From Bigelowiella natans CCMP2755 (taxonomy: Eukaryota > Protista > Cercozoa): a stretch of DNA of 64,000 bases. The notes below the pieces were generated by a model, which worked only from the letters and a program-made list of their open reading frames with translations, did no database searches and was not told the origin of the DNA. Both the position numbers and the translations under genes were made by a program. The DNA is taken from assembly GCA_000320545.1 (NCBI GenBank), contig ADNK01000827.1, forward strand, positions 1,347 through 65,346, read 5' to 3'. The stretch's first letter is position 1, and each line of letters starts with the position of its first letter. This document shows, piece by piece, positions 1 through 64,000 of this stretch.

Positions 1-99
1 ATGAATATATTACTACTTATCCACTGCTTACACTTCGCCTTATCGCTGCTGCTATGTTTTAGGAGAAGACTTTTATTTATTCTTGGTTTTGTCATGTTT

Positions 100-239
100 A
101 AGGTGTGTGTGTGGTTAGTAGACTAGGGTAGCAATACCCTCCTCCTCCTCCTCCTCCTCCTCCTCCTCCTCCTGATGGTGCTGTTGTTGAGGTGCTGCCA
201 GCTACAGTCGTCACTGCATCAGCCCGATAACAACAAAAC

Positions 240-277
<38 letters not shown>

Positions 278-1661
278 CATCAGATTATGTTTCGTCAAGC
301 ATCATATAAGGAGGAGTACGACAACGACGATGATAACAGCGAGAATGTGCTAATAGTGATGATAAAATAGGAACAGAGCTGTAACTGTCTTTAGTATAAA
401 TAAATAAATGAATATATATATATATATATATATATACCGCAAGATCCATCAAGGCTGACTCTCCGAATCAAGTTATTTCCCGTGTCGGCAACGTATAAAC
501 CTGTTCATAAGAAGGGGGGGAGGGGAGAGCCTTAGCTTGTTGATCGACTGGTGATATGCTGGTCAAAATGAGGCAAATCGAAAGAGCGCGTGGAGCAAAG
601 CGACGAAGGAGGGGTATTTGAAAGCAGGAAGAACGGTATGAGAGTGAAATGAGCGCACTGTTATCAGGCCCCATCGCGACGTCCATTGGAAGGAAGAAAC
701 TTGCCTATTAATATGTATGTCCTCTATAAACATATGTATATTTACTAATATAGATATATAAAGCTTATTCCGTCTTCTTATTAAATATTTCTCTCCTGCT
801 GCTACTCCTTTCTCTCTGGATAAAACACACTCTCAATCACCCCCCCCTCCCCCTTCCCTCTGTATATACACGTATCATAATACATTTTGTCCGTTGCCAT
901 CCATACTTCCAGGCTCTGACAGCAGTTGTGATAATAGTCAATAATCGAGGAGGAGGGAGAGCAGCCAAACAACTTGAGTACCAATACTCACATGACGGTG
1001 ACGACCACAACGACGAAGCCTACTACTGCTACTATTAAACTCAATCTCTTTTCCTTCTCTTACAAAAAACGATGATTCGGTCTCCTCTTAGTGCGTCACA
1101 TCGGCTATTCCTACTACCGCTACTACTATCGCCTATGCCCTCCTCCTCCTCCTCCTCCTCCCCCTCCTCCTTCGGTTGTTTCTACACAATCATGCCCACC
1201 TTTTGAAGTCCCTACCAAAGTGCTGACGTTGCCGTTGATGAAGAAGCTCCTGCGTATGTAGCATCACCACCGCCGTGTTGTGAAAACAATGGTGGCAGGT
1301 ACAGAGACGTACACTTGCGAGTACGTTAGGAGGCGGAGGTGGTGGAGGAGGAGGAGGAGAAGAAGAAGAGGAAGAAGAAGAAGGAACCACCATCTCCGTC
1401 GTTCAATTGGGTATTATAATTATTATTATTATTATTCATTATCACTTCGAAACATCATCATCATCATACCGTCGTTGATTGATGTTATCGTTGCGTTTGA
1501 AGGTTGTCTTGAAGTATCGGTCCCGCTCTGCAACCTTCTTCTTTATCTTCGAGTGTAACACGCTGTACTTCTCCAGCTGTTTCATTTGTTGGTTCCAATT
1601 CCCCAGATTATCATCAGATAATTCTCACAAGGGTGATGACGACGAATGATGGGTTGTCAAA

Positions 1662-1696
<35 letters not shown>

Positions 1697-2016
1697 GTAT
1701 GCATACACATATAGCGAGATGCTCACCTTATACAATATTTCCTTCATATGAGCCTTGCGAGTGACTTCGTCAGACTGAATAAGAAGAAGAAGAAAGAGGG
1801 AAAGATAGAGCATATTTTAGATCGAGTGAGATGTACGTCGGTCACTCTCAGGTAGCGACGACTGCTATTGCGCCTACTACTGCTTTATATGATACTATGA
1901 TAACTTTCGCAAGGAGATAATATATATGAAACAGCATCAGCAGCATCAGCAGCAGTAATCACACTACTCGTTTATGTGGTGTTGCAACTATTGTCCCCCC
2001 TCTTCCAAACATCATT

Positions 2017-2051
<35 letters not shown>

Positions 2052-2149
2052 TATCATCATTATCATCGTAAGGGAGTAGTACCAAATCATCTCCCGTAGC
2101 CCTCTCCATCAGCGACTTCTCAAAACCGGACATGTTGTACAGCCTGATG

Positions 2150-2181
<32 letters not shown>

Positions 2182-2660
2182 GATGATGGCAACAACGACG
2201 ATGTTGATTTAGAAGGAAAGAACGATTGAGAATCCAAGAAAATGATTAATGAAACACGTAGATACGTATGACGGACATCTACCAAGCCGTGTGTATTCTA
2301 TATATGTTTACATGTTCCTGGAGAACTCGGTGGCATTCCCGGCTTTTCGAGATAAACGCTCCTGCGATCATGATAATATTCGTCACAAAGAAAGAGTAGT
2401 GCAACGATTATCGGAGTATCTTCGTAGACCATAGACGAGAATTCACGTCTTCTTTTTTCCCCCTTTTCGACGTTGACTACTACTACAGCAACAATAAGAA
2501 CAACTACAACTGCTATTATTACTACTACCTCGATATTTCTGGGCGGTAATGGGTACGTCCAGTTACGATCGATCTTCTTGTAATTCTTCAGCTCTCTCTG
2601 AATAAATACATGTGCCGATAAGCCCCACATATCAATGTTGTGTATTCATCTTCATTAGCA
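100..2660 (-). CDS. Probable multi-exon gene of unknown function; exon structure unresolved, may run off the window
   Basis: Short coding-like blocks on the - strand (e.g. DDNLGNWNQQMKQLEKYSVLHSKIKKKVAERDRYFK near 1500-1615) alternate with microsatellite-rich, intron-like segments. No family recognised. Confidence 0.3.
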
Positions 2661-2969
2661 TATCAAACAATATCTCCTGCTGTTGATCTCTCTTTATTTC
2701 ACACTACTCATCAGGTTTACTCGATAGTGCGTATAGAGTATTTTTTAGATTTTGGACGTCTATAGAAACTGACACAGTGAAGAAATAGCGAATGCAATAT
2801 ACTGCGGGCGGATGTAGGTAACTCTGAAACAAGGACCTTTATGTCGCGGTCGATTCGAGGCTCTGGTGCATCTGAATTTTCATGGAGGATGATATTAGAG
2901 TTGTACCTTAATTCTCCCAGCTATCTGGGCGCCGCGATGAGGCAGCGGTTACCGAATCGTTTTGCAGTG

Positions 2970-2971
<2 letters not shown>

Positions 2972-3018
<47 letters not shown>
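2972..3018. repeat. (GT)n microsatellite
   Basis: Directly visible dinucleotide run. Confidence 0.95.
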
Positions 3019-3021
<3 letters not shown>

Positions 3022-3499
3022 ATGACCTGAAGAGGACGATTTTTGCTCGACTTCCATATTCACCAATCCTGTTTCTTTTTCTGTCGCAACCTATGGAATT
3101 GAAGAAGGCCTGCTGAAATAGTTACTCGCCAGAGGTAATTAATGGAAATTTAGCTTCAATGAACGTACCCCCCTCTGGACTCGCTTCCTAAGCTGGCGTC
3201 CTTTTCGCCCACGCATCTTCGGATGGATGTTCCGTGATTCCTCGGGCACATTCCAGAATCCAGCTCGAGATACCAAATGCGACGTGGTTTCTGCCTCCCA
3301 CAGGCCAACGCTTAGCAAGCTGATCAAGCATCACAATTATTAGTCGAGAATTCGGAAGCAGCTTGCCGAGCTCTGTACCTGAGGAGGACGATCCCTGCCC
3401 ACTGGAGCACTTGGACTTGACATAATGTAGACGGGCGATGATACATCGGTGTGCGAGGGGGGGGGAGGGGGGGGATCAGCAGAGATTCAACACAGTGAG

Positions 3500-5580
3500 G
3501 AAGTGTTGTTGCAGCATCGGCGGCTCTCTGGAGGAACTAACCGACAGAGGCCTCCTTCTCCTCCTCCTCCTCCTCCGATCTGATGTTGCCCCACTGCAAC
3601 TCTTCCGGTAGAAGATCGACGTGTCGTTGTCATGTCGAGCTGGTGCATCATGTTCCATTTTCACACTGCGACAAGGCTGACTTCGAAATTCAAGTGGCAT
3701 GTGGCAGCCAATGCTCAAACGTGATGAAAAATTCCACACCTCCCATGTGGTTCTGGCGCATGCAGTTTTGATCAACGCTTTCTTCATTGTTCATTGTTCA
3801 TTGCTCCCCCCTGTCCTCCTCCCAACCCTCACCTCTCCCTCTCTCTCTCTGCAGCTTGCCATTTTCAGAGGGTCTCCCGCACATGGCCAGTGAGCAGCGT
3901 GCAGGAGGATCGGTGTTGATGCCTCTGCTGTGATCCAAACGTTGTGGAGACCTGACTGGACAATGGAGGCTTTTGGTTTGTGGAGCACTCCCATTCCGCG
4001 TTTGGAGTTTTGAGGGCCGGAAGGTGTGGTGGGGAATGGAGTCCATTGGTGAGTTTTTGGTGCTGCTGTTTTGTTCACAGGGAATTGGGCATCGATCAAA
4101 AAAAGAGTGTCCAACTTTTCGTCCAAAGTGAGTTCACGAGAGAGAACCACTTTGCCATTGAGGCCTCCAATGTTCCACCGTGCAACTTTGAAAAAGGAGT
4201 TTGAGTGCATGCGTGGTTGGCGAGGGAGGGAAAGAGGGGCCCGCCTCCTGCGCCGGTTCTTCAACGTCACTCTTTGTTGTGAGACCCCCCGCCGTGTCGC
4301 TTCCCCACGCAGTGCGTGGTGTGGCAAGCAAACAAAAGAGCACGGTCCACAAGACAGACCTTGCAGTGATGTGCTCCATGTGCACATGTGTGCACGTGTG
4401 GATGTTGCCAACACCGTGTGTTGATTGTGCTTGGTCATGGGCGTCAAGCATTCTGCTCACCCCACCTCGCTGCCATGTTCCGATGTCCAGCATTTCCAGA
4501 CTTGCCTGTTTCGCGCAATTCGCGCGCCGAGATGCAAACATGCACACCGGTCGGGCCATCAACTGCAATGCGGCGGGTGCTGAGCTACTTGCATGAGCGA
4601 TCATTGGCCTGTGCGTCGTTTCCGAATCTGTTTGGATTTTGAACTCCGTGTCATTTCAATCAACAGGGCAGATTGCTTCTTTCACAGATTCATCCACGAA
4701 ATGGGATTTCATGGTCCGCATCCCAACAATGACAATGTCATCTTGATCACAACAAATTTCTCGGATGCATCTCAAACCTCTGGTCTTTTTTCTTTGCACA
4801 TTCAGCACAAATTGCTTTGAACGCATCGGAACCATGCATTTCAAGTTCACCTCCTCTTCCATGGACATCAAAAGATTCCGATGTTTCATTTTCCTTTTCC
4901 TTTTCACCAAAGATCATTTCGGCACAGTGTTTGGAAAATTTCTTGGAACCATTTCGAGTCGCACATTCATGTGCAGCCAATGCAGTCGAAGCACACGTGA
5001 CAACTGCCGAAGGCGATTTTTGACAATTTCAGGGCACACATCGTGCTGCATGGGAGAGTCATTTTGAGACGATTTGGCGACACATGATGCGCTGGCACGG
5101 ATGCCCATTGAATCTTCTCGCATCGAACTGTGCAAGTTGATGGGAGAGAGTTGAAGCACATGTGCACATCTTGCACGTGCTGCATGCAAATGGCAATGCA
5201 TCATTTGGGTGGTCATGCCCATCACACAGCGCTGGCCACGTGCAGTCTGCTGAGTGGAGCTTGTCAAACTTGCCACGCAGTCTGCTCAGCATGCGCTTGT
5301 GCATGATTTGCACGTTCACATTTCAACTGACATCGTGTGTTGGAATGTGCGCATCGTTTGATGTCTCATGCAAGGATCAGGTCACACTTGTGCACGTTGG
5401 CCGCAGCACAGCTTGCAAGCATGGTGTGACTGTGGTAGTCGCCACATCATGCGTTCTGCGTTGTGGCTGTTGCACCATGCTTCCTTGTGTGTTGCTCGTT
5501 GGTGTCAAAGTTTTGCCCAGCTAGCGTGTTGTTGCATGGTGTCAATGCATGATGTGCACATGCTGCATCAACGGCAATGA
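3500..5580. other. TpA-depleted, CA/TG-rich island (hypermutated repeat or relic DNA)
   Basis: Only 2 TpA counted by eye in 3611-5520. ORF-track translations inside this span are essentially Tyr-free and rich in His/Cys/Met. Confidence 0.85.
3791..4200 (-). mobile_element. Degenerate non-LTR retrotransposon (LINE) APE-type endonuclease fragment
   Basis: FKVARWNIGGLNGK (WN-x-x-GL motif), LDTLFLIDAQ (D-x-x-x-L-x-E-T-like), KRGMGVLHK (GV-like motif) and ILLHAAHWP (Y-x-P-like motif) occur in the order expected for an L1/RTE endonuclease N-terminus. No RT seen. Confidence 0.55.
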
Positions 5581-5755
5581 TTTGTGGCATTAGTAACTTT
5601 GATCCAAAATGATTTGATGACAGGTGCCAACACTGCAACAAACGTACATGGAAGTCCAAAAGTCAAACATTCAAACTAGCTACATCAAATTTCTTTTCAT
5701 TTGCATTAGGGGCTGGCTTTATTTTTTTCCGACCGATCTTTAATTCCTTAGATAG

Positions 5756-8449
5756 TCAATACTTTCTTTTTCTGCCTGCGTTTGCTTCTGAGGATGAGTC
5801 CTCAGGTTCCCATTCCATATCGTCACCTGAGGGAGTCCCTACTATCTTCTTTAAACTGACATTAAACTTAAGTGTTCCTTCCGGCGTTGAAGAAATGGAA
5901 ACAATACTGTGGTCACGCAGCTTTCCAGCAATTATCATTCGCGACATTTGTGTGATGATGTGCCGTTCCAGGTACCGCCTCAGCGGACGTGCTCCATAAA
6001 TAGGTGTATATGCTGCATCTAATACAATCTTGGCAGCTTTTGCATCTATTTCCAAATCGATGTCCTTGTCTTTGAGGCGATCACCAAGGCCCTTGACTTG
6101 GAGGGTTACAATCTTTCCAAGTTCATCGCGGCTTAGAGGTGTGAACACAACCATGTCGTCCAGGCGGTTGAGGAATTCTGGGGCGAAGTGTTTGCGAACT
6201 GCGTCTAGCACTTTTTCGCGGGCGTCAGGAGCAAGCTTGCCAGTTTTTGCATCGATTCCATTGAGAAGATGCTCCGCTCCGAGATTGGAGGTCATGATAA
6301 TTACAGTGTTGGTGAAATCCACTACACGTCCTTGGCCATCAGTCAATCGCCCGTCATCCAAGACTTGCAACAGTACATTGAAGACACGCGTGTGCGCCTT
6401 CTCTACCTCATCAAAGAGGACAACGGCATATGGCTTGCGGCGGACTGCTTCTGTAAGCTGCCCACCAGTCTCATGCCCAACATATCCAGGGGGCGCCCCA
6501 ATCAATCGAGCTACAGAGTGCTGTTCCATGTACTCTGACATGTCAATTCGAATTATTTCCTTCTCACTGTCGAAAAGCTCCTCTGCCAGAGTCTTTGCCA
6601 ATTCAGTTTTTCCAACGCCAGTGGGACCAAGAAATAAGAAGGAACCTGTGGGACGATTAGAGCTGGCTAACCCTGCGCGCGATCTCAATATTGCCTCAGA
6701 CACAGCATCAACAGCTTCGTCCTGTCCTACAACACGCTCGTGCAAACGATCGCCTAATTTGAGGAGTCTTTGAGCTTGACTTTGTTGCAGCTTAGTTACC
6801 GGGATACCAGTCCAACGTGCCACAATCTCTGAGATCTTATCAGAGGTGACGACCTCTGTTAGGAGACTGTCAGTCCTCTTTGCCTTCTGCTCCTTGTCTT
6901 GTTGCATGAGTCTCTTGATTCTTTTTTCTACGTCAGGAATAGCTTCATATTGCAAGTCTGCAGCGCGTTCCATGTCGCGGGCGCGCTGGGCCTTGACAAG
7001 CTTAGTTTTGAGTTGATCAAGCTTCTTACGGAAACGTTGAATTTCAACAACGATCGCCTTTTCATCCTCCAGACGCTGCATCAATGGTTGCAGCTCTTTC
7101 TCCAAGTCTCTCAACTTTGTTTTGACATTCTTCAATCGATCCTTACTTGCATCATCCTTCTCCCTTTCGAGAGCAGTCCTTTCGACTTCGAGCTGCAGTT
7201 TGCGTCTCTGCAGTTTATCGATGATCTCTGGCTGGGAGTCGAGCTGGACGCGTGTAGATGCACACGCTTCGTCCACAAGATCGATAGCTTTATCGGGCAG
7301 AAATCGTCCGCTGATATATCTATCCGATAACTTTGCTGCTGCAACAAGAGAGGCATCAAGCAGTCGTACACCATGATGAGCTTCATACTTCTCCCGTAGG
7401 CCACGAAGAATTGAAACCGTATCCACCACAGATGGCTCCTTTACAAGAACCTGTTGAAAGCGTCGCTCGAAGGCAGGATCTTTTTCCACATACTTTTGGT
7501 ACTCGTCTAGGGTTGTAGCGCCTATTGATCGGAGCTCTCCACGTGCCAGCATAGGTTTGAGGAGGTTTGCGGCGTCCATGGAGCCAGAGGTTTTACCAGC
7601 ACCAAGAACTAAATGTATCTCGTCCATGAAGAGTATCACTTTGCCCTCGGCTTCTTTAACTTCTTTAAGAACGGCCTTTAGCCTTTCCTCAAATTCTCCC
7701 CGGTAGGATGCACCAGCGATGAGAGCTCCCATATCAAGTGAAATAAGTTCTGCGTCGAGGTTCTTTGGGATGTCCCCACGCACGATTCGTTGTGCTAAGC
7801 CTTCCACTATTGCAGTCTTTCCTACACCGGGGTCTCCTATGAGAACAGGGTTATTCTTGCGACGACGAGATAATATTTGAATACATCGTCTTATTTCTTG
7901 ATCTCGTCCTATTACTGGGTCCAACTTACCGTCTCTTGCTAGCTCGGTCATGTTAATACCGTATTTGTTGAGTGCGTCGAAGGTGCTCTCGGCATTTTCA
8001 CTAGTTACCTTAGCGCCCTTACGCATTTTCTCTACAATTTTCTTCACTATCTGAGGGGTGAGACTTACTTTTGAAAGAACACTAGACACGTTCTTCTGCT
8101 CCGCGCATGCTACGAGGAGAGTATCGATCGCAATCAATTTGTCCCCATTTTTTTTCATGAGCGATTTCGCCAAATTCATCATTCTTTGGAAATTTGTCGA
8201 TAGTTGTGGCGAGGGCGGAGGGGGCGTTTGCCTAGGAAGTTTTTTCTGTGCGTTTCTGAGTGCAGTCTCCACATCTACAGGGTCAACACCCGGTACATCT
8301 TTGCAAAGGGACTCTGCAACTCCACCGGGAGTGGCAAATATTACTATAGCGAGATGCAAAGGATCCACTTGCGAGTTGGATCCAGCTTGACATTCGTCAA
8401 AGGCTTCTTTAAGCGCCTTCTGGGAGGCTTTTGTTAGATCGTAGTTCAT
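5756..8449 (-). CDS. clpB: Cytosolic Hsp101/Hsp104 (ClpB-type AAA+ disaggregase), intronless
   Basis: Clp N-domain; [13 protein letters not shown]; Walker A GDPGVGKT and GPTGVGKT; Walker B FMDEIH and FDEVEK; coiled-coil M-domain; GARPLRR. First ATG is at 8449 (the track start at 8479 is a non-ATG codon). Confidence 0.97.
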
Positions 8450-8588
8450 GTGTTGTTTTGAGTTGTGTGAGAGCACCAAAATGAACTAACACCTGTACCA
8501 GCAAATGTGTGATGTGATAAAATCCATGGAAATTTTTATCAAGTCGTACACAAGATTTCCCCTATGATCACGCTATTTTCCACCCCTT

Positions 8589-8647
8589 GAAGCTTCGGGA
8601 AATCTTTCACGAAGTTCTTCCAGAATTACTTCCGGAAAATTCCAGAA
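8589..8647. promoter_or_regulatory. Heat-shock element cluster in the Hsp101/meckelin divergent promoter
   Basis: GAAgcTTCggGAA (8589-8601), TTCcaGAA (8618-8625) and TTCcgGAAaaTTCcaGAA (8630-8647): inverted nGAAn arrays 140-200 bp upstream of the Hsp101 ATG. Confidence 0.85.
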
Positions 8648-8822
8648 TCTCCAATCTATCTCATAATGAGGAAATACCGGGATTAATTCATTTTACCGGG
8701 ATTCTCGACTTCGCCTCTATTTTTGGAGCGAAGAGGTTTCGGTTTCGAATGATCCATGTCCTCCCCAACGTCCTCTCCATGATCGGATCGCTCTAACCTA
8801 GGAGCATAATTTCAGCTTCCCT

Positions 8823-11800
8823 ATGAGTATGATCTATTTCCTTATATCCTTGATCATATGGTCGAATGGAAGAGCAGGAGTCATCATCAGTGTGGAGGCA
8901 GGCACAGCGAGCTTTGCTCAGATCTTGAATGGCAGCTGTATCAACAGCTTTGATCGATACGATATCTCTGCGCTCGATTGTCAGACCTGCGATCCCGCAG
9001 CAAACAAAGCAGTTTCAGATGATGGTGATCTCTGTACATGTGCAGATGGCTATAAGGTAGAATGTGGAAGTAGTAGCTATGGCAATTACGGAAATCGAGA
9101 ATATAATTATGTCTTTGTCTCTCTTTCTCTAAAATTGACATTTTTAAACGTCAGAAGGTACAAGATAGTGGAACTTCAGACCTGTTCCAGTTCACCTGCA
9201 CGAGTTGCCTCAGTTCCGAGATGGCTGCAACCCAGGATCGCTCTCGGTGTATGTTTTGTCAAAACTCTACATCGAGCCTTGATACAAATAGTGGCGACTG
9301 TGTTTGTCGGAGCGATAATCATGTTCTGGTAGAGAAGGATGAAGCCGGAAACTGGTTAGCTAATAAGACTTGTGTCGCCTGTCCTACAAATACGAAAGTT
9401 CTATCTTCAAATCCCTACGAATGTGCTGCATGCTCTCATCCTGATGCAGAAATGGGGTCGGACGGGTCCTGTACCTGCAACTCTGGCTACACGCAAGCTG
9501 GTAATGACTGGTGCGTCCTTAGTAGCGACGCCTCTACAATCCTAGGCAGCTACCCTTTAGCAACCGCATCCGAAATCCAGTATAGCAACGTTATTGCTCA
9601 GTTTGGAGACTCTCCATCCTCTCTCTCTGTTAGCAGTTATGTTTTTGAGCAGATGTTTCTAGCTGCTGCTTCGGAATGTACAAACGACCGCAATCGAACT
9701 GCTTGTAACGCACTGGCGAATATGTGCGCCGCAGCTGGATTCGTGAAAGGCCATCCCACGTGTGCAATTCCCCAGAACGTCGTTACAACTGCGAGTACGA
9801 ACAAATTAAATGCTACACACAACTTTGAGGAATGGGTCGATTCGGCACCTCTTCTCTTCTACACAGCAGATACAAAAAACGCAGATGCTCTGAACTTCAC
9901 AGTGGAGGTCGAAAGCCAGCTGCGCTTCTTGCTTGCAATATATAGCTTCAATGGGACTTACAAGGGCTTTGAGGAACTCGATGGTCATCTACAGCTGTGC
10001 GGGCGCAATCCCAACGAGCTGCAGAACTGGCAATTGATCGGTACGTCCTATGAGAGCAATTGCGTTGCAGATTTACAGAAGACCATCGAGGGAAAAGACG
10101 GCACAGACTTCTACTCGCTCTTCGTCGCCAACCCATCCCTCACAACCATATATCCTGTTCCGATACAAATCGACGGGTCTGATGATTACGTTGGAAGATT
10201 CTTCATCTTGGACGTAAACAGTTCCATAGCAACCACCGGAGCGAGCCCAACCCTGGTGCAGTGGGCATCGTCGATAGAAATCGATATTCATGTTCAGGAT
10301 GGGGCCTCGGATCTTCTATACCCCCCTGTCTTAAAGATCAAATATGCTCAGAGGCCATTGAGCAGCATCCAGGATGGTGGAAAAGGCGCAGAAGCGAAAG
10401 TTTACTTTAAAGTGAACTACACTGGTTCGTACGATGACCTCTGGCTAGCTGGTACGGTCCTCTTTTCGCTCGGTGTAGTGGCAGTGATCTTCATTTGGAT
10501 GGTGAGGACTTACGTGTCTTGGCGTCTTGATTCTGTGGCTATTTCACAGCTTTCTACCGGGAAGATTCTTCGTATATTTGTGTCTCTAGTGGAACTTGGA
10601 AGCAACATGCTTCTCATGGTGGTGTGTATGCTCTCCACCATTGCGTTGGTTCTTTTCAAAGGTCAAACGACCCTCTTTGTACTCTTACCGCCAAACGGAA
10701 GCCAGGAAGTTCAGGCCTTCTACGCAACGGTTCTCTTCATCTTCTTTGGATATCTTCTGGGACTGACCATTCGAATCTGGGAGCAGCTTCATTCAGACGT
10801 CTTCTTCTTCGACTGGGAGAAACCTAAGCACTATGCAGCTGCTGATGGCGACGAAGACGGGAGAGCTGACTCGAAACGATCGAGCGCGAGCGTGAGCGTG
10901 TGGCGCAGAATACTTGTGGTGAACAAGTACACCGAACTACAGAGCTCACGTCTTATATCGGTGCCTTATGCCATATTTGTGATCATCTTCCTCCTACTGG
11001 CTCTTCGTCTCTATAATCTAGCCCTCAACATGCCTTCTTCAGACCTGGGTAGAGAAGGTGTTCCCATCCATCCGTTTCTGCGGTTTGCTGTGGTGTTTCT
11101 GGCTTGGCTCATTGCTGCTGGTGGGCAGCTCTTCTTTCGTACCATGTGCTTCCAAAAGTACGTGGTTGACCAGTCTTCTGTGTTGGTGGACCTTCTGCAT
11201 TCCGCGAACATCAGTTGTTTGATCCTTGACTATCGCTACCACGGCTTCTATTTGCATGGGAAAAGTGTCCACACCCACACAGATACAGATCTCGAGAATC
11301 TTTCAAAGCAGATTTCCAACGAGACGAGGGCGCTTGTGAGAGAGCGCGGCTTGCTACCAGGAAAGGACACGTTTGAAATCTTCTTCCACCCACGATTTTG
11401 CCGTCACTATGAAAGAATCTACAAGCGTCATTACCGCCGCAATTTACTCCGAACGCAAAGAATCCGACGTGACATGCGCCGGGCCGCCGACGCCGCAGGC
11501 AGCATCCAGAATGGGCAGGGGAGAAACGAAGACCATGCTTCCGAGATGAGAAACAAAACTGCTGATGCGAAAAAAATGAGTTCAGCCGAGGAGAGGCTCA
11601 CAAAGAGGCTGATCCAGGTTTCAGGCAATTTCGAGAAGTTTCTCAAGGACTTCATCCTAGGGAACCATCCAGAGTTCACTTGGCAGGAACAACGACAGAC
11701 TTTCTGTATGAAGTTCTTTGGCCTTCCACCGCACATGCAGAGTGGCTTTGATGCGACTTATGGATTTTCGAGCATTTGCGGGTGTGCCGAGGATGAATAC

Positions 11801-12363
11801 GTCAACGATGATGAAGATGACGATGGCGACCGTGAAATGGAGGATAACAAGGATAACAGGCAGACAGCCAAATCAAAGAACACGGTAGCACGTTATTTTT
11901 ATATTCCACCTTGAAGGTACAAATATTTACTTCCCATTTACGTAAAAGGTCGCTGACAACTGGGCAAGAGGCCCTCCAATGTCCATTTTCTACCACGACT
12001 CTACCAATAAATTTAACTCCGTATTTCTGATGGGAATCGAACGACAGGTATTTTAGAGTTATAAACTTGCAACTCGAATAAGTTTCGAAGAATTCGACAA
12101 ATCTCTTATGTGACATAATTCTGACTTGTTTCCAAACATGTGTTGAATTATCTGAAGTTTTCGTCGATTGTACATTAATGATTATTCAGATTATCACGTT
12201 CTTATTTCTGCTGCACGCCGTCATGGATCTATCGTTCGATAATACGCTCGCTTCCGTGCTGGTAGTGGGAGCCTCGAACTTAATAATCGAAAATGTGAGG
12301 GTACATTTTGGCAAAGATAATCTTTCAAAGAAAACTATGCTTCATGAGCGCTTTTTCCTTTAA
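8823..12363 (+). CDS. TMEM67: Meckelin (ciliary transition-zone protein); introns at ~9057-9157, ~11885-11948 and ~12048-12189
   Basis: Signal peptide, Cys-rich ectodomain, ACNALANMCA, TM helices, DVFFFDWEKP, SVWRRILVVNKYTELQ, ANISCLILDYRYHGFYLHGKS, SIFYHD and C-terminal FGKDNLSKKTMLHERFFL. Confidence 0.92.
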
Positions 12364-13029
12364 CCTAGCTCGAGTAAATCTCTTCATTACTCTGCTTTAT
12401 ACAAAGATAAAAATTTGGCGGCTACATGGCTCGCCAATAAATGTAAACCTAGAAAAAGCATGTTTGCCAAAAACATAGAGTTTAATGCTATGGCCTTGAG
12501 GGTTGTTAAAATGAGAATGAGCACATCTGCTTGCGCAAAATGTGATGCACTGCATGTGAACATCGGACGCGAAGTCGTTGTCTAAGGGTTCATGTGAGCC
12601 ATATTATGTCTTCGATGCATTGCTCATTGCAATGATCATTGCAGCACATGGCGATGTCATGTGCAGTGAGCAAGCATGGCATGTCACAGTCAGCATCTTG
12701 TTTTAGCGCACATGTCGCAATGAGCAGCTTGAACACATTCGTGGCCGCACTCACGTCGCTCTGCTGTCGATCGACATTACAGCTCAATGCCGATCGCGTG
12801 ACGCATGCATGGTACGTGTTTCGCACTGTCTTTGGTCTGCTAGCTATCTAGTTGATTGACATGTTGGCACTGTTTTTAGTAGCCATGTGCACGTCAGTAG
12901 ATGACAGCTGGGCAGGACATCGCATCGTTCCGTGGATTTTTCCTCCCAATGCTAGTCGTCGCTTGCACAAAAAGCGTTAAACATTGAAAGCATCACTGCT
13001 CATGAGAACTCAGAGCTGTGAGACAATGT

Positions 13030-14795
13030 TCAGTGCAGACAGAGCACATCGGGAGTCTGTAAGAGTAAGCCCTGTCTCACAGAATCTAAGGTTGGATTTG
13101 AGGTAGACTTATTCGCAACTGGAGTCTCAATAAGGCTGTTGGACATGATATTAGAGCTAGTATTTTTATCAATGGGTGGTGATAGAGATCTGTTCAGAAG
13201 CCATGGAGGGGGGGTTGGTATATCTGAGGAAGTTTCAGGAAGCGAAGATGTTTTCCAGGATTCCGAAGTCGTGAGCCAGGGAGCGGGTGGTGTTGGAACC
13301 AAATCCTGTTGTTTTATGGTTCGATTGTGTAATTTTTTTGAGGAATTTGCCGAAGTGCTGTTCACTGCGCCTCGTTTATAATGTATCTATTTACCTCTCG
13401 CCGAATTAGAAATTCGCTATTTTTTTCAAAATGCGAAAAATGTACTTAGTGTATGTTGTCCTCTCCCTCGCACACACACACACACACACATTGATATATA
13501 AAATGGAAAATAGTTCTCGTATAAATGCAGAATACCAGAGGTAAAGGAGAGGAAAGGGATGAGGCTGTCGTTGTGAGGAAATGATCATCGATGGAAAATT
13601 GATTATCGTTGGTCTCCTGCCTGTACTCGCTGGCCTTCCCGACCTCAGTGAGATTTTGGTGCATATGTGTTTGGGTAACTATGGCCGACAATTTTGCGGT
13701 TTCTTTTTCTTCGACAGAAGTGGAAGCTTTATCAGCACACCTTTCACCACTTCCAGTTCGTCGCCGTCTTTCCGCCTGAATTTTCTTCAAGCATTTTCCC
13801 CAAATTCCTTGATTTTGTTGGCTACGTTTCCACCAAACACCTTCTAACCCAACCAAACATTTCTCTAGTCGAGCTACAGCATCATCTCCACATATTTCCA
13901 CCACACCGTCAATCACTTCCTTTGTCGTAGCTTCTATTGCGTCCCAGCTATGTCTGACTTTAATGCCCGATACATACCAGTGTTCTTGGAGGAACGCTTC
14001 TAAGCAAACTGTTGCTATGTCGAGAGCACGAGCATCCTTCAACTCCATAAGCTTTTTCTCAAAGCACTGTTTTCTCAATATTTTTTCGATGCAGCTCATT
14101 ACGTTGAAAGCATGCCGGCTAAGACGTTTCGGGTTCCATGAAGATTTGTCGACGCGACACTTCCTCCTCACCTGCTCAGCGAGTTTCGGCAACGGGAGAG
14201 GTTTCAGGCTAATCTTTCTCTTCTTCAAGACGATGCAGCCGTCCTTCCCAATAACCGGTCTATCAGTCCATGGGTCAGTTACAACATTGCGAGCGTAGTC
14301 GTTGAGACCAGCGTTCCCATATTTATCTTTACCGAGCCGAATTATCAAATCGATTCGCTTGCCACTTGTTCGCAGGCCACGAACCTTCAGAAGTCTTTTT
14401 ATCTCCTGGAAACATTAATTCGCGCGCGCGCGCGCACACACACACATAAATTTATGAATATGTACATAAAGAGAGGGGGAGGGGGGGGGACCTGAAGGAT
14501 GGGCCCTTCGTTGGCGAAATCCTTTGTGAATTCGTGGTTCAGTAGACGTGCTATGAGCTCCTTTTTCGTTCCAGAAACTTTCATATTGACGGCTTTCAAA
14601 AGATCTTTCAGGTCTTCCACTTTCAACTGTTATCAACATTTTGAATCGACTTAAAGTTATGCAATTACTTCTGTCGAAAAACAAATCGATTCGAACGTCT
14701 CTATAAAACACAAGAGTTTAACAATATTTTTGAATTACTTTCTCGAAGAAGTTTTTCTGCTGCCTTTTTCGTTTTTTGGGGTTCTTTGAAGACAT
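13030..14795 (-). CDS. SAP-domain protein, multi-exon
   Basis: Exon 1 MSSKNPKKRKK; SAP-like motifs KVEDLKDLLKAVNMKVSGTKKELIARL and IKRLLKVRGLRTSGKRIDLIIRL; long exon in ORF 13446-14348; Ser/Pro-rich last exon 13030-13370. Confidence 0.7.
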
Positions 14796-15609
14796 GATCA
14801 ATCCCTGTCGCTGCGCCTTGCAACTATCTTGTAAGAGCAGTTTGACGAATGGGGCTGGGGACGCGGAGACACAGTTACAAGTAGAAAGCCTTCTTTCTCT
14901 ATCTACGACATCTTTTACCTACAAATTTTGGTACTAATCGAGGATTTGGTGGAAGTATGAAAAAGCGTACAGCAGGGCGCGCTTTTCTATGTTGAAAACA
15001 AGGTAAATTTCGTCTGTACGACATCTCTACTCTTGGAACACAGAAACGGAAACGACGTCTAAAAAACACCTGTATAAATACTGCTGCGTCAGAAGGAAGT
15101 TGAAGTCGCCCTTCAATTTTCAGGATCCAATAGCAAGATAATATTAAGATCTATACCGGAAGAGGCAGAAGGAGGAAATTGGATGCAGAAAAGAAAGATG
15201 TGGTTGATCACGACAAAATTGACAATTGATGATGCATTTTGAAAATATGATACTTTAATATGATTTCGTATGAATGATTAGAAATTACTCATATTGTCGT
15301 ATGTTCAAAATGTAACTTGGTACCCAATTTGATCATTGTCGCAGTCTAAAAATCCGATTGTATTTCCACAATCGGCTCGGCTTTGGATGAGAAGGAGAAG
15401 GAATCTCTACCAAAACAGACACACCGATTGTATAAAGACACAACCCATTAGGCTTCGCAATCGCCCTTCACCCGCAACCACGCGGAAGTTTATCACTACC
15501 ATGACTAAGATAGGGCATCTTTGATCATTAAGGGAGACGTTCAAGTGACTAGATCTGGATCTGTGGCTTTTTCACGATGGACTTCATAACTCGATAAAAT
15601 GATGGGGAT

Positions 15610-15672
15610 CCTCTCTCTCTCTCTCTCTTACACACACACACAAACACACACACACACACAGAATGAGAAAGT

Positions 15673-15725
<53 letters not shown>
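15610..15725. repeat. Compound (CT)n/(CA)n/(GA)n microsatellite
   Basis: Directly visible. Confidence 0.9.
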
Positions 15726-15728
<3 letters not shown>

Positions 15729-15989
15729 GGTTAGGGAAAAGAATAGAGATCCCGATTGGGTAAATGGCACTGACCAGCAGCAGCATATGTTCACTATGTT
15801 CACTGCTGTTGGTCATGGTGCATGAGGTTCGACTCCTCGTGGGATCGCGACGGGGGCATCTGGACGGCTAAAATCGGATGGGATTTGCCCCTTCAAAGCT
15901 TGAGGTGTCTTCCCATTGTGGAGGGCTTAAAAGATGGTGTGTGATTCCGCTTCCTCAAGGTAGCTACTGGTGATCGAGAAACCAATATG

Positions 15990-16600
15990 ACATATTTCAT
16001 GTTCTACATAGTCTTCCAAATAATATCTATGAATCAACATTTCATCATCTCTCATGAAAAATTCTGTGTTATAGTACCTGCAAAATATATTCTTTTGTAT
16101 TTTTCATTATTATGATATAATTCGATAATACGCCTTTCACCTTCAACTGTGAGGCTTAATCGGAATTTCGTTAATCTGAAGTTATTCAAAATTTTATTAT
16201 AATCCATACCAAATGTATATTTTTCAAAATATAAATTATGTTTCGATAATGAAGTAGTTTTTTCAGACTTATTACTATAATTTATTGTTAATAATAATTC
16301 TTCTGTTACTAAATCTAATATTTGATTTACAATATGATCTTTTGAATAATTATATATTTTTAAGGTATTTTTATTAGACTCCCCTTCCATTTTCCATTTT
16401 TTTTTCTGTGAATAATCTAGTTCCTTTCAACAATTTTGAGTTTTGATTTATGAATTCTTTGTATAAATGATCACTGTGTTTTAAGAATGCTCTCTTAATA
16501 TTATGATATAATAATTAATGCATATTGTGTGTCGTGTTTTGATATAGTCCATGAAATAAATTGCATTTTTTGTCGAATTAGTCACTGTGTCTTTTTTCCC
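15990..16600 (-). other. AT-rich island with a 112-aa Asn/Lys/Ile/Tyr-rich ORF (16052-16390); possible foreign (viral or organellar) fragment
   Basis: Abrupt drop in GC content relative to flanks; AT-biased codons; adjoining open frames on both sides of the ORF. Confidence 0.5.
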
Positions 16601-16716
16601 ATCAAAGCACGGTCAGTCAAAGCACAGTCAGCCAGTGGTACCATCTGCATGTTCACGTCTTGATGACACATTTATCTATGCACATGCAAAGTGCCTTGTG
16701 TCTGACTCGCACTTCA

Positions 16717-17121
16717 GGCCAGAGCCCCCCCTATAGAGCCCCCCCCCCATATACAGTATATAGGGTGGCTCTGGCCGTGTGTCTCGAGTGTGTTCATGTA
16801 AAATAATTCATCAGTGCATTTACTCTTTCATAACTCCACGTATACCAAACAAATGTACGCACATGTGCTAGCATGCAGTACAGCTCGCAGCATTGCCTGC
16901 AATGCGCACGCAATGGTATACATGCAATTGTGCAGTACTCATCGCGGCAATGCATCGGGATATAGGGATCATCATATGTGCGTGTACTATACATGATATC
17001 TGGTACAGCGAAATTATTGACATGAGTTGTGTACTATACACGGCCAGAGCTATAGCCCCCCTATACATATAGTACTGAGAGCCTATTAGGGCTCTCTGAG
17101 TACATAGGGTGGCTCTGGTCC
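16717..17121. repeat. Two related palindromic mini-elements (16717-16776 and 17042-17121), MITE-like
   Basis: Each begins GGCCAGAGC..CCCCCTATA and ends TAGGGTGGCTCTGG(C/T)C, the near reverse complement. Confidence 0.75.
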
Positions 17122-17705
17122 AGGAACGATTCAAGTTGGAATTTAACTTGTTCGTGAGAAAACCGCAAAAGCTTGATAAGAAACCAATCTAGCTATGATG
17201 AACGACTATACGACACTCTGCGATGCAGGAGCAAGAGCTGCATGCTACAAATTCTCTGAGGGATAAAAATGAAAACCGATGGTGGAAATCCAAGCACGCC
17301 ATACAATTAGATATTTACGTTGAAGCTGAGTAACATCTAATAACACGCACAGGCTGCGGCTAGCATTATGCGCCATCGTCATGTAAGATGCGTGCTTCCA
17401 CATGTGTGCGATGTGTGCGATGTGTGCATTGTGAGTGCATGCGTATGATACACGCCAGAAACTCTCCACGGAAACCATCTACATGTAGGCATGATGAGAT
17501 AATTGTTTTAAAAGTAATTTTACGGCGCGTAGAGAACTGGACAATGTGGACCCGTGCGCAGGATTTATTTTTCAAATTTCTATTATTTCTGGAAATGTCT
17601 GTTAAAATGAGACTGCACCATGAAGCCAAAAACGAATGTCGATGAAATTTCTCCAGATTTGCCATAACTTATGGCTAGAACAAAGTTTCAATAAACCAAG
17701 AAGCT

Positions 17706-18650
17706 TCATTTTTTATCAAACACTCCTGTTGTGCTAAGAATTACAATGATAATCACTCCCACGACCAACAATGCCAGTGTTGCACATATGCACATCTTCT
17801 TCCGTGCAGCAAGATTATACTCGGCTGCTTTTTGGAGCTCCACAACTGCCTCCCCGGTATATTCTTTCGCAGATGCAACGTGAGCGGTGATGTTATCTAT
17901 GGTTTCTTGTTGTGCATCTACAAGGGTTGCCATTTCCTGGAACATAGTTAAGATTTCTTTGACACCTCGGTTGATTTGGGCCACTTCATCCGCTTGTGCC
18001 ATAAGACGTTGGAGTTCTTGCTGATCACCATCAAGGCGGGATTGAATGTACTGTTGGTCCATTCCCTTATCTATAAGGTCGTCTGCTTGCTCGTCTGTCA
18101 TGTCCTCGCTGATGAACTTCAGATCCCGTTTCGCACGATTGCGAACTTTTGCTTTAAAGTTGTTTGCAAGACTACTGTATGTTTTGTTAGCCTCGTAGTA
18201 CTTCTTCATGTAGAAGTGATACATGTTCAGTCTTATTTGCGACTTGACCGTCCCCGTTTCTTTTTCTTCAGCATTGATGGCCTCAATTTTATCTTTGAGC
18301 CCACCCTTGTCGATCATCGCTTCCTTCAGTTTACGAGATTTTGCTCTGGATCGCTTTAGCAACTTCTCTACTTTCGAGATGATCTTGTTTTTCCTTTCTT
18401 CGTTGAAGACATTATCTATTTCCTCCTTTGCGGCTTGAATTTCTTCGCTGACTTCTTCCAAATACGTAATATCTGCTGCAACAGGATCGAATCTCTTCAG
18501 CTCGTTGACAAACTTGTTGTATTCCTTATTTTCTTTGTCATCATCATCACATTCCTCCAGGTCCGAGAACTTTCTATCGGACTGTTCGCCGATTTCTTCT
18601 TGCAGGTAGAGGTTAAGAGTTTCGAGATGTGAGCGCACCTGGGCGGACAT
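17706..18650 (-). CDS. Syntaxin (Qa-SNARE, plasma-membrane/syntaxin-1-like)
   Basis: Helical Habc region, SNARE motif EILTMFQEMATLVDAQQETIDNITAHV with central Q, ARKKMCI and a C-terminal TM helix. Confidence 0.93.
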   Translation of the reverse strand: MSAQVRSHLETLNLYLQEEIGEQSDRKFSDLEECDDDDKENKEYNKFVNELKRFDPVAADITYLEEVSEEIQAAKEEIDNVFNEERKNKIISKVEKLLKRSRAKSRKLKEAMIDKGGLKDKIEAINAEEKETGTVKSQIRLNMYHFYMKKYYEANKTYSSLANNFKAKVRNRAKRDLKFISEDMTDEQADDLIDKGMDQQYIQSRLDGDQQELQRLMAQADEVAQINRGVKEILTMFQEMATLVDAQQETIDNITAHVASAKEYTGEAVVELQKAAEYNLAARKKMCICATLALLVVGVIIIVILSTTGVFDKK

Positions 18651-19452
18651 CTTCCTGCAGGAAAGGTTACGTATGAGCGAATAAGTTTCGGACGGTGAGA
18701 GAAAATTTTCTAGCTGAGAAGGGATCGTGAAAATGACCCAATGCTACATAACTAGATCTCCGCCTCTCCAAGGCAAAACACAACAACACTGAACACAATC
18801 ACTCTCTCTGTCTCTCTCCCAGAGAGAGGGAGGGAGAGAGAGAGAGCTTGCCAAGCAAAAATGGTGAAGCACAAAGAGAAAAGATGAATTTTCAGGATTG
18901 TAGAGATAGAGATATAGAAAGAGGGTCAGTGGGGGGAAAGGGCAAGTCTGTCACAAGCATACGCACCGGAACGCCGGGGGGGCACGAAGTCTAGTATCTA
19001 AGCCACATATCAACCAAAATAATTCGAAATTTACAATAATTAGATCCTATTTAATGGATAACTCAGTAGAATTTGTTGTCGTTTAGACAAATATCAAGCA
19101 CCGTTTCCGGCTTGCTAACACGTGAAATCCATGCATTCGATATCTTATCCGCCAGTAGCGGATAGTATCTGCACTAGTATCTGATTTTGTAAGATTGTTG
19201 TAGTTGTTGTGCAACATTACCAGGATTACTCTCTTTTTTGTTGTTCTACAGGATGACCTGGTAAATTCTATTCGGTAATAATGGCATTGACTCGGTATAG
19301 CAATGTAGTGACTAACTGGCTAAATATGTTCATGTTAAAAATGCATATGATTCAGAATCTTAGATGTTTTTAGTTAATAATTTAGTCAAGTATAGCATGA
19401 AATCAGACGCACGGTCGAGCCAAGGATCGAAACAGGCATCAGGTTGCCTGTC

Positions 19453-20205
19453 ATGGCGGAGTCATCAGAACGACCTTCTGGGCAACCCAAGGCTGCCCAT
19501 GAAAGCGCCACTCCTGGTCAAATACGACCTCGCACTTCAAAGGGGATCGGATCAAAGAGGAAGCAAGGACCGAAGAGTTCGGATATTAGCTCAAGGGAGA
19601 AGAGACTGCGCAAAACTATAGAGCCCACAGACGCAAACTGTAAGAGAAAAAAATGTAGAAAGAGAGTCAGGACCAAGAGAAAATAGAAAGTGTTGTGTAT
19701 AGCTTAGTACTAAAGTGCGAATTTTAGATGTCAGTATGTGTATGTGTGTGTATGTGTATGTGTGTGCCTTTGTTGTGTCCGTCTGTCCGTGCATTGTTGG
19801 TGTGTGTTGCTTTTAAATAGATACACAAATACTGGCGACCCTTTTATTAATATTTGCGTGCATTAACTTTAGTAAAGACCTTGATGTATGCTCGGGGTGA
19901 TGACAAAGAACCGCTCCAGGAATCAGTGGACCTTTTGAAGGGAATGATATGCGAATTCATCAGGAGTATGGTAATCTTACTTGTTGCACATTTTTAATTG
20001 CCATGATTCAACATCGATGCGGAACAATTATTTTCAGATTCAAGATGCACTAAAAATAGCTCCTCGTGACAACCATGTGAATCTTTCACATATCAAGTAT
20101 GCGCTAAGAAAGGATCGCCCGAAAGCATTTGTGGCAGAGAAAAGATATACCCATTATAAAGAGTTGGAAAAGGAAAGACGCAAGGCTACAAAGTTTACGT
20201 TCTAG
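19453..20205 (+). CDS. TAF13: TFIID subunit 13-like, multi-exon
   Basis: Exon ~19873-19970 KTLMYARGDDKEPLQESVDLLKGMICEFIRSM and last exon IQDALKIA..IKYALRKDRPK..ELEKERRKA match the TAF13 histone-fold pattern. Confidence 0.8.
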
Positions 20206-20866
20206 TAGATTAATAGCAGAACTAGTAGATATATACATAGGCAATGACTTTTTCAACATGTTTACTGAGAGTCAATAGTAGATCATCACAGAGAGCTAAA
20301 TGATAAATGTTTGTTATTTTCTGATGGGATACGCGGCTTGTTGTGGCATGCTCCCTTAACCAAATATCTCTACCCAATTGCTTGCTCACTCATATTCGCA
20401 TCATTCATGCCATCACAATGGTGCCACATAGCATTGCTGGTGCGTAGATGTCAATATGTGTTCACACGCGCATTCATTGCAGTTTAATCCGGACACGCAA
20501 ACGTGTACATGAGAAATAGTTTTATTAGACCGATCGCGTGTGTATAATTTGCATATACTATTGCTGAAAATTTAACGATTCCGATGGAATACGAACTGTC
20601 ATTACATGTCTAGATGTATGTGCAATATGCTGGAATATTGCAAGAGCATTGCTACTCATTTTGCCAGTACTAGAGTATGTAGGTAGCGTGAAGCCATGCA
20701 TGCATGCTGGCATGTGCAATGTGCATGGCAGTCTATTGTAATAACTAATGTATAAACATGCATAATGCTTTTAAATGTGGCAGATGCGGTCGAATGTGTT
20801 GAGTATAATTTCGATATTGATTCGAAGCAATTCGCAATTGGCGCCAACGGCGGGGCCACAATGTTG

Positions 20867-22158
20867 CTAGCCTAATCATCATTGTAGAAAATAAGACTTT
20901 AGGGGTAGGGTTAGGTACACATAAGTTACAGGCATGATTCACATTTCGATACGATTTTGTCAAAATTATGAACAATAGCACTTACCTCCACCAAGCCTAT
21001 CCGCTCCAAAATTCCATTCCTCCCCTGGAGCTAGGTTGCTGGGTACCCGTGTCCAGTTTTCATCCAATCCTACCAAAGGATCAACTTTTTCTTTCTTAGA
21101 TGCATCTTGTTGCTGATTGACGAAGGATCCCGCTGGCAATAAAACAAAATTTTCAGAAATAATCACATAAATTTGCATCTAGATACTTAATTTTATAGCT
21201 GACTTACCATATTCATATTTCTCAGCCAAGTAGCTATCCCAACCATAGGATTCTCCCAGGCTTCGTACAAGTGACTCTCTCACCATCAGCTGCTTCTCCT
21301 TTTTCTCAGGGGGCTCTGAGTTAAGTACTGCTTGTGCGGCTGCCTTTGCTACTTCTCTTTGTGCAGTGAGCTTGACATCATGGTTTCTTACCTTGTCTGA
21401 TCGCCCTTGTCTCCTGCGGTGTTTTCTATGATGTCGCCGTTGTCGTTTACTTTTTGAAGAATCACTGCTACTAGATCTAGCACATGATTGAGAATCTGAT
21501 TCGGACCCACTCGAGCGTTTATGAGTTCGTCTTGACGATGATTTTTCATATCTTCTCTTCGAAACACGGCTACTCTTTTTTCTCTTTCGTGCCTTCTCAC
21601 TATTATTTTCATGATTTTTTTTTTTCCTTCTCTTACCTACATGGCCGTTCGTCTGTGAACGGGCTTCTTCATTAACATCGTTATTATTGTTTGGTTCCGA
21701 AAATGCGATCCTCGCATTTACACCCAAAGCTATACTGAGACGTTGCTCGTCTTTAAGTTGCTCTAATTTTCTCTCTCGATCGAGGTCTTCCTTCGATGCT
21801 TGCATAAAATCAGTCAGTTTGGTCTTGTTCTGATACCAGTTTACATCTCCCGCCCACCCAGGTGCTGCATGTACGGAATTGCCAATGTAGTAGCTCCTCT
21901 CGTTTGGTGCGAATTCCTTTAAATTTTCCCAACTAAAGTTTTCATTACGACCGGTTCCCGTCCTCTTTGGGGCGCGGAAGAAGTGTGAGCTCCATTCTTT
22001 GTCTCCAAGATGCTTCCAGCGTGGACTCTTCAACAATATTAAATGCATGGAAATGAAGGTTCCGACGCTTATAATGGCAGTCGAGACTTTCGAGAGCCTT
22101 CTCCCTCCGAGCTGCCGCCCCCACCGCACAAGCGGAATCATCATTCACGAGGTGCCAT
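20867..22158 (-). CDS. MMTAG2/C1orf35-like protein with an Arg/Ser/Lys-rich tail
   Basis: GTGRNENFSWENLK..ERSYYIGNSVHAAPGW..DVNWY and EQLKDEQRLSIALG resemble the MMtag domain. Putative exon 1 ATGGCACCTC at 22158; 3' introns near 21204 and 20981. Confidence 0.65.
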
Positions 22159-22893
22159 TGTTTCTTCTCAATCTCGTCAGAGGCACGTCATTATATTGTT
22201 GAGTCAATGAAATTTAGTCATTGGCCTCCGCAAATTATACCTTCAGTGCTCGTCCTAGGTCAGAGGGTGTGAGACCAGAGGGGACCGTGCATTGATCATC
22301 ATCGCTGATGCGGTCGAAATCGTAGCAAATAGGGAGTTAAATTTTAATCTCTGCGACAACAAAAATGAGGGGAAAACAACGGGATTTGTCCTGCTAGTCC
22401 TCGAGACATACACCCCTGTTGTTGCAACAAAAGATACTCCAGAAAAGACCAGCAAAAAGCAAATTCCCACCTTGGAAAAAAAAAGGGAAAAAATTGATTA
22501 TTGGCAGAAGTGCTCTTGAATTAGACTTCAATTAGATTGGGATACTACCCTTGACGTTACCAAGAAAACCCAGGAGATGACAACGCTATATGGATTAAAA
22601 TGATGATCTAACATCCAATATCACCAGTAGAAGGTAACGCCGTGAATTCAGAGGATACGTCAAGAACTCGTATAGATTCTTACGGAATAAAAGCATGTGT
22701 TTTGAGGAATCTGAAGAAGAAAAAGAAGAAAGGAATAATTATCAGAAGGAGAGAAAGGAGCTTCTTCGTTCCCAGGTGCCCTTCACGGTAGAGAAGGATG
22801 AGGATGGGGAGGGGGAGCAGGTGGTCAGATGATGGATATGTGAGTGAATGTGTTTGTGTGTGCGTGTGTGTGATACCTTAAGGCAGAGGGAAA

Positions 22894-24777
22894 ATGGGAA
22901 ACTCATTACAAAAGTTATTCGACGACTTGGACGAAAATGATGATAGGTATCAGCCTAAGTCCAACCTCCTCTTACTATTCACAATTACTGATGGCTTGTC
23001 TCGGAGTGTTCTACCGGATTACCATATGTAGCAGCTTACTATCAACAGTTAACAATGAGCATGAACTAAGATGCAATTTGCATGCACGTTTCGATATCGA
23101 CACTTCAGGTTCCTTGATCGAAGAGAGATTTGCAATCTTGTGGTTGCATTGCCTTTCGAAGGAAAGGTAGAGGATTTGCTGAGGAAAATGGATATGGTGA
23201 GATGATTAGATGTAAAGGCTGCAGCCAATGAAAAAAAGTCGTTGCATTGGCTGAAACGCTGTGAAATTTGAACAAGTTGTTCATCTAAGACCTACTTACC
23301 TCGTTCTGAAGGCGAATAATTGAAAAAACACATCAACAATTATCCCGCTTGTATAAAATTCGCATGTCACGCACATTGACTCTGCTTTATATTTGGAAAT
23401 TGGGTTCCCATCTCTGTGGGTTTTTGTTATTAATATTATTTGGGACTATGGACTATAAACATTCCTTCATTTTGTTTGGACGTCATGCACGGGGGGGAAA
23501 TTCCCTCAGAACGTGAGAGATTATTTTAGAATCTTCACAACACCAGAATAATTTCGACACAAAGAAAGATTCACCATCATCATCATCATCATCACATCCT
23601 GAGCTTTCCTCCCACGATGGTGTATTAATATGTGCCAGAATAAGGATGGAAAGGTATCCCAGACAGAGATGAAGAAGTACTTTAAAGATATTAAAGCAAG
23701 TAAGGAGGAGATAAATCAAATTCGCAAAAGACTGAAGGTGTGCAAAGGATGTATTTGTATGCGTTATTTTCTCGATGCAATGCATTTCGTATATATTCTC
23801 TTTACATAGTCGCACTCCATTTTGTGGAGAGCGAAGTCTCTACAACTTAGGCACACTGAATAATATTATAATATAATCTGTTTATCTTAATGGATGCCGT
23901 AGAAATTCCTTGCTGCCAAGAGGGAAATTGAGGCGGAAAAGAAGAAAGCTGCTACAAGTGCGAGTTCAGAATCACTGGAAAATAAAAATGTCGCTCCACA
24001 AATTGCTGCGCCTGCTGAGGAGTCTGCTGGCCAATCAAACACGCGTAAGAACAGAAACAATACTTTGAAACACATGTACAATCATGAGCCAAGAGGGGGG
24101 GGGGGGAGAGGACAAATGAAACCTACAACTTTAGTGATGATTCTGGGTTTCTTACTAAATGCGTCTACGGTTTGCTTGCTTGATTACTGCAGCAGCAGCA
24201 CAAGGAGCTTCAGATGACACGGTAAAAGAAGGAAGAGGAGGATGCAAACAGGCCACTGCTACTGTGGGCTCGAAACTGAAGATGGGAAGCCAAGCAGCTA
24301 ACGATGATGATAATAAGGCGATGCTGGATTTAGATGCATTTCTCGACGACGCAGCGTCGCCCAAGTTGGAAAATAAAAATGGAAAGCCCCAAAATGGCAA
24401 GGCTGATACCAACGATGGTAAGATCATTAGCAAATCAACTGCATCCTCCGACAGCGGTGAAAAGGGGGTGGACCCCGCAGTAGCAGGAGCAGGAAAGGTC
24501 GTCTAACGCCACCCACAGCATTGTTTTATTCCGTTGTTTCTGCCACTGCCACCACCGCCACCATCATCATCATCACCACCACCACGTCTTACACGTTGGG
24601 AGAAGATGGACATGCCAAAATCTGATCAGTCTAGATATCTGTTATCATTTTCCCACAGGTTGAGAAGGATTGGGAAATCGTGGAAGAGGATGGCAATAAT
24701 TACGGTGGATCATTAGATGATAGGGCTGTCAAGAAAGGCACACTCAAGGTACAGACGATATGCATATAAATAAACAA

Positions 24778-24814
<37 letters not shown>

Positions 24815-25237
24815 TATGTACGTACGTGTGTGTGTGTGTGTGTGTGTGTGTGTATTGATACATACAACCTTGGTGATAGTGACGATGATGATTTTGATGA
24901 GCTTTTGACGGATAAATATACAGAAGAATTAAGTCTGTTCTATTACAAGTACCATGACTACTACTACTACTACTACTACTACTACCACTACTAGTAGTAT
25001 TGGCACAATTGCATTCAAATGCTGGTCTCCCTTCTCTATCCAATGTCGTCGTTAGCTGATTAAAGTTTCCCTCCCCCCACCCCCTTTCTCCAAAACATAC
25101 GTAGAAAGGAGACGTTGTAGAAGTTTGGTCACGACGTATTAAGAAGTAAGAGAATGAGATTTCAGGGTTGGATAGAATAGAAATCGAAGGCCGGGAAGGA
25201 GATGAAGAATCATTCCCCCCCTCTCGGCTGTCACACA

Positions 25238-25296
<59 letters not shown>

Positions 25297-39307: not shown

Positions 39308-40454
39308 CTAATAGTCCTCTTCGAGTACCTGTCTCATTGACCGTTGTATAATCGGGAATGTGAGTCTTAGTTCTGAGGGCAAACGTTGATGATGTGTCAA
39401 ACAAATATGAAATAAAAAGGAAATATTAGAGTCATGATTACCAGATTTTTTCCTATCAAATTCAGCTTTCCCCTTTTTATCATCTACCTTCCTCGGAAGG
39501 TCAAGATATAATTTGCTGTATCGATTACGCGTGCGATGAGCCTCTTATTGGTGACATTTGATTATTTGTTTTCATTTTAAAAAAATAAATATTACAATTT
39601 CGGCGAACGAAGCAACAGCGACTCCGGAGTAATTTCGAGATCAACCTATCTCGTGTGTGTCAGGACATTTATTCCAAAAGACGATAGACAGCAAAGACCT
39701 TTGCCATAGGTTCTCCCGGAAGATTTATTTTAATTATCATTGTGTCACAACTGTGAGGGAGATAAGGATAAGGAACCTGTAAATTCTGTAGAATGATCAA
39801 GTTAGTTACCTCATACTAGAAGGATCTTTGAATCCCATGTTCATGTAGACATCTTCTGCACCAACGCTTTGTTTGTACAGCACTTCGTATTCCGGCTGGG
39901 TGAATTGAAAATAAGTCAGAGTTAGCTCATCGCAGATCAAAAACGTTCGCACCTCTTCTCTATCATCCTCCTCCTCTTCTTCAATAACTGCCGCGCTTTC
40001 GGGTACATCTTCGCTTTCCCATATATCTTTGGCATCCTTCAGTTAGGAACCAAATCGTAAAAAACTTTAGTTTAGTTAAAAAAAACCATGATGACATTTC
40101 GAAGAATCTCCACATGTCTATCTATATGAGGTTGATGAGACAAAACAAAAATCCACCTTTTGCTGGTTGCCTTTGACTACAGCTTTGAAAGGCTTTTCAT
40201 AGCCCTCCTTCTTTTCTTTTCCCGTACCATAGAGCTTTTTCACGGCTGCGTGATCTACTTGGTCGTTTGTATCGTCATCATCGATCTTCTGCGCTCGTAA
40301 AAATAATGAGTACACAGCACAAATCTATCAGAGGTTCTTGTATATTATCGAACGATCAGCGCTATCGGCACTCCGATAAGCACAAAGAGAGTACCTCCTC
40401 TTGGAGCAAGTCGTGGATGCGTGCTATATCAGAGATGCCGAGCATTGACGACAT
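39308..40454 (-). CDS. DNAAF6: Dynein axonemal assembly factor 6 (PIH1D3), multi-exon
   Basis: DIWESEDV; PEYEVLYKQSVGAEDVYMNMGFKDPSS; CDTMIIKINLPG; KLYLDLPRKVDDKKGKAEFD; LRLTFPI. Confidence 0.88.
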
Positions 40455-40802
40455 GTTGGCAGCTGATTCTGTCAAATGCATGGACAATACCGATCCATAA
40501 ATGACAATGAAAATGTAGCGAAGCATGATCATTCATGAAAAGTACGATAAAATGTTGACTGAAGCAACGCTACGACATGCCAGAAGAACGTTCTTTGAGG
40601 GAACAACTCAATAAGTGCGAGGAGGTGGAGAAACGACAGCTTACGAAAGATGAAAATCATAATGTTCGTGTATGCCCGCTCCAATGCTGATGCTGGCGTA
40701 TTGAACCTATACAAGCTCCAGCAAAGAGACAGCGCGGGGGGATGGGCAAGCCGAACTTCCAGAACGTTTTTTGGTATGTGATCATTGTTATGAGCGTTTC
40801 TT

Positions 40803-40900
40803 AGAGATAATTCAGAGATCCAGAGATCTATGGAGATCATTCAGAGATCATTTGTCAATTGCAGAGATCCTGTAGAGATACCTCAGAGATTTAGTGGAGA
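40803..40900. promoter_or_regulatory. Cluster of about eight (A/G)GAGAT(C/A/T) motifs in a divergent promoter
   Basis: agagataa, cagagatc, cagagatc, ggagatc, cagagatc, cagagatc, tagagata and cagagatt within ~100 bp. Confidence 0.5.
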
Positions 40901-40931
40901 CGACAGTCCCCAAAACACACAAACTCCCCCC

Positions 40932-42897
40932 ATGTTCATGATAATGCACAGACTGCTGTTCCTCCTCCTACCGGCTGCAGCACTTGTACCGCTCTCAAGA
41001 TTTCAGGTTCATGATAAGATTCTAGAGGACGGGGAGGCAAAGATCGAAGCGAAGGTAAGCGAAGAGCTGAAGTGGGGCGTGTGCCGGTTGCACCTACACG
41101 CGAAAACATTTGAGCCCCTTGATGTACATTTGGAAAATTAGGTTCTTCTCAACACGGAGAATGGGGAACATGCGACTGTTCTCTCAGGATGGGTTACTCA
41201 TCTCATTCGGTTCAATAAAATTATCCTTAACGATGATATCATATTCTTAGGGTGGGAAGCTAGAATTGTTGCAGTTAGTCGGCAAGGAAGGTCTACGAGA
41301 TGTGATTTACAACCACAACGGAAATGCGACTCTCATTCAGAAAGACTCGGTGCTCATATATTTACACGCAACTGAGTCGTTTAATCTCACCGTACACATC
41401 TTACAACAATGCTGCAGTCACCTGGCGCTGTCTTATGCCCCTTTTCGAATCGAGTTGCAAATGGAACATATACTTGGAACGGAAAGACACATTATCTAAA
41501 TAGAAACTCTGCCAACAACGCCATACATGGATTCCTGATTGGAGGCCAGTACGTTGATAAAAAAACATTTCGTAATGTTTCTCGAACTTATCCCGTGTGT
41601 TTCATCGCACAGGCCAATGGAGGTTGCTCAAATTTCTTCCGACGATTCACACGCAGCTGTGACCTTGAGGTTCTACAGAACATATTTCGTTAAAGGAAAT
41701 ATTGAATGAAATTGTTAAGTGTGGACCAACTTGTGGTGATGCGACATGTTGTAGTTACACGTTCGGTGGGGAGGAAGGCTACCCTTTTAATGTGAGTTTC
41801 GAGTTAACCTACACACTCGATTCCAATGGCCTTCAAGTCAAAGGGAAGGCTGAAAACATAATGGCGGACAGGTGATGGATCTGCAGCATCTATGTTCACC
41901 TAGAATGATCGAATTAAACTGAACTACATGTGTTTGAATTTTGACACAAGGTCGGCCCCATTTATGTTGGGTCTACATCCGTACTTTAAGGTAGGTAGAA
42001 GGTTGTTGAACAACAACAACAACATAGTGCTGGTAGTATTCCATGTGCAAAGTAAGATGAGACTGAGATGATGATGATGATGATGACGATGATGGTGATG
42101 GGATATAATCCTTGTTCAATCAACACACTATGAAATAGGTGAAGGATGTATCAAAGACCGTCGTGACGTTCGATCAATGCTCAAAATGGAATCACGTCGA
42201 TGTGACCCCTGTATGTTATTACGACATCTTTTTCATGGACTTCTTAGCAGCCAGATGTGTTAATGATAAGTCTACTTACCATCACCTGCTTCTCCTCAGG
42301 CACCAGATCTAATACCTATTGGAACTACAACTCCTGTCAAGCGCCCATTCGTAACTGAAACTTCTGCATTTTAGAAGAAGAAGAACAACCAAAACAAGTC
42401 TGACAAAACAGTACTATTTCTCGTTGAGCAAACCTCTTCTCTACTGCATACATACAGGATGGTTCCAGTCCAATTGGTGGAAATATCACCCATCCCACCC
42501 ACTTTGATGACGGGTTCAAAGCAATTTCATCCAGAAGACACTGTCCAAAGCTTACTACGAAGGTAAACTTTTGGGTTCCTATCCCCCCTGCAACCAATTA
42601 CAGATTTCGCGCCCAAAACAGATTAGAGATGATCAAGACGTTTTGAAGTTGTGGATGGACGATAGCTTTCGCTTTCTTCAGGTCTTGAATTTACTTAGTA
42701 AAAGTGGTTTTGCGATGTTGTCGTCGTTATGAACGATGTACATCAATTAGATCTACACTGGGGCTCCAGATAAGGGAGTTGCTGTTGAACCTCAAGCAGG
42801 CGAGACAGATTGCTGGAACAATAAAGACTCTGTCATAGCACTGCAGGCTGGTGAAATTTGGGAAGGAAGCTTTGGATTTTCAATAGAAGCCCTTTAA
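40932..42897 (+). CDS. Aldose 1-epimerase (galactose mutarotase) family protein with signal peptide
   Basis: GAVLCPFSNRVANGTYTWNGK; NAIHG; GYPF; LGLHPYF; FDDGF; LQ|IYTG; VAVEPQ. Hydrophobic N-terminus. Confidence 0.9.
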
Positions 42898-43189
42898 TTT
42901 TGAGTTGCGTGCCGCTGTTACACCGAAGTTATCTCCATGTACTGAGTGTGGGTACGGTATGTCTAGATGTGGTGCTCGCACTATTGCCTACTCTGTCCTC
43001 TCGCCTTCGTTGCATTTGTACTGTGCATAATCTAGATAATGCTACTGAACTACGTATCGTATGATAGCGCAATAATGTCTAGATGTGTGCATCGGCCATC
43101 GAGCTACATGTAACATTGCTAGTGACACATCTAGATAGTCGCTGCTGGAGCTGCTCCTGTAGCGCCAGCCACATATATACATATATGAG

Positions 43190-43277
43190 ACGGATGTGAT
43201 GAAGAATCAAATTTTTTCAATGGTCATCCTGATGTAGCTGTGCAATGCAGCGGCTACAGCGCTAATGTTGCATCTGT
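43190..43277. repeat. ~90 bp dispersed element, copy 2
   Basis: Matches 31179-31269. Confidence 0.75.
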
Positions 43278-43823
43278 ACATATATAGATATAGCACTATT
43301 GCCAGCCATTATCAAGACAGTAAACACACGCGCAGTCATTCCTAATTTGTTCATCCTATGTTCGTGCATATATATAGGAAATTTTATTTAGCGCTGCGAT
43401 GCGCTCTAGCACGCTGCAGAATTTTGGCATTGGATACGGTGCGTGTAGGCCAGATCAGATAGGCGCACATACTTAAGGGTTACGGCGGTTACAGCGCGGC
43501 AGCATCATGGTCTATGTGGTTGTGTGTGCTGTCATATTGTTTTAATCGACTTGGAAGTAGTCGAAACTTTACAGTTCGATCATCATATATTATTTATTCT
43601 GCGCAATGATCGCAGCCTTGCGATTTCAATCTTGCTAGAGCCATCCGTATGAACCGCCAATGCTCCAAATACGGTTATAAATCTCCCCAGGTCCACACTC
43701 TACAACCAGCTCTAGTTGAACTAGATGACAACAAACGTGATGAGGTTACATACTATCTTCAGTATCCAAATGGAACATTGCGCGAGAAACCATGATGACA
43801 ATAGGCCCAACCTGGTGCCATGT

Positions 43824-44198
43824 TCACGGCGCAAATAACAGCTATAGCAGCAGGCATTCATGCATGACAAGTACCGGGTCGATTCTCGGATCGTGCTCGG
43901 TGAAAACCTTCTTTCCCGTGGCAGCACAAGACGTACATATAACCTTCGGAGTGAACAATTGGAGAAGTTTGCGGCGTGGGTGATAAAACCATAAATCACA
44001 CTCGAGAGATGACTCGAGAGATGACTCTACTAGTTAAGAATGTTAGCCACACAACAACTTTCACGTTTTATACCTTTCCTAAATTCCCACAGTTTTCGCA
44101 CATTCCGCCTGTCTCGGGATTAATGCCGCTGATGCAATTAATGGGACAAAAGTAAATAACTTTCGATGGAGACTGAAGCAAAATACGCATACACGCGG

Positions 44199-44239
<41 letters not shown>

Positions 44240-44241
44240 GC

Positions 44242-44283
<42 letters not shown>

Positions 44284-47200
44284 ATGAAAGACGCCTAAGA
44301 TCACATTCCCCCTCCACAATAGATATCAGCATAAGTTCTCCCCTCATTCAACATGGCTGATAACTGCCATATATTGAACCATCATCATCATCATCATCAT
44401 TATTATCGGCACCGAGTGATCATGTTAGCCTTTTACCTGCCACCACATATGCCGCATGTTAAATACCCAGCTCCACTGCAGAAGGTACAAATCTAGGAGG
44501 AGGCATCAAGGAGGAGGAGGAGGAGGAGGAGGAGGAGGAGGAGAAGGGAGAGAAAGAGAACAGCGGAAGGTGATGATGAGAAAGGAAAAGCCCAACAGCC
44601 ATTAAAAATGAATGTAAAGATGCGTAATACCACATTCTCTATTGGTAAACTAGTGTTCTAAGCTTCTTCTCTCTTGCTTTCGTCCGTCATTATGGTGACC
44701 ATCGTCATCGCATTATTGTTATGTGACTACTACAACTATAGCTACTACTACTACTACTACTAATAATAATAATACTCCTCCTCCTACTTACGCTTGCGGC
44801 CTGTGCGTTAGCGTTGTTGACTTCTACGAGTAGTAGGGCTGTCAAGACTCCGACCATTCCTGTGTGTTTTGTTGTATATATATTCGTGAGAGACAGTTAG
44901 TGCGTGTACTGCTGCTGCTGCTGCCACCTACTACCTCCGCAAAACGAAGCAACGATGGGGTCGACTTCGGCAAGCTGAGCAGGCAGCCCAACCGAGGTGA
45001 TAAAATCATAGTAAGAGGCCCCTCCCAAGCCCATTCGCACCTAAACAACCGATGGATGATAAAATTGGAAAAATATATTGATAAGAACGATGAAGATCAT
45101 GAGTACACAGAGCGAGAGTACATTATTTGACAAGAATACTATTCTTCGGTGAACAATGACCTCGAGGAGAGGGGCAATAAGTCCGCCAAAGATAATGACA
45201 GCTGGTGTTGCAATCGAGTAGAACCTCTTATAATCCTGAATCATGGTCAAAAAGAAGAAGAAGAAGATGATGATGATAAAGAAGTAGCCAAACCAAAGGC
45301 AATAGCAAAATCACAGCAGCAATCCCGAGTTAAAAGGCGCATCTTTTCTTGTGATAGATTGTGACGACGTGATTTCTACTGTTTCATCAGCATGCTACCA
45401 CTCGTAATATAGATTAAATTAAAACGAGAATATTCTTACGGGGTTTTAATGGTACAGAAACCATGAATGGTCACTGCGGAGAGAGAAACTGCTGCTGCTG
45501 CTACTACTACTACTAATAATAATAATCGTTGCTTCACCTGGATCGTGTTCTTTGTGATAGGTGGAAAATTGGGAATAGCTGATGGAAAAGACTCCTGCTC
45601 TTGCATCTCACGCACCTTCCGTATAGCATCAATAATGGTTAATTCATAAATTATTTATAAATAATGTACTGCTCTCCAGTAGTGAATTTTGGCAAATCTT
45701 ATAATCTATCCTCCCGCTTCTTCTTTTTCTTCTTCTTCTTCTTCTTCTTCTTCTTCTTTCTTCTTCTTCTCTATGATGCTCTAACTGACTGTTTGTGTTC
45801 CCCTCATGCCGGGTGCTTTTGCTTTGATTCGCTGCTGAATCCGGAGCCTCCTAACCTGTGGTTTGTGTAGCTGTCATCAATGCAGGAAGAAGAAGAAGAA
45901 GAAGAAGAAGAAGAAGAAGAAGGAAGAGGAGGAGGAGGAGGAGGAGGAGGAGGAGGAGGAGGAGAGGAGAGGGACGTACTAGCAGTAGCAGAAGTAGGAT
46001 GATGATGATGATGATAATGATGATGATGCTGAAGATAGTTTCAATATTCCTTGTTCTATCTCAATTTTTTCCATCAACTCGATCGCACCCACATGACGAC
46101 ACATTAAAATTTTGCAGTGCGATGAGTGAAAATGAATTGCACCTCCTCCATGAGTTGGAAGATGCGGTTTCTCCTCTCCTGGATGTTGAACTCGATTTGG
46201 CCCTTTTGATCAGATGAAGAGGTGATAGGAGGAGGAGGAGGAGGAAAAAAAGAATAAAGGGGAGTTGAAGAGAGGTAAAGAATTAGGACATTGCACAAGG
46301 AACCTTTTTAAGTTAGTGTACACAACATCCAATATATCTAAATATATGAAGATATAAGTATGCTTATCGGACTCTCCCCGTATTCTTCTTCTTCTTCTTC
46401 TAATTGTTAATATAGTGATTGTTTTCATGAAACATAAGATGCCATGGGGTGCTCAAACACGCTGAATGTTCTTTCCTTCACATTGATCTCCTTTGTCTTT
46501 GTTTCTTCATTACCATGGAAAGATCGCCGTAGCGTGCGCCATTCTCACCAAGCATGATGAAGTCTGGTGGAGCAGCCTTCATAGACACAAAGGGAAGACA
46601 GGCGATTAGTTGATCGATTGTGATATAATGATATATAATGCTGATAATGACGACGATTATTAGGCGGATAATGTGAAGGGGGAAAGAAAGAGGAGAAGAC
46701 AGAGAAATCACCTCTGCGCTCAGGTTTAGCCTATTTAACGCCTCGGTCAAACTTCCGGAAAATGTGGATCCAGAGGCAACCCGAGGACCTTATTGCGTGA
46801 TAATTATGAATAGTGTGCTGATGATAACACGAATGTATGAAACGGAATAGTAGTTAGTTTCCCTAACATCCATCCCCATTCTACTGAGTTCGTTCCACGT
46901 AAAGCTAGTCTCTCATCACCTCGTGCTTGGTTGAGAGGATCGATATCATTGGGGGAAGAGGATCCTTCCGGTGCCTCCTCGAAAGTTGTTGCTGCTATTT
47001 CTTCACCATTGTTGCTAGAGCAAGAACAGATCAGAAGGGGCACACGATCACTCAAGTCAAACCTCTTCTCAGTTGATGTCGATAATGTAGGTTTCAAGAG
47101 ATTCGTAACTGAAGCAGCGGTCAGGAGTTTCTGCTTGTTTAACGTGGTTGAATGTATAGAACTACGTCGATTTATTGAACTATGAGTCGCTCGTAGTATA

Positions 47201-47295
47201 GATGAACGGTGGAGGGCGTCGACGCTGCTCATACGAGTGGTCAGCGCAAGGCAAATAGCGACAATCCCGATTACTGCTAGAGTAGACGAAGCCAC
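43824..47295 (-). CDS. OR: ORANGE protein (DnaJ-like zinc-finger chaperone of phytoene synthase) with a bipartite plastid-targeting leader; 3' end approximate
   Basis: NIQERRNRIFQLMEE|VRRLRIQQRIK; FPSAIPNFPP; IIFGGLIAPLLE|VRMGLGGASYYDFI..QLAEVDPIVA; CENCGNLGK|VICTSCAATGK..EHDPRIDP. Signal peptide followed by a Ser/Arg/Thr-rich transit-like region. Confidence 0.92.
45885..45970. repeat. (AGA)n(AGG)n intronic microsatellite
   Basis: Directly visible. Confidence 0.9.
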
Positions 47296-47899
47296 TGTAG
47301 ATGCAACCCCTCCAATCCATCTTAAAATTCAAAATCAGAAACACATCAAAATAGGCATATGTGATTCGTTTAGGAAGCAGCTGGCTCAAAATCAATCTCC
47401 TCGTAATATAACATAAAAATAAGAGAGTGGCAGAACAAACACACCCAGCTCTCCCCCCTTACCTCCTCCTGAATAAAAAGACACAACCTGCACGACACCA
47501 TTGTAGTCCCTAGTCGGTCCCTGGAAAATTGGCCGCGAGATTACTGATTCGAATGACCGTGGCGTCAAATCAAGGTGGAAGCAATGTGGGTAGTAGGGGG
47601 GTTCTCAATCGGTACTATCTGCCGGTGGGCACGTGTGTTACCAGAAGACAAGAGAAAAAGGTTAAACACATGCGATTTCACATGTACGACACGCAATTAT
47701 CGAGATCGCATTGGGATAAATCTCCGTCCTTTCCGTGCAACCTTTTTAACGAGTGAATTATGGCAATTTAATCCTGCGACAATGGTCACTGCAACCGTTC
47801 CTTCTTCTTGCTCCTCGGCCGGCGGATGTGTGTCAAGATGGACGAGGATTTTGAATGAGATCTTCAAGCTCCTGTGTTGGCTAAAATGCCATTCTTGAT

Positions 47900-50150
47900 T
47901 CCTTCTGGTTTCACTAGTTAGACCTCACTAAAGTTAGTTCGAGGCACTGCGTTTCGCACACTGAAAATGTCTTGCAACGTTTTGGAAATGCAGTTTGTCA
48001 TCATTGTTTCATTGTGTCCGAGTCCCCGTGAGTCTTCACGCACAACGTTGCTCTGTTTGCATCGGACATCCCTTCATCATGGAATCAGCCAGCACAACAA
48101 ATTTGATGTTTTTGCAATGGACATGCATGTCCTTCTTGTGGTTAGCGGAAGTGGTGGACGTGGCCAAAGTTGGGCCTGCAACGTTGAACTTCAGCACACG
48201 GACTCAATCGGCGGAAAGTGAACACGCAGCGATGTGAATGTGTGAATCAATGTTGAATGCGTTGTCATGTGCTTTGCCCATACACGGACGGCACGTCCAA
48301 ACGACAAATGAACCATGTGGAGTCACTCAGGGCAGCAATCGCCCCATCACGCACCACGCACCACTGCACGCTGGACTGGACCAGTGCATGGACCAATGAG
48401 TCGGCCCTTGACACACTCCCCTGTCTCGGATCACTGGAGACAGGCTCAAGCTACCTAGTGTTGCCACAACTAGGCGAAAAGCGCAAGTGAGCTGCGCTGG
48501 CTTTGCAAATGCAAGCGTGCACGCGTTTTTTTCGGGTGAGCGCTTGCAATGGCAATGGTCATTGTGAACACCTTGGAATGTGTTTTGACCAGTTGAAAAC
48601 GTGGCTGACATTGGTGTTTTCAGCAGCACGTAGTTCTGGCACGAGTAGTTGAAAGGCTAGATCGAAAACACCGGCGACGGCGCCGGTGATTTGAGATCTT
48701 CAGCCTGCACGTTTTGTTTTCAACGTTCAACAGTGTTCATTGAAAACAGGTTGTTTTCCGCATTGTTTTCCGCACAATTGCTTGGAGCACACGTGCGTGC
48801 GCGGTCGCGGCGAGCAGAGGGGCAATCACAGAGGACCAATGGACACGTTTTTTTGTCCACACTGGCACAGTGAACAATGCAAGCTGGCACGCCACACACT
48901 TGCATTGTCAGACACACGTGTCTCTGTGATGATGGACACGTGGTGCAAATTGCACTTGTGTGGGATGTGCACTGAGTGTTGTCGTGACCATGTATGGCAG
49001 AAAGAGTTTCCCAAACATTCATCGTCGACCCGGAAGAACAGGCTAGCAGGGCGCAGACCAGCAGGGCGCTGCAGTTGGTGGGAATCAGGTGCGCTCCTCA
49101 CTTGTTCTGGAAGGGAGTGAGAAGTCCCACAGCAACAAACACAGGCAAATGAAAAAGACCATGTGCACACAGTGTCTCTTTCTCGAAAACTTCAGTTTTG
49201 TTTTGCACTTTTGTGACACCGCATTGCAGCATGGCAACACGGAAAAAGTAAAAGTGAATGGTTGTGAGCCAAGATCAACCCCAGAACCGATCAGCCATCG
49301 GCAATGGCGGCTCGTGTTGGAGCGGCCCGGCTAGCCAACGCTCGTGTGTTTGTTTTTGCACTTGCGTGCAATGCAACGCACCTAGCAACGTTTGCGTAAT
49401 CCAACAATGACAGAATGTTGCAAGTCAAGCAAAAACTCTAGAACACTTGCAGCGGCGTGGCGGATGTTTGCATGGGTCACAGCAAGCGTTCTAAGCTATG
49501 AAGCGGCCTAGGCATTTCCCTGCTAGCCAAATGCAGTGATTCTGTCTCCATTGCCGGTTTTCATTGAAATCTGATCTGCTGATCATGGCTCAGAACTGAA
49601 CAATGAACCATGGAACAAGGGCACTTCTAGCAACAAGTGCTGGGAGTTCCAAAGAGTCCGCCTGCCCAGCAAACTCAAGCTTTTGTGATCTTAACAGGTC
49701 AGGCATTGAAAATGCTTCATTCATTCACTCATTCGTTCGTGTGCATGTCAGCAGCAATTTTGTGCTGATTCATTGAATTTTCAAAGGGGCAGGTTCATGC
49801 GTGCACAGATGCGATGTTGCGCACGTAAATCGTTGGCATGTGTTCTCTAGTTGTGTGATGTTCATGAATGGCGTCTGCAGATGGCCTGCTTCAACACCTA
49901 AATGCGCACGTTGAAACCAATCAAATGTGAATCAGCGCATTTCAATAACAAGCCGTTGCATGACAGTGACACAGTACAAGCGAGAACACTTTGCATGTGC
50001 TAAATGACACAATCACGCGCTGTGTGTGTTGCAGTGACTAGAATGAGTAGTGCGGTGCGAGCCTGCTAATCGCATTGAAGGCACCTCATATGGCCATGTG
50101 CGTCTAGATGTCATCCGCTGCTTGCAGAAAGGACATACTGCATTTGACTA
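47900..50150. other. Second TpA-depleted island (relic repeat DNA, family not recognised)
   Basis: About 20 TpA in 47941-49680, mostly in CTA/TAG context; overlapping His/Cys-rich spurious ORFs. Confidence 0.8.
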
Positions 50151-50267
50151 TGTGTGTTACACTCCATATTTCATAGCATTCATATAAGTAATCTGCTTTT
50201 ATGTTTTTACTTGCTTAAATGAACATGCTTCATACAAATACGTATAACAAATAAATTATATTTAAAT

Positions 50268-52321
50268 CTAGAAATCGGCAGGGGGGCCACCTCCATCAGA
50301 CGATGCACCTTTAACATTACTAGGTTTTGTGTAGTCCTCGTCATTAATGAATCTCGTGACTGTTTCGATGAGTTGCTCAGGAAAATCGAGCTGAGGATAA
50401 TGTCCCATGCTCGCGGGTAAGGCAAAGAGCTTTGTGGAGGTCGGTTTGGTTTCCAGCCACGAAAGAACCTGCGGAAAAAATAGGAATCGGGATGCTGTAA
50501 GTTGAACCATCCGATGATCAAATCATGAGCGAGAGGCAACAGCATAAAAATTAGAAACCACATAAAAGATTCTCTTTTCATCATATCTACCATCTTTTCT
50601 TTATTCATCACCTGATCTAGTGCGAGATATTTATCATCCGTTCCCCATGGTATAAGTGTCGGGTTCCTAAATCTCTCCGCCGCCATACTCACCTATAGTT
50701 GGTTATCAAGCATAATCTTTACGATGTATACGACAATGAGGACAAATCGTATAATCGGATAACACCTTAGACAAAAGCTGCTCGAAGTTCAAATCCTTCA
50801 TCACAGTCTCAAAACTGAGACGCGCGTCCTGATAAGTTAATTGAATATCAACACTACATGCCATGTGAACGAAGCAAAAATTGTGTTATACTTATCAAGA
50901 ATATAAATAGACGACGACTACTTATCATTACCTCAGAGCTCTCGTAGGGCATTTGCAGGTTTTGATAATCTAGCAAACAGGCAATAATTTTCCCAAAATT
51001 TTCAACCACAGTAATTAGGATTATGAATAAAACTCCAGGCAATCGTAAGTACCGGTGTAATTGAACGCGTAGGGACCTCCAGCAGCGTGATACATACCCG
51101 CATCAGGGTTCTTCCCAAAAGCAAAGTTCTGCTCACACATATCAGCATTGTTCCCACCAGTCATCCCTCGCACAATTTATCAGTCATCATGATCATCTTC
51201 TTCGCTCTCGTCCTCTCCCCGCTTCAAACCACCTTAAACATTCCTGTGTATGAACTCAGAGGTGCCGGAAGCTTCGATTTAGCCCCGAGAGGTGTGTTGA
51301 GGATTACAAGCTTCTCCACCAAATCTGGATTTTCAGCTGCGAATAGAATGCCGTACTGACCGAGAATGTACCCCTGAAAAAAACAAGTAATTTCATTAGT
51401 TTTCTCTTCGCCGCATAGTAACACATGACAAGTTTTTGAGTAACAGATAGACTCAGACATGGTCAACAATATCATCGTGTACATCATTATTTTGTCCTCA
51501 TGATCGCAACTGCATTGAGACGCCGAGCGCGTTTAGCAACCTGGGTGATAAAGACGAATGGTTTCTTGATGCCAATGGCGTCGACGAAGGATTTTAGCCC
51601 TTTGGTGTAGTCTTCAGACTTATATCCAAAATTACTTTCTGAGGGTTTCGAGCTCTGGCCAAATCCCGGCCAATCAAACGCTACAGCATCGTAGCCGTCC
51701 CTTTGAAGTAGCTTCAAAGTATCACCATAGGTATAGCTCGAGGATAGGATTCCGTGCGCACAAACAATCGTAGGCTTTGACTCATCCCCACCTTCTGTCC
51801 TGAGATAGCTCCAAGATACGCCGTCGACATCGATGGATGATCTTTGAGCCCCAGAGAGGTTATCAAGGGGGTTCTCCACAGGTTCGGGTTTCTCACCTGG
51901 ATTTTGCCGCTCATATGCTCCACCATCTCCAAATATTGCGGCATGTGAGACCAACGAATGGTCACGATGATAAGTGTTCTGCTGCTGATTTTGAGCTGGA
52001 AAGCACCTTGGACCTTTCAAAGCCTGAGTGCAACCCTTAAATCCACACCTTATCAATATTATCCAGAGAATGTTAGACATCAGCAAATTGCATGCGAGAT
52101 AAGTATAATTCTACCTTGAGAGTCGCTGTGCTGAATTCTGAATGGACACCGAGCCTGTGGCCAGATGCGAAATTCGAATTTGGGATGTGTATAACACAGC
52201 TACAGCCTGTCGGAGAACAATGTAAGGAGTCTTCATACCGGTTGAAACCCTTTCAACCCAGCCCATTTCCTAATAATTCGTTTATGACCATGACAGCTGA
52301 TATCAGAAGTGCCCTCCTCAT
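50268..52321 (-). CDS. Alpha/beta hydrolase fold protein (haloalkane dehalogenase-like), probably plastid- or ER-targeted, multi-exon
   Basis: IVCAHGILSSSYTY; AFDWPGFGQSSKP; FITQ|GYILGQYG; LVILNTP; WGTDDKYL; GHYPQLDFPE. Hydrophobic N-terminus MRRALLISAVM. Confidence 0.8.
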
Positions 52322-53205
52322 GGTGAACCGAGAGCTCTTGCGCTTCTGAGAACGATGTACTGTGAGTCAAAACATTGAAATCCCGAGAAATGCAACAGTG
52401 AGTTTACCACGTCGACGCCACGTATCAGCAAGGGTTGCATTACCATTGAAATATGGAGGAGAAATGGACAGAAAATGCAATGAGAATTCCTCAGCGACAT
52501 ACATTTATTTATGTCGTTATGTAGTAACCCCAATGGGATTTGTTCTCCTCCCTTCACTTTTCTCTGCTTATGAAGGCATTTTCGATCGGGGGATATCCAC
52601 TGCTATGCCTTTCAAAATGATAATCTATTTTCTTCCATAAAACTACTGAACGCACTCCCTGAACATGAAACAACAACAATGACAATAACTGGCGCGTGTT
52701 CGTTGGTGAAAGCTGCAAGGTCAACATGTGGGCACTAAGACTCATCCATAACATCTAACAGATTCTTTTGAGCCACTCGGCAGAACCCTGGAGATTTATC
52801 TCTACAACCTTTTATTTTCTTTGTCTCATGATTAAAATCAGAGTTAATCAAGAAATTTTAAGCGACACATTTCGTTCCGATTTCTCAAGAGAGACGAATG
52901 AAGCAGCAGTAAGTAACCAGCACTGTGTGAGGAAGAGGAGACAGATTTGTGGTCGGTTCTCTTCGTTTCTTCCCTACACCTAGTCAGACCCTCTCTTCAC
53001 AGAACTTCCGTCCTTTGGTTCGTATGAGACGAAACGGCAGTATTTATGGAGATAGCATACGAACACCACCTCCGCATATTATCTATTAAATGCTTAACGA
53101 TTTTGTAACCCCTACAGAGGTCCATTACCGACCTAGCCATGGGAAGGTTACCCAAATTGAGATTGGATGTCTCCACAACTTCCTCATTTTGCATTTTCCA
53201 TTAGT

Positions 53206-55650
53206 ATGGAGGAGGACGATTCGGTATTCAAGACATCTGAGGTCAAAGTATCAGAAGACGCGACCCAAATTCCATCCAAGCCACGACCACCTGCATTGCC
53301 CAAGATGAAGAAGAACGGGATAAATCAGAAGCCATTTGCTCTTCCGGGAATGGGTACAAAACCGTTTGCGCTTCCAGGTATCGCCAGGAAGGGTGTAAAG
53401 TTGCCCTTTAAGCCGCCCGCTCCTCCTTCTCGTGATCCAGAAGCAGAAGCAGCAACAGCAGCAGGTGCGAAGCCCCAACCTCCAAATCCAGTCGCAGGGG
53501 CCAAGCCGCCTCCTGGACCACCTCCTGGAGCTCAAAGGAACAAACTTCAACAAGCGTCTCCCAATCCACAACCCAAGCCACATCCTCCCCCCCCTCCCTT
53601 TAAAAAAAAAACACAAGGACCTCCGTTAGAAAACAATACAGCGCGCGCGGAGGCTGCAAAAATAGAAAACACTAATGACTCGAAATTAGTCGAGGAATTG
53701 GGTTCCAAAGCGAAAGACGACCCCTCAGCTGCTACAGTCAACGGAAAATCATCAGCATCACCAGTTCTTAAATCCGATAAAAAACCTGCCATAGCAAACG
53801 CTGGAAATGGAAAAAAAGGCTCAGCTTCACCTAGATCGAGACTCAAAATAAAAGCAAGCAAAAAGAAACCAAAGAAAGTGAAGAAGGTAATCTAGTGAAC
53901 ACAATGTGCCTATTCGAAGTAGTTTTTCACCCAAATTTCACCTGTTATTAGGGATTTATGTTGAAGCTGGATGGGATCTTTGCTGGAGGGGGGCCTCCTG
54001 GCATGAGGCCTGGTGGTGGTCCCCCCCCTTGGAAGAAAAAAATTAAGACAGAAGCAACAAATGTTAGAGACAGCACTGAGTCGGAAAGCAATGTTGACCA
54101 AAAAATTGACGTGGAAGACGTTAAAATTATATCCAAAGACACAAAGGTATAATCACTGCAGCAACTTGAACCGTGCCATCGAAAACTTATTGATTTAACA
54201 ACCTCAGAAAGCAGAAGGAAAAGCAGCTGAGAAGCCAAAAGAGCAGGCAAATGAACATTCCCCTCATTTCATCTTATTTCTAATTAATCATTCATCAGAA
54301 TCTTAATGTTGTGGAACGAAAGCCGAAAATGGCTGGTGGAAGGAAGAAACGCAAGGTGTACTCGACTATTGTGTTACAATCCAGAGTTGCTTAGATTCTT
54401 ATGCATTATTTTCACGATATCCTTCGCTCATCAGTATGGTGTGATATTCTACACAGAAAAAGAAATTCAACCCTAAAAAGACGGCGTTTTCAGCCCAGGC
54501 TGTTCGGGAATATAAGAAAACTGACTACAAAGTAATAACATTGCAGCACTTCTTTATGAAACAAAAACCCAGAATAATATTCTTGGCATCATACTACGGT
54601 TAGGCAAGTGCACTGAAACTTACAGAGAAACAACGTGTTGAGGTCATGATGATGGTCAAGAACGGTAGTATGAGTATTTAGAAAAAAAATCTGTCGATAT
54701 TTTCATGTATATCATCTCCAAGCTCAAACAGATCTTCTCAGGTAACATTTCTGTGGATGAGGCCATGCAAGCAGTGCTGGCGCACGACAAAAACGTATTG
54801 TCACATTTTTGTTGCATAAAAACTAAATTCTATTTTTCGTTTCTTTCACCAACTTGGTATAGAAATATAGAAGGAACGAGTTTCTCACCATCCACTACTG
54901 CGTACGACTTATTATTGTTCTTCAGGTGAGAGAGGCGTTGGCGGACAATCAAACGCCTGATGTTGATGGAAAGAAAAAAAAATTCGATAAAAAGGCTGCA
55001 GATTTTACAGCTGCGGACTTAAATAAGCTTTCAGATGAGCAGAGATTGAAGGTATTTCATTCTAACAATAGCAGCAGCGCAGGATGTACTCGGACAGATG
55101 TTCACTAAATTTCTCGCGAAAACTATACTGATGTTCCATTGTGGGTGTAGGTGATGAATCTTGTCAAGGACGGCAAGATGACAGTTCCCCAAGCGATTGC
55201 TTCTGTTAGTCGCAGTGTTGGCAAACGTGCCGATGAGGTGCTGCTATTGAAGATAATGATGTTGGTGATCCTGATGATGGTCAAATTTACTTTATGGTGA
55301 ACTTGGCAAAACTACTTTGATGATGCGCATAAAAATTTTTTGGCGTTCAAATTTGACAGAAATATATTTCCAGTTTTTACTGCGGTACTCATATCTTTAT
55401 TCGTTCTTACGTTTTGATTTCTCGTTGTATAATGTGATTGGCAATTTTGGAAAATTGGGGGTTGCAAACTCTAGTCTTCGAATTTTTGGTGCACAATCAT
55501 CTAATCAAGTATCCTTATCATCTCCAATCCCATCTAGAAGAGGAGGAAAAAGCCAAAGAAAGACCTATCAATCAAGACACCAATGAGCAAAAAAGGTGGG
55601 GTATCGGACCGAACACCGACGATTGGGAATACTACCACTCCGAATCGTAA
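53206..55650 (+). CDS. Proline/lysine-rich protein with two short helical repeats, multi-exon
   Basis: Exon 1 53206-~53886 is Pro-rich; later exons give LTEKQRVEVMMMVKN|GNISVDEAMQAV and LSDEQRLK|VMNLVKDGKMTVPQAIASV. Confidence 0.7.
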
Positions 55651-56297
55651 TACACCGACTAGTAATCGGAAGGGTAACAGAACAAAGGAAAAACTCCAAG
55701 ATGAGTCATGTGATGAGAAGGCTCCCGGTAGTTGTTGTACGTTGATGTAGAAAAGGTTATAACTCAGGCCTAAGTAAATATGCATGCATCTCGTCAAGCT
55801 GTATGTGGCGTGCCCAATGCATGAATATTTCTTTACATATACGCTGTATACATGCGAACGTGCGTTGATCAAAAGCTTGATTCAAAACAGCCTGCCTGCT
55901 CGCTGACTAATAGAGGCTCATATACTCAACATGTTTCATAGCTAGCGCATAGACATCGGCTGAGCAGCTAGGCGCTGTAGATACAGGATGCAGATGATGA
56001 AGTATTGACTGGTTGCTGTCTGGCTGGGAGAGCTAGAGAGACTAGTGTCATGTCGTCTATTCATAGCTAGAGGGGTAGGCGCACTGCAGCATCATATTGC
56101 AAGACTGTTCATATCTATGTACATTGTGACAACATTGTTCTTTTGATACTGTACGACTCAATGCGAGGCTGTACGGCTGTTTGTAATACTGCAATGATTA
56201 TCTAATTCACGAAGTATGAGCAGATGATACATGCTTCTAGTTTTGGCTTCCTGCCTCTTTCACTACATTCCTTCAAGTTTCATCATTCTTTTATGTT

Positions 56298-57089
56298 TTA
56301 CCATTGGTCAACATTATTTCCGGGTATATTAAGGGAAATGGGGGATGGTAGCTGTCCTATGGTGCTTGACGTTATATCTGTGTTGATGAATGGTGACGAC
56401 GTAGATGGTGATGATGTCTTCTGTCGTTTCACGGGTCCATGGACGGGAGAGAAACTTACAGGGCTTACAGGGAGACTAAAGTCGGTAGTGGCAGCCTTGG
56501 TGTCTCCTACTACAACCTCAGCCTTCTTCTCGTCCATCATGGGAGCAGTGGCAGGCTCCTCAGTAATTATTGGCGGATATTCAGGAGTCACATCTTGGAT
56601 TGTTGCCCGAGACACTTGCTGTTGCTGTTGCTGCTGCTGTTGTCTTTGGTGCAGGTGCTGCGGTATGCGGAAAGGATTTGTGTTGGAGGAGGACAGAAGA
56701 CCAGGCGAGACTGACAGCTGCTGGTTTTGGACGGGGGGGGCACCGAGCATAGCTGTAGGGGCACTTGCTTGGCTGTTCAAGTGCGCCAACATCAAGCTGT
56801 TGAGGTCCAAGCCACCAGATGGAGTAGTTGGGGGAGGGCAGGGGCCTATACCTCCTCCAGGGAACGTGAATGGGGTTCCAGGAATTTGCAATGGCGTTGG
56901 AACGTTCTTAGGTACGTAGTTATTCAGCATGAAGAGGATTTGATGCTGAACTTGCCAAAGCTGCTTGTATTGCTCCTTCAGCTGTTTCACTTCTTTTTGG
57001 AGCTCTGTTACCGTTTTTTTTATGCTGGATGCTGCATACATGTTGGTGTTATTGTTTTGCGATCACGAATGCGCGCACACGCACACACA

Positions 57090-57155
<66 letters not shown>

Positions 57156-57809
57156 CCTAAAAAAGGTGATTACATTCGGAAGTTTTCTTTTTGATCAAGT
57201 TGAGGAGTTGGGGCTGGTCACGCTTAAAGTTCTTGTGCTTGAAGTGCGACGTTGTTGACATGTTGGTGGATCTTTTCCGAAACCCATAGAAGTTAAGCTG
57301 AGAAAGAATATCATGCATAGTAGCATCACATCGTCTGCCCATACCACGCTCGTTCTCTCACTATTGACCAAAAAATACAATATACCTTGAAGGGAAATTA
57401 GTGATTAAGAAGTGAAGGCAAACCGAAAAATAAAAGCATACCTGGCGCACGAAGCTGGAGAAAGAAATAGTCCGGAAATATTTTGGCAGAATGGTTTGCG
57501 AAAATTCATGCTTTTTCTTGACAAGGAATGCGTCTCCCTTCTCACTCCATGACACAATATCATTTGTGGTTTGATCTTGAACCATCTATACAGCCAAACA
57601 ACATAACCTTGATGTTACAAATGTGCCATCATATTTCCAACGACTTCTCTCACATTATAGGTCTTCAGGAGAAAGGGTGGCACGGGTCGCTCCTCTTCGC
57701 TGTGGGAGTCATTATCATTCTGCTTTGCAGTGGAAGAGGAGATGGCAGTCGCTGCCTTGGACAAAGAAGCAACAGGTTTCGAGGCAGACGGAACCGGGGG
57801 CAGGTTCAT
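56298..57809 (-). CDS. HSF: Heat-shock transcription factor (HSF DNA-binding domain plus heptad repeat), 4 exons
   Basis: PPFLLKTYN|MVQD..IVSWSEKGDAFLV..ILPKYFRTISFSSFVRQ|LNFYGFRK..FKHKNFKRDQPQLLNLIKKK, followed by coiled coil ELQKEVKQLKEQYKQL and a Q/P-rich tail. Confidence 0.93.
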
Positions 57810-58529
57810 TCTGAGAGGAGACAATTGAGCACGTCAGCTAGCCACCGATAATCGACATGTATTAAGATCCAAAATAAAATCCGAAGGCCAGCAAATGCAA
57901 ATGCTTTTAGAATAGAACAAGTAAAATCCTGTCCGCGGCAGTTCGATGAAGATGAAAGGGGGAGGAGGAGGACGAAAAAGACTACCCTGGGGTACAAAGA
58001 ATGGAGCTTGTGATTCAGCCTCGGATGGGTCGTAAACAAGTAAATTATTACAACTGCTAATTACCTAAGCTATTCTTTCTCATCCATAACTGCAGAACGT
58101 CTACAATGTTTCGTGCTTGAAAATTTAACGTTGTTTGCCCACATTACCCACCGGCAACGCATCCTTTTTTCAGGATGCGACTGGGGAATGAGCTTGACGT
58201 CTCTAGAGTCTGCGTTCAGACACTTCGCGAAGGTTTCGCGAATTTTTTCGCGATTACTTTTCGTTGGAGACAAAAAGGAATTTGCTTTGGTTTCTGCGAC
58301 AATGAAATTATGTTGTAACCATGTTCTCCTTTGGATCTTCGGAAGATTCTGATCTCGTGCAAATGTTGTGGAATTCCTGGAATTCTCTTCTTCGAACATC
58401 GGGATTCGGCTCCATTGTTCGAGGAGGATCGGTCTCGGTGCATTCGCACCAGAGAAGAGATGTCTGACGTTAAACATCACTACCCAACAACCTGAGCAAA
58501 AAGTCTACGAAAAAAAACTTTACATTCTA

Positions 58530-59324
58530 ATGATCCGAAGAACTCTACCTGTGATGCTCCGATCCCTCACAACCGTCGTATCACTCCCATTTATCTGCGT
58601 ATGGGAGTTCTTCCGCGTTTTAACAATTATGTCCTTCGCGTTCTGTTGTAATGCCTTCGTCCTCTACAACACGCGCACATCCAGATCCAAGATGATGAAC
58701 AGTGTGATGGAGATTCTCCAAACTGAACACGAAGACACAGAAGCGGGCTTCTTTCCATCCGGAAATCTTCGTTGGCTCACGTCTCTCTTGAGTCCACGAA
58801 GGGCGAAACGTTATCCCCTTCCCCTTCTCCATCGCTTCCTGCAAAAAGGCGGACTTGAATATCCACTTTGCTTTTGGTATTACGCTTGCATCATCGCAGC
58901 ATCGAACGCACGAAGGGCGTATATCTTGGTGGATGCAGACAATGTGCCACCAGAATGGACGTTCGTAGCTGCAGTTGAATTACCAGCTTTGCTTCACTTC
59001 AATAAGGGCATCAGCAGCATCAAGATTTTCAACTTGAGTGAGCCACAAGCCCCGTACGTCGGAAGGATCCACCGTGACACTCTCACCTCCCCGTGGAAAA
59101 TTAATTTCACTGGAGATGAGGATGAAGGAAAAAAGATACAAACAAAAACCAGGATAAAGTTCAAGGCGCTGTTTCAAGAATCCCTGAAACGACGTCAGCC
59201 GATGCCTTATTCGGAATTCCTTGCGTTGCGACTCAAAAAATTTTGCAACCCAGCAACTACAACTGTACAATCTTTCATGGGTGATGCTTTTGCAAGGTTG
59301 TTTCTTTCAAGGTGGGTCGATTGA
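58530..59324 (+). CDS. Hypothetical protein (~264 aa) with a hydrophobic N-terminal segment
   Basis: Long uninterrupted ORF of normal composition; first ATG at ~58530; divergent from HSF. No family recognised. Confidence 0.55.
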   Translation: MIRRTLPVMLRSLTTVVSLPFICVWEFFRVLTIMSFAFCCNAFVLYNTRTSRSKMMNSVMEILQTEHEDTEAGFFPSGNLRWLTSLLSPRRAKRYPLPLLHRFLQKGGLEYPLCFWYYACIIAASNARRAYILVDADNVPPEWTFVAAVELPALLHFNKGISSIKIFNLSEPQAPYVGRIHRDTLTSPWKINFTGDEDEGKKIQTKTRIKFKALFQESLKRRQPMPYSEFLALRLKKFCNPATTTVQSFMGDAFARLFLSRWVD

Positions 59325-60149
59325 GAAGAATTCGAACCGGACAGAGGCACACTGCACTACTGTGTGTGTTGTGCATTTGCATTGTTAGCTAAATGAAATT
59401 GAATAGTATTTTTGGTAATGATTACACATTTGGAACCTGTGTTCAAAGACACCATGCATGCCGCCGACCTGTCAACTCAATTTTAGCATCTGCATTGTCT
59501 GCCTGCGGTGAGGAAACGCCCCAAAAATGCGCTGTGCATGCATGCAAGCACTGGAGAGGTGACTGTTCAAGGTCAACTGAACTGTGAGACTTTGAATTAA
59601 TTTGCATTGAGTCAAAATGAGGATGGGTCGATGTCAAATTACACAATCACACAATGCTAGAATGGACACAGCTAGAGAGTCTAATAGCAGTCGTGCACAC
59701 ATCTAGACATTATTGTGTAAAGTGCGCAAAACATGCTGTCGCATTGGTGATGATGCGTAATGTGTCAATTGAAACACGCGCCGCGCGCAAATGAGAACAT
59801 GACTAATAAACATCTGCCACCGCGCAATCATGCAAAAATGACAACGACTGCAGTGATGCATGACTATGATAGCATTTCACTGTGTGCATGAAACGGAAAG
59901 AGCTTTGCCATAGCAGAACATTGCGGATCAGGAGGAGCACCAATGTTTCAATGTCATGGACATGGCGCTGCGCAAATGTAGATGTGGTCATCATCAGAGA
60001 AAACAAGCATTTCGAAGTGCTCAAAGCATCTAACCAGTCATTAGACATTTTTGAGGCTACTGCGAAACCATCAACAGCGTCATCTAATGCTAATGCTCTT
60101 TCGAAGAAGTTCATTCAGTATGCGGGCCTCAAAGGGGCCAGATACCTTG

Positions 60150-62635
60150 AAAGGAAAGTAACATCTGTGATTTGGAACCCAAATCAAAGAAGTATGTAAC
60201 AACAATAGCAACACTAATTAAGGAGCAAACACCTGATCTCGTGTTGAATCCAAGCACTTCAGCATTGTCTGTGTGTCGCCGAATACAACATGCGACCACG
60301 AGGTTTTCCCGGTCCGCCCAGCTCGGCCTATCAACTAGGAAATAGAACAAAGAGGGGAGGAGTCAATATTTACACATCATCTAAATGGGGGGGAGGTAAT
60401 CCGTATGTCCGCAAAGTTGTTTCCTTCGAGTGCAATGGAAGAAAGAAACATCACCGATCAACTACCTGGAGAAGAGAGTTCCGAGTCGCTGTTTTTGCAT
60501 ACCTAATAATTGGATGGATGGTGAGATTTGCAGCACTTTCGTGAGTGTTGTGGTTGGTGGTATAAACGTGTTGTGTGTTTCTGTGTGTGCGCGCGCGCGC
60601 ACGCTCGCGTGTGGTTCTTACGATCGATCAATTACGACAGTGTGAATGGGTAGGTTTGTTCCTACAAAGGTATAAAGGAGTCAGTACACTTGACAACACG
60701 TGCTAAATACTCATCATTTTGGCCTAGGAGCATGGCCGAAGAGTGCAAGTATCACCGATGTTTTGACACACAAAGTTTGACCATCTTGCACTTCACCACC
60801 ACCCACCGTAAACAATCGCTGGATCGGAGAACAGGTGCGAGAGGTACTACGTTTGCAAGCAGAAGAAGGGACAACACGCACACAAACAAACAACTCATAT
60901 GGCAGAACGATGCAGTGAGAAGTCAGGAAACTCTTCCTCCTCAGATGCACAAATCGCCATAAGAATAATTACATTTTCTAAAATAGTGTATATGTGAAAT
61001 CTATGTGCTGTGAGAGTATGTGCAATATGTATATATATATTTCTGTATTATGTATTTGTACGTGCTTCGCCATAAAGTCCAACGTTGCCTCCACTATGGG
61101 TTCTGGCTGCCCCAAAGGACTTGGTAATTACATGATAGCCACACACCAACTTTGTTAGGGGAGGAAGGAGAGATTCCTCTTATCTTCCATAGAGAAGATT
61201 CGTATCTTGCAACGGCTCAAAGAGGGGAAATCATCATCATCATCATCATCCTTGCTGTATGCTTAAACATCACACGAATCACTAGACACGACAACCTGTA
61301 GAGGCCTATTCCAGAAAGCAGGCGCTTGACAGCATCCTCGTCATATCTGTTTATTGTTGGTTGTTGTTGCTGCTGGCATTATTACCATATACGCGTAAAT
61401 ATGTGCATGTTTAGCTATAATCTCTTCATTATGTAATTAAGCAGGAGCTCGTGATGTTGAAGTCACTCTCACCCAGAGAGATTCTCCACTTGGTCCAGCT
61501 CAATCGGTATCTGCAAAGTGTAGCGACCACACAGTGTGGAAGTAATGCTTGAAATTGGAAGAAAATAAAGCATATGTTGCAATCAACGTAATTAATAATA
61601 AGCATTCTCACATCTTGCCAGCATGTGAAACAACCGCCACCTGCGCATGGTCGGCAGCATCGCTCATTATCACGGATAGAGCGCTGGCAGACCACGCCCT
61701 CCACGCAGCGCACACGCGCATGATGACAACAGCAACGACACCCCACGCTCGCTGACCACGGTCCTGTAGGTAGATTCGATGTTTGAGGAGCCTCCAGGGG
61801 CAAATCGTTCTTCGTGTTCTCTTGAATTCACCTGATCACATTGATGATGATAGCAGCGCCATCTTAGCACCTATAATCATGTCGCATGTGCTGTAATTTC
61901 ACTCTCCAAGCACAGAACAGGCCCGCAACTACACATACAGTTCCGGGGCTGTTTTAAAGACAATACAGAAGAGCTATGATCGCATTTGTGTGCTGGAAGG
62001 AATGTGAATAATAACTCTATCTATAGAGGACTCCTTTTCCGACACACAAACGCCACCCATCTTTATGCGATATAATCGTAATTTGTTTCATTTGAACAAC
62101 AACGCCGCCAACAACAACAACAACAACAAGACGAAGAAGAAGAGAGTATAATACCAAGTTTTCTGAAGGCCATTGAATCTTCGGTTGTTTTCCCATCATT
62201 GGAACATAAGAGTAAGAAGTAGTCGTTGTGAGCTCGATGACAATGGTGATGATGGTCAAAAACGATAAGGAAGAAATGCTACTTTAAAACCAACCAACAG
62301 GCCATATCATTCGAACGACGAAATTCAAAAGAAATGCAGGAAAAGATCTCGAAAAGATGAGTAATTGACACTAATACACACGCACAGCCGTTGTTGCTCT
62401 ATCATCCTAGTTATGATCCTAATGATGAATCTCTTCTGCTCCCCTCCTTCTCCACTTGTCCATATACAAATTGTACCGTGGTATATCCCGCTCTCTCGTT
62501 CTGTAAGGCCTGCTCCTACAGACGATAGGAATGTGACAAAGATTAAGCTACTGACAACTACTCGACTACTTCGGAAGAGGCGCAATGAGTTTGAGGGATT
62601 GTCTTTTCCATATACAGCTGGATTAAATAAATATT

Positions 62636-62691
<56 letters not shown>

Positions 62692-64000
62692 TACGTCGCA
62701 CAAATGCAAACCACCCGCTCGAAATTAGCAACTTTGCTTTGTTCCTGCTTCAATATCAGCTTATCGATATGCTCAATCTAAGGGTTAAAGGCAAACACAC
62801 CCACAGACGAAAAGCCAAGAAGAACAAGCGCACACCAAGTAGATCTCAGGTGATACGGTATCATTCGTAATCACGTATTTTCCCCAAAGCGATACTTTGC
62901 CATATTTCGTTCGTCGGAGTTGAAGAAAGATTCAATACCTGAGACTTCTGCATATCGATTATCCGGCCTGAATAACAATCACCCCATTTTGGGCACATAT
63001 TTCTCGGCTTCAGATATATGTATACATGGCGCTTTATATATCTCTTTTTTGATTATTATATGAATGTCATGCGTATATCATTATGTGGGTGCTATGCATC
63101 TATATTTCTCTTTGGAATCGTAGCTAGGGTTGTGTGTGTGTGTGTGTGTGTGTATAGAGTGTGTATGTCTTCTTTACTCAGAGAGGGGGAGATCTTTCGA
63201 ATGGGGCTGTACGCTTTCTCCACAAGACTCTGGATGCCCTTCCTTGAGGCCACCACCAGGGTATTACCACTAACAATCACGGTAGAGGAGGAGGAGGAGT
63301 AAGGATGTGCGGAACAGCAAGAGACGACAAATCACAGCAAGGAGAGCAATCAAAGCGTACGTGAAGATGTGAGCGTGTTTGGTCAGTAGGAGAGACGTAT
63401 TCAGCCCTGGCATCACTACCGGCCTGAAGCAATAATAAAAACAACAATTATAACAATCATGAGAAACATCAAGTAAGTTTCTTCTACATTCGAGGAGTCT
63501 TTCCTGCATATTTTGAGGATGGCATCTGGTGGTGGTGGTGGTGGTGGTGGTGGTGGTGGTGCTGCTGCTGCTGCTGCTGTTGTTAAAATACCTATCATTG
63601 GAGAGCTCCTCGACTAGGGAGTCATTCCCTTCATTTATCATGCCATCTCAATCATGATCTCATTACAGCATAACGACAGCAATAGCGTGATGTGTGCGTT
63701 GTGAAGCAGCACGCAATGTCATACAATAATGGATTGAACAATGCATAATAATCTGACTAAATTAAAAAAAATGAATAAATAATAATAAATAATACTTAAG
63801 GCCGCAAGCTGGTGAAGCAACTTGACAGCATACTCACGAACCTGTCAATGATGATGACGACGAGAAAGATAATATCAATGCAATGCCAACAAATTTTCAT
63901 GATAGTCGGGCACGAATGAATACCTACACCCCCCCCCCCCCCCTCCCGCCCTCCTCCTCTCTCTCTCTCTCTCTCTCTCTTCCTTCTCTTTCTTCTTCTC
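60150..64000 (-). CDS. Probable multi-exon gene of unknown function; 5' end beyond the window, 3' end uncertain
   Basis: Consecutive AG/GT-bounded blocks splice in frame: VREYAVKLLHQLAAL|NGMINEGNDSLVEELSNDR|CHPQNMQERLLECRRNLLD. Intervening segments are microsatellite-rich. Confidence 0.4.

Follow-up and report, generated by a model that had tools for sequence, protein, structure and literature searches.

A TpA-erased island beside an Hsp104 gene of Bigelowiella natans, probably the end-state of TpA-specific hypermutation

RESULTS

A patch of retroelement debris and single-copy DNA lies at the 3' end of an Hsp104 gene

The window (the whole 64-kb stretch of Bigelowiella natans DNA that was analyzed) carries an Hsp104/ClpB gene with ordinary TpA and, at its 3' end, a patch of retroelement debris and single-copy DNA from which TpA dinucleotides have been almost entirely erased (Table 1). 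Contigs from a marine metatranscriptome extend over 5586-8450 and leave this island uncovered; the RNA coverage of Hsp104 thus stops (at 5586) where the island has its right border, although such contigs are no proof of a transcript end. On the other side, the left flank (1-3440) is TA-rich, contains many microsatellites and no convincing ORFs, and is apparently non-coding while still being unpurged, so that it would be an oversimplification to regard all silent DNA as a target. Scans of the 64-kb window for tRNAs and Rfam families were empty.

Table 1. Features of the island and its surroundings (positions in the window)
Feature	Position	Strand	Remarks
TpA-erased island	3443..5590		five remaining TpA, all CTAN/NTAG
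Remaining TpA of the island	CTAA 3538, GTAG 3609, CTAC 4586, GTAG 5436, CTAG 5522
Left-border zone	3457..3576		G-rich tract 3457-3474 and (CCT)n ~3551-3576; single-copy, already TpA-poor
Non-LTR retrotransposon 3' end, 64 bp, severely 5'-truncated	3740..3803	+	(TTCATTG)n tail; young family
AP-endonuclease-like (LINE-type) relic, N-terminal half (putative)	3866..4309	-	one copy, 87% identical, on contig C1606, TpA-free too
Dispersed-repeat fragment	4308..4955	+	copies on C778, C2589 (two) and C521; part of a longer repeat
Single-copy spacer	4956..5590		no second match in the 91.4-Mb assembly; TpA-free up to 5522
Hsp104/ClpB gene and 3' UTR	5586..8479	-	intron-less ORF 5756-8479; ordinary TpA

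When copies of the element at 3740-3803 were aligned together with their flanks, they measured 64, 68, 70, 78, 103, 348, 525, 619 and ~690 bp, and all of them shared a common end point before the (TTCATTG)n tail while their starts varied, which is how 5'-truncated insertions of non-LTR retrotransposons typically look. The summed word depth of this element is ~300-400 times the single-copy level. At the other extreme, the 340 bp at 3400-3739 have no match elsewhere in the 91.4-Mb assembly.

The initial annotation had recognized a LINE endonuclease relic in the next segment. The longer ORF of the C1606 paralogue, aligned in three copies, does show WN-RGL, GDFN and SDH motifs, but it scores 19.8 bits (E 7e-4) against Pfam Exo_endo_phos, which is under the 24.5-bit cut-off, and reaches E 0.01 against Exo_endo_phos_2. 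Pfam gave no match for the window's own ORF at 3866-4309 and nothing useful for the C1781 ORF, a PDB sequence search with the endonuclease-like ORF returned no endonuclease and just a RACK1-like WD40 tail, and an AlphaFold model of this ORF based on the three-sequence alignment was unusable (pLDDT 31.7). Since the motifs are present while the profile score is sub-threshold, we consider a putative LINE endonuclease relic plausible but unproven. The same annotation had pointed at two residues of this relic as traces of a TA to CA change. For the His that stands in place of Tyr in AAHWP, the third copy has Cys, which fits an ancestral Tyr codon altered either way; the Leu that stands in place of Ile in LDTLF is not derivable from TA to CA.

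TpA is nearly absent over 1.9 kb with sharp borders

In the core of the island (3611-5520; 1910 bp, GC 0.51), two TpA are observed against 113 predicted from base composition, or against 84 when the TpA ratio of the rest of the window (0.74) is used as the scale, which corresponds to a Poisson P of ~1.6e-33. The window as a whole contains 3,538 TpA at a mean spacing of 18 bp. Around the core, TpA are found at 3609, 4586, 5436 and 5522 with zero others in between, and no TpA-free gap in the 64 kb exceeds the intervals 3609-4586 (977 bp) and 4586-5436 (850 bp), the third longest being 335 bp; for any other dinucleotide, the maximum gap in the window is 355 bp. The core is also enriched over expectation in TpG (1.56x) and CpA (1.90x), with an excess of the tetranucleotides TGCA (4.4x) and CATG (3.8x), while CpG is essentially intact, given a ratio of 0.71 in the core and 0.82 elsewhere. 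GC reaches 0.51 in the island against 0.44.

Both borders of the island, the limits of which were set by an operational rule (at most two TpA per 300 bp), are sharp. On the left, TpA is ordinary as far as 3442 and the segment 3443-3610 then contains just the CTAA and the GTAG; on the right, the edge lies between 5523 and 5591, and ordinary TpA density is back from 5591. The initial annotation had described this pattern accurately: its two TpA in 3611-5520 (a CTAC at ~4585 and a GTAG at ~5435) lie exactly where it placed them, its expectation of ~100 TpA compares with the 84-113 computed here, the sharp boundaries, the abundant TG, CA, TGCA and CATG and the intact CpG that it noted agree with our ratios and edge positions, and the flanking gene that it called ordinary in TpA is so from 5591 on, on the Hsp104 side. 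One practical consequence concerns gene prediction: since TAA and TAG are absent in all six frames, TA-free DNA is prone to long but spurious ORFs, which reach 218 aa in the island, and unannotated "genes" inside TA-free islands deserve distrust.

Independent DNA reads support the assembled sequence

Among 14 DNA runs of one organism (2025, 11 studies), 93-97% of sampled words of 3000-6500 were present in each. Contigs from three separate 2025 Illumina DNA runs cover 3028-8600 with zero differences, except for one short piece (4758-4896) with four differences that are those of the C778/C2589 paralogue; these contigs break at the simple repeats of the left border. The five TpA left in the island, all of slow classes (see below), are unchanged in the three 2025 runs. 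Since three independent DNA runs agree with the assembly, the TpA depletion is not an assembly or base-calling artefact.

Paralogues reveal the direction and the timing of the change

The dispersed-repeat fragment (4308-4955) has three paralogues that still bear TA, one on C778 and two on C2589, and this makes it possible to read what happened to individual TpA sites. When the C778 copy was aligned to the window, 25 of its 26 TA were changed (16 A>G, 9 T>C and 0 transversions), whereas every other base class differed by 3-13%. At 28 sites with TA in at least one of the three paralogues, the window has TG in 17 cases, CA in 10, TA in one and anything else in none, so that 27 of 28 ancestral TA are now TG or CA. 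The TG and CA outcomes alternate along the element, indicating that both strands were struck.

Copies that have themselves lost their TpA tell when this took place. In the C521 copy, which was independently purged, many shared sites had the opposite outcome, with TG at sites that are CA in the window and CA at sites that are TG. Similarly, neither the relic at 3866-4309 nor its C1606 copy contains TA, and over 444 bp the two show eight CA/TG double differences. Such discordances are explained only by an ancestral TA that was altered independently on either strand after the copies had separated. Judged from these alignments, the paralogues prove that TpA was converted to TpG or CpA (A>G, on either strand) in place, after the DNA had arrived.

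This is the direction that the initial annotation had proposed, opposite to that of RIP. It had also named three observations that would speak against its proposal, namely intact copies that are equally TpA-free, a lack of bias in the substitutions between copies and raw reads at odds with the assembly. What we found instead are TA-bearing paralogues on C778 and C2589, a bias that is specific to TA, and an assembled sequence that is supported by the contigs of three separate DNA runs.

The process acts on regions rather than on repeats

If the process was aimed at repeats, one would expect its limits to follow those of the elements, which is not what is seen. For ~40% of the core tract (3611-5520), the genome contains no other copy, and the single-copy flanks at 3400-3739 and 4956-5590 have lost their TpA to the same degree as the repeats; there is no interruption where the tract passes over four unrelated pieces in both orientations and over single-copy DNA. 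Conversely, a pair of duplicated segments (on C778 and C2589, the latter termed C2589b) that are 97% identical over 2.3 kb was hit over a small part of its length. In its first 1.8 kb, the two copies are ~1% different and have ordinary TpA, while in the last 0.5 kb they are ~10% different, with nearly all of the differences being TA/TG/CA or CA/TG swaps. This concentration of the differences shows that a hypermutation border cuts through a duplicate, and at this locus the mutated part sits between two convergent ORFs. Altogether, targeting is regional and is set by neither the limits nor the copy number of an element. The "RIP-like, repeat-targeted" label of the initial annotation is not supported, considering that single-copy parts were purged and that near-identical duplicates were spared over 1.8 kb.

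Survival of TpA depends on the flanking bases

To compare tetranucleotides, we used a 264-kb context sample made of the window and twenty 10-kb stretches. It contains ten islands of at least 500 bp that make up 4.0% of its DNA, a figure that is only indicative since the twenty stretches were picked from contigs holding copies of the island's repeats. Across these islands, dinucleotide ratios are 0.08 for TA, 1.72 for CA and 1.57 for TG. The survival of TpA in them depends strongly on the flanks (Table 2). CTAG, the most persistent context, is found at 1.8 per kb in islands versus 2.5 per kb in the background, and the core of our island (3611-5520) is without CTAG; these densities give no hint that CTAG is being added by any process.

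Table 2. Survival of TpA by context in the 264-kb sample (TpA in islands relative to background)
Context	Survival
CTAG	0.72
CTAA/TTAG	0.15
CTAC/GTAG	0.13
GTAA/TTAC	0.12
GTAC	0.04
TTAA	0.03
ATAC/GTAT	0.025
ATAG/CTAT	0.014
ATAA/TTAT	0.009
ATAT	0

De novo mutations of this organism are available from a recent preprint on mutation-accumulation lines (Mettrop et al., bioRxiv 10.64898/2026.01.13.699255, 2026), and we tallied by hand the three bases around each of those listed for scaffold 10 in its Table S2. The A>G mutations fall in TAA (32), TAC (22), TAG (3) and TAT (34), and the T>C mutations in ATA (33), CTA (17), GTA (30) and TTA (35); outside TpA, there are four T>C and one C>T. The base 3' of the mutated adenine is thus T in 67 cases, A in 67, C in 52 and G in 20, to be compared with an availability of ~35% T, ~22% A, ~22% C and ~20% G in our own background sample. 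By this tally, adenines with a 3' G are mutated 2-3 times less often de novo, which agrees with the order of survival in islands, from CTAG (0.72) down to ATAT (0). At least part of the survival of CTAG is explained by its being the sole tetranucleotide with a G 3' of both adenines.

In the 61 sites that could be resolved in the paralogue alignments, which is a small sample, no neighbor bias was detected in the choice of the strand, and the same 61 events contained no strand-coordinated runs of TG or of CA. Since strand choice shows no neighbor bias, what the flank rule describes may be a property of the duplex site and not of a single strand.

DISCUSSION

The island and the hypermutation already described in Bigelowiella natans

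The core claim, a TpA-specific hypermutation in Bigelowiella natans, is already known from the preprint cited above. Its authors studied 15 mutation-accumulation lines and counted 302 nuclear single-base mutations, of which 231 lay within either a giant-virus insert of 186 kb or a virophage of 25 kb. Of these 231, 230 were A>G or T>C changes at TpA, which arose ~1000 times faster than the background and in some lines only. They also listed 124 genome-wide clusters of TpA-poor, CpA+TpG-rich 1-kb windows, reported that TpA-poor predicted genes are enriched for reverse-transcriptase, endonuclease-RT and DDE domains, and proposed an ADAT2 homologue as the candidate enzyme (10.64898/2026.01.13.699255). 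Since the same specificity and the same products had been shown in this organism, the novelty of the core claim is low.

The likeness between that process and ours is extensive: changes are restricted to TpA and yield nothing but TpG and CpA, both strands are involved, the action is regional and touches transcriptionally silent DNA, and the TpA-poor, CpA+TpG-rich footprint occurs genome-wide with an enrichment in reverse-transcriptase and endonuclease domains. The targets differ in that the giant-virus insert and the virophage are still half full of TpA, whereas the 2.1-kb island is fully saturated, and in that the island consists of retroelement debris and a unique spacer instead of viral DNA. 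The cluster rule of the preprint demands three consecutive 1-kb windows and a combined CpA+TpG cut-off of 1.52 (10.64898/2026.01.13.699255); it probably misses the island, because the CpA (1.26) and TpG (1.34) ratios of the fixed 1-kb window 3001-4000 are below that cut-off. The main text of the preprint makes no mention of CTAG, tetranucleotides, trinucleotides, retrotransposons or borders inside duplicates (10.64898/2026.01.13.699255). The locus described here adds a saturated example with a direction proven by paralogues, evidence for a regional targeting that is not based on homology, and a flank rule against which the specificity of any candidate enzyme can be tested.

A putative adenine deamination of silent DNA

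The direction of the change, its specificity for TpA, its action on two strands, its timing in place and its regional rather than element-wise limits are demonstrated by the comparisons above. Taken with the mutation-accumulation data, they make it very likely that a TpA-specific A:T-to-G:C hypermutation has run to saturation in the island, that this is the process seen by Mettrop et al., and that it involves a putative adenine deamination directed by the silent state of its target. According to this model, the DNA struck would be a silent patch at the Hsp104 3' end, made of a LINE tail, an endonuclease relic, a repeat fragment and ~0.75 kb of unique spacer, in which TA would be turned into TG or CA in place, on either strand and site by site, until the slow sites (CTAG, CTAN/NTAG) remain. 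As the most likely chemistry, adenine in DNA would be deaminated to hypoxanthine, which replication reads as G; the putative deaminase would need a 5' T and disfavor a 3' G, and the choice of targets would depend on a silent-chromatin or non-transcribed state and not on sequence homology.

ADAT2/TadA enzymes act on substrates with a fixed U33-A34 context. The preprint argues that the need for a 5' T matches this context (10.64898/2026.01.13.699255). Our inventory of the genome's deaminases comprises six CDA-fold (cytidine/tRNA-adenosine-deaminase) loci, namely an ADAT2-like one on contig C980 and those on C570, C3623, C3286, C1679 and C3588, and one A_deamin (ADAT1-like) gene on C2414; it shows no expansion of the kind that the initial annotation had proposed to look for.

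Alternative explanations

An analogue of RIP, in which duplicated DNA would be sensed by homology and mutated along the length of the duplication, comes to mind because three pieces of the island are dispersed repeats, and the likeness to RIP is drawn by the preprint itself (10.64898/2026.01.13.699255). It is nevertheless improbable, considering that 635 bp (4956-5590) and 340 bp (3400-3739) were purged without a second copy, that 1.8 kb of the C778/C2589b/C2589a duplicates have stayed essentially free of mutation, with the border inside the duplicate, and that the 186-kb target of the preprint is itself single-copy (10.64898/2026.01.13.699255). The continuity of the tract argues against an ADAR-like A-to-I editing of retroelement transcripts that would have been fixed by reverse transcription before integration. 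Two pieces of the island are indeed retroelement-derived and ADARs favor a 5' U, as discussed in the preprint (10.64898/2026.01.13.699255), but the tract continues over opposite-strand elements, their joints and the single-copy spacer, TG and CA are interleaved inside one element, copies of the same insertion-independent ancestry resolved their sites differently, and the preprint saw mutations arise in place in single-copy DNA (10.64898/2026.01.13.699255). Since the tract spans unrelated and unique DNA with interleaved outcomes, pre-integration RNA editing can be considered excluded.

Another possibility is that thymine, and not adenine, is the base attacked. TpA is palindromic, so that the attacked base is not readable from sequence alone, and T at TpA is modified in some protists; a TET/JBP-type oxidation of this T to hydroxymethyl- or formyl-uracil, which mispairs with G, would give T to C. 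We regard this as quite unlikely, since the genome's only Tet_JBP match scores 23.5 bits against a 34.9-bit cut-off and has two stops inside. Finally, a sequencing or assembly artefact, or a selection against TA (through a TA-cutting enzyme or stop codons), has no argument in its favor other than how odd the pattern looks and is refuted by the independent contigs and by the CA/TG discordances: three Illumina-derived contig sets match base for base, the TA-bearing paralogues together with these discordances show mutation rather than selection or an inherited composition, and the tract is non-coding debris.

Comparison with known mutators and significance

The adenine-directed hypermutation favored here shares with RIP its dense, context-specific transitions that wreck mobile DNA in place and its sharply bounded, dinucleotide-skewed islands. 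RIP, however, is a C-to-T process that acts mostly on CpA, thereby creating TpA and lowering GC, whereas the process at the island destroys TpA and raises GC; RIP also needs a duplication as its trigger and stays within the duplicated length, whereas here single-copy DNA was hit and near-identical duplicates were spared. APOBEC3/AID and ADAR/ADAT are alike in being enzyme-driven, in following a fixed 5' neighbor rule and in being used against foreign nucleic acid, and the target A of ADAT2/TadA always comes after U, like the TpA context of the island. APOBEC enzymes, in contrast, convert C to T in replication intermediates that are single-stranded, usually in a strand-coordinated manner, whereas outcomes in the island are uncoordinated, and ADAR and ADAT work on RNA substrates, whereas the process at the island changes DNA. 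When the literature was searched for a genome defence in other organisms that is based on TpA-directed A-to-G changes, only RIP and APOBEC papers came up, and to our knowledge no natural genome-wide defence by a DNA adenine deaminase has been established.

A bolder reading, which is possible although we hold it to be rather doubtful, is that the mutator is aimed at silent chromatin domains, with edges at transcript ends or inside duplicates, and not at repeats or "foreign" DNA. It would read the duplex NTAN, ATAT being fastest and CTAG nearly immune, and would have made ~4% of the genome into TA-free islands, where a young LINE family that lands may perhaps have become TA-poor itself. If so, TA-free islands (~4% of the genome) would far exceed the 124 listed clusters, and a TA-poor young LINE family would bear witness to an arms race.

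Natural mutators that turn A:T into G:C with a strict dinucleotide specificity in chosen chromosome regions are rare, and the discovery of this one belongs to the 2026 preprint. The interest that remains in the present locus lies in the flank rule, in the regional borders and in the true genomic extent of the process. The mutator that shaped the island runs counter to the universal GC-to-AT bias, and it may hide a natural DNA adenine editor.

TpA loss in segmental duplicates and its limits within the window

Comparing segmental duplicates from contigs C778 and C2589, we found that they share 97% identity across 2.3 kb, with a divergence of 1% in the first 1.8 kb that then rises abruptly to ~10%. 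Nearly all the differences in this more divergent part are TA/TG/CA swaps. The mutated part begins ~600 bp past the stop codon of a 374-amino-acid ORF and is bracketed by convergent ORFs.

The stretch to the left of the main island (window 3443-5590) was not purged of TpA: its TA ratio reaches 1.19, it is laden with (TA)n, (GT)n and (ATC)n-type repeats and poly-Pro-like CCN runs, and no convincing ORF was found in it. Since this stretch directly abuts the main island and is nevertheless unpurged, some apparently non-coding DNA is not a target of the mutator.

Another TpA-poor island, less saturated than the main one, was observed at window 47930-49382, where 10 TpA are left, chiefly in CTAG, GTAG/CTAC and TTAG contexts.

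Coordinates of the features analyzed
Feature	Location
Segmental duplicate L002	C778:165864-169535
Segmental duplicate L003	C2589:65022-68693
Endonuclease-like ORF, C1606 copy	L022 (C1606:67166-70621), 1498-2391
Non-LTR retrotransposon family, (TTCATTG)n tail	window 3740-3803; L008-L020 (e.g. L008, L009, L015, L016)
Second TpA-poor island, block 1	window 47930-48455
Second TpA-poor island, block 2	window 48632-49382
TA-rich, microsatellite-laden stretch	window 1-3440

De novo mutation classes

We tallied by hand the classes of de novo mutations listed for scaffold 10 in Table S2 of the B. natans mutation-accumulation preprint (bioRxiv 10.64898/2026.01.13.699255). One pair of mirror classes was unequal (3 TAG A>G versus 17 CTA T>C), the remaining three pairs being balanced (34/33, 32/35 and 22/30). 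The preprint text places every such mutation on TpA, whereas our tally included 4 T>C mutations outside TpA, at ATG or ATT.

Mobile element relics and spurious ORFs

Copies of the young (TTCATTG)n-tailed family are 96-100% identical to one another, number a few hundred as estimated from depth, and are mainly located in TpA-free islands. Because their last 690 bp contain only 0-2 TpA per copy and show few CA/TG discordances among copies, the family consensus is TA-poor in itself; ~4 sites show TA/CA/TG polymorphism. Such a consensus could result from an escape from the mutator or from a master copy located in an island.

On C1606, the endonuclease-like ORF is directly continued by a RACK1-like WD40 repeat segment (residues 258-296, PDB and Pfam matches), suggesting that a WD40 gene fragment received the relic by insertion or became joined to it by fusion.

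In the main island, TAA and TAG are absent from all six frames and TGA is the sole stop codon (11-21 per frame). As a consequence, 29 overlapping ORFs of 50-218 amino acids are found on both strands. These ORFs are by-products, which could inflate gene predictions across TpA-poor regions.
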